Origin: an uncultured Verrucomicrobiae bacterium
Lineage (GTDB): Bacteria; Verrucomicrobiota; Verrucomicrobiia; Limisphaerales; Palsa-1400
DNA length: 64,000 nt
Direction of reading: 5' to 3'
Assembly: GCA_963764165.1 (NCBI GenBank)
Contig: CAVXRD010000001.1
Span: forward strand, 416,001 to 480,000
Part shown: piece by piece, positions 1 through 64,000 of the stretch
How the letters are laid out: every line of letters begins with the position of its first letter
Position numbering within the stretch: the stretch's first letter is position 1
Program-made: the position numbers and the translations under genes
Notes under the pieces: generated by a model
Told to the model about the DNA's origin: nothing
What the model saw: only the letters and a program-made list of their open reading frames with translations
Databases searched by the model: none

Positions 1-35
1 AGCATAATTCCAGCCAAATTCAAGCTCCCGTTTCC

Positions 36-63
36 TTGAATATTGCCCCCTTCCCCGTAGACT
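36..63 (+). promoter_or_regulatory. Putative sigma70-type promoter of the RND operon
   Basis: TTGAAT (36-41), 16-nt spacer, TAGACT (58-63), upstream of the start at 98. Confidence 0.4.
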
Positions 64-97
64 GTCGCCGCCACGGGTTGACTGTGGGCATCCGATT

Positions 98-3000
98 ATG
101 TGGATCGTTCGACTGGCCTTAAATCGGCCTTATACATTCGTCGTTGCCGCGCTGATGATTTTGCTAGTCAGCCCGATCGTTATATTGCGCACGCCGACGG
201 ACATCTTCCCGAACATCAGCATCCCGGTCGTCAGCATCGTCTGGCAATACACGGGAATGTCAGCGCAGGAAATGGCGCTGCGCATCGTTTTGCCCGCCGA
301 ACGAGGCATGACGACGACTGTCAATGATATCGAACACATCGAATCGCAGTCGCTCAACGGCATGGGCGTGATCAAGGTGTTTTTTCATCCCAACGTCAAA
401 ATCGAGGCCGCCATCGCCCAGATCACCGCCATCTCGCAATCAACCCTGAAGCAGCTGCCGCCCGGAATCACGCCCCCGCTGGTCATCAGCTATAATGCCT
501 CCAGCGTACCGATTTTGCAATTGAGCTTGAGCAGCAAGACGCTCTCGGAATCGCAAGTCAACGACTTGGGCGTCAATTTCCTGCGCACCGGGCTCGCCAC
601 AGTGCAAGGCGCGTCCATTCCTTACCCCTACGGCGGTAAAACGCGGCAGATCATGGTGGATTTGGACATGGCTGCGTTGAATGGCGTCGGCCTCTCCCCC
701 AACGACGTCGTCAATGCCGTCAACGCGCAAAACCTGATCCTTCCCGGGGGCACTGAAAAAATGGGAAGCATCGAGTATGTCGTCGAATTAAACGGAAGCC
801 CCACGACGATCAGGGACCTTAACGACCTCCCGCTGAAACAGGTCAACGGGCACATGATTTACATCCGCGATGTGGCGCACGTTCGGGACGGTTTTGCGGT
901 GCAGCAAAATATTGTCCGCAGCGACGGCATCCGCGCTTGTTTGGTGACCATCATCAAGTCCGGCGCCGCTTCCACCCTGGACATTGTCAGCCGCGTGAAA
1001 TCGGCGTTGCCGGAAATCGCCAAAACGCTTCCGCGCGAACTTGAGATTCGCACTCTCCTGGACCAATCACTGTTTGTGCGCGCGGCCATTCAATCGGTTG
1101 TCAAGGAAGCGGTCATCGCCGCCTGCCTGACGGCCTTGATGATTTTGATCTTCCTTGGCAATTGGCGCACAACCTTCGTCATCGTCATCTCCATTCCGCT
1201 GGCGATTCTTTGCTCGATCCTGACGATGAGCGCGCTGGGGGAAACGATGAACATCATGACTCTCGGCGGACTCGCGCTGGCGGTCGGAATTCTCGTCGAC
1301 GACGCGACGGTTGAAATTGAAAACATCGAACGCAACCTGAGGGAAGGGAAGGAACTTCGGCAAGCCATTCTCGACGGCGCGGCCCAGATTGCCGTGCCCG
1401 CGTTCGTCTCGACCTTGTGCATCTGCATCGTGTTCGTGCCGATGTTCTTCCTGACGGGGACAGCCAAGTATTTGTTCGTCCCGCTGGCGGAAGCGGTGGT
1501 ATTCGCGATGCTCGCTTCCTACATTCTTTCGCGAACATTGGTGCCGACGCTGGTCATTTATTTTCTTCGCAATCACGTCCACGAAACGGGCGATGAGGCC
1601 ACCGGCTGGCTTGGGCGGTTTCACGCGAAGTTTGAGCGAGGCTTTGAGCGCATTCGCGGGAATTATCGAAACTGGCTGAACGGCTGCCTCCACCATCGGG
1701 GGTTATTTGCGGCATGCTTCCTCGGTTTTTGCGTCGCGTCCTGTTTCATGGCCCCGTGGCTGGGAGAGGATTTCTTTCCCAAAGTGGACGCCGGACAGAT
1801 GCGCCTCCACGTCCGCACGAAAACCGGAATGCGCGTCGAGGAAACAGCGGTGACGTGCGACCATATCGAGGAATACATTCGGAAAACGATTCCAAAGGAG
1901 GAATTGGAAAGCATAGTGGACAACGTCGGCCTGGCGGTAAGCGGCATCAATAACTCCTATAACAACGGCGGAACGGTCGGCTCCTTTGACGCCGAAATCC
2001 TCATTTCCCTCAACCGCGAGAAACATCACGCCACCGAGGATTACATTCGGCGCCTGCGCCACGATTTGAACATCAAATTCCCGGGCACTTCGTTCTTTTT
2101 CCAGCCGGCGGACATTGTCAGCCAGGTGCTTAACTTCGGCCTCCCCTCGCCCATCGACATTCAGATTATGGGCCAGAAGCAAGAGACCAATTATCATATT
2201 GCCACCGAGATGGCGGACGAACTCCGGAAAATCCCCGGCGCGGTCGACGTCCATGTGCAGCAGGTGTTTGACTTGCCGTCTTTGAACGTGCATGCGGATC
2301 GAACTAAGGTGGAGGAGGTCGGCTTCACCGAGCGCGATGTCGCCAACAGTCTTTTGGTGGCGTTGAGCGGGAGTTTTCAAACAGCGCCGTCGTTCTTTTT
2401 GAATCCCGTCAACGGTGTCACCTACAATATCGCCGCGCAAACACCGCAATACAACCTGGACACCTTGCAGGCGCTGGTAAATGTCCCCATCACTGGCACG
2501 GGCGGCGCGATCCCGCAATTGCTCGGCAACCTCGCCACCATCACCCGCTCCACGGAACAAGCCGTCGTCAGCCATTACAATATCCAACCCGTGATCGATA
2601 TCTATGGAGACGTGCAGGGCCGCGATTTGGGGGCGGTGGCGGCGGATATGCAAAAAATCGTGGACAAGGCGCAAAAAAATCTTCCACGCGGCAGCTCCAT
2701 CGTTGTGCGCGGACAGGTGAAGACCATGAAATCGTCGTTTTTGGGATTGGGACTTGGGCTGCTGTTCGCCATTGTCCTGGTTTACTTGCTGATCGTCATC
2801 AATTTCCAATCCTGGACAGATCCTTTCATCATCATTACTGCTCTCCCGGGGGCCTTGTGCGGCATTGTCTGGATGCTCTTCTTGACGCACACGACTCTTA
2901 ACGTACCTTCGTTGATGGGCGCGGTAATGAGCATCGGTGTGGCAACGGCGAACAGCATTCTGGTCGTGACTTTTGCCAAGGAGCGGCTTGAGGAAACCAA

Positions 3001-3277
3001 AAGCGCCTATCAGGCGGCGCTTGAGGCCGGGCATATTCGATTGCGCCCGGTCTGCATGACGGCCCTGGCGATGATCATCGGCATGGTGCCGATGGCGATG
3101 GGATTGGGCGAAGGCGGCGAACAGAATGCGCCGTTGGGCCGGGCGGTCATTGGCGGTCTGTTATTCGCAACAGTGGCAACCCTCTTTTTTGTGCCGGTGG
3201 TTTTTTGCATGATTCGAGGCCGGCAGGATGGCGAAACCGAAGAACAACATCACGGCGACGCCCCAAAAGCAGCTTAA
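98..3277 (+). CDS. RND efflux transporter permease subunit (AcrB/AcrD/AcrF family)
   Basis: 1059 aa; N-terminal ALNRP and DIFP; GLALAVGILVDDATVEIENI proton-relay motif; RLRPVCMTALAMIIGMVP; two large periplasmic loops. Confidence 0.96.
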   Translation: MWIVRLALNRPYTFVVAALMILLVSPIVILRTPTDIFPNISIPVVSIVWQYTGMSAQEMALRIVLPAERGMTTTVNDIEHIESQSLNGMGVIKVFFHPNVKIEAAIAQITAISQSTLKQLPPGITPPLVISYNASSVPILQLSLSSKTLSESQVNDLGVNFLRTGLATVQGASIPYPYGGKTRQIMVDLDMAALNGVGLSPNDVVNAVNAQNLILPGGTEKMGSIEYVVELNGSPTTIRDLNDLPLKQVNGHMIYIRDVAHVRDGFAVQQNIVRSDGIRACLVTIIKSGAASTLDIVSRVKSALPEIAKTLPRELEIRTLLDQSLFVRAAIQSVVKEAVIAACLTALMILIFLGNWRTTFVIVISIPLAILCSILTMSALGETMNIMTLGGLALAVGILVDDATVEIENIERNLREGKELRQAILDGAAQIAVPAFVSTLCICIVFVPMFFLTGTAKYLFVPLAEAVVFAMLASYILSRTLVPTLVIYFLRNHVHETGDEATGWLGRFHAKFERGFERIRGNYRNWLNGCLHHRGLFAACFLGFCVASCFMAPWLGEDFFPKVDAGQMRLHVRTKTGMRVEETAVTCDHIEEYIRKTIPKEELESIVDNVGLAVSGINNSYNNGGTVGSFDAEILISLNREKHHATEDYIRRLRHDLNIKFPGTSFFFQPADIVSQVLNFGLPSPIDIQIMGQKQETNYHIATEMADELRKIPGAVDVHVQQVFDLPSLNVHADRTKVEEVGFTERDVANSLLVALSGSFQTAPSFFLNPVNGVTYNIAAQTPQYNLDTLQALVNVPITGTGGAIPQLLGNLATITRSTEQAVVSHYNIQPVIDIYGDVQGRDLGAVAADMQKIVDKAQKNLPRGSSIVVRGQVKTMKSSFLGLGLGLLFAIVLVYLLIVINFQSWTDPFIIITALPGALCGIVWMLFLTHTTLNVPSLMGAVMSIGVATANSILVVTFAKERLEETKSAYQAALEAGHIRLRPVCMTALAMIIGMVPMAMGLGEGGEQNAPLGRAVIGGLLFATVATLFFVPVVFCMIRGRQDGETEEQHHGDAPKAA

Positions 3278-3280
3278 GGT

Positions 3281-4552
3281 ATGAAACAATCAGAGACTGT
3301 AACTGAACCAAGGCCGGCAGCGGCCCCCGCCCAGGCTGGCGGAGATGCGCATGGCGCGGGCCATCCGCACAGCAGCAGCCCTTCTGTCCCGCCACCAGGA
3401 CCGGCGGGCAAGCTGCCGTTCGTTATCCTAGCCATCATTTTCATCGCGCTTGGCGTCATGGCTGCGGTCCGTCTCGTCGACAAGCGCGCAGTCGGCAAGG
3501 AACTCGCCAAGGACACCGCGGAAAACGCCATTCCTACGGTCTCCATCATTCATCCAAAACGGACGCCGGTGGATGTGCAGATCGAATTGCCAGGCAACAT
3601 CACGGCTTTTGAGGAGTCGCCCCTCTACGCCCGCGTCAGCGGTTACTTGAAGTATTGGCTGACGGACATCGGCACGCGCGTTACCAACGGGCAGCCATTG
3701 GCGGCGATTGACACGCCGGAACTTGATCAGCAGCTCAGTCAGGCAAACGCCTCCCTGGCCCAGGCAAAAGCGAATCTCGCCATCGCCAAGGTTTCCGCCG
3801 ATCGATGGCAGAAACTGCGGGAAACTGATTCCGTTTCTCAACAGGACACCGACACCCGCGTGGCTACCTGGCACGCCCAGGAAGCCAGCGTGAACGCGGC
3901 GGAGGCGGACGTTAAGCGCTTGCAGGAGTTGACGAATTTCAAAATGATTACGGCGCCGTTTTCCGGAATCATCACCGAGCGCACCATGGACGCGGGCACG
4001 CTCATCACGGCGGGCGGGTCACGCGAGATTTTCCGCCTCGCCCGCATGGATCCCCTGCGCGTTTACGTCAGCGTGCCCCAAGCCTACAGCCAGTTGATCA
4101 AGACCAATGACAACGCGACGCTGACCTTTACGGAGATGCCCGGAGAGACTTTCACCGGGGTCATCGACCGCACCGCGGGAGCAATCGACCCCGCCTCCCG
4201 CACCTTGCTGACGGAAATTCTCGTGACAAATACAGACGGGAAATTGTTCCCGGGAGCGCACGTGACGGTTCACCTGCATTTGGCCCAGCAAAACGTGCCG
4301 GTGATTATTCCTGTCAATACTCTTTTGTTCCGCGATGAAGCCGGCATGCAGGTGGGCGTGGTGGAGTCCAACGACACTGTCCGCCTGGCCCGGGTGACGG
4401 TCGGCCACGATTATGGAACCAACCTGGAGATTGTGCTGGGTGTGTCGGAATCCGACAGCCTTATCGTCAACCCCTCGGACTCCCTTGTGAACGGCGCGAA
4501 GGTCCGCGTCGAGCAACCAAAACCGGAAGATTCCAAGCCCAAACATGAATGA
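3281..4552 (+). CDS. RND periplasmic adaptor (membrane fusion protein)
   Basis: Single N-terminal TM; YARVSGYL lipoyl half, coiled coil, ITAPFSGII; 3 bp after the permease. Confidence 0.94.
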   Translation: MKQSETVTEPRPAAAPAQAGGDAHGAGHPHSSSPSVPPPGPAGKLPFVILAIIFIALGVMAAVRLVDKRAVGKELAKDTAENAIPTVSIIHPKRTPVDVQIELPGNITAFEESPLYARVSGYLKYWLTDIGTRVTNGQPLAAIDTPELDQQLSQANASLAQAKANLAIAKVSADRWQKLRETDSVSQQDTDTRVATWHAQEASVNAAEADVKRLQELTNFKMITAPFSGIITERTMDAGTLITAGGSREIFRLARMDPLRVYVSVPQAYSQLIKTNDNATLTFTEMPGETFTGVIDRTAGAIDPASRTLLTEILVTNTDGKLFPGAHVTVHLHLAQQNVPVIIPVNTLLFRDEAGMQVGVVESNDTVRLARVTVGHDYGTNLEIVLGVSESDSLIVNPSDSLVNGAKVRVEQPKPEDSKPKHE

Positions 4553-6035
4553 GGTTCGCGCGAGAAGTTCGAGCTTCTTTCTAACGAGCGCGATGGCGCT
4601 GGCCTGGCTGTTCGTGCTTGGCGGCTGCGAAGTCGGGCCGGATTATCATCGGCCCAGCCCCGGCACGGTTCCTGCCCAGTGGAAAGCAGGGGCGCCGTGG
4701 AAGGAAGGCCAGCCCAGGGACACTGAAATAAAGCCTGATTTTTGGGAGGTGTTCGGCGACGCCACCTTGAGCAGCTTGGAACGCCAGGCGACCACCAACA
4801 GCCCCGATGTGCGAGCCGCCTTTCAACGCATCGAGGAAGCGCGCGCGGTGGCTCGCATCACGCGGGCTGATTTGATGCCGGCCATCACCGGCAATCCCAG
4901 CTACAATAATTCCTATTATTCCATTGGCCGCACGGGCCAGCCAGGGGCCTCTATTCTCGGATACACAGGCGACCAATTCATAATGCCGATGGACATGAGT
5001 TACGAAGTCGACCTTTGGGGGCGCGTTCGCCGGTCATTTCGCGCGGCTCGCGAACAAGCGCAGGCGTCGGCGGCGGATTATCGGACAATTCTCCTTTCGC
5101 TGCAGGCCAGCATTGCCCAGACGTATTTCCAGATTCGCTCCGTCGATCTGAATCGAAGGGTGGTATCGGAATCAATCGATTTGCGGAAAAAGAATCTGTC
5201 ACTCGTCGAGTCGCTCCACAAAGGCGGAGCTGGGAGCGAAGTGGATGTTGCCGAAGCCGAAACGGAACTTGCGTCCGCTGAAGCGCAGTTGATCGGGCTG
5301 AACTTGAATCGCGCCCAATTGGAAAATGCGCTCGGCACGCTTGTTGGCGATCCGGCCACGGTGTTTTCCATGGCGGAAACCAACCGCTTTTACCGTCCTC
5401 CTCCCATTCCGGTGGCGATGCCTTCGGATTTGCTGGAGCGCCGCCCGGACGTCGCCCGCGCCGAGCGCGCCATGGCTGCCGCAAGCGAAAACATCGGGGT
5501 GGCCAAGGCCGCGTATTTTCCGTCGCTTCAGTTGACAGGCGCGGCCGGCACAGAAAGCGTCAATTTGCAGGATCTCTTCACGTGGGAGAATCGATTCTGG
5601 TCGCTTGGCCCGAACATCACCATTCCCATTTTTGAGGGCGGCCGCATAAAATCCGGCGTCCAGCGCGCCAAGGCCGCTTATGAAGAATCCGTGGCGCAAT
5701 ATCGCTCGCAGGTGCTGATCGCGTTTCACGAGGTCGAGGACGGGCTGATCGGATTGAAGCTCTTGAAGAACCAGTTCGACGCGCAAATGCGGGCGGTTAA
5801 CGCCGCCAAGGAAGTCGCCGATCAATCCCGGCTGCGCTACAAGGAAGGCCTGGCCAGCTACATTGAAGTCGTCATCGCGGATCGCACTGTGCTTGATAAC
5901 GAAGTCACCGCCTACGAGCTGAACGGCAATGCGATGGTGACGACGGTTTCGCTGATCAAAGCCCTAGGCGGCGGCTGGAGCACGAACGCCCCGTTCATGG
6001 ACAAGAGCGTGTCGCCGATCGAGAAGGGCAAGTAG
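4545..6035 (+). CDS. Outer membrane efflux lipoprotein (NodT/OprM family)
   Basis: Lipobox LGGC followed by EVGPDYHRP; SYEVDLWGRVRR, LLERRPDV, LIKALGGGW; overlaps the adaptor stop. Confidence 0.94.
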   Translation: MNEVRARSSSFFLTSAMALAWLFVLGGCEVGPDYHRPSPGTVPAQWKAGAPWKEGQPRDTEIKPDFWEVFGDATLSSLERQATTNSPDVRAAFQRIEEARAVARITRADLMPAITGNPSYNNSYYSIGRTGQPGASILGYTGDQFIMPMDMSYEVDLWGRVRRSFRAAREQAQASAADYRTILLSLQASIAQTYFQIRSVDLNRRVVSESIDLRKKNLSLVESLHKGGAGSEVDVAEAETELASAEAQLIGLNLNRAQLENALGTLVGDPATVFSMAETNRFYRPPPIPVAMPSDLLERRPDVARAERAMAAASENIGVAKAAYFPSLQLTGAAGTESVNLQDLFTWENRFWSLGPNITIPIFEGGRIKSGVQRAKAAYEESVAQYRSQVLIAFHEVEDGLIGLKLLKNQFDAQMRAVNAAKEVADQSRLRYKEGLASYIEVVIADRTVLDNEVTAYELNGNAMVTTVSLIKALGGGWSTNAPFMDKSVSPIEKGK

Positions 6036-6056
6036 GCGTGGCGAACCGAAAAACAC

Positions 6057-6081
6057 GGTAGGGCGAGGCTCTGGACGAGCC
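6057..6081 (+). repeat. REP family 1 copy, left flank of RAYT
   Basis: GGTAGGGCGAGGCTCTGGACGAGCC: GTAG foot plus GGCTC..GAGCC hairpin; 22/25 identical to the reverse complement of 6622-6646. Confidence 0.9.
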
Positions 6082-6137
6082 ATGCCTTTCTCTGGATTTT
6101 GCGCTGGTCTCCTTTTGACGCTACGCCCTAAAGTGGT

Positions 6138-6614
6138 TTGGTGATCCAGCCGCAACCTCCTGAAAAATCAGCACGCCGCAAACCTGCGGAGGGCGTAATC
6201 AATGATTTCAACCAGCGCACGATGGTCTTAGTGACCGCCTGCATAAAAGATCGCGCACGGTGGCTTGCTTGCGAAGAAGCGCACACGATCCTCGTAGAAA
6301 CGTGGAGATCAGCCACCGCGTGGCTGGTTGGGAATTATGTCTTGATGCCAGACCATTTGCATTTTTTGGCAGCTCCACGCGATTTGTCTTTCACTTTGGA
6401 AAGGTGGAACACCTTTTGGAAGAGTCGTTTCAGCAAAGCGCATCAGCAACGCCATTGGAATTGGCAGTCAAAGGTATTCCACCATCGATTGCGCCGAGAC
6501 GAAAGCTACTCGCAGAAATGGATGTATGTGCAGGAGAACCCGGTGCGGGCAGGATTGGTGAAGGAGATGGGCCAATGGCCGTACCAAGGGGAGGTTCACG
6601 ACTTGCGCTGGTAG
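6138..6614 (+). mobile_element. REP-associated tyrosine transposase (RAYT, Y1/HUH family)
   Basis: LVTAC N-terminal strand, VLMPDHLH HUH motif, WQ..FHH.LR, YVQENPVRAGLV..WPY catalytic-Tyr motif; flanked by inverted REPs; start codon uncertain. Confidence 0.92.
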
Positions 6615-6621
6615 CGAAGAT

Positions 6622-6646
6622 GGCTCGGCAGGAGCCTCGCCCTACC
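6622..6646 (-). repeat. REP family 1 copy, right flank of RAYT
   Basis: Reverse complement reads GGTAGGGCGAGGCTCCTGCCGAGCC. Confidence 0.9.
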
Positions 6647-6673
6647 GAGCTTTAGTAAAATCGAACGTTTAGC

Positions 6674-7858
6674 CTACAATCCCAATTCGCTCTTCACTTC
6701 ACGGAAGCAGCGAATGGCGAAATCCAAGTCTTCACGCGAGTGCCCCGCGGAAATCTGCGTGCGGATGCGCGCCTTTCCTTGTGGGACGACCGGATATGAA
6801 AAGCCGATGACGTAAACGCCCTTGGCCAGCATCGCTTCCGCGACTTTTCCAGCCAGCGCGGCTTCGCCTAAAATAATCGGAACTATCGGATGCGTTCCCG
6901 GCAAAATATTGTAGCCGACTTTGCTCATCTCTGCGCGGAAGTATTTGGTGTTCTCTTCCAATTTATCGCGCAATTCGGTTGACTGCGAAAGGAGTTCGAT
7001 CGCCTTGAGCGAACCAGCCACGATCGATGGCGCCAAAGTGTTGGAAAACAAATAGGGCCGCGAACGCTGGCGCAAATACTCGATAATCTCGCGCCGTCCG
7101 CTCGTGTAACCACCACTGGCGCCGCCCAGCGCCTTGCCAAACGTGCCGGTCAAAATATCAATGCGGCCCATGACATTGTGGAACTCAGGAGTCCCTTTGC
7201 CATGCTTGCCCATGAAGCCAACGGCGTGGGAATCGTCCACCATGACCAGCGCATTATATTTGTCAGCGAGATCGCAAATGGCGGGAAGATTCGCGATGTA
7301 GCCGTCCATCGAAAACACGCCGTCGGTGGCGATCATGCGGAACCGCGCCGACTTGGCTTCCACCAAACGCGCTTCGAGGTCCGCCATGTCATTATTTTTG
7401 TAGCGATAACGCGTTGCTTTGCAAAGGCGCACACCGTCGATGATGCTGGCGTGGTTCAATTCGTCGGAAATAATCGCGTCCTCAGCGCCTAGAATTGTTT
7501 CGAACAGCCCTCCGTTGGCGTCGAAGCAGGAGCTGTAGAGAATCGTGTCGTCGGTGCCCAAAAAATCACTCAGGTTTTGCTCCAGCTCGCGATGGGGCTG
7601 CTGTGTTCCGCAAATGAAGCGCACAGACGCCAGCCCGTAACCCCACTTGTCAAAACTCTCCTTCGCCGCCGCCAAAATCGCCGGATGCGAGGCGAGCCCA
7701 AGATAGTTGTTTGCGCAAAAATTCAGCACCGGCGCGCCGCCGCTGACCCGCACGCTGGCGGATTGCGGAGTCGTGATCACGCGCTCCGATTTATAAAGCC
7801 CCTGCGCGCGAAGATCGGTGAGTTGGCGCGCCAATTGTTCTTTGACTAGTCCGTACAT
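6674..7858 (-). CDS. kbl: Glycine C-acetyltransferase (2-amino-3-ketobutyrate CoA ligase)
   Basis: [47 protein letters not shown]-lysine, [14 protein letters not shown] at 7858 preferred. Confidence 0.95.
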
Positions 7859-7918
7859 ATTTAAATTAACGTGGACGAAATCCTGCAACGATGCGCCCGA
7901 ATGTCAAAGTGTTTTCCA

Positions 7919-8017
7919 AGGGACGCCTCGCCGAGGCGTCCGGGGTGAGGCGTTGTTCACGCGCAGACCGTGGAATTAATCCCGCGCAACCGGACGCCTC
8001 GGCGAGGCGTCCCTACC
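7919..8017. repeat. REP family 2 inverted doublet
   Basis: AGGGACGCCTCGCCGAGGCGTCCG (7919-7942) and CGGACGCCTCGGCGAGGCGTCCCTACC (7991-8017), the latter with a GTAG foot on the minus strand. Confidence 0.88.
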
Positions 8018-8046
8018 TTTATTGGAATGTCCCCAGAATTTGCGAT

Positions 8047-8074
8047 TTGACCGCGCCGCGCCGCCGATTAACAT
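8047..8074 (+). promoter_or_regulatory. Putative sigma70-type promoter, possibly giving a leaderless mRNA
   Basis: TTGACC-N16-TAACAT ending 6 nt before the GTG at 8081. Confidence 0.45.
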
Positions 8075-8080
8075 CGCCCC

Positions 8081-9031
8081 GTGAGTGTATTGTTTATCGG
8101 TTTGGCCACTGCCGCGCTTCTTGGGACTTCCGCGGATGCTGCAAGCAATTCCGTTTCAGCCAGCGGCGGCGTCGCCATTTCTTCCATCAACACCAACGAT
8201 CCCGTCGAGCGGGAATTCCGCAAAGTCATGGTTGACGATGACGACGCGGAAAAAGAAATCCTCGGCTGGATGGACAGCGCCGAAAATTTTGACAAGTCCG
8301 GCGGAAAATCTTCCCCCGTGACGCTGAACTTGCGCATCCAGCAGAAGCTCGACGGTATCAAACGGGAGTATCAGGATTTTGTTGACCGCCATCCCGAGCA
8401 TGTCAACGCGCATCTGGCTTTCGGCAGTTTCCTGAATGACAACAACGACGATATCGGCGCATTGCTGCAATGGGAGAAGGCGCGTGATCTGGCCCCCACC
8501 AACCCAGCGCCGTGGAATGATCTCGGCAATTATTATGCGCAGCCTGGCCGCCAGGTGCAAAAAGCGTTCGAGGCTTATGGCAGAGCAATTGATTTGAATT
8601 CGAACCAGCCGGTTTATTACCATAATCTGGCCGCTGCGATTTACCTGTTCCGCAGTGAAGCGGCGGAATACTACCACATCGATGCGACCCAGGCTTTCGA
8701 AAAAGCGCTGACTCTCTACCAGAGCGCCATAAAGCTGGATCCGCGGAATTTCATTCTCGCCACCGATTACGCGGAAGCTTTTTACGGCATCAATCCTCCG
8801 CGGTTGCAGGAAGGCTTGGCCGCATGGGAGAACGCCTTGAAACTCGCTCCCGCCGAAACCGAACGCGAGGGCGTGTTTCTGCACTTGAGCCGCATCCATT
8901 TGCAACTCGGCCAGCTTGAGCAGGCGCGGTCAAATTTGAATCTTGTCACCAACGCCAATTACGCGGAGTTGAAGGCCAATCTGTCAAATAAACTCGCCAA
9001 AGCACAGCAGTTGGAGAAGAAGACCCAATAA
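8081..9031 (+). CDS. Secreted tetratricopeptide repeat protein
   Basis: Signal peptide; TPR-like units (ARDLAPTNPAPWNDLGNYY, AIDLNSNQPVYYHNLA, AIKLDPRN). Confidence 0.85.
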   Translation: MSVLFIGLATAALLGTSADAASNSVSASGGVAISSINTNDPVEREFRKVMVDDDDAEKEILGWMDSAENFDKSGGKSSPVTLNLRIQQKLDGIKREYQDFVDRHPEHVNAHLAFGSFLNDNNDDIGALLQWEKARDLAPTNPAPWNDLGNYYAQPGRQVQKAFEAYGRAIDLNSNQPVYYHNLAAAIYLFRSEAAEYYHIDATQAFEKALTLYQSAIKLDPRNFILATDYAEAFYGINPPRLQEGLAAWENALKLAPAETEREGVFLHLSRIHLQLGQLEQARSNLNLVTNANYAELKANLSNKLAKAQQLEKKTQ

Positions 9032-9076
9032 GACGATTGGCGAGAATCTCGCAAGATGCCGAAGTCGTTTGACGGT

Positions 9077-9715
9077 TCACCCAAGCTGTTTTTTCAGAAA
9101 ACTCAATGCACCCGCAGCCCCAGGCTCGTCCCATTTCGGTGATGACAAAAGCTTGCGGAGCGCCTCCTCCTTTTGCTCCCTGCTTTTGCGATTGTAACGG
9201 ACTGCCGACCAGTCACAATTCTCAAGACAATACCGCACGTACGACTCCGTTCCATTTGTATCCCACATCCCCATATAGACGTATCCCGCGACAATGAGAA
9301 ATGGAACCCCATCCACGACTTCAATCGGCTCAAGTGGCCATACTCTCGAAGACGGCGCCACGTTTCCGATCCTACCGCCATTCCAAAACAACATCTGACC
9401 AATTGGCGGACTCTTGAACAGCGTGCCTGGTTTCTGTGCAAAAAGCATTCGGCACAGAATCGCGATCTTCGTCCGTTCATCAAGTTCGTACGGGGCGTTC
9501 AACTCGGAATCCCGCGCCAGCACGAGGAGTTGGCGGCCGGCCTCTGGTTTGCCAAGAGACTGGAGTTTTGCGGCAGCCTCGATATAAGGGTCTATCTTAA
9601 AATCGGATGGCAGTCCGCCTAGAGAAAACTTCTCCGCTGCACGATTATAGTCCTTGGAGCACCCAGTGACTACAAGCATCGCCATCAAGAGCATCTGCAT
9701 TGCCAGCGCGCCCAT
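9077..9715 (-). CDS. Hypothetical lipoprotein; paralog of 33926-34633
   Basis: Lipobox VTGC; shares CR.LF, WP..P...V.GVP....GY and Y..YC motifs with the 33.9 kb gene. Confidence 0.75.
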   Translation of the reverse strand: MGALAMQMLLMAMLVVTGCSKDYNRAAEKFSLGGLPSDFKIDPYIEAAAKLQSLGKPEAGRQLLVLARDSELNAPYELDERTKIAILCRMLFAQKPGTLFKSPPIGQMLFWNGGRIGNVAPSSRVWPLEPIEVVDGVPFLIVAGYVYMGMWDTNGTESYVRYCLENCDWSAVRYNRKSREQKEEALRKLLSSPKWDEPGAAGALSFLKKQLG

Positions 9716-9724
9716 ACATTCATC

Positions 9725-10669
9725 CTAATGATGTCCGCAGCAAGAACCGTCGGCACGGTGGACATGCTGCCCGCCCGGGCGCGGCAAGGCATGGACGATG
9801 ATGAACAGCGCGGCTACCGGAACCGCTATCGGACTCAGCACCACTGTCAATACTCCAAACGCAATCCTCCCCGCCCTGCCCGATCTCGATTCGACGTGGT
9901 TGAATTTTTCCATGCGGTTCGCGAACGGCGAACGCCACAATATCCAATATGTTTTCCACGCCTCGGCAAATCGTGAACCAAAGCCCTTCTTCTTGACGCC
10001 TGCGGAGCTAGATTTCACCGCACCCGGGATGTAAACGAAGGTTGGAATGCGCCCAATATCCTCGTAAGTTTCAACGCTCTCGGAAAGCGGCAGCGGCTCC
10101 ACAAACTCGATGTCGCGGCGGGCGGCATCTGTCAACAATAGGTATTGATTCGCCTTGACCGAGTTCTTCAGCAGCCGGTGCACGGCGATAACGTCGACTC
10201 CGGCCAGTTCCTGGAAATTGAAAACGCGATGGAACAGCGCTTCTCCGCTGTGAACAACCACTTTCAACTGCAGCCGCTTGATATTCGAACACGCTTTGCA
10301 TTCGCACGTCGTCGAGGCGCTCAGCTCGCTGACGCGGGCGCTGAACATGCCGAACAGCTTCAGGAGGTTTTGGCCGATGGTTCGTTTCGCCTCCCCCCAG
10401 GGCCGCGCTAGATTTTGTTTGCGGCAATAAAAAAAGACCGCGTCCCCTTCCAGCTTCGCCACTTCCAGCGGCAGCTCGATTTCTCTGATGATCGTCTTGA
10501 TCAGCTCGGTGATGATCGACTGGCTGTGGGCCAATGTTTTCGCATTGGCCGTCATGTAACTCGTGTAGCCGCTGATATCGGCGATGATGAGCATCACCGG
10601 CTCCGGTGTTCCTTCAGCGGCTGCCGCAGGAGTGGGGCCGGCCGCGATGTTTTGCGTTGCAAAAGCCAT
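9725..10669 (-). CDS. DUF2652 family protein (nucleotide cyclase-like fold) with C-terminal TM and His/Cys tail
   Basis: IIADISGYT, AKLEGDAVF, CECKAC, LKVVVHSGE, GVDVIAVHRLLKN. Confidence 0.82.
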   Translation of the reverse strand: MAFATQNIAAGPTPAAAAEGTPEPVMLIIADISGYTSYMTANAKTLAHSQSIITELIKTIIREIELPLEVAKLEGDAVFFYCRKQNLARPWGEAKRTIGQNLLKLFGMFSARVSELSASTTCECKACSNIKRLQLKVVVHSGEALFHRVFNFQELAGVDVIAVHRLLKNSVKANQYLLLTDAARRDIEFVEPLPLSESVETYEDIGRIPTFVYIPGAVKSSSAGVKKKGFGSRFAEAWKTYWILWRSPFANRMEKFNHVESRSGRAGRIAFGVLTVVLSPIAVPVAALFIIVHALPRPGGQHVHRADGSCCGHH

Positions 10670-10672
10670 GAA

Positions 10673-13513
10673 TTAAGCCGACGCGATCAATTGCCGGAGC
10701 ACGAACGGCAAAATGCCGCCATGCTGGTAGTAATCGATTTCAATCGGCGTATCGATGCGGCAAGTTACGGCAACATTCTCCATTTTGCCATCGGCGCGAT
10801 GGATTACCAGCGTCACGTCCTGCTGCGGCTTCAATTGCTCGCCGAGGCCGGCAACATCAAACGTCTCCGTGCCGTCCAGTTTCAAGGTCTGCGCGGTAAC
10901 GCCTTCCTTGAATTGCAGCGGGAGCACGCCCATGCCGACGAGGTTGGAGCGATGAATGCGCTCGAAACTCTGCGCGACCACCGCCTTCACGCCAAGCAGG
11001 CGCGTTCCCTTGGCCGCCCAATCGCGCGAACTGCCGGTGCCGTATTCCTGCCCCGCCAGAATGATCAAGGGCGTGCCGGCCTGCACATACTTCATCGCCG
11101 CGTCAAAGATGCTCATGGCTTCGCCGGACGGCTGGAATTTCGTCACGCCGCCTTCGGTGCCCGGCACCATCAGGTTCTTGATGCGGACATTCGCGAACGT
11201 GCCGCGCGTCATCACGCGATCATTGCCGCGGCGCGATCCGTAACTGTTGAAGTCGACATAATTGACGCCGTTCTCGATCAGATATTGCCCGGCCGGCGAC
11301 GTCTTCTTGATGCTGCCCGCGGGCGAAATGTGATCGGTGGTCACACTGTCGCCGAAAATCCCGAGCGGACGCGCGCCTTTGATTTCCGCAATGGGCGAGG
11401 TCTGCAAGCCGAAATTCACGAAGAACGGAGGCTCCTGAATGTAAGTGCTTTTCGGATCCCACTGGTAAGTCTGGCCGACGCTCGACGGAATTTCGTTCCA
11501 CTTCGGATTCTGCGCCGCAAAGTCGCGGTAAAGCGCGCTGAACACTTCCGGCTTGAGCGCCGATTTCATCGCATCGCGAACCTCCTCCTGCGAAGGCCAG
11601 ATGTCCTTGAGATACACGTCGCCATTCGTGCCTTTGCCAATCGGCTCTGTTGTCAAATTAACGGTAACGCGGCCGGCCAGCGCAAACGCAACGACCAAAG
11701 GCGGCGACATCAGGAAATTCGCCTTGATGTTTTGATGCACGCGCGCCTCGAAATTCCGGTTGCCCGAAAGCACCGATGCGGCAATGACGTCGTTCTTGAC
11801 GACCGCCTCTTCAATCGGCGCCGCCAGCGGGCCGGAGTTGCCAATGCACGTCGTGCAGCCGTAACCGACGAGATTGAAGCCGAGCTTGTCCAGCGGCTCC
11901 TGCAATCCCGTCTTGTTCAAATAATCCGTCACCACCCGCGATCCAGGCGCGAGGGAGGACTTCACAAGCGGATGCGGTTTGAGTCCGGCGGCCACTGCTT
12001 TTTTCGCGAGCAAACCGGCCGCGAGCATGACGGACGGATTGCTCGTATTGGTGCAGCTCGTAATGGCCGCGATCAAAACATCGGCGTGATGAATTTCACC
12101 GCCGGACGAGCCGACGCCCTCCGTCACATCCGGACTCGGGCGGTTGTTGGCCATTTCCGCCTCGGTTTGCGGATTGGTGCTCATCTTCAGAGAATGCTCA
12201 CGCGAGACCGGCTCCTGGCTGCCGCCACCGGATGCGGACTCTCCATTGGCCGCCACCGGGAAAGACTTGCCCAAATCCTCCGCCGCTTTGCCAAATCCGC
12301 TCTCGGTCACCGGCTTGGAAAACGCCTTCGTGAATTCGTCCTTCAATTTGCTCAACTCAATGCGATCCTGCGGGCGCTTCGGCCCGGCCACGCTCGGCAC
12401 AACCGTCGCGAGGTCCAATTCCAAATCTGTCGAGTAGCTGATGTCGCCCTTCTTGGGCATGCCGAACAATCCCTGCGCTTTGAAATAATTCTCGTAGAGG
12501 CGGCAATGCTCTTCGCTGCGGCCGGTTTGGCGCAAGTATTCAACGCATTCGCCGTCGATGGGAAAGAAGCCCATCGTCGCGCCGTATTCGGGAGCCATAT
12601 TGGCAATCGTCGACCGATCCACCACCGCCAGCGCCGCCGCGCCGGGTCCGTAAAATTCCACGAACTTTCCGACCACCTTCGCCTTGCGCAGCATCTGCGT
12701 CACCGTCAAGGCCAGGTCCGTCGCTGTCACGCCCGCCTTCAATGCGCCTGTCAAATGAACGCCCACCACGTCCGGTGTCAGAAAGTAAACAGGCTGCCCG
12801 AGCATTCCCGCCTCCGCCTCAATGCCGCCCACGCCCCAGCCAACGATACCGAGGCCGTTGATCATCGTCGTGTGCGAATCCGTCCCGACCAGCGTGTCCG
12901 GGTAATAAACCGGCGGCTGCGAGCACAAAACGCCTTTGGCCAGGTATTCGAGATTCACCTGGTGCACAATGCCGATGCCGGGCGGGACGACCTTGAAGGT
13001 GTCGAACGCCTGCATACCCCATTTCAAAAATTGGTACCGCTCGCGATTGCGCGAAAACTCCATGTCCAGATTGCGCGCCATCGAGTCGGCAGCCCCCGCG
13101 AAATCCACCTGCACGGAGTGGTCGACGACCAAATCCACAGGCACCAGGGGTTCGATGATTTTTGGATTTTTGCCGAGCGTCACCGCCGCGGACCGCATCG
13201 CCGCCAAATCCACCAGCAGCGGGACGCCGGTGAAATCCTGCAAAACAATGCGGGCGACGATGAACGGAATCTCCTGCGTGCGGGGGGCATTGGGCTGCCA
13301 TTGCGCCAATTCGCGGACGTTGGTTTCAGAAACTTTCTTGCCATCGAAATTGCGCAGCACCGATTCCAGCACGATGCGAATGGAAACCGGCAGTTTGGAA
13401 ATCGGGCCGACACCGGCTTGTTCGAGAGCGGGCAGCGAGTAGAGTTGGCCTGTCTGTCCGTCACCCCGGTCAAAGTCTTTAAGGGTGTTGAATAAATTAT
13501 GTGTGTTGCTCAT
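10673..13513 (-). CDS. acnA: Aconitate hydratase A
   Basis: [66 protein letters not shown]. Confidence 0.98.
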
Positions 13514-13790
13514 ATGTAATCGCCCCGCAACATAAGTCCCAAATGGAAAAGGCTAAAGGCTAAAATTTCTTCGTGTCGTTGCCTTGCTGTAAAAAGTCCG
13601 TTATCTTCAACGTCCGCATTCAACGTCCGCAAACTCAGCTTGCCGACGACGTGGTGCGCATGGTCCTCGCCGGGAGTGACCGGGAACGCCAAGAGGATTG
13701 AACAACAAGCCCACACGAAGCGCCCGAGGCGAGCGCCGTCAGAAATACGCGCGCGATGCAATAGAGGGCGCTTTCATTGCAGGGCACACT

Positions 13791-14041
13791 TCAATAATCG
13801 CCCCGAGAATCCCGCCAAAGCCTCCTCGTTGCCTTGTTGGAAATAACTTTGCGGCCAAACACTCTCTTCAACCGGCCCGCGATATCTGGCATTCGCGAAT
13901 CGTCTGTTTTGTCCGCGCACACTGGCAGCAACCGGGCCACCCTGAGACGTATATCGTGATCGCAACTTCCTCTCCGTTGCCAACCCAATCCAGAATGCGA
14001 TTGAAATTCCGCCGCATATCGCGGACCGATGCCGTCTTCAT
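13791..14041 (-). pseudogene. Frameshifted Phd/YefM-family antitoxin
   Basis: MKTASVRDMRRNFNRILDWVGNGEEVAIT in one frame continues as RVARLLPV...PDIAGRLKRVFG in another; break near 13950. Confidence 0.78.
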
Positions 14042-14157
14042 TTGCTCCAAATCGTGCCGCAAATCTCTCCGAGGCAAAAGCCGAAAGTCGGCAGAAACGC
14101 TCTCATTGCGGTTGAATCTTACGCGATAATAGACTCACGCTATTCCGTCGCGAGAAT

Positions 14158-15189
14158 CTACGCTTTTAAATCTGATCTAAAATCGGCGGGAGGCACAATC
14201 ACACTCGACGCTTCGATTCGGATATAATGGAGAATCACGGGGGCGAGCACCATTCCCGTTATTCCCATTAAGCGCTCGCCCAATACCAATGCCACCAAGG
14301 TCAGCCAAATGGAGGTGTGGATTTTGGAGCCGATGATTTTGCTGTTTAGAAAATACTCGAGCTTGTGCACCACCACCAGGAAGGCCAGCGCCCATAGTCC
14401 CGCAGTCGGCGAGACGAGAAAACCCAGCGCAACCACGATGGCGTTGCTGATCAAGTTGCCGATCACGGGCAGGAATCCGCATAGAAACGTCACGCCGATG
14501 GCCACCACGACATGGGGAAGATGCATGACCAATACGAAAATCGCAGTGAGTGCGGTGTTGATGGCGGAGATGGTGATTTGCGCGTTCATCACCATGGCGA
14601 AGCTTTTGTAAAATGCCGCAAAGCGCTTGCTAATCTCCGCGCAGCACAGGGAATACAAATTGTTCGCGGGCGTTCCGTCAGGCGGGGCCAATTCCAATTG
14701 CGGATGCAGATATATTCCGATCGCCACAAGAACGCCGATGGCCACATCAATGAATTCGGCGGTTGCGCCGCGGGCGGCGTCGGCAAAGGCGCCGAGGTTG
14801 TGCGCCTGGCTTTCGGCGAAATCTTTCGCCTTGTCCTTCAACCCCTCCAAATCGGTGAACGGCAGCTTGATTTGATGCTCGTCCGCCCATTTCACAATGG
14901 CCGGCACCGCTCGATTGGCAATGTCCGGCAACGCATGAATGGTGGCGTGGATAAGATGCGTGAGCGCGTAGCCAATCGCCGCAATCAGCAGAATAAAAAT
15001 GCCGATGGCAACCCACTTGGCGCCCGGCTTGACAAAGTCAAACTTCGTCAAGATGAAATACGAAAACAGGATCGCCAGCAGCATCGCGCCCAGATGCAGC
15101 ACTCCTGCCAATACCAGCACCAGCATTATGAAGACGAAGGAGACGCGGCGGCTCAGCATAAGGAATGGGCGCTCCTTCGGTTCGGGCAT
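14158..15189 (-). CDS. AI-2E family transporter
   Basis: Multi-TM; AQITISAINTALT, FLPVIGNLISN, HKLEYFLNSKIIG, GMVLAPV. Confidence 0.88.
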   Translation of the reverse strand: MPEPKERPFLMLSRRVSFVFIMLVLVLAGVLHLGAMLLAILFSYFILTKFDFVKPGAKWVAIGIFILLIAAIGYALTHLIHATIHALPDIANRAVPAIVKWADEHQIKLPFTDLEGLKDKAKDFAESQAHNLGAFADAARGATAEFIDVAIGVLVAIGIYLHPQLELAPPDGTPANNLYSLCCAEISKRFAAFYKSFAMVMNAQITISAINTALTAIFVLVMHLPHVVVAIGVTFLCGFLPVIGNLISNAIVVALGFLVSPTAGLWALAFLVVVHKLEYFLNSKIIGSKIHTSIWLTLVALVLGERLMGITGMVLAPVILHYIRIEASSVIVPPADFRSDLKA

Positions 15190-15204
15190 GGCGAGACCCA
15201 AGAC

Positions 15205-15308
15205 GAAGCGCGGCTGTGTCTAGGACCAGCCGCAGCTTTGCCCAAATCAATTCCCGCTTCTCTCCGCTTTGACACGGCTGCGGCTGGTCTTCGACACAGC
15301 CGCGCTCC
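15205..15308. repeat. REP-like family 3 inverted doublet
   Basis: GAAGCGCGGCTGTGTCTAGGACCAGCCGCAGC (15205-15236) and GCTGCGGCTGGTCTTCGACACAGCCGCGCTCC (15277-15308). Confidence 0.85.
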
Positions 15309-15364
15309 GGCAGAGAAGCGTGCAAAGATCAAGCAAAGCATGGCCGGCTTGTTCCTCCACCTGA

Positions 15365-18010
15365 CTAATTCTGCTTGGGGAGCATGCCCAGGATTTCCTG
15401 CTGCTCTTGGTACCACTCCTGCAAAGGGCGCGACAGGATGGATGGCTTAAAGTCTTTGCGCTGTTCAACTCCGAGGGCGGCATCCACTTCATGCTTCAAG
15501 GCTTCGTTGATCTGGGACTTGGCCTGGTCGGCCCACGTCCTGAAGGCGCCGGCTTGCGGGGCGAGCATCTTGGCGGCTTCCACGCGCGTGGCCTGGTCGT
15601 ATTTGAACTTCGGCACCAGGACAAGCTGCTGGTCTTCCTTGCCTTCGATCTTGTTCGTTTCATCCTGGGCGGTGATCACGGTCTTGGCCAGGTCGATAAT
15701 GCGCTGATCCATTTTGGCCAGCACGTCGTCTTCACTGACGTGGCCGTTGGCTTCGTAATCGAGATTGCGCGGGGAATTGCCGAGGCGCTCGCACACGCGC
15801 TGCACGACGTCCTTCTCCAATTCCTCAAAGTATTTCCGGCCGCGCTTGACGATAATATCGCGTTCCTCCTTGGTGAAGCTGTATTTCTTCTCGTCGAGGC
15901 CAACGAAGGTGGAATAGTTGGCGTTGGTCAGCAGCTTCTCCAATTTCGCGGTCAGGTTCGTGGCGTTGATGCGCTCCACGGTCGGCATGTTGGTCGGTTT
16001 GTCTTTCATCTCCAATTTCAAATCGACCGGGAGGAAGGAGAACGCCGCGCGATCGACGCCGCCGATTTCATCAAGCTGATTGGTCAGATACTTCCAATGC
16101 GCCTGCAAGCGGTCCTTGCGATTCAAATCGCCGACGAAATCGAAATCGCGCTCCACCTTCAGCGACCGCGTGTCGGCTTTGAACCACGACAACTCGTCGC
16201 CGAATTCCGTCGAAAGCGTCAACGCGGAACCCGTCGCGCTCAAATTGACCTGCTCGAGGGGAATGCGGTCGTGCGGATTGCGCGGGGCGCGCGCGCGAAT
16301 GAACGATTCGATGATGCCGTTGGGCAGCAAATCAATCGTCTGCGCAATCCCCGAATAGGCTGCGACAACCGGCTCGACTCCGTAATCGAAGCGGCGAACG
16401 TCGGCGTAACGGAATACATCCTCGTCGGTGCCAAAGAGCATTTTCTTGTCACGCGCCTCGGTGCTGTCGGAATAGCCCCAGCCGATGGCCCCCTTGTCGT
16501 GCGGCAGCGGTTCCTTTACCGTGCGCATGCGCCAGCCGATGAACACTCCCGCTTTAAGGATGTTGTAATCCATCACCGACGCGGATGGGTATTTGTTGGT
16601 GTAAGAGTCAAGGGGTTTGCCCGCAATATAATCGCGGAACCATTGATCCAGTTCTGACTGGGTGATGTTAGCTTCAAGGCTCCCGGCGAAATTGTGGCGC
16701 AATCCGAGGATATGCCCGACTTCGTGCGCGACCACTTCGCGGACATAATCCTGCGAGGCGCGCAGCACCGCTGCATCGGTCAAAGCATCGCTGGCCAGGA
16801 CTTCTTTCAAGCCGCCCGCCATTTGCTGGGCGAACGAAGCCGGGTCAATTTCGCAACGCGGGCCGGACGACTTGAATGGGAACAGCCGATCCAGCGTGAG
16901 TTCCTTCTTCTTGTCATCCTTTTTTGGCTCCGACATATCCTCCATGCTGCGGAGCAGCGCGCGCGCCGAGGCGCGGCCGGAGAACGCGAAGACGCTCGTG
17001 ATGTAAGCCTGGCCGTGCTCCGATTGGCCAGTCAGCGGATCCATCAAATCGTCGGCGTAGGCAAAGCCGGCGTTGTCCCACGGCACCCATTGGATGATGT
17101 TGTAATTGGCATCTGGCGCCGTCACGCCATCCGGAGCCTTCTTGGCCTGCATGACTTCTTTGCCGAACACGAGGTTCCAGTAGAGAATCGCATCGCGCAC
17201 GGCATCCACGTAATTGGTCGGAGTATTGGCCGAATAATAGAACACCACCGGCTGGCGAATATCGAAGCGAGCCGCCCTCGATGACACCCGCCCGGTTTCC
17301 GGCTCAAGATGGCCTTCAGTGTTGAAGAATTTTGTGTAACGCGTGATGGTCAAATCCGGCTCTTTGCCGACAAAATCCGCCGGCTTGTAAGGCTCAATGA
17401 AATAGCGAACCTCGTAGCGGGATTCGAGATTTTCCAGGAATTCACGGTTGCGGGCCTGCACGCTTTGGCGAATGATCAGGCGATCCTTGTCCGCCTTCAT
17501 TTCGAAGACGCGGCTCTCGGGAACTTCGAGCACCATGTCGCGCTCGCCGAGGTTCAGGCCGCCTTCGCTCGTCCACGCATCAGTGAAAACGCGGCGCATT
17601 CCCTTGTTGAAATCAATCACAACGCGCGTGTCGTCCTGGCGGATGATCGGGAAAGTCGCCAGCAATCGCCGCGCGGGCAAATCCTGCGTCACGACCAAGC
17701 CCTGCGTCGACTCATACATATCGACGCCATCGGGATAAACCTCGAAGCGCACGATTTTCCCGGACAGGCCCGTGCTGGTGGCGGCCAATTCCTGCGGGAT
17801 GATTGAGGCGCTAAATTGATAATCCTTGCCAAGGCCGGCCTTTGGAATGGCCAGCATCCAATTGTCCACAACTTCCAGCGGCGGAGGGACGGCTTTGGCG
17901 GTGTTCGTATCCGCGAAGGCGGAGCCTCCGGCGAAGATCAAACCGATAAGAATGCAACAAATAGCCGGAATTCCGGCGACCCGGGGGATATAGGATTTAT
18001 GACGATTCAT
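15365..18010 (-). CDS. Secreted zinc-dependent metalloprotease (metzincin, DUF4953/EcxA-like)
   Basis: HEVGHILGLRHNFAGS zinc motif, SASVMDY Met-turn, DPLTG; signal peptide after ATG 18010. Confidence 0.88.
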   Translation of the reverse strand: MNRHKSYIPRVAGIPAICCILIGLIFAGGSAFADTNTAKAVPPPLEVVDNWMLAIPKAGLGKDYQFSASIIPQELAATSTGLSGKIVRFEVYPDGVDMYESTQGLVVTQDLPARRLLATFPIIRQDDTRVVIDFNKGMRRVFTDAWTSEGGLNLGERDMVLEVPESRVFEMKADKDRLIIRQSVQARNREFLENLESRYEVRYFIEPYKPADFVGKEPDLTITRYTKFFNTEGHLEPETGRVSSRAARFDIRQPVVFYYSANTPTNYVDAVRDAILYWNLVFGKEVMQAKKAPDGVTAPDANYNIIQWVPWDNAGFAYADDLMDPLTGQSEHGQAYITSVFAFSGRASARALLRSMEDMSEPKKDDKKKELTLDRLFPFKSSGPRCEIDPASFAQQMAGGLKEVLASDALTDAAVLRASQDYVREVVAHEVGHILGLRHNFAGSLEANITQSELDQWFRDYIAGKPLDSYTNKYPSASVMDYNILKAGVFIGWRMRTVKEPLPHDKGAIGWGYSDSTEARDKKMLFGTDEDVFRYADVRRFDYGVEPVVAAYSGIAQTIDLLPNGIIESFIRARAPRNPHDRIPLEQVNLSATGSALTLSTEFGDELSWFKADTRSLKVERDFDFVGDLNRKDRLQAHWKYLTNQLDEIGGVDRAAFSFLPVDLKLEMKDKPTNMPTVERINATNLTAKLEKLLTNANYSTFVGLDEKKYSFTKEERDIIVKRGRKYFEELEKDVVQRVCERLGNSPRNLDYEANGHVSEDDVLAKMDQRIIDLAKTVITAQDETNKIEGKEDQQLVLVPKFKYDQATRVEAAKMLAPQAGAFRTWADQAKSQINEALKHEVDAALGVEQRKDFKPSILSRPLQEWYQEQQEILGMLPKQN

Positions 18011-18106
18011 TTTCTTTGGGGGAATAATGTGCTTGGTTGAAGGGAGTGGACGCAAGCAAGAAGGGTAAGCAATTTGCTTGTCGTCCAAACTGTTGGAGAA
18101 TCACAC

Positions 18107-18131
18107 GGCAGGGCGAGGCTCCTGCCGAGCT
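18107..18131 (+). repeat. REP family 1 solo copy
   Basis: GGCAGGGCGAGGCTCCTGCCGAGCT, 23/25 identical to the RAYT right flank. Confidence 0.85.
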
Positions 18132-18138
18132 TATGTTA

Positions 18139-19432
18139 TCAGCGAGTGCCTTCGGCCGGAACGGCCGAATTGCGTTTCGCCAGCGCCTTTTCAATGGTAG
18201 GACCCAAGTCTTCGCCGTAGACCGCTTCGCCCTCGGCCACAATTGTGCCCGTGTCGCCATCGATCAAAAAAGCGTGCGGAATGGAGTCAATGTAATAGGT
18301 TTTTGCCACCTCGGCGTTCCAGAACTTGCCGTCGAAAATTTCCGGCCACGGCATGTTGTGCTCTTTGGTGAACTTGGCCAGTTTCGCACCGTCGTTTGGC
18401 TGGTCGAGGCTGACGCTGAGAATCTCGAACCCTTTGGAATGATATTTCTCGTAGGCGGCGACAACGTTCGGCAGCTCCGCCTTGCACGGTTCGCACCAGG
18501 TGGCCCAGAAGTCGAGCATCACCAATTTGCCCTTGTAATTGTCCGGAAAATGGATCGTGTCACCGTCTGTGGTTTTGGCTTCAAACGGCAGTGCCTTGGC
18601 GTTCGCCGCCAGCGACGGTCGCGGCTTTGTTTCTGGAACCGTGTTGGTGGATTTCACAAATTGAAAACTTCCACCCGAAGGCGTCATGTCCGCGATTTCC
18701 CACGTCGTGCCGCCAATGTTAAAGGGCTTGGTCACATCGAACAATTCTTCGTGCTGGAACTTTCCGTCGTCGTTCAAGTCGATCGCCAGATGAACAGACG
18801 ATCCATTGGTGCCGCTGGGCGGTTGAAAATTGCCGGTGCAGGCGTCATCCACCAACAGCGCGTGAAAAGTCTTTCCTCCGAGGGTAAGGTCTCCCGCCCG
18901 GCCGAAATCGCGATAATAAATCAACGTGCTGGCCAGCTCCGCGCGGGCTTTGTCGTGCTTGTCAAAACGATACATGCTCATGTGCGCCGTGAGCTTTTCG
19001 CCCTCGGTACGAGAGGTTCACGTCGCAGCCTCCAAAATGCATTATGTTGGTTCCTCCATCGGGGCTCTTTTCCTCGCGCGCTTTCCACTCGGGAGCCGGA
19101 TCGTCGGTCAAATCGCCGTTGCCGTTGGAATCGACAAAAAGGCGGGCGGGCTTTCCTTCCGGCTCGTCCAGAATGACATAAACCGTGGTTGGCGAATTGG
19201 TCGGGCCCATCACAAGTTTCCCATAAAGCGGCGCGCCGAGGTCTGGCGGCGCTTTGGCAATGCCTTCAGGCTTCTCGGCGGAAAGCTTCAGCAGCACAGG
19301 GCGGTAGCCGCGCGTTTTCTTGGTGATCCCGGAGGATTGCCATTCGAGTTTCACGTCATCCGCGCTGGCGGCCATCGCGGCGCTAGCGGCCAATGCGCAA
19401 AAGGCCAATTTAAAGTTGCAGTTGCATTTCAT
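18139..19432 (-). pseudogene. TlpA-like disulfide reductase split by a 1-nt insertion (or sequencing error)
   Basis: ORFs 18962-19432 and 18139-18981 align to the N- and C-terminal parts of neighbour 19444-20751; removing one G at 19006-19007 restores SYEGEKLTAHMSMYRFD; DFWATWCEPC. Confidence 0.85.
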
Positions 19433-19443
19433 ATGATTGCTTT

Positions 19444-20751
19444 TTAATGAGGTTGAGCCAACGCCTTTTCAATTGTTGCAGAGAGATTTTCGCCGCGCAA
19501 TTCAATTCCTTCCGCGACAATTTTGCCGGTGTTCCCGTCCACCAGGAACGAATGCGGAATCGAGTCGATGGAATATTTCTGCGCCACCGGCGACCTCCAA
19601 TTCTGCCCTTCATACACCTCCGGCCACGGCATGTTATTGTCCTTGATGAATTTGGACAGCATGCCGTCCACCCCGGCCTGATCGAGGCTGACCCCCAGGA
19701 TCTCCAATCCCTGCGCGTGGAATTTTTGGTAGGCGGCGCTTAAGCCCGGTATCTCCCCGCGGCACGGCGGGCACCAGGTGGCCCAGAAATCCAGCAGCAC
19801 GAGTTTGCCTTTGTATTTCCCGGGAAAATGAACATCGTCGCCCGCCATGGTCTTGGCGTCGAAGACCGGCGCGTTCGTGCCGACTGTCAAATGCACGCGC
19901 GGCGCGCGCGGCGTCCGGGGCGCTTCGACAAGGACGGGCTTGGTGGACTTGACCAATTGAAAACTGTCGCCGCTCGGGCTCATGGCGGCGACTTCGTAGG
20001 CCTGCTCCCCGATTTTAAACGGCCCGCTGATGTCAAATGACTCTTTGCGAACGTCAAACTTGCCGTCATTGTTCGTATCGATTAGCAAATACACGGTGCT
20101 CTTCCCAAAGTCATGGGCGGGGCGGAAATCTCCCGTCGCGCCGTCATCAACCAAAACGCCCTTGTAAGTCTTGCCGTCCACGGTGATCTCCCCTGCTCTG
20201 CCGTAATCGCGGTAGTAGAACAAAAGGCTCGCGGAATCCGGGCGGCTCGCGTCGTGGGGATCAAAACGATACATGCCAAGGCGAAGGTCCAATTTCTGGC
20301 CGGCGTATGGCACATGAACAACCGCGCCGCCAAAGTAATTCGTCAGCGGCGTTCCATCCCGCGATTTTGCCACCCGCGGTTTCCATTCGGAGGGCTGCGC
20401 CCCAGCAAGTTCCCCCGTGCCATTGGCATCAACGAACAGGCGGGCGGGTGATCCTTCAGGTTCGTCAAGAATAACGAGAAAAGTCTTCGGAGACTCTGTT
20501 GGGCCGAGTTCGATTTTGCCATAGAGCGGGGCCGAGAGATCCGCCGGCAACGACTTCAATTCCTGCGGTTTGTCAGAGGACAACGCGAGGCGGACCGGAG
20601 TGTAAACGCTGGCGCTGTTGACAATATTAGAGGCCAGCCATTCCATTTTGATGTCATCGGCGCCGCGCGCCAGAAGGCCACCGAGAAACAAAATGGCGCA
20701 GCCCACGCATGCGATCCGCTGCCGCCTCTTCATCCAAAAACGATGCGCCAC
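19444..20751 (-). CDS. TlpA family thiol-disulfide reductase with large N-terminal domain
   Basis: Signal peptide; LLDFWATWCPPC, GVSLD, IDSIP cis-Pro loop. Confidence 0.9.
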   Translation of the reverse strand: MAHRFWMKRRQRIACVGCAILFLGGLLARGADDIKMEWLASNIVNSASVYTPVRLALSSDKPQELKSLPADLSAPLYGKIELGPTESPKTFLVILDEPEGSPARLFVDANGTGELAGAQPSEWKPRVAKSRDGTPLTNYFGGAVVHVPYAGQKLDLRLGMYRFDPHDASRPDSASLLFYYRDYGRAGEITVDGKTYKGVLVDDGATGDFRPAHDFGKSTVYLLIDTNNDGKFDVRKESFDISGPFKIGEQAYEVAAMSPSGDSFQLVKSTKPVLVEAPRTPRAPRVHLTVGTNAPVFDAKTMAGDDVHFPGKYKGKLVLLDFWATWCPPCRGEIPGLSAAYQKFHAQGLEILGVSLDQAGVDGMLSKFIKDNNMPWPEVYEGQNWRSPVAQKYSIDSIPHSFLVDGNTGKIVAEGIELRGENLSATIEKALAQPH

Positions 20752-20799
20752 CTCACCCGCAACCGCAAGGCTGTTTGGGAGGGAAGCCTTTTGCGCGTC

Positions 20800-21126
20800 T
20801 CATTTGAATCTCCAGAAGCTTCTCAATTTCATGTCGCCGCGTGCAACACTCCACAATCCTGGAAACTCGTCGATGGAGTATGCTCGAAGAAATCTGCCGA
20901 TGACGGGAAAAGAAGGAGATGTGCCGCGCCCTGTCGTGCGGAAGCGATAGCGGTGGGCCGCCGCGCCGTCAATCGTCTGCAACTCGTCGGTGACGATAAC
21001 AGGACTGCCAGCCGTCCAGTGAAGCAGCAACATGACGAGAAGCAACGTGGGCAAGAAAATGATGAGCAGCACACAGGCCGCGAACCGTTCAGGCAGTGAC
21101 AACCAAAATGGCTTGAAAGAACTCAT
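20800..21126 (-). CDS. Truncated or degenerate bacterial sugar transferase (phosphoglycosyl transferase-like)
   Basis: ER-FAA..LLII.LP membrane segment, GSPVI, YRFRT, IGRFLRAYSIDEFPGLWSVARGDMKL; stops before VGPRP. Confidence 0.7.
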   Translation of the reverse strand: MSSFKPFWLSLPERFAACVLLIIFLPTLLLVMLLLHWTAGSPVIVTDELQTIDGAAAHRYRFRTTGRGTSPSFPVIGRFLRAYSIDEFPGLWSVARGDMKLRSFWRFK

Positions 21127-21569
21127 GCGCAACCGATTAAGTTCAAAGTCTGTTTTACAATGGAAAACAAACACGGTGTGGTAAATATGGCCACTTTGCG
21201 GCGAAAATCGAGCAATTTCCATAACCTGTCAGCAGCAAGGTAAATCGAGCAGAACCGGATAGCGAGCCATTCAGTTCGCCGGTTTTGCCGTCGAAGGTTC
21301 GTTGAGCTGGGCTTTGGCCTCTCATTGCGCCGAAGAGCGGCCCAGGCCGCTCGAAACGCAACGCTCCCTCAAGTGGCTGTTTCTCATTCGGCCGTTCGTG
21401 GTCGGTTTAGAGTGACCACTGACAGAAATACCCTCTAATCGTGTAATTACATCATTCATTGACGCAATAGAGTTCCAGCTTTATGTTTTCCATCTCGCCG
21501 TCAGGGCGTGTTCTTTGAAATTTCGCGGATTCCCGCGCCAGAAAGGGGGCGTGGTCAGAATCGGGTGAC

Positions 21570-21660
21570 AAGCGCGGCTGTGTCGAAGCAACGTAAACCC
21601 GAGAAACGCGCTGGATGATCCGAATATTGCCGCGGCTGGTCTTCGACACAGCCGCGGTCC
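21570..21660. repeat. REP-like family 3 doublet (left arm truncated)
   Basis: AAGCGCGGCTGTGTCGAAG (21570-21588) and GCCGCGGCTGGTCTTCGACACAGCCGCGGTCC (21629-21660). Confidence 0.8.
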
Positions 21661-21856
21661 GCAAAACTGTCTGCGCGCTTCACACATTTCTAAATCGTGA
21701 TTGGGGCGTTGCACGCTATTGCACCCTATTTCACCCTTGGTTTTCGCGAGAAGGATATCCGGGGAAAAGTGCAGCCAACAGAAGCACCCAAAGGAAAACG
21801 AAAGGGAACGACGGAAAGACGCCGCGCTTCATGCAACCCGACAGCGCGGGAAGAAA

Positions 21857-21940
21857 TGTTGCGGGTCTGTTGCGGGTTTGTTGCTATTTTTGTTGCCCCT
21901 TATCTCGTTGATGGTCAACCGTGTAGCGGGTGTTGCCCCT
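21857..21940 (+). repeat. Phased TGTTGC direct repeats
   Basis: TGTTGC at 21857, 21868, 21879, 21891 and 21931; small hairpin GTTGA-TGG-TCAAC between the last two. Confidence 0.7.
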
Positions 21941-22223
21941 TTTTCGAGATCATACACTATACCGAGCTTTGGCCAAGCCAGTGCCAAGCCTGGGTTCCAA
22001 ATGGGTTGTCCCGCAACGACGGCTAACGAGTTGTCTCATTCCACCGAAAATGGCGTACTCAACGATGTAACGGGTGTAGCGGCTCTTTAGAGCTTATATG
22101 CTATTTGCATTTAATGCTGTGCTCTGCCTCAGCCCTGCTTGGCTTCCCGCGAACTTGGCCTTGGCGTTTTCAGGGCATTAGCCGTAATCTCAAACTATCA
22201 AACCATTCAACAACGGCGTCTGT

Positions 22224-23891
22224 ATGCGCAAAGGCTTTCTTGCGATGTTTCTCTCGGCCATCGCGCCGGTCGCCATTGCGCAACCAAACCCAATCCAAGT
22301 CAATATCACCGTGAATGCTGCCAGGCCACTTGGAGAACTGAAACCGATCTGGCGGATGTTTGGCGCAGACGAGCCGAATTACGCATCGATGCGCGACGGC
22401 AAAAAGCTCGTCCATGAATTAGGGGCGTTAAAGCCAGACGGCGTCTTTTTCCGCGCCCACAATTTGCTTTGTTCCGGCGATGGCACACCCGCTCTCAAGT
22501 GGGGATCGACGGGAGCATATTCGGAGGATTCCCATGGAAACCCGATTTATGATTGGAAAATTCTGGATGGCATTTTCGATGTCTATCGTGACAACGGCGT
22601 GCGGCCTTACGCGCAAATCGGCTTCATGCCCGAAGCGCTTTCCACCCATCCCGAACCATACCAGCACCACTGGAGGCCCGGCGACAAATACAGCGACATC
22701 GAAACTGGCTGGGCCTATCCGCCGAAGGATTACGGGCGCTGGCGCGAGCTGGTTCAACAATGGGCCGGGCATTGCGTGGAGCGCTACGGAAAATCCGAGG
22801 TGGAAAAATGGTATTGGGAAGTTTGGAACGAAGCCAACGGCGCTTATTGGAAATCCACCCCGCAGGAATTCTTCAAGCTGCACGATTATGCCGTCGATGG
22901 CGTCCGCCGCGCGCTTCCAACCGCGCGCGTCGGCGGCCCGGACACGGCGGGGCCGGGCGGAAAATGGATGCGCGAGTTCATCGAGCATTGCCTGCGCGGG
23001 ACGAACGCGGCCACCGGCAAGATCGGCACTCCGCTCGATTTCATCTCCTTTCACGCCAAAGGCGCGCCGGAATTCACCAACAACCATGTCCGCATGGGCA
23101 TCGCCAATCAATTGCGCGCGGTCGACGATGGTTTTCGCCTCATCAAATCGTATCCCGAATTGAGCGGCATCCCGATTGTCATCGGCGAATGCGATCCTGA
23201 TGGTTGCGCGGCGTGCCAGGGCCAGCAACTCGGCTATCGAAACACAACGATGTATTCCAGCTACACCGCCGCGAGTTTCGCGCGCATTTGGGAACTGGCT
23301 CGAATCGACGAAGTGAATCTGGACGCCGCGCTGACGTGGGCTTTTGAATTTGAAAACCAGCCGCCCTTTGCCGGCTTCCGCCAGCTCGCCAGCGCCGGAA
23401 TTGATTTGCCGGTGTTAAACGTGTTCCGGATGTTCAGCCAGCTTCGAGGCCAGCAAATCGAGGCATCCAGCGATGGCCAGATTCCTTTGCGCACGATGTT
23501 GCAAACCGGAGTTCGCGAGAAGCCGGACATCGCCTCCCTCGCGGCACTCGATAACAATCATTTGGCAGTGATGATCTGGCATTATCACGATGACGACCTG
23601 CCTGGAGCTTCCGCCGACGTCGCGCTGCGCATTGAAGGAATTCCGGCTTCCGGCGCGAATCTCACCCGCTACACCATCGACGACGAACACAGCAACGCCT
23701 ACACCGCGTGGCTGCGAATGGGTTCGCCAGCGACTTTTGCGACACAGCAAAGGGAAGCCCTGGAACATGCGGGGCAATTGGAGATAATCGACAAGCCGCA
23801 GCCGTTGAAAATCGATCACGGCGCCTTGTCAATCAAGCTGGCGATCCCGCGGCAAGCGGTCGAATTGCTGGTCTTCGACCTCTTGCCATAG
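22224..23891 (+). CDS. Glycoside hydrolase family 39 beta-xylosidase, secreted
   Basis: Signal peptide; IGFMPEAL, YPPKDY..W, WEVWNE acid/base, LDFISFHAKG, IVIGE nucleophile. Confidence 0.9.
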   Translation: MRKGFLAMFLSAIAPVAIAQPNPIQVNITVNAARPLGELKPIWRMFGADEPNYASMRDGKKLVHELGALKPDGVFFRAHNLLCSGDGTPALKWGSTGAYSEDSHGNPIYDWKILDGIFDVYRDNGVRPYAQIGFMPEALSTHPEPYQHHWRPGDKYSDIETGWAYPPKDYGRWRELVQQWAGHCVERYGKSEVEKWYWEVWNEANGAYWKSTPQEFFKLHDYAVDGVRRALPTARVGGPDTAGPGGKWMREFIEHCLRGTNAATGKIGTPLDFISFHAKGAPEFTNNHVRMGIANQLRAVDDGFRLIKSYPELSGIPIVIGECDPDGCAACQGQQLGYRNTTMYSSYTAASFARIWELARIDEVNLDAALTWAFEFENQPPFAGFRQLASAGIDLPVLNVFRMFSQLRGQQIEASSDGQIPLRTMLQTGVREKPDIASLAALDNNHLAVMIWHYHDDDLPGASADVALRIEGIPASGANLTRYTIDDEHSNAYTAWLRMGSPATFATQQREALEHAGQLEIIDKPQPLKIDHGALSIKLAIPRQAVELLVFDLLP

Positions 23892-23916
23892 CGACTTTTC
23901 CGAAAATTAAACACTG

Positions 23917-24065
23917 GCCACAGATTGACGCAGATCAACACAAATGAATGAAACACAGCACAAATCATCTCGGCGCCAGGCAGTCGAGCGCAGGATCAAT
24001 GAGTGTTCGCGCTCGGGATTCTGCAGCTTGTCAGAAATCTGTGTTGATCTGTGTCAATCTGCGGC
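23917..24065. repeat. Palindromic element with 10-nt periodic arms
   Basis: GCCACAGATTGACGCAGATCAACACAAAT (23917-23945) versus reverse complement of 24037-24065, 26/29 identical. Confidence 0.88.
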
Positions 24066-24082
24066 TTCAACGCCTTCTGTGG

Positions 24083-24111
24083 TTGTCATTTTGGAAGGCA
24101 GCTACTAAAGT
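24083..24111 (+). promoter_or_regulatory. Putative sigma70-type promoter of the pfkB-ebo gene run
   Basis: TTGTCA-N17-TAAAGT. Confidence 0.5.
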
Positions 24112-24147
24112 CCCGCCTGATTAAATAATTTAAATTCAAAAACGAAA

Positions 24148-25053
24148 ATGAGTGTTTTGATTGTTGGTTCCACGGCGCTTGATTCCATTAAGACTCCCAA
24201 GTCGGAGAATTCCCGGCTGCTGGGCGGCTCGGCCAGCCACGCGGCGATTGCGGCCAGTTTCTTCTCGCCGGTGCAGCTCGTCGGCGTGGTGGGTGATGAT
24301 TTTCCCAAACCCTACATCCAGCTTTACCGCAAGCATAAGATTGATCTCGAAGGCTTGCAGATTGTCACCGGCAAAACATTTCACTGGTCTGGCGAATATG
24401 AAGTCAACATGAATAATCGCCGCACGCTGACGACCGAACTTGGCGTGTTTGAATCTTTCAATCCGCTTCTGCCGAAATCCTACCAAGCCGCCCAATTTGT
24501 GCTGCTGGCCAACATCGCGCCCGCCCTGCAGCACCACGTTCTCGACCAGATGAAACGGCCCAAATTGGTCGTGGCCGACACAATGGATCTGTGGCTGAAC
24601 ATTGCGCTGCCGGAATTGTTGAAATTGCTCCCGCGTGTGGATGGTTTTGTTTTGAACGAGAGCGAGGCCAAGCAATTGACTCAGGAGGATAATCTGTTTG
24701 TCGCCGCCAAAAAAATCCGCAAGATGGGTCCCAAGTTTGTCATCATCAAGAAAGGCGAGCATGGCGCCATTCTGTCCAGCCGCGGCGGGCTTTTTATTTC
24801 CCCCGCATATCCGCTGGAAAAAGTCGTCGACCCGACGGGCGCCGGCGACTCATTCGTGGGCGGCATGATGGGTTACCTCGCGACCGCCAAGGGGCCGGTG
24901 GAAGGCAATTTGCGCAAGGCCATGATTTACGGAAGCATCGTCGCCTCGTTCTGCTGCGAGGGATTCGGCGTCAAAGCCACGACGCGTGTGAAACGAGCAG
25001 ACATCGAGAAGCGCCACAAAGTGCTCGAAGATTTGACACGTTTCGTGGACTAG
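24148..25053 (+). CDS. PfkB family carbohydrate/nucleoside kinase
   Basis: LGGSA, VGVVGDD, NESEA, IKKGEHGA, DPTGAGDSF signature. Confidence 0.93.
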   Translation: MSVLIVGSTALDSIKTPKSENSRLLGGSASHAAIAASFFSPVQLVGVVGDDFPKPYIQLYRKHKIDLEGLQIVTGKTFHWSGEYEVNMNNRRTLTTELGVFESFNPLLPKSYQAAQFVLLANIAPALQHHVLDQMKRPKLVVADTMDLWLNIALPELLKLLPRVDGFVLNESEAKQLTQEDNLFVAAKKIRKMGPKFVIIKKGEHGAILSSRGGLFISPAYPLEKVVDPTGAGDSFVGGMMGYLATAKGPVEGNLRKAMIYGSIVASFCCEGFGVKATTRVKRADIEKRHKVLEDLTRFVD

Positions 25054-25077
25054 CCACGCAAGTTGGCGTAAGGTGGA

Positions 25078-25356
25078 ATGCGTATGAAACGCGATCAAGT
25101 CACCGATCTCTATTTCATGGAGGCCCGCGCCAAGCTGATCGATCTCGCGGCATTTTTGGATCGCGTTGATCGCGCGGAGGGTTCGGACGATTTTCGCGTC
25201 GCGGCCCTTCGCAAGGCGCTGGATGAGCTTTCCGTCAATTCGCCTGACCGCGTCAATCGCGTCCTGCTCAGCTTGAGCGATCCCACGACCGAGCCGCTCG
25301 CCGCCGCCACCACAAAGGCCGCCTCGGGCGCGTGGCCGGGTGCGGCGATGAAATAA
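25078..25356 (+). CDS. Small hypothetical helical protein
   Basis: 92 aa filling the operon gap; [28 protein letters not shown]; start may be 25084. Confidence 0.78.
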
Positions 25357-25367
25357 TTTTCCGCCGC

Positions 25368-26174
25368 ATGCGCTTCATCGAACCACACGGGCACATGGTC
25401 AGCCGCACGACGGATGATTACATGGCGCTGGCAACCGCCGGATGCCAGGCAGTTTGCGAGCCGGCGTTTTGGGCGGGATACGACCGCAGCTCCGTGGACG
25501 GATTCTACGATTACTTTCGCCAGCTCACAGAATACGAACCGAAGCGCGCGGCAAAATTCGGTTTGACGCATTACTGCTGGATTTGCCTGAATCCAAAGGA
25601 GTCCGAGGACATCAAACTCGCCACAGAAGTTTTGGAGATCATCCCGAAATTTCTGGATCGGCCGACCGTGCTCGGCATTGGCGAGATTGGATTAAACAAA
25701 AACAGCCGCAACGAGCTGGCGATATTTGAGAGGCACGTCCAAATCGCGGTCGATTACAAACAGCTTATTTTGATTCACACGCCGCACCTCGAGGACAAGC
25801 TCAAGGGCACGCGCTTGATCGTCGACGCCTTGAAATCCGACAAACGCATCGATCCAAGCCGCGTTATTATTGACCACGTCGAGGAGCACACGATCAAACT
25901 CGTGCTGGACGCCGGATTCTGGGCCGGGATGACGTTGTATCCGGAATCGAAATGCACCGCGGCGCGCGCTGCGGACATGATCGAGCAATACGGAAACGAG
26001 CGACTCTGGATGAACAGCGCCTGCGATTGGGGCGTGAGCGTTCCGCTGGCCGTGCCGCGGGCGGCGTTGGAAATGCGCCTGCGCGGGCACACGCCGGAGG
26101 CCATCGACAAGCTGGTTTACCAGAATCCGCGCGCTTTCCTCAGTCAATCAAAGAATTTTTCCCACCTGTCCTGA
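25368..26174 (+). CDS. TatD family metallohydrolase (EboB-like)
   Basis: EPHGHM.SRTTDDY, IGEIG, IHTPH, IIDH, NSACDWG; stop overlaps the eboE start (TGATG). Confidence 0.9.
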
Positions 26175-27352
26175 TGCTGCTGGCCAAAGGTCATCATCTC
26201 GCCTACTGCGCGAATATTCACCGCGGCGAAAGCTGGGCGGAGACGCTGCGGGCGCTGGAGACGCACACGCTCGAAGTCAAACATAAGGTTTGCCCTTCGG
26301 AGCCTTACGCCATTGGCTTGCGCCTTAGCGCCCAGGCAGCCCGCGAATTGTCGGACAGCGAAACCTTGCTGGAATTTCAGCGGTGGCTTGAGGTGCATCA
26401 CTGCTACGTTTTTACAATCAACGGATTTCCCTTTGGCCGATTCCATGGGCAGCGCGTGAAGGAGCAGGTTTACCGTCCAGATTGGACGTCGCGCGAGCGC
26501 CTGGAATACACAAATCTTCTTTTCGACATTCTGGCGCAACTCGTTCCGGCTGGCGTCGAGGGAAGCGTGAGCACTCTGCCCGGCTCGTTCAAGGAGTTCA
26601 TCGAAACGACCGAGCAGCAGAAAGCGATTCGCGATAATTTATTCAATTGCGTAAAACATATTGAGCGCCGGAGCGCCGAGAGCGGGCGAACGCTGCACCT
26701 TGGAGTGGAACCGGAACCGCTGGGATTGTTCGAGACAACGGCGGAGACCATCGCGTTCTTCGGCCAATTGCGCGATGAGCACTCCAACGATCCGCGTTTG
26801 GAGAAATTTCTCGGGGTCAATTACGACACCTGCCATCTTGCGGTTGAATATGAGGATCCCGTTGCGTCGCTTTCTGAACTGAGCCGGAACCGAATCAAGA
26901 TCAGCAAGCTTCATCTGAGTTCGGCGCTCAAAGCCAAGGCGACCACGGCCGCCCGCTCGGCGCTGGCGCAATTTTCAGAAGACGTCTACCTGCATCAAGT
27001 CGTGGCGCGCGATTCGCACGGCCAACTCACCCGCTACCGCGACTTGGGAGACGCGTTGAAGGCCGATAAACCCGCCGAGGAATGGCGTGTGCATTTTCAC
27101 GTCCCTCTGCATGGCGCGGCGACCAATTTATTCGAGCCAACGACCGATCACCTGCTCGGCGCTCTCGACGTCCTGAAAGCTGATCCGCAGCTTTGCACGC
27201 ACCTGGAAATGGAAACCTACACATGGGAAGTGCTCCCCTCAACAATGAAAAGCGCGAGCGTCGTCGATCAACTTTGCTCTGAATACGAATGGTGCCTGCA
27301 AAAACTCAATGGACGCGGATTGGGCCTAGCCAACTCCGAAAACGCCGTCTAA
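26174..27352 (+). CDS. eboE: Metabolite traffic protein EboE (TIM-barrel, xylose isomerase-like)
   Basis: HLAYC.NIH.GESW, FTINGFPFGRFH..VKEQVY.PDW, EPEP, YDTCHLAVEYE, YLHQV, WRVHFHVP, HLEMETYTW.VLP. Confidence 0.9.
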   Translation: MLLAKGHHLAYCANIHRGESWAETLRALETHTLEVKHKVCPSEPYAIGLRLSAQAARELSDSETLLEFQRWLEVHHCYVFTINGFPFGRFHGQRVKEQVYRPDWTSRERLEYTNLLFDILAQLVPAGVEGSVSTLPGSFKEFIETTEQQKAIRDNLFNCVKHIERRSAESGRTLHLGVEPEPLGLFETTAETIAFFGQLRDEHSNDPRLEKFLGVNYDTCHLAVEYEDPVASLSELSRNRIKISKLHLSSALKAKATTAARSALAQFSEDVYLHQVVARDSHGQLTRYRDLGDALKADKPAEEWRVHFHVPLHGAATNLFEPTTDHLLGALDVLKADPQLCTHLEMETYTWEVLPSTMKSASVVDQLCSEYEWCLQKLNGRGLGLANSENAV

Positions 27353-27396
27353 CCTTGCTATGGATCATTATTTCTGGCACATCGAAACGCTCTTTT

Positions 27397-29049
27397 ATGC
27401 GAACCGGTCATAAGTTTCTGTCAACGCTCGTCTTCTTGGCATTCGCCTTGATTTCTCCCAAGTCGTTCGCAGCGGGAGGAACGGGCGACGTGGCGATTCG
27501 ATACCATTTCGCCGGCGCGACCAAACTGGCGCCTGATACAAACTTCGCGCGAAGCCAGGCGATTTTTTCGATTCCGCCAGCACGGATTTTCGAGGAATAC
27601 GTGTTGAATCGGCTGGCTGACCGAACCGCATCCGCGCTGCAACTAACGGCTGCGGGCGCGGCCCAGGCTCCCATTCGTCCATTGTTCGACACCCTTTTGC
27701 AGGCGGAATCGACGGGCTGTTTCGGTGGAACCGACAAGGCGCATATGGATTTCGTGATCGCGCTCCGGGCCAATGCAACGACGGTCGCGATTTGGGAACG
27801 AGCCTTGGGCGCCGCCTCGCATTCACCGGGCGATCCCATTTCCTTCGACGGTTTCGCGGGCAAGAGCTGGAAGGTTTCCGGCAGTCATCCCCTGTGGCAA
27901 ATCACCGCCCGCGATTGGCTGGTAGTGGGGCGCGGTGAGGATTTGGCGGCGACTCGCGAGCAATATCTGCAAAGCATCAAGAAGATAGACTTTCCAGCCA
28001 CAGTTTCCGGGGAAGCCTGGCTGAGCGCTGATATCGATTGGCCGCTTCTTTCGAATTGGGCTTCGCTGTACGACTGCCCGTTCAAGCTCGCCAAGACCAA
28101 GGTGGATGTGACCATCAAAAATGGCCGGATGCGCGCGACCGCAATTGTCAAGTATCCGGCGGAGATTCCGTGGCAGCCCCAGCCGTGGCATGTTCCCCGC
28201 GAGCTGATGAACAACCCGCTGAGCAGCTTCACCGCCAGCCAGGACCTGGCGGCCTACCTGAGTCTTGGCCCGGGCCTTTCGCAATTGGCTGGAAGCCCGC
28301 TCACGAACCAATTTTTTTGCTGGGCCTCGCGCGAGATGCCTCTGGAGAGCTGCGGCGCGTGGCCGGTCGCGGACAGCACCAACACCTTGCGCAAAGTGGG
28401 CGCGGACGGCCCAGTTGTCCTGAATCCCCTCTTGACGCCGCGCGGCGGATCGCAGTTGAAGTGGTTGGCCAAGAAGGACGTGCTTGTTTGGGAGCCCATG
28501 AAGCTCACCTCGCCGGAGCTTTCGGCGCGGCGAACCAAAGACGGAGATTTTTTGCTCGCGGAAATATTTCCGAAGGTGGGCGATCATGCGCCGGTCCCTG
28601 AGCAGTTGCTCAAGCAGTTCGACCAGAACCAGAATTTAGTTTACTACGATTGGGAGCTTACCGGACTCCGGTTGAAACAGTGGCGCGTGCTGTCGGAACT
28701 TCTGCCCGTGCTTCCAACTCCATCCGCCGCGGACAAGGCGCGCTGGCAAAAGGCGGCTCAGAGCATGACGAACTCCACGGCTGCGAACCAACCGAAGAAT
28801 GCCACCGCCCTGGTCGATGCGTGGCTGGCCGGGCTTAGCAATCCTATACTTGACAATACGGTGACCCAGATCACGCGGACTTCGCCGACCGAGCTTTCCG
28901 TGGTGCGCAATTCCGAGCTTTTGTTCACGGGGGTTGAGCTGGTTTACATTTCACATTGGCTGGCGGATGCGCCGATTGGCCCCATCGACGGCGCCCTGCT
29001 CCCGTGGGCCAAGATGTCCGGCCCCGGCGCAAACTTGCTTCACCATTGA
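27397..29049 (+). CDS. Hypothetical secreted protein
   Basis: Long ORF with signal peptide after ATG 27397; no family recognised. Confidence 0.78.
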   Translation: MRTGHKFLSTLVFLAFALISPKSFAAGGTGDVAIRYHFAGATKLAPDTNFARSQAIFSIPPARIFEEYVLNRLADRTASALQLTAAGAAQAPIRPLFDTLLQAESTGCFGGTDKAHMDFVIALRANATTVAIWERALGAASHSPGDPISFDGFAGKSWKVSGSHPLWQITARDWLVVGRGEDLAATREQYLQSIKKIDFPATVSGEAWLSADIDWPLLSNWASLYDCPFKLAKTKVDVTIKNGRMRATAIVKYPAEIPWQPQPWHVPRELMNNPLSSFTASQDLAAYLSLGPGLSQLAGSPLTNQFFCWASREMPLESCGAWPVADSTNTLRKVGADGPVVLNPLLTPRGGSQLKWLAKKDVLVWEPMKLTSPELSARRTKDGDFLLAEIFPKVGDHAPVPEQLLKQFDQNQNLVYYDWELTGLRLKQWRVLSELLPVLPTPSAADKARWQKAAQSMTNSTAANQPKNATALVDAWLAGLSNPILDNTVTQITRTSPTELSVVRNSELLFTGVELVYISHWLADAPIGPIDGALLPWAKMSGPGANLLHH

Positions 29050-29054
29050 CGGCC

Positions 29055-29804
29055 ATGCTGAAACTTGGCGTAAACATAGACCACGTGGCGACCCTGCGGC
29101 AGGCGCGCTACCGCGGGCGCGAACGCGGCGAGCCGGATCCCATCGAGGCGGCGCTGATTTGCGAATCGGCAGGGGCGCACGGCATCACGGCGCATCTCCG
29201 CGAAGACCGGCGGCACATTTTGGATCGCGACATCCGCCAGCTTCGCCAAGCCATCAAGAGCCGGCTGAATTTCGAAATGGCGAATGCTCCAGAAATTGTC
29301 AGCATCGCGCTTGAGGTCAAGCCGGACATAGTTTGCATTGTGCCGGAGAAGCGCGAGGAAGTGACGACTGAGGGCGGGCTCGATGCGTCGGGCCATTGGA
29401 CGGCCCTGACCGAAACGCGCCAGCGCATGAACGATGCAGGAATCGACGTGAGCCTTTTCATCGCGCCCGAAGCAGAGCAGGTGAAGGCGGCGGCGAGGAT
29501 CGGCAGCCAGTTTATAGAATTGCACACTGGCCAGTTTGCGGAAAATTTCCATCGCAAACGCGAGCGGGCCGTGGAATTGGCGCGGCTCGTCAGCGCGGCG
29601 GAATTGGCCCACAGCCTTGGCTTGCGCGTCAACGCGGGGCACGGGTTGAACTATCAAAACCTCGCAGTCGTCCGGCAAGTCCCGCATCTGGTCGAGTTGA
29701 ACATCGGCCACAGCATCATCAGCCGCTCCATCGTCGTTGGTCTTGCGACCGCCGTGCGCGAAATGCTCCTGCTGACGAGCTCGCCCGCAGAAACCAATAC
29801 TTGA
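29055..29804 (+). CDS. pdxJ: Pyridoxine 5'-phosphate synthase
   Basis: LGVNIDHVATLRQAR, HLREDRRHI, VPEKREEVTTEGG, IELHTG, NAGHGL, ELNIGHSII. Confidence 0.97.
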   Translation: MLKLGVNIDHVATLRQARYRGRERGEPDPIEAALICESAGAHGITAHLREDRRHILDRDIRQLRQAIKSRLNFEMANAPEIVSIALEVKPDIVCIVPEKREEVTTEGGLDASGHWTALTETRQRMNDAGIDVSLFIAPEAEQVKAAARIGSQFIELHTGQFAENFHRKRERAVELARLVSAAELAHSLGLRVNAGHGLNYQNLAVVRQVPHLVELNIGHSIISRSIVVGLATAVREMLLLTSSPAETNT

Positions 29805-29814
29805 CAATAGCTCT

Positions 29815-30192
29815 GTGATCCTCGGCACCGGCACGGACATCATTGAGGTCGAGCGCGTGGACAGCGCCCACAAGCGGTTCGGCAGCCGCTTCGCCGAACG
29901 CATCCTGCGCGAAGCCGAATTGGCCTACTGCCTGTCACATAAATTTCCGGCCCCATTCCTCGCCGTTCGCTTCGCCGCCAAGGAGGCCGTCTCGAAAGCG
30001 TTCGGAACCGGCATCGGCGCGAAACTTGGCTGGCAGGACATCGAAATTTGCCGGAAGGAATCGGGCGAACCTTACATCGTGCTGCATGATCTCGGCAAGG
30101 CGCTCATGGAAGAGCGTGGCGGACGCATCGTCCACATCACGCTCAGCCACACCGAGAAATACGCCACCGCGACGGCGATCCTTGAGTCGTAA
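29815..30192 (+). CDS. acpS: Holo-[acyl-carrier-protein] synthase
   Basis: GTGTDIIEVER, RFAAKEAVSKAFGTGIG, SGEP, ITLSH. Confidence 0.95.
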   Translation: MILGTGTDIIEVERVDSAHKRFGSRFAERILREAELAYCLSHKFPAPFLAVRFAAKEAVSKAFGTGIGAKLGWQDIEICRKESGEPYIVLHDLGKALMEERGGRIVHITLSHTEKYATATAILES

Positions 30193-31512
30193 TTAGAACG
30201 ACTTCGTCGTGCCGGGGACGGGTATGGCGTAGCGCCCATTGGCGTCCGGCTTCGTCGGTGTGGAAGCATCCCAGCCAAGGGCTTTGGGGAACGTGTCCAA
30301 CTTTGAATTAATCGCATTGTCCCAAGTCACTTCTTTGCCGCAATAGGTGGCCATGCGGCCCATGACCGCGGTCATCGTGCTGTAAGCACCGTACTCCAAA
30401 GTTTCGGCGTAAGGCGTGTCGTTGCGGATGGCGGCAAATAAATCGTCGTGCTCCTGCTGATACGGGTCGACGTCGTTATCACTGCTGTAACGCCATTTGT
30501 TCGCGCCTTCAATTCGATGCCCGCTGACGTCGCATAATCCGGTTGTTCCCTGGACGTGCTCGGAAACATTGTCCCAGCAGCCTACGATATGGCGGCATTG
30601 GCTGCTCAGCCGGGAGCCGTCCGGGTATTCAAATTCCACCGCGTGATGATCAAAAATTTCGCCGTTGTCGATTCCCTTGCGCACTTCGCGGCCGCCCATG
30701 CCCCAAGCGCGGACCGGGTGCGCTTTCTTGACCCAATTGATGACGTCCAAATTGTGAATGTGCTGTTCAACAATATGATCGCCGCAAAGCCAGACAAAAT
30801 AATACCAGTTGTACATCTGGTATTCCATTTCGGTGGGGACGCGGCCCAATTTTTGTTCCAGCTCTTTGCGCGGATGAACCCACACGCCGGGATTGTTCCA
30901 ATAGGCGCGCATCGCAACTATATCGCCGATGGCGCCGTCATGGAGCCGCTGGATGGTTTCAAGATAGCCTTTTTGGTGATGCCGCTGCAATCCAACTGCG
31001 ACCTTCAAATTCTTCTTCTTCGCCTCAGCCGCCGCGGCCAAAACTTTGCGAACGCCAGGGCCGTCCACGGCCACGGGCTTCTCCATGAAAATGTGTTTGC
31101 CCTGCTTGACAGCTTCCTCGAAATGAGAAGGGCGAAAGCCCGGTGGCGTGGCAAGGATCACCACGTCGGCGAGAGCCATCGCATGTTGAAACGCGTCGAA
31201 CCCGATGAACTTGTTCTCCTCGGGAACATCAACGCGGTCGGCATGTTTGGCCTTGAGCATGTTGTAGCTCCCGTCCAGGCGCTCCTTGAATACATCACCC
31301 ATCGCGACCAGCTTGAGCGGACCGGTCGTGCTCAACGCCTGGTCCGCCGCTCCGCTGCCGCGGCCTCCGCATCCGATCAGCGCCACCTTCAGAGTGTCCG
31401 TGCCGGCGGCAAAAACTCCCGGAGCCACGGCGGCGGCAGCGGCAAGGGTGGTCGTGGCCCGGATGAAATTCCGGCGTGTGAGTTCGGGAAAAGCGGATTG
31501 TTTCGAGTTCAT
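30193..31512 (-). CDS. Tat-exported Gfo/Idh/MocA oxidoreductase
   Basis: TRRNFI Tat motif; IGCGGRG, ATPPGFR, MEKP, DHIVEQHIHNLD. Confidence 0.92.
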   Translation of the reverse strand: MNSKQSAFPELTRRNFIRATTTLAAAAAVAPGVFAAGTDTLKVALIGCGGRGSGAADQALSTTGPLKLVAMGDVFKERLDGSYNMLKAKHADRVDVPEENKFIGFDAFQHAMALADVVILATPPGFRPSHFEEAVKQGKHIFMEKPVAVDGPGVRKVLAAAAEAKKKNLKVAVGLQRHHQKGYLETIQRLHDGAIGDIVAMRAYWNNPGVWVHPRKELEQKLGRVPTEMEYQMYNWYYFVWLCGDHIVEQHIHNLDVINWVKKAHPVRAWGMGGREVRKGIDNGEIFDHHAVEFEYPDGSRLSSQCRHIVGCWDNVSEHVQGTTGLCDVSGHRIEGANKWRYSSDNDVDPYQQEHDDLFAAIRNDTPYAETLEYGAYSTMTAVMGRMATYCGKEVTWDNAINSKLDTFPKALGWDASTPTKPDANGRYAIPVPGTTKSF

Positions 31513-31571
31513 AGCATTTATTGACCAAAGGGTGTTTATGCCTATTCAAATAAACTGTGCGCGGCGCTTGA

Positions 31572-33296
31572 TCAATCCTTTTCCGTGCCGCTGTGCCAAT
31601 ACTTGTACATCTCCTCCACCGACGGAACTTTCAGCGGGCGGATGATGCGGAATCCGACGAACTGCGCGTCGGTCAAAAACCAGATGCTCTTGGGCAACTG
31701 CGGGTCCTGCATTTTCCACTCGGGGCCGGAACCGCGGCGCACCGCGCTGCGCAATTTGTCCGCTTTGTCCTGCCAGGAGCCGCCGCGCACCACATGCGGA
31801 TACGGCTTGGTCGCTTTGTTCCACGGCTCGGTGACGATGTCCGTGAATTTCTTGTAATAGTTTGGGTCGTATTGATCGAGCGTCCACTCATCGACGTTGC
31901 CGATGATGTCGTAAAGGCCCCATGGATTCGGCGCTTTCTTGCCGACCTTTTGATATTTGAAATCGCTGTTGTCATCGAACCAGGCGTAATCGCCGAGCTT
32001 CGCCGGGTCATCGCCAAAGAAGTAGGCGGTGGTCGTGCCGGCGCGGCAGGCGTATTCCCATTCGGCTTCCGTAGGGAGGCGATAGAAATGGCCCGTCTTG
32101 GCGCTAAGCCATTGGCAATAAATATTCGCCGCGTGCTGCGTCATGCTGATGGCCGGATAACCCTCCTTGCCCATGCCGAAACTCATTTCGACGTAGGGCT
32201 TGGTCGGCCGCGTCACGGCGTCCACCGAGGCCGCGGTGTAATTGGTCGTTCCGTCTTTCGGCGGCGTGGACGATGAGGATTTGTCTTCCGGATACATGAA
32301 CAATTCGTATTCGTCCCACGTGACTTCGCATTGCTCCATCCAGAACGGTTCGATCTTCACTTTGTGCTGCGGGCCCTCATCATCCTTGCGACCGGCTTCG
32401 GTCGCGGGGCTGCCCATGAGATATTCCCCAGCGGGAATCGGCACCATCGCGTAATTCACGGCTGTTCCCGGAATGGTGTTCGTGTAAGGCTTCATGTCCG
32501 CCTGGGCCTGTTCTTTTGAAACCGTGAGAATGTTCAGGCGGATGGCCTCGACCAATTCCAAATCCTTCGCCTGCCCGCCGCCCTTGGGTTCGCCTAATTT
32601 CACCTCGGCCGGCCAATTCGCGCCCTGCCCCACCCACTTGGCAATCGTCGCCTTCGCGTCGGCGGAAAGCGCGCCGCCCTTGGCAAAAATCGGCACGACA
32701 TCGTGCGCAAAGTCCACCTGGCCCGCTGGGGCAGTCGAACTTGCTGCCGCCTTGGCGGACGGATAGCTCAATTCCGACGGCCAGTCGGTGCCCTGCGCAA
32801 CCCACAACTTCAAAATATCCTTGCCGACTTCCGGAACGGGCCCGCCATGATCGAGAATCGGCTCGACGTCGCGGCCGAATTCCACCTTCATCACCACCTT
32901 GAGCGTCAAGCCATCCGGCCAAGTCGCACCCTCGGCAATCCATTGTTTGAGCGTCTCGGATTGCTCCTTGGTGAGAGGTGTTTTGCCCTTGGGCGCCGGC
33001 GGCATATGGCTGTCATCGGTTATCGGCAGCGCTGTCAACGAATAGACCTGGCTGTCATCCGGATGGCCGGGAGAAATGCGCTGGTCCTTCTTGTGCGGCT
33101 TGAAAGCATCCTCTTTGGTGTCCAACGCGTATTTCCCGTTTTCCTCGGCGTGGGTGGCGTTATGGCAAACCACGCAATTCATCTCGAGAATCGGTTTGAC
33201 GTCCGTGACGAAATCGACAGGTTTGGCCGCGGCATCATTGGCCAAAAACAGGCCAGCCGTTACGGCTCCCAAAGCGCAACATTTAGGGAAAATCAT
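31572..33296 (-). CDS. Planctomycete-type cytochrome c domain fused to a SUMF1/FGE-sulfatase domain
   Basis: VDFVTDVKPILEMNCVVCH...MPP...WIAEGA; EGPQH, EVT, RLPTEAEWEYACRAG, PNPWGLYD.IGNV.EW, RGGSW, GFR; ATG 33296 gives a signal peptide. Confidence 0.9.
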   Translation of the reverse strand: MIFPKCCALGAVTAGLFLANDAAAKPVDFVTDVKPILEMNCVVCHNATHAEENGKYALDTKEDAFKPHKKDQRISPGHPDDSQVYSLTALPITDDSHMPPAPKGKTPLTKEQSETLKQWIAEGATWPDGLTLKVVMKVEFGRDVEPILDHGGPVPEVGKDILKLWVAQGTDWPSELSYPSAKAAASSTAPAGQVDFAHDVVPIFAKGGALSADAKATIAKWVGQGANWPAEVKLGEPKGGGQAKDLELVEAIRLNILTVSKEQAQADMKPYTNTIPGTAVNYAMVPIPAGEYLMGSPATEAGRKDDEGPQHKVKIEPFWMEQCEVTWDEYELFMYPEDKSSSSTPPKDGTTNYTAASVDAVTRPTKPYVEMSFGMGKEGYPAISMTQHAANIYCQWLSAKTGHFYRLPTEAEWEYACRAGTTTAYFFGDDPAKLGDYAWFDDNSDFKYQKVGKKAPNPWGLYDIIGNVDEWTLDQYDPNYYKKFTDIVTEPWNKATKPYPHVVRGGSWQDKADKLRSAVRRGSGPEWKMQDPQLPKSIWFLTDAQFVGFRIIRPLKVPSVEEMYKYWHSGTEKD

Positions 33297-33443
33297 TTCG
33301 TGCGCATGATTGGGAACGCCCCCGAGAAAGTCAATCCCGGCCCAAATATTTGCCGACCACAACCGCGCCTGTTGAAACAAAATTCCCCGCCATTTTCGAA
33401 ACGCCCAATTAACTCTTGATCGCTGCTCAGTTTTCATGATTTT

Positions 33444-33472
33444 TGGTCTAATAGGTCTAATTTGGTCTAATT
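33444..33472 (+). repeat. Short tandem repeat GGTCTAAT x3
   Basis: tGGTCTAATaGGTCTAATttGGTCTAATt. Confidence 0.7.
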
Positions 33473-33718
33473 CACTCGATTTTGGGGCGCATGACGGGAC
33501 CGCCACCCGCCCGATCAGCAATCAGCAAGCTTTTCGCGCGCTGCGACCAGCATCTCCCAGCCACCAGTTCATTCGACTCTGTCCTGACATATATATTCAT
33601 GGCAACACAAGTCTTGCACATCCGCCGCCAACAGGGAACCTGCCAGAGGTTTTTCAGCACGATTTTTGAAGAAATATTGGGAGAAATTGAATCTGGAACC
33701 ACCAAACTTAGGAAAAGA

Positions 33719-33747
33719 GCCACAGATTGACACAGATCAACACAGAG
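33719..33747 (+). repeat. Solo arm of the 10-nt periodic element
   Basis: GCCACAGATTGACACAGATCAACACAGAG, near-identical to the arms at 23917 and 24037. Confidence 0.85.
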
Positions 33748-33925
33748 CTGGCACCACTGTCTCAGCAACATCTGAATTGCCGGATTCTGCCGTTATTACG
33801 GACAGCCACTGATCAGCCGCGACGCCGCTTTTGATCGCGTCAGAGGCTTGCGGCGGTTGCACTTTTGATGACGGTTATAGGTGAGATCAGCCAACGCGTA
33901 GTAGGAGTTCCTGCGATGCGAGCGA

Positions 33926-34633
33926 TTATTTGGAAACCTTTGCTTTCTTTGGGTGCGGGTCCTCCGCCATATTTTTAACCTGCTGCCAGAGTTCGGACTT
34001 TGCATCATCCTCATGCATTACATAAGACCATCCAGTGCCAGAATCCTTCCATTTAAGTTTCTTCCAGGCTGAAGACCTCGAAACTTTAACCAATGCATTG
34101 CTTGCGGTTTCACTCGTGGGCAGCGCAAACAACTCCGTCCGAAAGTCACCCTTTGAAACGCAATATGCGAGGTAGTCCTCGGCCTTTTCCGCCTGGCCAA
34201 ATAGAGAGTAACCCGAGCTCATCGATAAGGGCACACCATTTACAATGGCAAATGGCATGTCGGGCCAATCCGATTCCTTCATTGAACCGAAAGGGAGCAA
34301 GTCGCTCGCGCCTAGCATTGGAGCGCGGAGGATTCCACCGCCGTTTTTTGGCTTAAAAACCAACCGGCAAACATGACAAATCTTTTGATCCACTTCGCAG
34401 TGCTCCCGGAAGCTGCGCTCCGTCTTCGCGGCCTTTTCCAATGCAGCACACGCTGCAGTCTGGCCGGCGCTAATGAAGGTGTTGGCGGACTGAACGGCTT
34501 GGTCTGGCCGAAAGTTCCAAGGGTTGATATCCGGGAATGCCAGAATCGCCGACTCAAGATTGTTGGTACCCGCATGGCACGAAAATGCCACCACTGCGAC
34601 GAACACTTGAAAGCCAATTCGGTTAATTAGCAT
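33926..34633 (-). CDS. Hypothetical secreted protein; paralog of 9077-9715
   Basis: Signal peptide after ATG 34633; shared motifs CRLVF, WPDMP..IVNGVP, YLAYC. Confidence 0.75.
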   Translation of the reverse strand: MLINRIGFQVFVAVVAFSCHAGTNNLESAILAFPDINPWNFRPDQAVQSANTFISAGQTAACAALEKAAKTERSFREHCEVDQKICHVCRLVFKPKNGGGILRAPMLGASDLLPFGSMKESDWPDMPFAIVNGVPLSMSSGYSLFGQAEKAEDYLAYCVSKGDFRTELFALPTSETASNALVKVSRSSAWKKLKWKDSGTGWSYVMHEDDAKSELWQQVKNMAEDPHPKKAKVSK

Positions 34634-34682
34634 GGCGGCTGTTTGTGGACGGCGAGCGGTTCGTTCATTGAAGCACAAATTC

Positions 34683-35900
34683 TCAAGGCGCATCCTCTCG
34701 CTCGCAGTGCGGCGGCGGAATTTCGCCGGTGATGCAGCCCACTGCGGTCCAGGCGGCATTGGAGACTTGGGTATCCGTGAAACATGCGCGCAATGCAGGA
34801 ATCGAATTGCTCGCCTGCCCGCGAAAGAACCCGATCGATTGCGCGGCCGCCTTGCGCACGCGGACGTCCGGATCGCGGAGCACGCCGGTCAAGGCGGGAA
34901 TCGACAATTGGGGAAGGCTGTGGGCGAGGCCAAGGGCTGCCGCGGCGTCGGTGCGGACGCCAAAATATTTGTCGTTGAGCCCGCGAATGAACAACGGAAT
35001 GGCGACGTCCCGGCGCCCTCGCATTTCCAACAGTGCCGCGCATACAGCCGATCGCACCCAGAAATTCGTGTTGCCAAATGCGGCGGCGATCGTATCTGCA
35101 AAAGGGGTGGCGTATCCGCCAAAGTGCGCCAGTGCGCGGACGCTGGAACTGCTCACAAATGGACTATTATCAGCCACTCCCTGGATGAGGAGCGGGATGC
35201 AAATCTCAGGGTGTTGATGGATGGCCCCAAGCGCTTCCGCAGCGCACGAGCGTCCAGAAGTATCCCTCCCGTGGAATACACTCACCAGCGATGGAATCGC
35301 GGCAGCAGCGTCCCCCGGCGAAATGCGCCCCTCATCGACTGAGTTCGCCAGCGCACCGATGAAAAATCCCGTCTGGGGGAAAGTCATGCCCGGGAGAAGA
35401 TTCGTAAACGCAGGCAAAGCCGCCGGGCCGATGGCCATCAGCGCATAGAAACTTTCTATGCCGCCTTTTTTTGCATCCGCCTCCAATTCCGGCAGGCAAG
35501 GCGCTGCGATGGGGCCGAGCGCTTGCAGCATGCTGGCGCCACGCTGATGCTGGGCATCGAAATTGTGCAGTTTGATATGGAGCAGCGCAACGTGAGCGCC
35601 GAGCCACTCCTTGATCGCTTCCCTTGTCGTCAACCCCGCTCCCAAATCCTCCATCGCAAAAGGCAGCGCTTTGACACCTGTGGCTTGGATTGCTTTCTTC
35701 GAAGCTTCGACCTCTCTCCAACCGTTTGGGTCAGAGAAATTGGTGCTCGCCTTCTGGTAACGCGCCGCCCACTCGTACAATGTTTGATTCCCGTAAACAG
35801 GAAGTTTCGGCGGGGAAACAGATCGAATCGCGGCGAAAACGCAGACTGCCACCAACACAAAGCCCGCCCCAAAAACCACAGTCCTCGATGGCAATCTCAT
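34683..35900 (-). CDS. Membrane-anchored HEAT repeat protein
   Basis: N-terminal TM; repeats such as IPLFIRGLNDKYFGVRTDAAAALG and IPALTGVLRDPDVRVRKAAAQSIG. Confidence 0.87.
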   Translation of the reverse strand: MRLPSRTVVFGAGFVLVAVCVFAAIRSVSPPKLPVYGNQTLYEWAARYQKASTNFSDPNGWREVEASKKAIQATGVKALPFAMEDLGAGLTTREAIKEWLGAHVALLHIKLHNFDAQHQRGASMLQALGPIAAPCLPELEADAKKGGIESFYALMAIGPAALPAFTNLLPGMTFPQTGFFIGALANSVDEGRISPGDAAAAIPSLVSVFHGRDTSGRSCAAEALGAIHQHPEICIPLLIQGVADNSPFVSSSSVRALAHFGGYATPFADTIAAAFGNTNFWVRSAVCAALLEMRGRRDVAIPLFIRGLNDKYFGVRTDAAAALGLAHSLPQLSIPALTGVLRDPDVRVRKAAAQSIGFFRGQASNSIPALRACFTDTQVSNAAWTAVGCITGEIPPPHCEREDAP

Positions 35901-35953
35901 TGCCCATAATTGACCTGACAAATACTTTTTCGTTCAAATCTTTGCCGCCTTCG

Positions 35954-37168
35954 CTACGGATTGATCTTGCCCTGGATAAAATGGATGGCGGTTTCGGCGG
36001 CATGGGAGACTGCGGCATTGGAAGCTCGGGCATCTCTCAAGCATTCGCGCAGGGCGGGAATCGCATTGCTCGCGCTGCCGCGGAATTGCCCCAAGGATTG
36101 CGCGGACAGGATCCGCACCGTTGCCGACGGGTCGTGAAGCGCGTTCGTTAATGCGGGAACCGCCAAAATCGGGATGCTGTGGGCCTGCCCCAGGCTCATT
36201 GCGGCGAAATTGCGGATGGATTCGTCGGTATCCTGCAATCCACGGACGAGCGCCGGAACAGTGACCTCTCCGTGCGTGCGAAATTTGCCCAGCGCGTCGC
36301 AAGCGGCGAGCCGGACTGAGGAGTCCGGACTGTCCATCGCAGCCGCAATTTTATCCGCACAGATGCTGGCGGATTCACCGAACGCACCCAGCGATCGAAT
36401 GCTTGACGCACGAATCGATTCGGATTTGTCCGCCAATCCCTGGGCCAGAAGCGGGACGCAAATTTCAGGTTGTTGATGAATGGCCGCAAATGCATTCGCC
36501 GCCTGCCAGCGCCCATAAGAATCCGGCGAAACGAAAACCCTCGCCAGATACGGGACGGTGACGCCGGCAGCCTCTGGCGAAATGCGTCCCGCATACACCG
36601 AATTCGCCAATGCGCTGATCAGGTTTCCTGTCTGTGGAAATACGGATGTCGCGATAATATTCGTGAACGCAGGCAACGCTGCCGGGCCGATTGCCATCAG
36701 CGCGTCCTCGGTGTAACCGCTGTAACCGCTGCCTTTCCTCGCATCGGCGACCAATTGAGGCAGGCAAGGATCCGCGATGGGCCCGAGCGCCTGCAGCATG
36801 CAGATCCCCCGCGCGCGCTGAGTCGTGAAATCGTGCGGTTTTATTGTGAGCCACTTGGCGTGGGCGGCGAGCCATTGCCTGCCCTTTTCCACCGTCGTCA
36901 ATCCCGCCTCGGCGTCCGCCATGGCATACGGCAGCGCCTTGGCGCCGATGGATTGGATGGCCTTCTTCGAGGCTTCGACTTCTTTCCACCGATTCTGGTC
37001 AATGTAATTTGTGCTCGCGATCTGAAAGCGCGCTGTCCACTGGTAAAGCGTTTGATTTTCGTAAATGGGAAGGCCGCGCGCGGAAAGCAATTGAACGGCG
37101 CCCCAAACGCAGCCAGCAGCCACGGCAAAAACCACGATGGCGATCAGTTTCCGAAATGGCGCTTTCAC
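35954..37168 (-). CDS. Membrane-anchored HEAT repeat protein (tandem paralog)
   Basis: VPALVRGLQDTDESIRNFAAMSLG etc.; colinear with the downstream gene. Confidence 0.87.
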   Translation of the reverse strand: MKAPFRKLIAIVVFAVAAGCVWGAVQLLSARGLPIYENQTLYQWTARFQIASTNYIDQNRWKEVEASKKAIQSIGAKALPYAMADAEAGLTTVEKGRQWLAAHAKWLTIKPHDFTTQRARGICMLQALGPIADPCLPQLVADARKGSGYSGYTEDALMAIGPAALPAFTNIIATSVFPQTGNLISALANSVYAGRISPEAAGVTVPYLARVFVSPDSYGRWQAANAFAAIHQQPEICVPLLAQGLADKSESIRASSIRSLGAFGESASICADKIAAAMDSPDSSVRLAACDALGKFRTHGEVTVPALVRGLQDTDESIRNFAAMSLGQAHSIPILAVPALTNALHDPSATVRILSAQSLGQFRGSASNAIPALRECLRDARASNAAVSHAAETAIHFIQGKINP

Positions 37169-37299
37169 GGGAAATTAGAGTTACGGAGTCGGGCGCCCAT
37201 CGCAACCCTGAAAACCCTGTTCATGCTGTCTCAATTTTTGGTTCCTCGACGATTTCGGTGGAATAGCAGTGGCAAATTTGATTCATCTCGGCGAGGAAA

Positions 37300-37328
37300 C
37301 TCTGCGTTCTCTGCGCCTCTGCGCGCGA
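37300..37328. repeat. CTCTGCG periodic repeat arm
   Basis: CTCTGCGTT CTCTGCGC CTCTGCGCGCGA; a decayed opposite-strand version (CGCGCAGAG..GCGCAGAG) lies near 37509-37539. Confidence 0.72.
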
Positions 37329-37355
37329 TGGCGTTTAATGCCACGATGAAACCCA

Positions 37356-37565
37356 ATGGAAAGGGACCATCCCATGCATGCCAAGCAGTGGCGCACTCGT
37401 CTGGTTCTGGCGAAGCTCCAAGCAGGCATCGTTCTTAATTTTGGTCTGGAGCGAATCAAGGACGGGATCACACGCATCGTCAACGGCCTTCCAGAGGGAG
37501 AAGAACTTTCGCGCAGAGAAGATGAGTGCGCAGAGGAATACAAAGACAAGTCCCCACTCCACTGA
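37356..37565 (+). pseudogene. C-terminal remnant of a GxxExxY family protein
   Basis: HPMHAKQ..T.L.LAKLQAGIVLNFG...IKDGITRIVNGL matches the recalled family C-terminus; the N-terminal GxxExxY part is absent. Confidence 0.75.
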
Positions 37566-37794
37566 AAACAATGAGGGACCATTCACATCACCTCCATCGT
37601 CCAAAAACGACTCTGGCCTGTTTTCCTAAGCTCGGGCGTTCCAGAGTCAATTTCTTCCCCCTTCGGTTCTTTGCCCCCTTCCGCGAACAAAAGGGCTTGC
37701 AAATGGGCCGTCTTTTTCCAGAATGCACGCGCGTCGTCGCCGCTGTGACCTTGGAAACCATCACCATCACGCATTTTTTCACCTGCTTTCCCGC

Positions 37795-39702
37795 ATGAAC
37801 CATCGTTTCATCCCACTCATTTCCGTCGCGTTGCCAATTCTGGCCCAGGCTCAATCCGAGAATACCGCTGCCATGCCTGTTCCCTACGATAATGCCATTC
37901 CGGCGGCGCAGGATGTTCCGTGGCCAGGCACGGTCACGATTTCCGTCGACACGACCGATGTGACGCGGGCCATTTTTCAGGTGCATGAATCCATTTCGGG
38001 CACCATGGCCGGGCCGCTAACCCTGCTCTACCCAAAGTGGCATCCCGGGCACCACGCCGATTCGGGCCAGCCCTCGCAATTGGGCGGATTGGTTATTAGC
38101 GCGGGCGGCAAGACCATTCCGTGGCGGCGTGATCCAGTCGATATGTGCGCTTTCCACATTGATGTTCCGGCGGGAGTTTCGAGCATCGAGGCTGATTATC
38201 AATATCTCGCGCCGACCGACATCACCCAGGGCCGAATCGTCACCACGCCGGACATGCTCAACATGGAGTGGATGGTGGTGGTTGTTTATCCGGCGGGATA
38301 TTACGCCCGCCGCATCAATTGCGACGCAACTGTCAAATACCCCGACGGCTGGAAAGGCTGCACCGCGCTGGAAGCCGCCTCGACGGATCAATCCACGGTG
38401 CATTACAAACCTGTACCGTTGGATGTCCTTATGGACAGCCCGATCATGGCCGGCGCGAATGTGCGCGTGGTTGAGCTCTCCCCGAAAGTACGACTGGACA
38501 TCATCGCCGACCAACCGGAGCAGCTTGCGGCCACCGATGAGCAGCTTGAACTGCACAAGAATCTGGTCAAACAGGCGGTCAAATTGTTCGGCGCGGAGCA
38601 TTACAACCATTACGATTTTCTCCTGGCCATGAGCGATCGCCAAAGCGGCATCGGCCTTGAGCATCATCGGAGTTCGGAGGATGGGGTCGACGCCGCTTAC
38701 TTTACCGAATGGAAAGATCATGTGACTTCGCGCAATTTGCTCCCCCACGAATACACGCATAGCTGGGACGGCAAGTATCGCCGCCCGGCGGATTTATGGA
38801 CACCCGACTACCGCGAGCCGATGCGTGACTCGCTGCTGTGGGTTTACGAGGGCCAGACGCAATTCTGGGGTTACGTGCTCGGGGCGCGCTCCGGACTTAA
38901 CACGAAAGAGGAAACGCTCGGCGCTCTGGCCAGCATCGCCGCTCATCTTGACACGGACGCCGGGCGCAAGTGGCGCCCGCTGGAAGACACAACGGATGAT
39001 CCGATCATTTCGCAGCGCCGTCCCAAGGCGTGGCGTTCCTATCAGCGTTCCGAGGATTATTACAACGAAGGCATGCTCATCTGGCTGGATGCCGACAGCT
39101 TGATTCGCGAACTTTCTCACGGCGCGCGCTCCATGGATGATTTCGCCAAGGCATTTTACGGCATGCGCGACGGCGATTACGGCGAATTGACCTACACGTT
39201 CGACGACGTCGTCCACACGCTCAACGAAGTGCAGCCGAATGATTGGGCGGCATTTCTGCACAAACGTCTCGATGAAGTCAGCGACCACGCCCCGCTGGAT
39301 GGCTTCACCCGCGGCGGTTACAAATTGGTTTACACGAACACTCCGACCGATTGGTGGAAAACAGCCGAAAAGCAGCGCAAGATGACGGATCTCACTTTTT
39401 CCGGCGGGTTGATCATGGGCAAAGAGGGAGAAATCACCGGAGTTGCTTGGGGCAGTCCGGCTTTCGATGCGGGCCTGACCGTGAGCACGAAAATCATAGC
39501 GGTGAATGGTCATTCGTATGACAACGATAAATTGAAAGCCGCTATCAAGGCGAAGAAACCGTCAATCAGCCTTATCGTCAAAACCGGCGATGTTTTCCGA
39601 ACTGTTGAACTCAAATATGACGGAGGATTGCGCTATCCGATGTTTGAGAAAATTGGCAGCAGCCCGGCCACGCTGGACATGTTGTTAAGCCCGAAAATGT
39701 AA
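37795..39702 (+). CDS. M61 family metallopeptidase (glycyl aminopeptidase-like) with C-terminal PDZ-like domain
   Basis: Signal peptide; PKWHPGHH, GLEHHRS, HEYTHSW, LWVYEG.T, DYY.EG, GSPAFDAGL. Confidence 0.92.
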   Translation: MNHRFIPLISVALPILAQAQSENTAAMPVPYDNAIPAAQDVPWPGTVTISVDTTDVTRAIFQVHESISGTMAGPLTLLYPKWHPGHHADSGQPSQLGGLVISAGGKTIPWRRDPVDMCAFHIDVPAGVSSIEADYQYLAPTDITQGRIVTTPDMLNMEWMVVVVYPAGYYARRINCDATVKYPDGWKGCTALEAASTDQSTVHYKPVPLDVLMDSPIMAGANVRVVELSPKVRLDIIADQPEQLAATDEQLELHKNLVKQAVKLFGAEHYNHYDFLLAMSDRQSGIGLEHHRSSEDGVDAAYFTEWKDHVTSRNLLPHEYTHSWDGKYRRPADLWTPDYREPMRDSLLWVYEGQTQFWGYVLGARSGLNTKEETLGALASIAAHLDTDAGRKWRPLEDTTDDPIISQRRPKAWRSYQRSEDYYNEGMLIWLDADSLIRELSHGARSMDDFAKAFYGMRDGDYGELTYTFDDVVHTLNEVQPNDWAAFLHKRLDEVSDHAPLDGFTRGGYKLVYTNTPTDWWKTAEKQRKMTDLTFSGGLIMGKEGEITGVAWGSPAFDAGLTVSTKIIAVNGHSYDNDKLKAAIKAKKPSISLIVKTGDVFRTVELKYDGGLRYPMFEKIGSSPATLDMLLSPKM

Positions 39703-39710
39703 GCCTTTAC

Positions 39711-39790
39711 GGTAGGGCGAGACTCTGCCGATCCCTCATTAAACCCCGTTTCCAAAATCGAATCAGGTCTCGACGGAGTCTTGCCCTGCC
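39711..39790. repeat. REP family 1 inverted doublet between convergent genes
   Basis: GGTAGGGCGAGACTCTGCCGATCCC (39711-39735) and GGTCTCGACGGAGTCTTGCCCTGCC (39766-39790). Confidence 0.85.
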
Positions 39791-39798
39791 GAGGGGGA

Positions 39799-41670
39799 TT
39801 AAGCATACACCAGCAAATGGATTTCATCGGGCAGGTTGTCCGAGATGTGGCGGATGATGTTGCCGCGCAACAGATGCGCTAACCCTTTGCGTTCCGGCGC
39901 GCCGAGCACCAGATAAGACGCCCCCATCGTCGCCGCGATGTCCACAATCGTGTCTCCCACGGAATCGCTGACTGCGTAACACGGGAAGACCGGGTGGTTT
40001 TCGGCTTTTGCTTTGGCGACGAGGAACACTTCACGGGCTTCGTCGTCTTCCTGCCATTTCTTTTTGTAATCCTGCTCTGTCAGAATCGGCAGCGAGCGGA
40101 CAAAAAGTATGTAGAGCGGACGCCGGGTCAACTGCGCCTCTTGAATGGCGAAATCCAGCGTTTTGCCAATGCCGCGCACGGCGCACATCATTGGCGGCCC
40201 GTCGACGTTGTCCATGCTGAAGCTCGTGGTGGCCATCGCGAGCGTTGCAGCCGCGGCGGGAGCGGATTCCTTCGGTCCCGTTCCTGCGCCGGCGGCGGCG
40301 TCCTTGGCCGCCTTTGAGCGCGAGGCAAATTCTCCAACCAAGCCCCGCGCGATCAGGCCGATGACCAGCACCGCCATCGCGAATTTGAGAGCGGTCGGCT
40401 TGTAGACAAACAGCGAAATCTCAATCGCGAGCATGATGACAAAAGTCACGTACATGACAGCGCGCTCCCATTTTGCCAATCCGAGTTTTTTGTCTGTGCT
40501 GCAAGCCCCAAGATTCGTCGCAATCGCGCCGACCACTCCGACCGCATACAAATCCGCCAATCCGCTGACGTCTTTCACCGCCAAAACCAGCAAGGCCGGG
40601 ATGACCGTAGCGATGATCAGGCCAAGATTGGGCACGCCAAATTGGTTCAGCTTTTGGAAGCGGGCGGGCAATTCGCCGTCGCGCGACATAAGAAAGGAAA
40701 TCGCCACCAGATCAACGATGGCCGTATTTACCGCCGAAAGCAGCAGGACGCCGAACACGATGCTTACGATCAGAGCGGCCGCATACGATATGCCCGGATG
40801 GGCGGCGCCACCCACGAACATCTGCGCCATGTAACGCAGCATGTAATCGCGAACGCCGGGATTATTAGGCGCGTCGACATCAGGGTTCAACGGGTCCGTG
40901 CTATTGATTTTGAGGTCCGGCAGCGCGTGCATTGCCAATCCCAACAGCGCCGTGAAAAGGCAGACCTCGACCATCACCAGCAGGATCGCAGGAGTGGAAG
41001 TCTTGGAAACATTCGGATTGGCGTCAGAACACCCTTTATTGAGCCTCATCACCCCCGTTGAGTTCGCAATGGCCTCCACGCCGGAAAGGGCCAAAACGAC
41101 GCCCACGAAGCCCTTCCAGTTGGCCATGAATCCGCCGGTCGGCCGCACGACATGGTGTATCGCGTCTGGCAGATGCGGCAGGCAGAATATGCCCAACAAT
41201 ACCACGACGATGACCGTCGGAATGGAGACCAGGGCTGCCAACGTGCCAGAATGGCGCGGCCCAAAAACATTGATCAGTCCGATAATGACAATGAGCGCCG
41301 CGGCCCAATACTCCGGGTGCGAAAATTGGAGATATTGAAAAGCCGAAAGCGCGCTCAGGGCCGCCGTCACTATATAATCCGCCACCAGCAAAAACGCCCC
41401 GACTATGGAGATGATGACGGACCGATGCCGGACGCTCGCATAAACGCCGCCGCCATCCGGGTAATGCCGGCAGATGGCCATGTAATTGACCCCGACAAGG
41501 GCGGTCAGGAGGCACATGGCGGCAATCAGCCAGAACGAGCTGTAGCCGCCCACCGCGAAGGCAAGCCCGATGACATAGGCCTTGCTGGTGCCCCAATCGC
41601 CATAAAGAATTGCCGCGGCGCGGGGAACATCGACGTTGCGTGGACGCCGGGTGTTGCCTGTCACCATCAT
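39799..41670 (-). CDS. APC superfamily permease with C-terminal universal-stress-protein domain
   Basis: About 12 TMs, YPDGGGVY, LSGVEAIAN; C-terminal DTIVDIAATMGASYLVLGA...LLRGNI USP-like end. Confidence 0.88.
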   Translation of the reverse strand: MMVTGNTRRPRNVDVPRAAAILYGDWGTSKAYVIGLAFAVGGYSSFWLIAAMCLLTALVGVNYMAICRHYPDGGGVYASVRHRSVIISIVGAFLLVADYIVTAALSALSAFQYLQFSHPEYWAAALIVIIGLINVFGPRHSGTLAALVSIPTVIVVVLLGIFCLPHLPDAIHHVVRPTGGFMANWKGFVGVVLALSGVEAIANSTGVMRLNKGCSDANPNVSKTSTPAILLVMVEVCLFTALLGLAMHALPDLKINSTDPLNPDVDAPNNPGVRDYMLRYMAQMFVGGAAHPGISYAAALIVSIVFGVLLLSAVNTAIVDLVAISFLMSRDGELPARFQKLNQFGVPNLGLIIATVIPALLVLAVKDVSGLADLYAVGVVGAIATNLGACSTDKKLGLAKWERAVMYVTFVIMLAIEISLFVYKPTALKFAMAVLVIGLIARGLVGEFASRSKAAKDAAAGAGTGPKESAPAAAATLAMATTSFSMDNVDGPPMMCAVRGIGKTLDFAIQEAQLTRRPLYILFVRSLPILTEQDYKKKWQEDDEAREVFLVAKAKAENHPVFPCYAVSDSVGDTIVDIAATMGASYLVLGAPERKGLAHLLRGNIIRHISDNLPDEIHLLVYA

Positions 41671-41758
41671 CGGTATGTGTCGGAAATCACGCCGGGAAGT
41701 TAGGAAGCCCGCCCTCCATTGGCAAGCCATTAGTAGATTCGAGCCAGCGCGCTGTGAC

Positions 41759-41869
41759 GGCAGGGCGAGGTTCCGTTGATCCCATTTTGGATTTTAAGGC
41801 TTGTGGCGAATGACGCCTCCGGAACGCGCGGAAAAATTGAATCAGGGCTCGACCCAGTCCAGCCCTGCC
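41759..41869. repeat. REP family 1 inverted doublet (degenerate)
   Basis: GGCAGGGCGAGGTTCCGTTGATCCC (41759-41783) and GGGCTCGACCCAGTCCAGCCCTGCC (41845-41869). Confidence 0.78.
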
Positions 41870-42154
41870 ATTAGATATTTTTTACTGTAGTCCCACCTAT
41901 TTGTGGCATTATTCCATTAAGCAAATAAATGACATATGGAAGTTGGATGGCCCCCGCGGCCATGGTCGGAGATTCAATTTGTTTTCTCGCCTCCCCCTCT
42001 CTCCGCAGGCGGGGCGACGGAATCGGCCAGAGCGGCTTGCGCGGCTATTTTGCCAAAAAGAGCGATGCGCCCCTGCCCAATAGCGTCCGCGGATGTTGGT
42101 TGTCATTTCAAGCGCGAACTCGCTATAGTGGCCCGCCAACATTTGGCGCGCGAC

Positions 42155-42544
42155 ATGAATAAGAGCACAAAATCCCCGGTTACGAATGGCCTGCGCGATA
42201 TTTCGGTGCAGGATTTTTGGAGCAATCCCTTGTTGCCGGCTGAAACCCTTCAGGCCAAGCTCAACGGAATCCCCGTCGATCCAAAAGTGTTCCCGCAATT
42301 GGCCGGGGAGATTCGGCTGATTCAGGAGCTGCTGTTCGCTTTCGGATCGCGGCGTTACGGGGCGATTTCCATGCTCGCGATTGTCGATATCCTCCAGGCG
42401 ACGGATTATTTCATCGCGCTTGACGACGGCAAACCGGACAGCAAAGAGGACGGTTACTCCGACGACGCGGTTGTGATCCACAAAGCAGTTCTCAAGCACG
42501 AGTCAGAGCTAAAAGCGTTCAAGCAGTGGCTGCATTCGCAGTAA
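42155..42544 (+). CDS. Divergent YkvA/DUF1232-like protein
   Basis: YFIALDDGKPDSKEDGYSDDAVVI resembles YF..P.D.IPD...GY.DD; ATG 42155 preferred. Confidence 0.6.
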   Translation: MNKSTKSPVTNGLRDISVQDFWSNPLLPAETLQAKLNGIPVDPKVFPQLAGEIRLIQELLFAFGSRRYGAISMLAIVDILQATDYFIALDDGKPDSKEDGYSDDAVVIHKAVLKHESELKAFKQWLHSQ

Positions 42545-42628
42545 GAACGCAGAGGCACGGACGCCTCGCCGGGTCCATCTCCACACAACCTTTTGCGTTA
42601 AACGGCTTTCTGTCCTATTTTGACCGCG

Positions 42629-43891
42629 ATGCGCACAGACGCCGCGGCAGCCACTCCAGCACGATCTCAGGACGCGACGGAACGGACCGTGATGTCCATT
42701 CTCGTCGCGATTAGCTTTTCCCACATGCTCAATGACACGATTCAATCCCTCATCCCGGCGATTTATCCGGTGGTGAAGGATTCGTTTCATTTGAATTATT
42801 CCGAAGTCGGAATGATCACGCTGGCGTTCCAGATGACCGCCTCGCTGCTGCAGCCGCTGGTCGGCCATGTCGCGGATCGTCGCCCGCAACCATACGCGCT
42901 GGCAGGCGGGATGTGTTTCACACTGATTGGTTTGGTGCTGCTGGCGGTGGCGGGAAGCTACCCGATTTTGCTGGTCGCGGTGGCGCTGGTCGGTGTCGGA
43001 TCGTCCGTGTTTCATCCGGAAGCCTCGCGGCTGGCTTACATGGCGGCGGGCAAACGGCACGGATTCGCCCAGGCCCTTTTCCAACTCGGCGGCAACATGG
43101 GCAGTTCGCTCGGGCCGCTGCTGGCTGCGATCATCGTGGCAGGCGCTCACGGGCAAATCCGTGTCATCTGGTTCACAGCGGTCGCGGTGATCGCGATCAT
43201 CATCTTGTGGTACGTTGGCCATTGGTATGGGCGGAACACGTTCCGGCTCAAACCGCGTCCGCGCCCGGAAGCTCATGGCGGACAAAGACTGTTGTCGCAA
43301 AGAAAAGTGGCTTTCTCCATCGGCGTTTTGGCCGTGCTGATGTTCTCGAAATTTTTCTACCTGACCAGCATGAGCAGCTATTACACATTTTATCTGATCG
43401 ATAAATTCGGCGTATCCGTGCGCAGCGCACAACTTTACCTGTTCGTCTTTTTAATTTCGGTGGCGGCAGGAACTTTTGTGGGCGGACCGGTTGGCGACAA
43501 ATTTGGACGCAAATATGTGATTTGGGCGTCCATCCTCGGCGCGGCGCCATTTACCCTGCTCCTGCCGCACGCAAACCTAGTTTGGACGGCGGCGTTGTCC
43601 ATTCCGATCGGGTTGATTTTGTCCTCCGCCTTTTCGGCAATTTTGGTTTATGCGCAAGAATTGGTTCCCGGAAAAGTGGGATTGATCGCGGGTTTGTTTT
43701 TCGGACTGGCCTTCGGCATGGGTGGATTGGGATCCGCGCTGCTGGGCAAACTCGCCGACAAGACGAGCATCAATTTTGTTTTTCAAGTTTGCGCCTATCT
43801 GCCGTTGCTTGGCTTGCTAACCGGATTTCTGCCGAACCTTGAATCTCGCGGCGCCATCAGTCTGGGCGCTGAATCAGAGATAGAGGCTTAA
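42629..43891 (+). CDS. fsr: MFS transporter, fosmidomycin-resistance (Fsr) family
   Basis: SHMLNDTIQSLIPAIYP, SLLQP.VG, GSSVFHPEASR, GPVGDKFGRKYVIW, AFSAILVYAQEL.PG. Confidence 0.88.
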   Translation: MRTDAAAATPARSQDATERTVMSILVAISFSHMLNDTIQSLIPAIYPVVKDSFHLNYSEVGMITLAFQMTASLLQPLVGHVADRRPQPYALAGGMCFTLIGLVLLAVAGSYPILLVAVALVGVGSSVFHPEASRLAYMAAGKRHGFAQALFQLGGNMGSSLGPLLAAIIVAGAHGQIRVIWFTAVAVIAIIILWYVGHWYGRNTFRLKPRPRPEAHGGQRLLSQRKVAFSIGVLAVLMFSKFFYLTSMSSYYTFYLIDKFGVSVRSAQLYLFVFLISVAAGTFVGGPVGDKFGRKYVIWASILGAAPFTLLLPHANLVWTAALSIPIGLILSSAFSAILVYAQELVPGKVGLIAGLFFGLAFGMGGLGSALLGKLADKTSINFVFQVCAYLPLLGLLTGFLPNLESRGAISLGAESEIEA

Positions 43892-44076
43892 TCTGTCCCG
43901 CGCTGTCCTTTTCAAAGATTGCCGACAGCGTGGCGCGCATGGCTATTGACAAGGCAACCGGAAACGGCGCATTGCCAACCCCGGGCGGACACGCGCGGGG
44001 CGTTCGTTTCCTTGATTTCACACAGGCGAACTCGACAGATGCGAGCGGCCTTTGTAGACCTATCTGCGGCAAAACT

Positions 44077-46569
44077 ATGAAAACTCAATTTTTACTCGCG
44101 TGCCTCGCGGCTGGGTTGATGTCCTGCACCGTTTCGGCTCAAACCATGCGGCAACCGTCCGAAGAGGTCAACAGCCCTGAGGTTCGCCAGCGGCAGGGGC
44201 TCTCGCCCAACACGAATCTGCTTTTTAATGGCTGGGGCGTTACGCCCGCCGGGCAGCATTGCGTCATTAGCGACCTGCCCTTGCGCCTGGTTGTTGCGCC
44301 GGACCAGAAGCGGCTACTGGCCGTGCACGGAGGTTATACGAAACAGGGCGTGACATTGATCGACCCGAAGACGCGCGAGCAAACGCAGTTTCTTCCGCTC
44401 GCTGAATCGTGGAACGGGCTGGCCTTTAACAACGACGGCAGCCGTTTCTATGTCACCGGCGGCGACTCGGGTTTGCTGCACGTCTTTTCCTACAAAAACG
44501 GCGAGGCGGCGCTAGAGCAGTCCGTCGAGCCGGAATTAAATGCGGCTTCCACCTTCCTCGCCGGCATCGCCGTAAATCCCCGTTCGGGCGACATCTACCT
44601 CTGCAACGAAGGCAATCAGGAAGTTTGGCGGGTTGACGCGGCAACGCTTAAGGTGACCGCGAGGATTCCCGTTGGCGAACATCCGCATAGCTGCATTTTT
44701 GGCGCGGACAAGCGCCACCTTTACGTGAGCAATTGGGGCAGCCGGAGCGTCAGTGTTATTGACACGGAGAAGGGCCGCAAGGTGCGCGATATTGCAGTTG
44801 GCCGGCGGCCCAACGAATTGACGCTCAGCCCGGATGGCCGCTTGTTCGTGGCGTGCGCCGGTGACAATACTATCCACGTCATCCAAACCCACTCTTTGGA
44901 AAAGGCGCGCGTAGCTGCGGACGCAACCAAGAGACTCGATGAATCCACCCGTGAAATCATCGCGACCTCGCTTTATCCCGATTCTCCCGAGGGCAGCACG
45001 CCGGATGCGGTGGCGGTTTCCCCGGACGGGCGCACCCTGTTCGTGGCCAATGCCGACAACAACGACGTGATGGTGGCCGATATTTCCAATTCGGGTTCCG
45101 AATCCGCCCGAAAAAATGACGAGTCGGTTTCGGTGGTGGAAGGATTCATTCCAGTCGGCTGGTATCCCAGCGCCATCGCGGTGAGCCCCGATAACCAAAC
45201 GCTATATGTCGCCAACGGCAAAGGGCTTTCGTCGTGGGCGAACTATCCGAAGAAAGGCGCCGAAGGCCGCAAGCAGGGCAAAGGCTTCGATTACATCGCC
45301 AATCTATTCTCCGGCTCTGTGTCGTTCATCGCCAAGCCGGATGCCGCGCAAATGGCGGCCTACACGGCGCAAGTGCGTCGGAATTCCCCATACACGCCTG
45401 GCCAGTTTGAACACGCCCCAGTCGCCAGTGACTCCGCCGTCCCCGACAAAGCCGGCCAGCCCTGCCCGATCAAATATGTACTTTACATCATCAAGGAGAA
45501 TCGGACCTACGACCAGGTCTTTGGCGATTTCAAGGACGCGCATGGCAATCCAGCCGGCAACGGCGAGCCGGCGATCACGATGTACGGCGAAACCGTGACC
45601 CCGAACCATCACAAGCTTGCCCGAGATTACGTTTTGTTTGACAATCTTTACTGCAATAGCGAGGTGAGTGTCGACGGCCACAGTTGGTGCGACGCGGCGA
45701 TTGCCACCGACTTCAACCAGCGCTCCTGGATCATGAGCTATTCCAAGCATGGAAAATTGCCGGGCAATGATGAAATGGAAACGCCGACTTCCGGATATCT
45801 TTGGGATCTTTGCCGCCGCCATGGGCTGAGCACGAAAAATTACGGGGAGGCCGCCTATCGCGTGCCCAGCGCCAATCGCGGCCATTGGCCGAGCGGCCGC
45901 GACATGGACCGGGTGCAAGGCTGGATCAGCGACTTGCACGAAGCGGAACAGACGGGCGCGATGCCGCGTTTGGCGATCATGAGCCTCGGCGAGGATCACA
46001 CCAGGGGCACTGCGCCAGGCGCTTTCACGCCGGACGCTTCAGTAGCCAGCAACGACCAGGGCCTGGGCAAAATTGTCGAAGCCGCCAGCCACAGCAAGTT
46101 CTGGAACGAGATGGCGATTTTCGTCATCGAAGACGACGCGCAAAATGGACCTGACCACGTCGACGCCCACCGCACGGCTGGACTTGTCATTTCGCCGTAT
46201 TGCAAGCGAGGTTTTGTTGACAGCACGTTATACTCGACAGCCAGCATGGTTCGCACCATTGAGTTGATTCTGGGCCTTCCGCCATTGACGCAATACGACG
46301 CCGGCGCGACTCCAATGTTCAATGCTTTCAGCAAAACGGCCAAAGCTGATCCGTATGCGCGCCTCAATCCCGGCGTGGATGTGTTCGCCAAGAACACGCC
46401 CAAATCCCCCGGGGCGAAACAGTCCGCGAAAATGAATTTTCGCGATTACGATCTTGCGCCGGAGGACGAATTGAATCGCATCCTGTGGGTGGCCGCTAAA
46501 GGACCGGATGTTCCGTACCCCACGCCGATACACCGCACCATTTTGACAAGTGAATCTGCCGCGAGGTAA
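44077..46569 (+). CDS. YncE/YVTN beta-propeller fused to a phosphoesterase (alkaline phosphatase superfamily) domain
   Basis: IPVGEHP, LYVSNWGS, IPVGWYP, LYVANGKG repeats; YIIKENRTYDQVFGD, EDDAQNGPDHVDAHR. Confidence 0.9.
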   Translation: MKTQFLLACLAAGLMSCTVSAQTMRQPSEEVNSPEVRQRQGLSPNTNLLFNGWGVTPAGQHCVISDLPLRLVVAPDQKRLLAVHGGYTKQGVTLIDPKTREQTQFLPLAESWNGLAFNNDGSRFYVTGGDSGLLHVFSYKNGEAALEQSVEPELNAASTFLAGIAVNPRSGDIYLCNEGNQEVWRVDAATLKVTARIPVGEHPHSCIFGADKRHLYVSNWGSRSVSVIDTEKGRKVRDIAVGRRPNELTLSPDGRLFVACAGDNTIHVIQTHSLEKARVAADATKRLDESTREIIATSLYPDSPEGSTPDAVAVSPDGRTLFVANADNNDVMVADISNSGSESARKNDESVSVVEGFIPVGWYPSAIAVSPDNQTLYVANGKGLSSWANYPKKGAEGRKQGKGFDYIANLFSGSVSFIAKPDAAQMAAYTAQVRRNSPYTPGQFEHAPVASDSAVPDKAGQPCPIKYVLYIIKENRTYDQVFGDFKDAHGNPAGNGEPAITMYGETVTPNHHKLARDYVLFDNLYCNSEVSVDGHSWCDAAIATDFNQRSWIMSYSKHGKLPGNDEMETPTSGYLWDLCRRHGLSTKNYGEAAYRVPSANRGHWPSGRDMDRVQGWISDLHEAEQTGAMPRLAIMSLGEDHTRGTAPGAFTPDASVASNDQGLGKIVEAASHSKFWNEMAIFVIEDDAQNGPDHVDAHRTAGLVISPYCKRGFVDSTLYSTASMVRTIELILGLPPLTQYDAGATPMFNAFSKTAKADPYARLNPGVDVFAKNTPKSPGAKQSAKMNFRDYDLAPEDELNRILWVAAKGPDVPYPTPIHRTILTSESAAR

Positions 46570-46626
46570 GCGAGGACAAGACTTCGAATAGCAGAAGGAC
46601 CGAGGAAATAGAGAGGAAGATTGCAA

Positions 46627-46657
46627 CCGCGGCCGGTCTTCGACACAGCCGCGCCCC
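46627..46657 (-). repeat. REP-like family 3 solo copy
   Basis: CCGCGGCCGGTCTTCGACACAGCCGCGCCCC. Confidence 0.78.
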
Positions 46658-46804
46658 GCCTCACGGCGTCGCCGCTCACTTCCCAATTGCCTCGGTTTTT
46701 TCGCCCTCCGCATTTTTCGCTGGCCATTCAAATGGATAATGGTATGAATAAAGAAGGATTCCGAAGCGTGTTGGCGGTCATCATCCTGAACCGAAAATGG
46801 ATAT

Positions 46805-48964
46805 GTGAACGAAGCCCGTGTCATCTCCTCGCAGGCGGCAGGCGAAAGCGAACGGACGGAATTGGTGCGGCTCCGTTTGGCTGCCATTGTTGAATCTTCT
46901 GACGACGCCATCATTGGCGAAAACCTCGAAAGCATCATCACCGATTGGAATCGTGGCGCGGAGCGAATGTTCGGTTACACCGAGGCCGAAATGCTTGGAA
47001 TTTCCTGCGTCAATATCATCCCGCCCGACCGTCAAGATGAGGAAAACTTCATCCTTGGGAAAATTCGGAGCGGCGAGCGGGTGGACCACTTCGAAACCCT
47101 GCGGCGGAGCAAGGATGGGCGCCTCATCCCCGTATCCATCACGGCGTCGCCAATAAAAGATATTTATGGCCTGATTGTTGGAGTCTCGAAAATTGCCCGG
47201 GATATCACGCTGCAAAAGGAGCACGAAACCCAGCTCGCGAGGATGACCCGGCTTCACGCCGCCCGGAGCCAGATCAACCAGGCCATTGTCTGGTCCGCCA
47301 CGAGTGACGGATTGTTTCAGGAAGTCTGCCGCATACTGGTTGAAGCAGGAGGGTTCTGCATGGCCTGGGTAGGCAGGAACAATCCCGACACCTCGGAGAT
47401 TTTGCCCGTTTCAGTGTACGGGAAGGAATCAGACTACCTCCAGACTGTAAAGGTTTTCAGTGATGACCGGCCGGAAGGACGGGGCCCGACGGGACTGGCG
47501 GTGCGAACGGGCCGGCCCTACATCTGCAATAACATGCGCCAGAACCCAGTCACGCTCCCATGGCGGACGCAGATATCGCAGCGAGGCTTTCAATCCTCGT
47601 CCAGTGTCCCAATTCGCGTTGGCAGCGGTGTTTGGGGAGTGCTTGCTGTCTACTCCGATGACCCGTGGTTTTTCAAAGACGCCGAGGTGGGGCTGTTGGA
47701 GGAAGCGGCGGTGGACGTTTCGATCGCGCTTGACGCGCTGGCCGAGAAGGCTGCCCGCCGACAAATCGAAATAGTCGCAGAAAATGAACGGCTTTTTTCC
47801 GCGACGATGATCGATAGCATGCCCGGCATTCTCTATTTCTATGACATGCATGGGCGCTTTATGCGTTGGAACAAGAATTTTGAAACCGTCTCCGGCTATT
47901 CCGCCGCCGAGATCAGCCAAATGCACCCTCTGGATTTCTTTCGGGATGAAGAAAAGGAGGCGCTGAAACAGCGAATCGCGGAGGTTTTTGAAAAGGGCGA
48001 ATCTTTCGTCGAGGCCCCCTTCCTTTCCAAGGATGGGCGCACCACCCCTTATTTTTTCACTGGCAGGCGCGTCGAATTCAACGGCTCGACCTGCCTTGTT
48101 GGAGTCGGGATGGACTACACCAAGCAAGTGAAAGCCGAGAAGCAGTTGCGCGTTTTGAACCAGACGCTCGAGCTTGAGGTCGCCGAGCGGACGAGCGATT
48201 TGCAAACGGCCCTGGCGCGCGCCGAAGCGTCCGACCGGCTTAAATCCGCATTCCTGGCCACGATGTCGCATGAACTGCGCACGCCACTCAATTCGATCAT
48301 CGGGTTTACGGGGATTGTTCTGCAAGGATTGGCTGGCCCCCTGAACGCGGAACAGTCGAAGCAATTGGGAATGGTGCGCACCAGCGCGCGGCATCTTTTG
48401 GAACTCATCAACGACGTGCTCGATCTTTCCAAGATCGAAGCGGGACAATTGGAGCTGCGGCCCTCGTCGTTTCAATTGCGCGATTCGCTCGAACGCGTGC
48501 TGGGACTGGTCAAACCCATGGCGGAGGCGAAGGGATTAGCGTTGACAGTGGAGGTTTCGGCGGATTCATGCGAAATCACCAGCGACCGCCGCCGGGTGGA
48601 GCAGATACTTCTTAACCTGGTCAACAACGCCATCAAGTTCACTTCCTCGGGCGCAGTGACGGTGCGGGCTGAGCGAATCGCGGCCCATCAATTCGCCGGA
48701 AACTCGGGGGCGGCCGCCGCCATCCGGCTGAGCGTGATTGACACGGGCGTTGGCATCAAGCCGGAAGACCTGGCGTGTTTGTTTCAACCGTTTCACCAGA
48801 TTGACTCCGGCCTGGCGAGGCAGCACGAGGGCACTGGCCTTGGCCTGGCGATCTGCCAGCGTCTGGCGGGCCTGCTGGGAGGAGAAATTGCCGTCGCCAG
48901 CAAATGGGGCGCGGGAAGCGAGTTCTCCCTGGTCATGCCGGCAGCCATTTCTCCCAACTTATGA
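46805..48964 (+). CDS. Soluble sensor histidine kinase (PAS-GAF-PAS-HisKA-HATPase)
   Basis: LAAIVESSDDAII PAS, GRGPTG GAF, MSHELRTPLN H-box, NLVNNAIKFT, DTGVGI, GTGLGL. Confidence 0.95.
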   Translation: MNEARVISSQAAGESERTELVRLRLAAIVESSDDAIIGENLESIITDWNRGAERMFGYTEAEMLGISCVNIIPPDRQDEENFILGKIRSGERVDHFETLRRSKDGRLIPVSITASPIKDIYGLIVGVSKIARDITLQKEHETQLARMTRLHAARSQINQAIVWSATSDGLFQEVCRILVEAGGFCMAWVGRNNPDTSEILPVSVYGKESDYLQTVKVFSDDRPEGRGPTGLAVRTGRPYICNNMRQNPVTLPWRTQISQRGFQSSSSVPIRVGSGVWGVLAVYSDDPWFFKDAEVGLLEEAAVDVSIALDALAEKAARRQIEIVAENERLFSATMIDSMPGILYFYDMHGRFMRWNKNFETVSGYSAAEISQMHPLDFFRDEEKEALKQRIAEVFEKGESFVEAPFLSKDGRTTPYFFTGRRVEFNGSTCLVGVGMDYTKQVKAEKQLRVLNQTLELEVAERTSDLQTALARAEASDRLKSAFLATMSHELRTPLNSIIGFTGIVLQGLAGPLNAEQSKQLGMVRTSARHLLELINDVLDLSKIEAGQLELRPSSFQLRDSLERVLGLVKPMAEAKGLALTVEVSADSCEITSDRRRVEQILLNLVNNAIKFTSSGAVTVRAERIAAHQFAGNSGAAAAIRLSVIDTGVGIKPEDLACLFQPFHQIDSGLARQHEGTGLGLAICQRLAGLLGGEIAVASKWGAGSEFSLVMPAAISPNL

Positions 48965-49356
48965 AACCGGGGACTGTTTTATTGATTGAGGACAACGCGC
49001 AGAACCGCTACCTTGCCACCTACCTGCTTGAGAAGCATGGCTACAACGTGGTGGCCGCAGTGGATGGCCCACTCGGGATTGAAGCGGCCCGGCAGGCAAA
49101 TCCGCATCTGATACTCTTGGATATACAATTGCCCTTGATGGACGGTTACGCCGTGGCCCGCTCTTTGCGCGCGATTCCTTCCCTGCGCGCCGTTCCCATC
49201 GTGGCGGTGACTTCGTATGCCATGGTGGGAGATCGCGAGAAATGCCTGGAAGTCGGCTGTGACGGATACATTGAGAAGCCAATCAACCCGGAAACGTTCG
49301 CCGCGGAGATCGGGCGATTTCTAAACCCAAACGCTGCGGACCCGGCCAGCCCATGA
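48961..49356 (+). CDS. Single-domain response regulator (DivK/CheY-like)
   Basis: LLIEDN, LLDIQLP.MDG, VAVT, YIEKPI; ATGA overlap with the kinase. Confidence 0.93.
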   Translation: MKPGTVLLIEDNAQNRYLATYLLEKHGYNVVAAVDGPLGIEAARQANPHLILLDIQLPLMDGYAVARSLRAIPSLRAVPIVAVTSYAMVGDREKCLEVGCDGYIEKPINPETFAAEIGRFLNPNAADPASP

Positions 49357-51422
49357 ACCGGATTCTTATTGTTGACGATAAGGAGGAGAATCTTTATTAC
49401 CTCGAGGCTCTGCTGGCCGCCAGCGGCTACACGGTTGAATCCGCGCGCCACGGCGCCGAGGCGCTTGTCAAGGCGCGGCAGAACGCCCCGGATATTGTCA
49501 TCTCCGACCTGCTGATGCCGGTGATGGACGGCTACACGCTGCTGCGCCTTTGGAAGGCCGACGCGCGGTTGAAATCGGTGCCTTTTATTGTTTATACGGC
49601 CACCTACACTGATCCGGAGGACGAAAAACTGGCGTTGAGCCTGGGCGCGGATGCCTTCATTCTCAAGCCGTCCGAGCCGGACGATTTTCTCGCCAAGCTG
49701 CGCCAGGCGGAGACCAACGCGGCCTCCACTCATCCCGCTCCGCCCAAGCGTCCCGAGGGTGGCGAAAAGGAGCTGCTCAAGGTTTACAGCGAAACGCTCA
49801 TCCGCAAGCTCGAGGAAAAGACGCTGCAATTGGAGGAAAGCAATCGCGCCCTGCAACTGGACATTGCGAAGAGGACGAAAGCGGAGGAGGAACTGCGCTG
49901 GAAGACGGCCTTCCTCGAGGCCCAAGTCGACTCGTCCCTCGACGGCATCCTGGTGGTTGACAGCGAGGGGAAGAAATTGCTCCAAAATCTGCGCATGATC
50001 GAGTTGTGGAAAATCCCGCCCCCCATCGCCGAGAACAAGGATGATGCCGCGCAAATCGCCTACGTCACCAGCCAGACGCGGAACCCCGCTGCGTTCGCCG
50101 AAAAGGTCGCCTACTTGAATTCCAATTCCAACGAAGTGAGCCAGGACGAAATTGAACTTTTGGACGGCACAATATTAGACCGGTATTCCTCCCCGGTGCG
50201 CGACAAGGGCGGGAATTATTATGGGCGAATCTGGGTCTTTCGCGACGTGACCCGCCATCGCAAACTGGAAGACCAATTGCGCCAGTCGCAAAAAATGGAG
50301 GCCTTCGGGCAATTGGCCAGCGGTGTGGCCCACGACTTCAATAACATCCTGATGGTGATCCAGATGCAGGCGGAATTTTTGAAAATGGCGGAAAATCTGT
50401 CGTTGAAGCAGCTCGATTGCGCGGACGAAATTGTCAAGGCGACCGGGCGAGCCGCCAATCTCACCCGGCAACTGATGCTCTTCAGCCGCAAGCAAGCGAT
50501 GCAGCCCCAGGACGTCCGGCTGAGGGACGTTCTCGAGAGCATGACCAAAATTTTGCATCGCACGCTCGGCGAGCACATTCACCTGCACTTCAAGTTCGCC
50601 CCCGAGCCTTTGTATGTTCATGCGGACTCCAGCATGATTGACCAGGTTCTGCTCAACCTCGCGGTCAATGCCCGCGACGCCATGCCGAAGGGTGGCGACA
50701 TGACGATCGAAGTCTCCGCGTCCGAATTTGATGAGGTCTCCGCCATTCAAGACTCGCAAATTCGGCCTGGCTCATTTGTCTGCTTGAGCGTCACGGACAC
50801 CGGCTGCGGCATCCCGCCGGAAATTCTGCCGCGCATTTTTGAGCCGTTTTTCACCACCAAGGAAGTCGGCAAGGGCACGGGGCTTGGCTTGGCCACGGTC
50901 TTCGGCATCGTCCAGCAGCACAAAGGCTGGATTTATGTTTACAGCGTGGTGGGCAAGGGAACTGCTTTCCGGGTTTATTTTCCGCGCGTGCAGAAGATTT
51001 CCGACGACAAGCCCGCCGTTTCCTCCCGATTTCCCGTGCGCGGCGGCCATGAGACCATTCTGGTCGTGGAGGACGATCCAGCCGTTCGTTTGACAGTCAC
51101 GACGACTCTTTCGCGGCTCGGCTATCATTTGCTGGAAGCGTCGTCCGTCGCCGAGGCGCTTGAAGTCTGGGAGGAGCATCGCGCCGAGATTGCGCTGGTT
51201 TTGACAGACCTCATCATGCCCGGCGGGATGACTGGGAAGGATTTGGCGGAAAAGATCGCCGCCCGGGGCGCGAAGCAGAAATTTATTTTTGCCAGCGGCT
51301 ATAGCGCGGACATCACGGGCGATGATTTTGTCCTGGAGGAAGGCGTCAATTTCCTGGCCAAACCCTTCGACGCGATTCAACTGGCGCAGACGATCCGGAA
51401 TCAGTTGGATCGGCGCTCATGA
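49353..51422 (+). CDS. Hybrid sensor kinase/response regulator (REC-PAS-HisKA-HATPase-REC)
   Basis: [56 protein letters not shown]. Confidence 0.95.
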
Positions 51423-52259
51423 TTTTATGTCGCGCACCTGGAAGGCGACGCAGCCGATAATGATAAGCGTGAAATTGTAGCCGCACAAAATGCTGAGGGA
51501 TTCGAATATCTCCGACCACGGAATGCGCTGGTCGAAGATTTTCATCCAGCAATCCATGTGATGCGTGAAAAACCAGTCTTTCAAATCGTGGAACACTGGC
51601 ATGTCCTGGACGACCCTGCTTGTCAATACGAACGATATCGCAAGGATGGTCGCGGCCGCCGGCTTCACGTTGAAGCACGAAAACATCAGCGCCCATCCCA
51701 TCGTCGTGGCGGCGCCGACCGTCATCATCAAAATGGCAACGACGAAGCGCCCCCAGCCTTCGCCAGCTTCGTAAACACCGAAAATGTTGTCGGGCGGGAA
51801 ATAAACGAACAGTCCACCGGTCGGAAACAAGCAGGACGCCACCGCGACGCTGATGACGCCGAGTGAAAAGGCCAGCATGAACGAAAAGATCAGGCCCGCC
51901 ATCCATTTCACCATCGCCAGCCGGAATCGCGAGATGGGGCGTGAGAGTATCATGCGCAATGTGCCATCTTCCGCCTCCTTCGCCAGAAGGTCGCCACCGA
52001 CGAGCGCCACGTAAATCGGCAGCAGCAGCAGCGCGATGGGAAAGAGCGAGGCCACGCACATCGTCAAGTTGGTGATGAACGGCGCGGGATCGTAGCCATT
52101 CAATTGCAGCATGAACGTCAAGTCGTGCCGCGGCCCCTTCGTGTAGCGCAACATCACGAGAATGAGAACCTCCGCCAGCAGGAACGCGCCGAACCCGATG
52201 TAGGTTCGTTTCTTCCCGAACATTTTCCGAAGCTCGTTGCGAAGTTGGAAGTAGAACAT
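51417..52259 (-). CDS. ABC-2 type transporter permease
   Basis: ELRKMF, GDLLAKEAEDGTLRMILSRPISR.....K, six TMs, terminal F..RDI. Confidence 0.9.
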   Translation of the reverse strand: MFYFQLRNELRKMFGKKRTYIGFGAFLLAEVLILVMLRYTKGPRHDLTFMLQLNGYDPAPFITNLTMCVASLFPIALLLLPIYVALVGGDLLAKEAEDGTLRMILSRPISRFRLAMVKWMAGLIFSFMLAFSLGVISVAVASCLFPTGGLFVYFPPDNIFGVYEAGEGWGRFVVAILMMTVGAATTMGWALMFSCFNVKPAAATILAISFVLTSRVVQDMPVFHDLKDWFFTHHMDCWMKIFDQRIPWSEIFESLSILCGYNFTLIIIGCVAFQVRDIKS

Positions 52260-52295
52260 TGGCTTACAAAATCACTCGAATCACAAACAAGGCTT

Positions 52296-52360
52296 GGCAG
52301 GGCGGGGCTCCCGCAGAGCCATTTGCGGAGGGGGTGGCTCGGCGTGAGCCTCGCCCGACC
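52296..52360. repeat. REP family 1 inverted doublet inside the ABC operon
   Basis: GGCAGGGCGGGGCTCCCGCAGAGCC (52296-52320) and GGCTCGGCGTGAGCCTCGCCCGACC (52336-52360). Confidence 0.85.
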
Positions 52361-52388
52361 GGTCTCACACGTTGATTGGCGCACCCGG

Positions 52389-53276
52389 TCATTTCTTCAT
52401 CAACCCCAGGTAAAAGCTCTCCAGGGTTTCCTCCTCGGGGGCGATTTCAAAAACCGCATGCTTGCGCTCCACCAATCGTTCCACAATTTGATTCGTCGCA
52501 ACTCCGGGTGAAGGAAGGATGAACTGACCTTCGCGCTCATTGGCGATCATGTTCGACTCGCGGAGAATTTGGGTGGCTTCCACAAAATTCCCAGCCTTCA
52601 GCCGAATCCACCCGCCGCGAGAGCGCGTCTCGGAAATGCTGCCCTGGAAAACTTTGCGCCCTTGGTTCATCACCGCAATCGAATGGCAAACCTGCTCCAT
52701 CTCCGCCAGCAGATGTGACGAAACCAGAATCGTAAGACCCAGTTCGCGATGCAGCCGCTGAATGGTCAACCGCATTTCGTGGATGCCTTCGGGATCGAGT
52801 CCGTTGCTGGGCTCGTCAAGTATAAGCAGTTCCGGGTTGGGCAGCAGGGCCTGGCCGAGCGCGAGGCGCGCCTTCATGCCGTGCGAATAGGTTTGCACGC
52901 GGTCCTGAATGCGTTTGCCCAGCCCAACCCATTCCACGACCTCCTGGATGCGCGCCTTTGAGGTCGGCGCGGTATAGAAGCTGAGAATCTCGAGGTTTTT
53001 CCAGCCGCTTAATTCCGTGTAAAAGGCGGGCGCCTCAAAAATCGCGCCCACTCGTTGCAGCGCTTGGCGGCGGTCGCGCGTGATGTCATAACCGCAGACG
53101 GTGAGTTCGCCGGAAGTCGGCCAGACCTGTCCGAGCATCATGCCAATGGCGGTGCTTTTTCCCGCGCCGTTGTGGCCGAGCAGCCCGAAAATTTCGCCCT
53201 TGGGCACGGCGAGCGAAACATCAATGACCGCCGGCTTCCGCTTAAACGTTTTGCTGACGTTCCGCAATTCGATCAT
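52389..53276 (-). CDS. ABC transporter ATP-binding protein
   Basis: GHNGAGKST Walker A, YSHGM signature variant, LILDEP Walker B, VSSH. Confidence 0.95.
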   Translation of the reverse strand: MIELRNVSKTFKRKPAVIDVSLAVPKGEIFGLLGHNGAGKSTAIGMMLGQVWPTSGELTVCGYDITRDRRQALQRVGAIFEAPAFYTELSGWKNLEILSFYTAPTSKARIQEVVEWVGLGKRIQDRVQTYSHGMKARLALGQALLPNPELLILDEPSNGLDPEGIHEMRLTIQRLHRELGLTILVSSHLLAEMEQVCHSIAVMNQGRKVFQGSISETRSRGGWIRLKAGNFVEATQILRESNMIANEREGQFILPSPGVATNQIVERLVERKHAVFEIAPEEETLESFYLGLMKK

Positions 53277-53923
53277 TGCGCGCCTGGAAAGATGAGAAGG
53301 TTTTTGATGTGGCTGTCCGCGTAAAGATAGTTGACAGCGTGCTTCGAGCCGAGAAGGGAATGAAAACTCTGCTTGTCAAACACGACAGGGATTTTCGAAT
53401 TGCCGGGAGTCATGCCCATGACTTTCAGTTGGTTCGCGTTTTGCCCGTTGAGAAGATTGTTCCAGGAGTAACTCGAACCCGTTAGCTGGAAGATTTGCTG
53501 GTTGTCCGACGGGCAGCGCAGCACATTAGTCGAACCCAATTGCGGAGCCAGCACGACATCGATGGTCGCAAGATTCGTGTCCGCGTTGGTCAGCGGCATA
53601 TCGTACATGGTCGGCATGATGTTGTGGCTGTCGTCCACGTACATTTGAAGCGCGACACCTGTCTGGTGAAGGTTGCTTTGGCAGACCGCCGAATGGCCTG
53701 ATTCCTTGCCCCGGCCCATTGCGGGCAAAATCATCGCGGCAAGAAGTGCGATGATGGACATCACGACGAGCAATTCCACCAGTGTGAACGCCGAATAATT
53801 TGGCAGGGCGGGACTCCGTCGAGCCCTGAAATTCCGGGAGGTGTCGGTTGCGAAAAACGCATCAAATCCAGTCACGGCTCGACAGAGTCTCGCCCTGCCG
53901 AATTTATTATATAAACCACGCAT
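53273..53923 (-). CDS. Prepilin-type N-terminal cleavage/methylation protein with H-X9-DG-like C-terminus
   Basis: SA-FTLVELLVVMSIIALLAAMILP, C.SNLHQ.G.A..MY..D, CPSD, SY, H...NYLYADSH. Confidence 0.9.
   Translation of the reverse strand: MRGLYNKFGRARLCRAVTGFDAFFATDTSRNFRARRSPALPNYSAFTLVELLVVMSIIALLAAMILPAMGRGKESGHSAVCQSNLHQTGVALQMYVDDSHNIMPTMYDMPLTNADTNLATIDVVLAPQLGSTNVLRCPSDNQQIFQLTGSSYSWNNLLNGQNANQLKVMGMTPGNSKIPVVFDKQSFHSLLGSKHAVNYLYADSHIKNLLIFPGAQ
53802..53899. repeat. REP family 1 inverted doublet within the prepilin coding sequence
   Basis: GGCAGGGCGGGACTCCGTCGAGCCC (53802-53826) and CGGCTCGACAGAGTCTCGCCCTGCC (53875-53899). Confidence 0.87.
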
Positions 53924-54546
53924 TAATGCCCTCCCCGGAACAATCTCCCTGTCTCCATGTTCTTCTGGATTTCCTCCAAAAGCGGCGCAAGCTCAGCCTT
54001 CGTCTCGGCCGAACTGCTGCTGTAAACCGAGTTCAATCCGATGGTCGTCACCCGCTGCTGCAATTCCGGGCTTAGCACTGGCGGCGCATTGCTGCCAGAG
54101 GGGGCGTTGGTGGAATTGTCCGTGGGACTCTCCCGCTGTTCCCGAAGTCTTTTGACGGCGTCAGCAATGGCGCGCTGGCGTTTGTCCGCCGGCTGCTGTT
54201 CAAACGCTGTCAGCATCTGATGAAATCCCGACGGCAATGTTGCGTCGAGAAATTCGCCTTTCTCCGCTTCAGTCATCTCATCGAACCACGGCTCCCACAT
54301 GCGTTCGATGCGCGAGTGGTGGCGATCCTCCGCCGACAGGGCGTTGATTTTATCGGCCAGGCGGCGCAACGCTTTGGCGCGGTCGGCGGCGGACAATTTG
54401 GAGAGATCGGTGCTTTCGAGGTAGGCGCGCAGCTTCTCGGGCGTCATTTTGAAGCAACCCGCCAGGACGTAGCCGCCCAGTGCCAGCAGCCAAACGGCGG
54501 CAATGGCGGCTGCGGCCAATTTTAACGGCCGATAACGCGCGTTCAT
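53923..54546 (-). CDS. Membrane-anchored all-helical hypothetical protein
   Basis: N-terminal TM; recurring LSAADR / LSAEDR / MTEAEK / QPADKR helix-cap units; stop overlaps the next start (TAATG). Confidence 0.82.
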   Translation of the reverse strand: MNARYRPLKLAAAAIAAVWLLALGGYVLAGCFKMTPEKLRAYLESTDLSKLSAADRAKALRRLADKINALSAEDRHHSRIERMWEPWFDEMTEAEKGEFLDATLPSGFHQMLTAFEQQPADKRQRAIADAVKRLREQRESPTDNSTNAPSGSNAPPVLSPELQQRVTTIGLNSVYSSSSAETKAELAPLLEEIQKNMETGRLFRGGH

Positions 54547-54552
54547 GGCTCA

Positions 54553-54580
54553 AGTGTATTCGGCCTCGGGCGATTTGCAA
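54553..54580 (-). promoter_or_regulatory. Putative sigma70-type promoter, possibly giving a leaderless mRNA
   Basis: Minus strand TTGCAA-N16-TACACT, then 6 nt to ATG 54546. Confidence 0.55.
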
Positions 54581-54586
54581 CCCGTC

Positions 54587-54796
54587 TCACAACTCATCTT
54601 CCCGCTCGGTGTAGAATAACCGGTGGGCGCAGTCGTAATCCGCCTCATCGACGAGCACCTGGGTGGAACGGTTCAGGTCGCCGTCGTCGGGCGCGGAAGG
54701 ATCGGCCCATTGCTGGGTGGCGCCGATGCCGTGCTTTTCCAGCATGGCGACCATCAACTCAGCATTGACTAATGGGCCGGTGTAAAAGAGTTTCAT
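54587..54796 (-). CDS. DUF2007-like small protein
   Basis: 69 aa; AELMVAMLEKHGI and QVLVDEADYDCA pattern. Confidence 0.72.
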   Translation of the reverse strand: MKLFYTGPLVNAELMVAMLEKHGIGATQQWADPSAPDDGDLNRSTQVLVDEADYDCAHRLFYTEREDEL

Positions 54797-54882
54797 TCCC
54801 CTGTGCGGGCGGAGCTTGACCGAAACTTTTCCCGCGATAGTTGTTTAATGTTAAGCAATCGTATGATATGGAAGTTAGCCGC

Positions 54883-57800
54883 ATGCAGACGCTCTTGAAA
54901 AGCCCCAACGGAGGCGGGGCTGAATCCCGTTTCGCGAAAAAGGGGCGCGAGCGCTTTTTTGGCATGGGCTGGGGGCTGGTGGCGCTCCTGATGATTTGGC
55001 TGGGCGACGCGGTTCAGGCCCGGCAAATTTCGGAGTACAGGGATCTGATCGACGCCATTAATTCGAGCAACGTCATCACGGCTTTCGCCAGCAATGCCAC
55101 CATCAATCTGACCGCACCCGGGCAGACAATTCAGATCACGAAAAATGTCCAGATTGATGGCGGCTCGAATGGCGTTGTTATCGATGGCAACGGCAGTACA
55201 CGGATTTTCGACATCCACGCTGGTGTCACGCTGCGGCTTTACAACCTGCAGGTCATCAACGGCTCGGCCTCCATTGGGGGCGGGATTTTTAATTCAGGCA
55301 CCCTGATTATCAGCAACTGCCTGGTGGCGGGAAATTCCGCCACCAACGTTTCCGGCGCCAGCGGCGGCCCCAATACCACCGGCGGCGATGGCGGGAGCGG
55401 ATCCTCCGGCCAGCCCGCCTATGGCGGAGCCATCTACAGCCAGGGGCCGCTTTATATCTATAATTCGATTGTTGGCACCAACAGCGCGTTCGCGGGCAAC
55501 GGAGGCGCCGGCGGCGCGGGTTCGGCGCCGGGTTTCGGCAGCGCCTTTGGCGGGATCGGTGGAAACGGCGGCAGCGGCGGCAACGCTTACGGCGCGGCCA
55601 TCTACAGCACTAGCGGTCCCAATGTATTCGTTTACACTGAATTTTTTGACAACTCGTGCGCCGCGGGCTCTGGCGCGGGCGGCGGGGCGTCGGGCGGCGG
55701 GGCCTTTCCCGGCCCGGGCGGCGGTGGAGGGACGGGCGGTTCGGCCATCGGCGGGGCGGTCTTTGTCTCCGGATCGCTCTTCATGACGAATTGCGTTTTT
55801 TGGGGAAATACCGTGACCGGCGGCGCCAGCGGCGAGGATGACAGTGGCAATGGGGGGCAGTCGGGTGGTTCAGCGCAGGCGGGCGGTCTTTACGTTGCTT
55901 CCGGGACTTCTGAGGCCATCCTTCAAAACGACGAATTCTTCCAAAATACCTGCACTGGCGGCGCGGGCGGGGCAGGCACTGGAAGCCTGGACGGTTCTTC
56001 TGTATCTGGAGGCGGCGGCGGTTCTGTTGAGGGAGGTGGACTTGTAAGCGCCGCCTCCTTGATGACTCTTCGCTATTGCACCATAGCCAACAATTCTCTC
56101 AATGCCGGATCGGGAGGGGCTGGCAGTTCGAGCGCCGCCTCGTCTGGCAATGCCACCGGCTTTGATATTTTCGGAGCTGGCGGCGCCATCACTATAAAGG
56201 GATCGCTCATTTCGGGCGGCGGCAACGGTATTCCCAACACTGTTGGAGTCACCGACGCGGGCTACAATGTCAGCTCAGATTCAAGCATGGGGCGCCTCTA
56301 TTCTACGACCATTATCAACACTGATCCTCAGTTGGAGGGCGGCTTGGAAAACAATGGCGGGCCCGCCATCGGGCCCACTAATATTCTTGACGGCCCTGTT
56401 TTTGAAACAGTTGATGTTGTCCCCGACAGTGTGGCGGTCGGCTTTGAGCCAGGCGTGCCCGGCCTGACTTTTCCGGCGACCGATGCCGCGGGCTATCTCC
56501 GCAGCACTCCCACCACGGCTGGCGCCCTCGAGGGCAACCCCCTTACTCTTGACACCAACATTGGGGTGACCGTTTTGTCGCTTTCTGGAGATTCAACGAT
56601 CGGCGTTGGCGGGACGGTTACGCTGTCAGTCTCGGCCACCGCCACCGCCACCAATTACTCTATCGTTGACACGAACACGACCGGAACGAACAGCCTTGGC
56701 ACCAACGCCATCTCTACCAATACGATTACGACGACCGATGTTTCCAGCACCCTTGGGTATCAGTGGCAGCTAGGGGGGGTGAGCATATTTGACGGATCGA
56801 CGTATAGCGGAACCGCCACACCGAATTTGGAGATTAAGAATGCGGGCGGAGCGCAATCGGGGGAATACACCGTTGTGGTGAGCCCGTCCATGTTGGAAAC
56901 CGCCGCCACCAGCGCGCCAGTCACTGTGTCCGTCAAAGTTCCGCTGAAAATCACATCCGAACCCGCCAGCAAGAAAGTGCCTTACGGATCGGAAGCCAAG
57001 TTCACCGTCAAAGCAACCGGCTCACAGCCATTGGCCTACCAGTGGTATCAGCTTGCTCCGGATGGGGGCTCCAATATCTTAAGTGACGATGGCGTAAACA
57101 TCAGCGGAGCCACCGATGCGACGTTGCTGATCGAATCCGCCGTGACCAACGACACGGGCATCTTGACTAACGACGCCGGCAGTTACTTCGTCATTGTTTC
57201 TGACAAGTTTCACACGAACACCAGTTCCCGCGCCGCTCTTACCCTTGCTCCTGATAAGACAAAGCCATCGATCAAATTCGTTTCGCCCGCCTCCGGAGCG
57301 CGCGCGACTAATTTCACCGTCACTGGCACCGCCACCGATAACGCGCAAGTGGCTTACGTCAATTATTGGATTACGAATGCCGGAGCCCCCCCCTACACGA
57401 ACGTGGCCACTCTTTCCACCAATAACACCACAACCAAGACGTGGACGGTGACCAACGGATTTTCGCCAGGGCTGAATTATCTGGAGGTGCAGGCGGTGGA
57501 TGAAAGCGGCCTCGCTTCGCCCATTGAGACTCGCAAGTTTTTCTTGCTAACAGCATCGACCCTGCACCTCACCAATGGTGCGCGCGGCACAGTCAAAGGG
57601 ACGGCATTGGTCAAGGGTGACACGGCGCCGACGAATGGCGCGGTGTTGATCGTCGGCGATAGTTACAAGCTGACCGCCACGCCCGACAAAGGCTACTTGC
57701 TAAGGCGTTGGATAACGAATGGCGAGTATGCCGGCAATTCCGCAACTCTCACCTTCGTCATGCAATCAAACTTGACGATTATCGACACGTTCGTCACCAA

Positions 57801-58803
57801 TCGCTTCGAGGAATACGGGACGTTTGGAACCTACAATGGCTTGTTCTCTGTCACCGACGAACCTTCCCCTGATAATTCTGGCATGGTGAAGAATTTGAAA
57901 CTTGGCCAAAGCGGAACGTTTACTGGCAGTCTTTTGCTGCATGGCCAAACATACGCCCTGGACGGGTTCTTTGGCGGGAACGGGCAGGCTAGCAATTACG
58001 TCAAACGCACGCACGCCCAAGGCGGTCCGCTGGTGCTGCAAATGACGAACGCAGTGGATAGCGCCATCATCACTGGCAGCGTATCTGATGAGCAATCCGG
58101 CTGGGTAGCGACGCTGGAGGCCGAAAAATCCATGGGAAGTTCGCCTTCAGCCGAATACACCATTCTATTGACACCGGATTCCACCAGCAACGCGGTGCCC
58201 GGAGATGGCTATTTCCTCGTCACCAACCACAATGGCAGCGTCACTCTAACCGGTGCGCTCGCCGACGGCACGGCCATCAGTCAATCGACCCCGCTTTCAT
58301 TTTTGGGAAATGTGCCAGTCTTCTCGGACACAATATATGGAGGCAAGGGTTTGCTCCAGGGCTGGATCAATCTTTCCAATGGAACAGTATTTGCGAATTC
58401 GATGACGTGGGTCAGGCCCGCTGCCAAGCCCGGGATTTACGCCGCCGGTTTCACCAACCTGCTGGACGTATCCGGCGCCGGCTGGACAAATGGCCTGTCC
58501 GCTGGGATCTCCGATACAAACGCGATGCTGGCGATTGATGATCCCAGCACCGGATTCACATTGCCGTATATTGCCGCCATCTCTGACAATGCTATTCTCC
58601 AATCTCCGGCAACTACGAATTACATCCCTAATTCGCTAAAGGGCACGATCGCTCCCAAGACAGGTTTGATGACAATCACCTTTGGAACGGGCGTTGGAAA
58701 ATCCACCATCGTTGGGCACGGTGTTCTCCTCCAAAACGGCACCAACGGCGGCGGTTATTTCGTCACGAAGACCAGCACGGGATCAATCTTGTTGACACCT
58801 TAA
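54883..58803 (+). CDS. Large secreted glycine-rich protein with Ig-like domains
   Basis: Signal peptide ending VQA; GG-rich GGAIYS/N..F..N beta-solenoid units, DPQL..L.NNGGP...DA.G..R...GA.E module, two YQW Ig domains, LTATPDKGY repeat; start uncertain (54841-54964). Confidence 0.85.
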   Translation: MQTLLKSPNGGGAESRFAKKGRERFFGMGWGLVALLMIWLGDAVQARQISEYRDLIDAINSSNVITAFASNATINLTAPGQTIQITKNVQIDGGSNGVVIDGNGSTRIFDIHAGVTLRLYNLQVINGSASIGGGIFNSGTLIISNCLVAGNSATNVSGASGGPNTTGGDGGSGSSGQPAYGGAIYSQGPLYIYNSIVGTNSAFAGNGGAGGAGSAPGFGSAFGGIGGNGGSGGNAYGAAIYSTSGPNVFVYTEFFDNSCAAGSGAGGGASGGGAFPGPGGGGGTGGSAIGGAVFVSGSLFMTNCVFWGNTVTGGASGEDDSGNGGQSGGSAQAGGLYVASGTSEAILQNDEFFQNTCTGGAGGAGTGSLDGSSVSGGGGGSVEGGGLVSAASLMTLRYCTIANNSLNAGSGGAGSSSAASSGNATGFDIFGAGGAITIKGSLISGGGNGIPNTVGVTDAGYNVSSDSSMGRLYSTTIINTDPQLEGGLENNGGPAIGPTNILDGPVFETVDVVPDSVAVGFEPGVPGLTFPATDAAGYLRSTPTTAGALEGNPLTLDTNIGVTVLSLSGDSTIGVGGTVTLSVSATATATNYSIVDTNTTGTNSLGTNAISTNTITTTDVSSTLGYQWQLGGVSIFDGSTYSGTATPNLEIKNAGGAQSGEYTVVVSPSMLETAATSAPVTVSVKVPLKITSEPASKKVPYGSEAKFTVKATGSQPLAYQWYQLAPDGGSNILSDDGVNISGATDATLLIESAVTNDTGILTNDAGSYFVIVSDKFHTNTSSRAALTLAPDKTKPSIKFVSPASGARATNFTVTGTATDNAQVAYVNYWITNAGAPPYTNVATLSTNNTTTKTWTVTNGFSPGLNYLEVQAVDESGLASPIETRKFFLLTASTLHLTNGARGTVKGTALVKGDTAPTNGAVLIVGDSYKLTATPDKGYLLRRWITNGEYAGNSATLTFVMQSNLTIIDTFVTNRFEEYGTFGTYNGLFSVTDEPSPDNSGMVKNLKLGQSGTFTGSLLLHGQTYALDGFFGGNGQASNYVKRTHAQGGPLVLQMTNAVDSAIITGSVSDEQSGWVATLEAEKSMGSSPSAEYTILLTPDSTSNAVPGDGYFLVTNHNGSVTLTGALADGTAISQSTPLSFLGNVPVFSDTIYGGKGLLQGWINLSNGTVFANSMTWVRPAAKPGIYAAGFTNLLDVSGAGWTNGLSAGISDTNAMLAIDDPSTGFTLPYIAAISDNAILQSPATTNYIPNSLKGTIAPKTGLMTITFGTGVGKSTIVGHGVLLQNGTNGGGYFVTKTSTGSILLTP

Positions 58804-58815
58804 TGGAAAGCTAAA

Positions 58816-58848
58816 AGGCAGGGACGCCTCGGCGAGGCGTCCCTGCCT
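58816..58848. repeat. REP family 2 fully palindromic copy, likely terminator or 3' stabiliser
   Basis: AGGCAGGGACGCCTC-GGC-GAGGCGTCCCTGCCT, 12 nt after the stop. Confidence 0.85.
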
Positions 58849-58870
58849 CGGAATCTAGATGCGTCTGCCC

Positions 58871-58895
58871 TGCCCGGCAGAAGCCTCGCCCTTCC
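58871..58895 (-). repeat. Degenerate REP family 1 copy
   Basis: Reverse complement GGAAGGGCGAGGCTTCTGCCGGGCA. Confidence 0.65.
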
Positions 58896-59000
58896 CCTGC
58901 CCTGGTAAAAATTTAAAGGAAGGGGATCTCATAAATTTTCAAGCCTGCCCTGTTAAACGGGGATCCCAACTTGTCCCGGCGCCCAAAACAAAAACATTCG

Positions 59001-59084
59001 AACAGGAGAAAGACCGGGGGCGCAGAGATGAAGACCATTCGGGGAAAGGGCATTTTTCTCTGCGCTCTCGGTTTTCCTCCTGTT
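59001..59084. repeat. Palindromic element with purine-rich arms ending GCGCAGAG
   Basis: AACAGGAGAAAGACCGGGGGCGCAGAGA versus reverse complement of 59057-59084, 24/28 identical. Confidence 0.8.
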
Positions 59085-59134
59085 TAATTTCAAAGGCACT
59101 AGAGTTGACTCTGATACCGCCGCGTCCTGGCAAT

Positions 59135-62100
59135 TTAAAACCCCGCCCCCAATGCCTGCCGCACTTGCTCGATTTGCTGGTCGCGCAATTCGGTGGTTTG
59201 CATCGGTTGAATCCGCGTCGGGCGTCCAAGGAGGGTTGCGATGGCGTCGGCCGCGCGGTCGCATATGCGCCATTCGCGGCCTGGCAACGGCCTCCGGCCC
59301 GGGATCACCGTCCTGTCGTCGAGCAGCGGCGCGAGCGTGGTCGCTGCACCGGCGGCCGGCGGCGTTTCAAGTATCAGCAGCGCCTGTTCGCGGAGGGCCG
59401 GATCCAGCTTCTTGTCGCAAGCTTGCTGCGTTAAATTCTGAACCAGCCTTTCCGGCGCGAGCTTTTTCAAAGCCGCGCCCGCCGATATCGGGTAATCCGC
59501 GCCGGCCAGAAAACCAAACAGCCGCTCTTCTGCCGGGTGGTAACCGAGGTCTCCCAGCGCCTCAATGATGCCAGCGGCGGCGGGTGGCTCCTCAGCGCGA
59601 AAGGCCAGCGGATTCTGCATGCGGCCCATCCGCTGGAAATTGAAACGCGCATCTCCGCCTCCTCCGCCTCCCCCCATGCGAGCCACTCCGCGGGCAAAGT
59701 TCAACGGAAAATCGCGGACGACTTCGTTCTGCTGGCGCAATTCCTGGGGCTTAAGCGCCGGCATTTTGAGCCATGCATCCAGGTTCGTGACCATCGCCGG
59801 AGCCGCATTGCTCGCTTTGATTCGCGCCAGGGCTTTGGCCATGGCGTTGACAACGTATTGATTGGTGTCGGACAGTCCGTGCAGCAGCGGCTCGACAAAT
59901 CCAGCATTCGGCGCATTGGTCTCAATGACGGTGGCGGCTTCCCAGCGCACGGCGGGAGCGGAGTCCGACAATGCCCGCAATTCGGTCGCGCGTGTTTGGT
60001 CCGTCGCCGGAAGGCGGCTCAATAATTCGCAGTAGATGCGCCGGGCGCGCGGCGGCGCGGCGTCAAACGCGGAGCAAATCAAGCCCGCGTCCAGTCCCTC
60101 CGGATGTTCCAAAAGAATCGGCGCGATGACGATGGCGTGGCCGGCCCCATTCGTTTCCAACAGCGCCATGAGATCGCGCTGGTATGGCTGCCAACGCAAT
60201 TTCGCGATGGCCTGGCAAAGGCCGTCCGAAACCGGCTGCCATTGCTCCTCCCCGACGCGGCCCAGCGCCGCGATCAAGGCGGGCACATCGCGGTCCACGG
60301 CTCGCGTTTGGATTTCCTCCATCGCCTCGCCAACCTCCTTGTACCCTTCCGCGTCCGCGTTGAACGAGGTGAAGGATTTGAGCAATTCCGCCATGCTGCG
60401 TTCCGCGAAAAAGCTCGCGGTAAAAGCGGGCGGCGGCGGAACATTCCCGGTGGCGGCAATATCGCGCCACGCCGCATCCTCGAGTGGCGGCTCATTGGTC
60501 CGGCTGAATTCTCGATAGCTCAAGACCGCGCCCCGATAGAGCGCGAGCTTTCCGCCTGCAGGGAGAATAATGTAAAGCGTTTCCGGCCGCCCGACGCCGG
60601 CGTAATAAGAGACGCCGCCTTCACCGGGGAATTGGATTCTATTGACAAGCGCGGCGCTGTCTGAATTGGCCTCTGGCTGCGCATCGGGGAAGAATTGGAA
60701 CGACGCCAATTTCATCCCGTAGCCGCCGATCCATTTTTCGTCCTCGCGCGAAAGCTCCGCGCCCTCCAGATGCTTGCGGGCCAATTCCGCCAGCCTCTCG
60801 CAAAACGGGCCGAAATCCTCCATCAATTTTGTCACGGATTTTCGCGAGTTGAAAAAATGAAGCAGCACTTTGCGGTCGGCTTCGGAAGGCGAGGTTTGGC
60901 TGGCGCACCGGCGCGCAAGCGCTTCCAGATCGTTCATCATCTTTGGCAAAAGGTTTGGATTTTCTTCGTAGTCCGGACCCTTTGCGTATGCCACGACAAA
61001 CTCGTTGAATTGCGCCAGCGGCCCGGCCATCCGCTCCTGTTCCTCAGGTGATCGCGGGGCGCCGGCCTGTTCCATTTGGACACAATCGAGCAGCTTTTGG
61101 GCGGTGGTCTTGGCGTCGAAGGCTTCTTCAATGCCGGCTTTTTTGAACACCTCGGCTGCCTCCCCCGCCAGCTTGCCAAGCCCCGAAAAAAAGTCCGGAT
61201 AAGGCTCGACCTGGCCGCTTCGCGGGCGATCTGCTTCGTTGTCGCCGCCGCGCATCATCGTGTGACCCGTCGTCTCATGTTCCAGTTCAGCCCACGCGCC
61301 CAGTTGCGTCCAGACTTGCTTGTCCGCCCACGCCTGCGAGCGCAGCGCGGGGCCGACGCGGACGGGCAAAGGCGCCTGCAGCGCCTTCAGGAGATCGAGC
61401 GCGCGGGCGCGCAGCGAATCCGCCGGCGCTGGCAACCCGGCTTGCTTTATGCTGTCAACTAAAGCATTGCCATCCTGGTCCCGCAACGCCTGTTCCGCCG
61501 CGGCGGTACGAAGGGACGGGGAGGCCACCAGAAAATCCAAACCGGACGGGTTTGCGCCCGCCGGAACCTTCGCACCCGGGCTGATCGCGGCCGAAAGGGC
61601 GCTTTGCCTTTGTTGCGGCGGGAGCAGGCGGAAACCAGTGATGGCCGGGGTCGCTTTGGCGAGGTGGGACTGAATTGCGGAAACATTCTTGAGCATTGCG
61701 GACAGGGAGGCATCCGCGCCCGCAGACGCCTTCTCGGCGTCCAGATAGCCAGTGATTGATCCGCGGCTCATGGGAGCGAGCAGCGCCGCCCATGGCTCTT
61801 CAAGTTTTTGCCAGGCGGCAAACAATTCGGGCTGCTTGTTCAGCAACCATGTCAGGCTGAGCGCGAGTTTCGTTTCACGCGTATCGGAGAGTCGAAATTC
61901 CACCGCCGCGTACCACTGCCAGGCGGCGCGATAACCAATCCAATCCGCATTCGTCTCGCCGCCGTGCTGATGAAACTCCGCCGCATGCAATGGCGGGCCG
62001 ATGGCGACACCCGCCTCGGTATTGCTGGCGAGCAATGTATCGATCAGTTTCTGCTGATCCTGCGGCAATGAAACTCGAAACGATTTATCCTGCAGCGCCA

Positions 62101-62512
62101 ACCCGACCGCCGCAAAGCGCGCCAGGTCGGAAAATTCGGCCGGTTGCGCTTTCGCTTGTTCGCCCGCCGCCGTCCACAGTTGCCGCGAGAACTCCTGCAA
62201 ACGCGAAGTCTGGGAGGATTCCAACTGCCGCATCCCGGCCGCCAGCAAAACATGGTAGCCGTGCCACGCTGAATCCGTGGTGATGAAATACGGCAGCGAA
62301 TCATCAACATAAGGCGCGAACATATCTTTGTAAGACGGGTCAGCGACGACGAACCCATTTTTCTCCAGCAAATGCCACGCCGCCACTGAGCCATCGAATT
62401 TCTCCAGCCCTTGCACCAGCGAATAGGTCTGCGCCGAAGCCGCCCCTGTGGAAACCAAAAGGAGCAACGCGACGCGAACGATGGCGGGCCTGAACAATTG
62501 AAGCGCTTTCAT
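59135..62512 (-). CDS. DUF3160-like domain protein with C-terminal HEAT repeats, secreted
   Basis: LEKNGFVV, PYFITTDS..H.YH, PSGLD, W..K...TQLGAWAELEHET, G.VEP.P.F, G.V.SY.EF; then ALSDSAPAVRWEAA HEAT units. Confidence 0.82.
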   Translation of the reverse strand: MKALQLFRPAIVRVALLLLVSTGAASAQTYSLVQGLEKFDGSVAAWHLLEKNGFVVADPSYKDMFAPYVDDSLPYFITTDSAWHGYHVLLAAGMRQLESSQTSRLQEFSRQLWTAAGEQAKAQPAEFSDLARFAAVGLALQDKSFRVSLPQDQQKLIDTLLASNTEAGVAIGPPLHAAEFHQHGGETNADWIGYRAAWQWYAAVEFRLSDTRETKLALSLTWLLNKQPELFAAWQKLEEPWAALLAPMSRGSITGYLDAEKASAGADASLSAMLKNVSAIQSHLAKATPAITGFRLLPPQQRQSALSAAISPGAKVPAGANPSGLDFLVASPSLRTAAAEQALRDQDGNALVDSIKQAGLPAPADSLRARALDLLKALQAPLPVRVGPALRSQAWADKQVWTQLGAWAELEHETTGHTMMRGGDNEADRPRSGQVEPYPDFFSGLGKLAGEAAEVFKKAGIEEAFDAKTTAQKLLDCVQMEQAGAPRSPEEQERMAGPLAQFNEFVVAYAKGPDYEENPNLLPKMMNDLEALARRCASQTSPSEADRKVLLHFFNSRKSVTKLMEDFGPFCERLAELARKHLEGAELSREDEKWIGGYGMKLASFQFFPDAQPEANSDSAALVNRIQFPGEGGVSYYAGVGRPETLYIILPAGGKLALYRGAVLSYREFSRTNEPPLEDAAWRDIAATGNVPPPPAFTASFFAERSMAELLKSFTSFNADAEGYKEVGEAMEEIQTRAVDRDVPALIAALGRVGEEQWQPVSDGLCQAIAKLRWQPYQRDLMALLETNGAGHAIVIAPILLEHPEGLDAGLICSAFDAAPPRARRIYCELLSRLPATDQTRATELRALSDSAPAVRWEAATVIETNAPNAGFVEPLLHGLSDTNQYVVNAMAKALARIKASNAAPAMVTNLDAWLKMPALKPQELRQQNEVVRDFPLNFARGVARMGGGGGGGDARFNFQRMGRMQNPLAFRAEEPPAAAGIIEALGDLGYHPAEERLFGFLAGADYPISAGAALKKLAPERLVQNLTQQACDKKLDPALREQALLILETPPAAGAATTLAPLLDDRTVIPGRRPLPGREWRICDRAADAIATLLGRPTRIQPMQTTELRDQQIEQVRQALGAGF

Positions 62513-62523
62513 CTCGGGGCAAT

Positions 62524-62550
62524 ATTATACAGCACACCCGCCCGTCACAA
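62524..62550 (-). promoter_or_regulatory. Putative promoter of the DUF3160 gene
   Basis: Perfect TATAAT on the minus strand (62524-62529), 11 nt before the ATG; TTGTGA upstream. Confidence 0.5.
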
Positions 62551-63069
62551 AAGCGCGAATCGGAGTCCTGAAGAATGCGGGGGCGCGCCTCACCTTTTGC
62601 GTCGATGAAACTCCGAGCGTCAAGCGATCAATCCCATGTTGCTTCGTGAGGCTTGGAATTCAGAGCAGCGGTGCGCTAACGTCGACAGACCCCTCTCATG
62701 GATGACCCTTTCTCAGTCGAGCTAGACATGAAAAGAGTCGTCCCCGGGCTTGGCCTTCCGAACGCTGCTTGAAAATCCATCAAAGAAAAATGGGATGTCA
62801 TCCTCGCGGTTCCCTCGCATCCGGCTCCTGACGCGGTCAAGCGTGATAATCGCAATGCGAAAACGAGGCTCGCCCACAGCCTCCAATTGAGTTCAAGCGA
62901 CTCATCCGGTGCGGGCAATCTAGCGATGTCAAATTACATCCGCTCCTTTTAGGATTCGATCCGAAGCCATTGCACCCAAGCTTTTTCGCGCCTGCGGTTC
63001 GGGGCCGCCTTTGCTTGCGCTGAAGCGGGTGCATCGAATTGGCGTTTGGATTTGCTGCGAATTGAAAAA

Positions 63070-64000
63070 CTAACGCGCTTGCAGACGGAAGAATTGCGCA
63101 CCCGTTGCCGATGGAACTATTGCAGCCTGCCATTGTCCGCCAGAGTAGCTCACCGCATTGGTTGCGGGTGTCCAACTGCCCGTCGATAGATCTGTTGATG
63201 TGTATAAGACAAACACTCCAGCGCTCTGGGGCCAATCGACAATCGTCATATTGTTTGAATTCGTCACCCCAATGACTGGCGAAGGATTCACTGCGGATGC
63301 GCTGTTGAAAATGCCGTTCGACGTCGCATTCATCCAGGACGCCCATATCCAATTGGATGAGCACAAGCCTGAAGCGATGCGGGCTTCGTCCATCGCACCG
63401 GCGAAATAATATACATTGTTGGTGAACCTTCCAAAGTCGAGCGGGCTGTTGTTGGCAAAGTCAGGGACCGTTGCGCCGCCGGCCACATTGGTTCCGTCCA
63501 CATACAATTGAGCCGAACCAAGAGTCTCATTGACACTCGCGGCGACCGAGTGCCACACGCCTGGCTTCATTACGCCAGCCGAAGAAGACAGGGTTTGCCC
63601 GTTGCTGCCATCGCCATCTTCGAAGAGCAGACGCTGATCCGCCGTGTTGTAAGTGTTGACGTAGAGACCAAAGCCATCGGTATTCCATCCGCCCGGTTTG
63701 TTGGCGAATATGGTTTGAATATTGCTAGCGCCAGAAGCGGGCCTCACCCAAGCAAAAAGAGTGAACGCAGTTCCCGCGTTAACCGATCCCGCGTGGAGAT
63801 AGGAAGTTGAGCCGTTGAACAATCCGCCCCACCCTGCTTCGCCCACCGTCACCTCGGGCGCGACACCAGTCCTGGCCGGATAATTGCCCGTGCTGTCGGT
63901 GTAGGGAAAGTAGCTTTGCTCCAAATGCCATACGAGCAAGTGTCGCGGCTGCCAAACGGAGCCGTTCGTCGTGTAGGCTGGCGGCGAGGCGGCCAATGGA
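63070..64000 (-). CDS. LamG-like domain secreted protein (3' part; runs off the window)
   Basis: VWHL, FTLFAWVRP, WHSVAAS...LYVDG, F.GAMDEARI; C-terminal LYTSTDL..W...FFRL module. Confidence 0.85.
   Translation of the reverse strand, partial: PLAASPPAYTTNGSVWQPRHLLVWHLEQSYFPYTDSTGNYPARTGVAPEVTVGEAGWGGLFNGSTSYLHAGSVNAGTAFTLFAWVRPASGASNIQTIFANKPGGWNTDGFGLYVNTYNTADQRLLFEDGDGSNGQTLSSSAGVMKPGVWHSVAASVNETLGSAQLYVDGTNVAGGATVPDFANNSPLDFGRFTNNVYYFAGAMDEARIASGLCSSNWIWASWMNATSNGIFNSASAVNPSPVIGVTNSNNMTIVDWPQSAGVFVLYTSTDLSTGSWTPATNAVSYSGGQWQAAIVPSATGAQFFRLQAR

Follow-up and report, generated by a model that had tools for sequence, protein, structure and literature searches.

In the window, the whole 64,000-nucleotide stretch of DNA analysed here, a dispersed GTAG-type REP doublet lies in what should be the cleaved leader of a pilin-like protein, and we believe that this leader is probably a neutral, frame-filtered harbour for repeat DNA. 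The predicted leader is of class III (prepilin) type; it spans 53789-53923 on the minus strand, comprises 45 residues with a net charge of +7 and ends in Ala. Translated from a start codon coupled to the gene upstream, the doublet likely supplies 33 of these 45 residues, and prepilin peptidase is predicted to remove the leader after the Ala.

Results

A pilin-like gene in a transporter gene run

The host gene (53923-53273, minus strand), read from the sequence as 216 aa, begins with an ATG that shares its A with the TAA of the preceding gene (TAATG), an overlap that the preliminary description had reported and that inspection confirms. A GGAGG at 53930-53934 on the same strand, 6 nt 5' of the ATG, is a putative Shine-Dalgarno-like site. 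The upstream gene (53923-54546, minus strand) encodes 207 aa with an N-terminal hydrophobic segment; it has no Pfam match and its function is unassigned, and of 161 distinct orthologous loci 149 have a homologue immediately before the pilin-like gene. Downstream, also on the minus strand, follow an ABC transporter ATPase (52389-53276), ATGA-coupled to the pilin stop, and an ABC-2 family permease recognised by domain search (51417-52259). This four-gene run (51417-54546) is conserved across the order and ties the pilin-like gene to an exporter, not to a pilus machine. The ATPase-permease spacer (52260-52388), only 1-3 nt long in most orthologues, is filled by a second palindromic doublet from a related repeat subfamily, outside the coding frame: its frame is closed and the permease keeps its own ATG. 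The window holds both states, a doublet in frame in the pilin leader and one out of frame between ATPase and permease.

The mature protein (53273-53788, minus strand) has 171 residues, with Phe at +1, Glu at position 5 and a long N-terminal helix. Its gene carries the type 4 prepilin signature (a leader ending in Gly or Ala, a hydrophobic stretch and Glu5), with scores of 30 bits against PF07963 (cut-off 21.2) and 21.1 against TIGR02532 (cut-off 16.3), and JGI annotations of its homologues call them prepilin-type and 'H-X9-DG' proteins. A model of the mature part (pLDDT 83.7) consists of a 51-residue N-terminal helix (residues 3-53) and a small head; the seven best Foldseek rows are all type IV pilins, all of them weak (E at least 0.12, none at or below 0.001). 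The gene had been introduced as a pseudopilin, a label that we drop, as only the generic prepilin cleavage/methylation models passed and the operon partner is an ABC-2 transporter. Models of type II secretion pseudopilins all scored below cut-off (GspG 28.9 against 88.85 bits, GspH 24.6 against 80, GspI 18.8 against 44.35), and the neighbours, an ABC-2 transporter and the 207-aa gene with no secretion operon, also speak against it. The product can be called pilin-like but not, on present evidence, a pseudopilin. The genome holds about 90 pilin-like genes, one complete PilD-type prepilin peptidase gene and 19 T2SSF-domain matches.

Against five short-leader relatives the mature part has a dN/dS of 0.126-0.156 and the flanking genes 0.10-0.14, values that are rough because dS is near saturation; against the closest DNA relative (L121, 85%, an alignment that reaches 97 codons and not the leader) it is 0.145. 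As far as codon comparisons can tell, the mature part is shown to be under purifying selection, like its neighbours. We therefore regard it as highly improbable that the insertion crippled a gene that is now decaying: the terminal branch is long (0.29, against 0.06-0.22 in congeners) and mature position 159 is Ser instead of a nearly invariant Gly, as decay would predict, but the ratios match those of the flanking genes. An assembly artefact at the junction, which we place in the same class, is countered by P0002, an independent ENA protein that carries the same insert.

The doublet and its family

The doublet proper is 98 bp long (53802-53899) and was delimited by arm search and folding as two inverted GYAG-tagged arms with a spacer. 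Leader codons 9-41 consist of this inverted repeat plus one base, in frame and exactly as first described: bases 53899-53801 encode GRARLCRAVTGFDAFFATDTSRNFRARRSPALP, after which come NYSA and, across the predicted cleavage site, FTLVELL. With their AATT flanks the arms (53797-53829 and 53872-53904) measure 33 nt and are 88% complementary, the RNA fold of the doublet has a z of -3.91, equalled in 0 of 200 shuffles, and the sequence on either side is A+T-rich (25% and 38% GC). Each arm reads GGYAG followed by an imperfect stem-loop, GYAG being a described variant of the GTAG tag (PMC3733652). Rfam covariance models gave no match at E <= 1 in 53600-54100.

The genome contains 52 matches to the arm when up to 2 mismatches are allowed and 96 when up to 5 are allowed, and the copies form 31 inverted doublets of 71-288 bp; the family pattern is present in 24 of the 61 genomes searched. 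Copies are dispersed and mostly extragenic, with 12 of 1441 runs of all repeat families lying deep inside called genes, a count made with a seed filter that favoured non-coding k-mers. In seven called genes (C1:692442, C2:1541208, C2:1649550, C2:2185081, C2:2608954, C2:3170919 and C3:141487) runs of repeat lie further than 120 nt from both ends; these genes may hold internal in-frame insertions or be miscalls.

The earlier designation of the element as a REPIN holds in part: the inverted doublet with spacer and hairpin is there, but a cognate RAYT was not found. No Y1_Tnp gene flanked by this family occurred among 10 such loci in the genome itself, an incomplete assembly, and 30 loci from 64 Y1_Tnp matches in five relatives, also incompletely assembled, yielded one lone arm more than 1 kb from the gene. 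At C1:293973-294206 a Y1_Tnp (RAYT-like) gene has doublets of another, ~120-copy family on both sides, and is likely an intact REP-RAYT cassette of that family. Three related Y1_Tnp genes, two apparently truncated or frameshifted, lie within 4.5 kb at C4:238114-242381, and a ~1.6-kb sequence with 27-28 near-identical copies (C1 ~66900-68550) is likely an insertion sequence.

Filled and empty leaders among close relatives

In four of four same-genus genomes searched, the orthologue has TGATG coupling, a leader of 8-10 aa and no repeat, as expected if the 33 residues are absent from orthologues, and no repeat-free orthologue among them has an equally long homologous leader. Two of these four genomes carry 26 and 41 copies of the repeat elsewhere. 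The distance from the upstream stop to +1 is 134 nt here and 23-29 nt in the same-genus orthologues, and the net gain is therefore 105-111 nt. This does not fit the clean 99-nt insertion into an ordinary 12-aa leader that had been proposed, the 12-aa 'empty' leader being arithmetic only. The A+T-rich flanks of the doublet align poorly with the short leaders, and no clean empty site could be reconstructed from 18 pairs of long and short leaders, because leaders share little beyond their start and final codons. Filled and empty sites both exist, but the leaders are too diverged to mark the boundaries of the insertion. P0002, which is 86% identical (by eye, 30/46 residues in the leader and 156/171 in the mature part), keeps the insert in frame in a 46-aa leader that differs by a one-codon indel.

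Long leaders across the order keep the frame

We analysed the 190 best-scoring loci (30 from one search, the best 80 of 274 and the best 80 of 408 from others, an alignment-based contig search among them) and left out 6 without a usable +1 motif, 23 duplicates, 12 without the upstream gene and 1 with an incomplete upstream match, which gave 148 junctions. The named relatives are mostly Verrucomicrobiota, several of them labelled Limisphaerales or Pedosphaera and a few labelled otherwise.

From upstream stop to +1 these junctions have a median length of 44 nt; 109 are short and 39 measure at least 80 nt. The expected frame-preserving bias is pronounced: in 37 of the 39 long junctions the pilin frame is open, whereas the two shifted frames are open in 9 and 10, and with both ends trimmed the figures are 37, 15 and 15 (p = 8e-10; here and elsewhere p-values overstate, since related genomes are not independent). 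The coupled start at the upstream stop is kept in 33 of the 39, and 31 fall in the coupled length class; the exceptions are two closed junctions and six without a coupled start. From coupled starts the longest leaders reach 99 aa, and the mature length stays within 167-181 aa in all 159 measured. On a tree of flanking proteins with 128 rows, the 36 long rows require 30 changes, against 31.6 for shuffled labels, which is close to random scatter; strong branches force 22 of the 30. Within the limits of such a comparison of genes, it is shown that leaders have been lengthened repeatedly and independently with the frame kept.

The inserts measure 80-466 nt, belong to several unrelated repeat families and occupy differing positions. 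A hairpin (z <= -2.5) occurs in 18 of the 38 inserts of up to 500 nt, against 1 of 54 short junctions, and all 18 hairpin inserts are open in frame (4 and 1 in the shifted frames). As only 18 of the 38 have a significant hairpin, many expansions must be other repeats or are unexplained. Short tandem repeats, several of them heptamer-like and sometimes inverted arrays, lengthen in frame the leaders of L023, L025, L066, L106, L173 and L200 and of the G004 locus L247. The close relatives L047 and L049 share the first repeat arm in the leader, as a single arm in one and within a full doublet in the other, which suggests in-frame decay or growth.

The only in-frame start codons 5' of the +1 Phe in our gene are the ATG, for the 45-aa leader, and a GTG within the left arm (53873-53875, minus strand), for a leader of 29 aa. 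It had been allowed that the true start might lie 3' of the doublet, where we find no in-frame start codon before the +1 Phe. That the main start is instead the GTG, or some non-standard codon, leaving the repeat partly or wholly untranslated, is very unlikely in our judgement. The GTG at 53875 is in frame, several orthologous inserts have an in-frame GTG or TTG near +1, and the principal survey of intragenic REPs cautions, in its available text, that a REP at the N-terminus often reflects a start codon wrongly annotated (PMC3733652). Yet in the predicted stem this GTG is base-paired, its position (Val here) is Leu in P0002, and a start there, which may at most be a minor one, would still leave 25 repeat-derived codons in the leader. 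Among the orthologues, 33 of the 39 long junctions keep the frame open from the coupled start onwards, which a downstream start would make needless, and in 15 of the 18 hairpin inserts no start codon follows the helix. We continue to read the doublet as probably translated from the coupled ATG.

Control junctions expand without frame bias

The two downstream junctions of the same gene run served as controls. Expansion by at least 40 nt was found in 13 of 139 loci at the pilin-ATPase junction and in 23 of 108 at the ATPase-permease junction, the latter about as frequent as expansion of the leader (39/148). Open frames showed no bias at either (8, 10 and 7 at pilin-ATPase; 11, 8 and 6 at ATPase-permease). 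Expansion left the downstream gene with its own start in 11 of the 13 loci at the first junction and in all 23 at the second, and a coupled open start spanning the insert was seen only once and twice. With expansion at all junctions and bias at one, junctions therefore attract insertions generally, and only those at the prepilin lie 3' of a start codon.

These data bear on the earlier suggestion that the hairpin tunes pilin translation, for which a co-opted structure would adjust pilin output relative to the operon partners by slowing ribosomes, damping coupled re-initiation or stabilising the message. We consider this unlikely. The hairpin is stable (see the z above), REPs within 15 nt of a stop are reported, in the accessible part of the study, to lower translation in E. 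coli (PMC12306157), and the distance from the upstream stop to a long helix exceeds 15 nt in 19 leaders out of 26 but at 7 control junctions out of 17, small numbers that could point to selection near the initiating ribosome. However, the helix here starts ~19 nt after the stop, beyond the 15-nt window of E. coli, 109 of 148 orthologues do without a long junction, and the inserts, which are dispersed on the tree, show free variation in repeat family, in length and in position. Nor is the peptide under visible selection: a positive net charge, present in 35 of the 37 open inserts, is no more marked than in their shifted frames, and leader charge and hydrophobicity show no selection relative to these (p = 0.74 and 0.71), which fits neutrality. 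Tuning found no support beyond the weak tendency in helix position, and the hairpin is most likely a passenger.

Repeats near the other prepilins of this genome

A motif scan of this genome gave 93 prepilin-like starts, or 91 after removal of one short product and one false motif. Repeats were defined as non-coding 14-mers with at least 10 copies, and the controls were 950 genes anchored by paralogue alignment, whose calls, from a hexamer model, are approximate. Repeats were not significantly commoner near prepilins than near other gene starts (13/91 against 84/950 within 150 nt upstream, p = 0.09). The expected frame bias, on the other hand, was found: upstream repeats were open to the anchor in 13 of 13 prepilins (8 and 4 in shifted frames) and in 20 of 84 controls (21 and 17). 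With starts inside the aligned core considered, translation through the repeat is forced in 9 of 91 prepilins and in 2 of 950 controls. The distinctive feature of prepilin repeats is an open reading frame through which translation has to pass.

In seven of the 13 repeat-bearing prepilins the start adjoins the upstream stop, giving leaders of 45-86 aa, and three of these seven lie beside T2SSF genes. The pilin-like genes at C2:2356122, C2:2356773, C4:219118 and C2:3056093, with upstream-stop-adjacent starts and inferred leaders of 68, 86, 46 and 76 aa, hold other repeat families, one of them two; T2SSF genes adjoin the first three. That such leaders form a general niche is borne out by recurrence in this genome and across the order but not in the same-genus genome G004, where this genome's repeat 14-mers occur in 0 of 34 prepilin upstream regions (30 of 45 matched loci).

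Discussion

We propose that repeats land near gene junctions, probably mobilised in trans by a RAYT-type transposase. Because the pilin start overlaps the upstream stop, DNA landing just 3' of that stop would fall within the leader. Insertions that break the frame or bear stops would be purged or repaired, whereas G+C-rich inserts that stay open would be read as Arg/Ala/Pro/Gly-rich, net-positive peptides suited to a cytoplasmic leader. Finally, the peptidase would cut after the Ala and the repeat-derived leader would be discarded. Family doublets are open in only 64 of 186 frames, from which about one in nine random insertions (~11%) would pass the frame-and-stop filter.

A stronger version, which we think doubtful, makes prepilin leaders a favoured reservoir: coupling would funnel junction-seeking repeats into them, where they are repaired into frame, and the hairpins so housed could set pilin stoichiometry. 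A rough estimate, multiplying 0.77 elements per non-coding kb by an assumed 4 kb of original leader and by the ~11% that survive the filter, predicts ~0.35 survivors, whereas this genome has 9-13. If this version is true, dozens of genes in each genome give selfish hairpins a place where they are protected, transcribed and translated.

On our preferred reading of a neutral harbour, the cleaved prepilin leader would be a class of coding DNA that is apparently filtered only for frame and stops. Such leaders could act as natural recorders of repeat insertion, and they are substrates at hand for probing what leader length, and how arbitrary a leader sequence, prepilin peptidase and the targeting machinery will tolerate. 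Software that calls starts or finds pilins on the assumption of a short leader will likely overlook such genes, or shorten them, in Verrucomicrobiota.

GTAG REPs and REP dimers within genes have been described by Di Nocera, De Gregorio and Rocco (2013; PMC3733652), whose survey, in the text available, has its highest number in the verrucomicrobium Opitutus terrae, with 70 intragenic rows. The likeness is close: GTAG/GYAG palindromes, often inverted dimers, in frame and adding 20-30 residues, in the same phylum; the family here may be one of the 24 in that survey. There, unlike here, the REPs sit in unrelated enzymes, and the mature protein retains the residues that they add. In the intragenic table of the survey no annotation names pilin, methylation, type II or type IV, and the GRAR peptide does not occur, although rows marked 'hypothetical' could hide pilins. 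The survey discounted N-terminal REPs as possible misannotated starts, a doubt that the coupling and frame tests presented here address, and we offer this locus as a controlled example to show that a REP at the N-terminus can be coding. A literature search for repeats in prepilin leaders found none; as most subscription journals were beyond its reach, absence from print is unproven.

The element also resembles REPINs as set out in the accessible text of Bertels and Rainey (2011; PMC3116915), having two inverted arms with a spacer, a hairpin and many dispersed, mostly extragenic copies, and the RAYT-like gene of this genome that is flanked by doublets of another family matches the arrangement of REPIN-RAYT systems. 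Unlike REPINs, the copy here is intragenic and no Y1_Tnp gene was found flanked by its own family. As for class III signal peptides, the part of the review by Pelicic (2023; PMC10191384) available to us describes hydrophilic leaders of variable length that end in Gly or Ala; ours likewise is hydrophilic, ends in Ala and is followed by a +1 Phe, Glu5 and a hydrophobic stretch. In contrast to the leaders of that review it is built from a repeat and has 45 aa, with up to the 99 aa of orthologues, and we claim no record length.

Finally, the palindromic elements of Rickettsia (Ogata et al., 2000, 2002; as summarised in the accessible parts of PMC10969869 and PMC3733652) are likewise palindromes inserted in frame and read as peptide. 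These elements are ~150 bp long, lie in unrelated metabolic genes and are kept in the mature protein, whereas in the genes studied here repeats of several families meet in a single portion of the protein, the one that the peptidase is predicted to remove. Intragenic REPs are already known; what appears to be new here, with strong comparative support for the feature itself, is the niche in a leader predicted to be cleaved.
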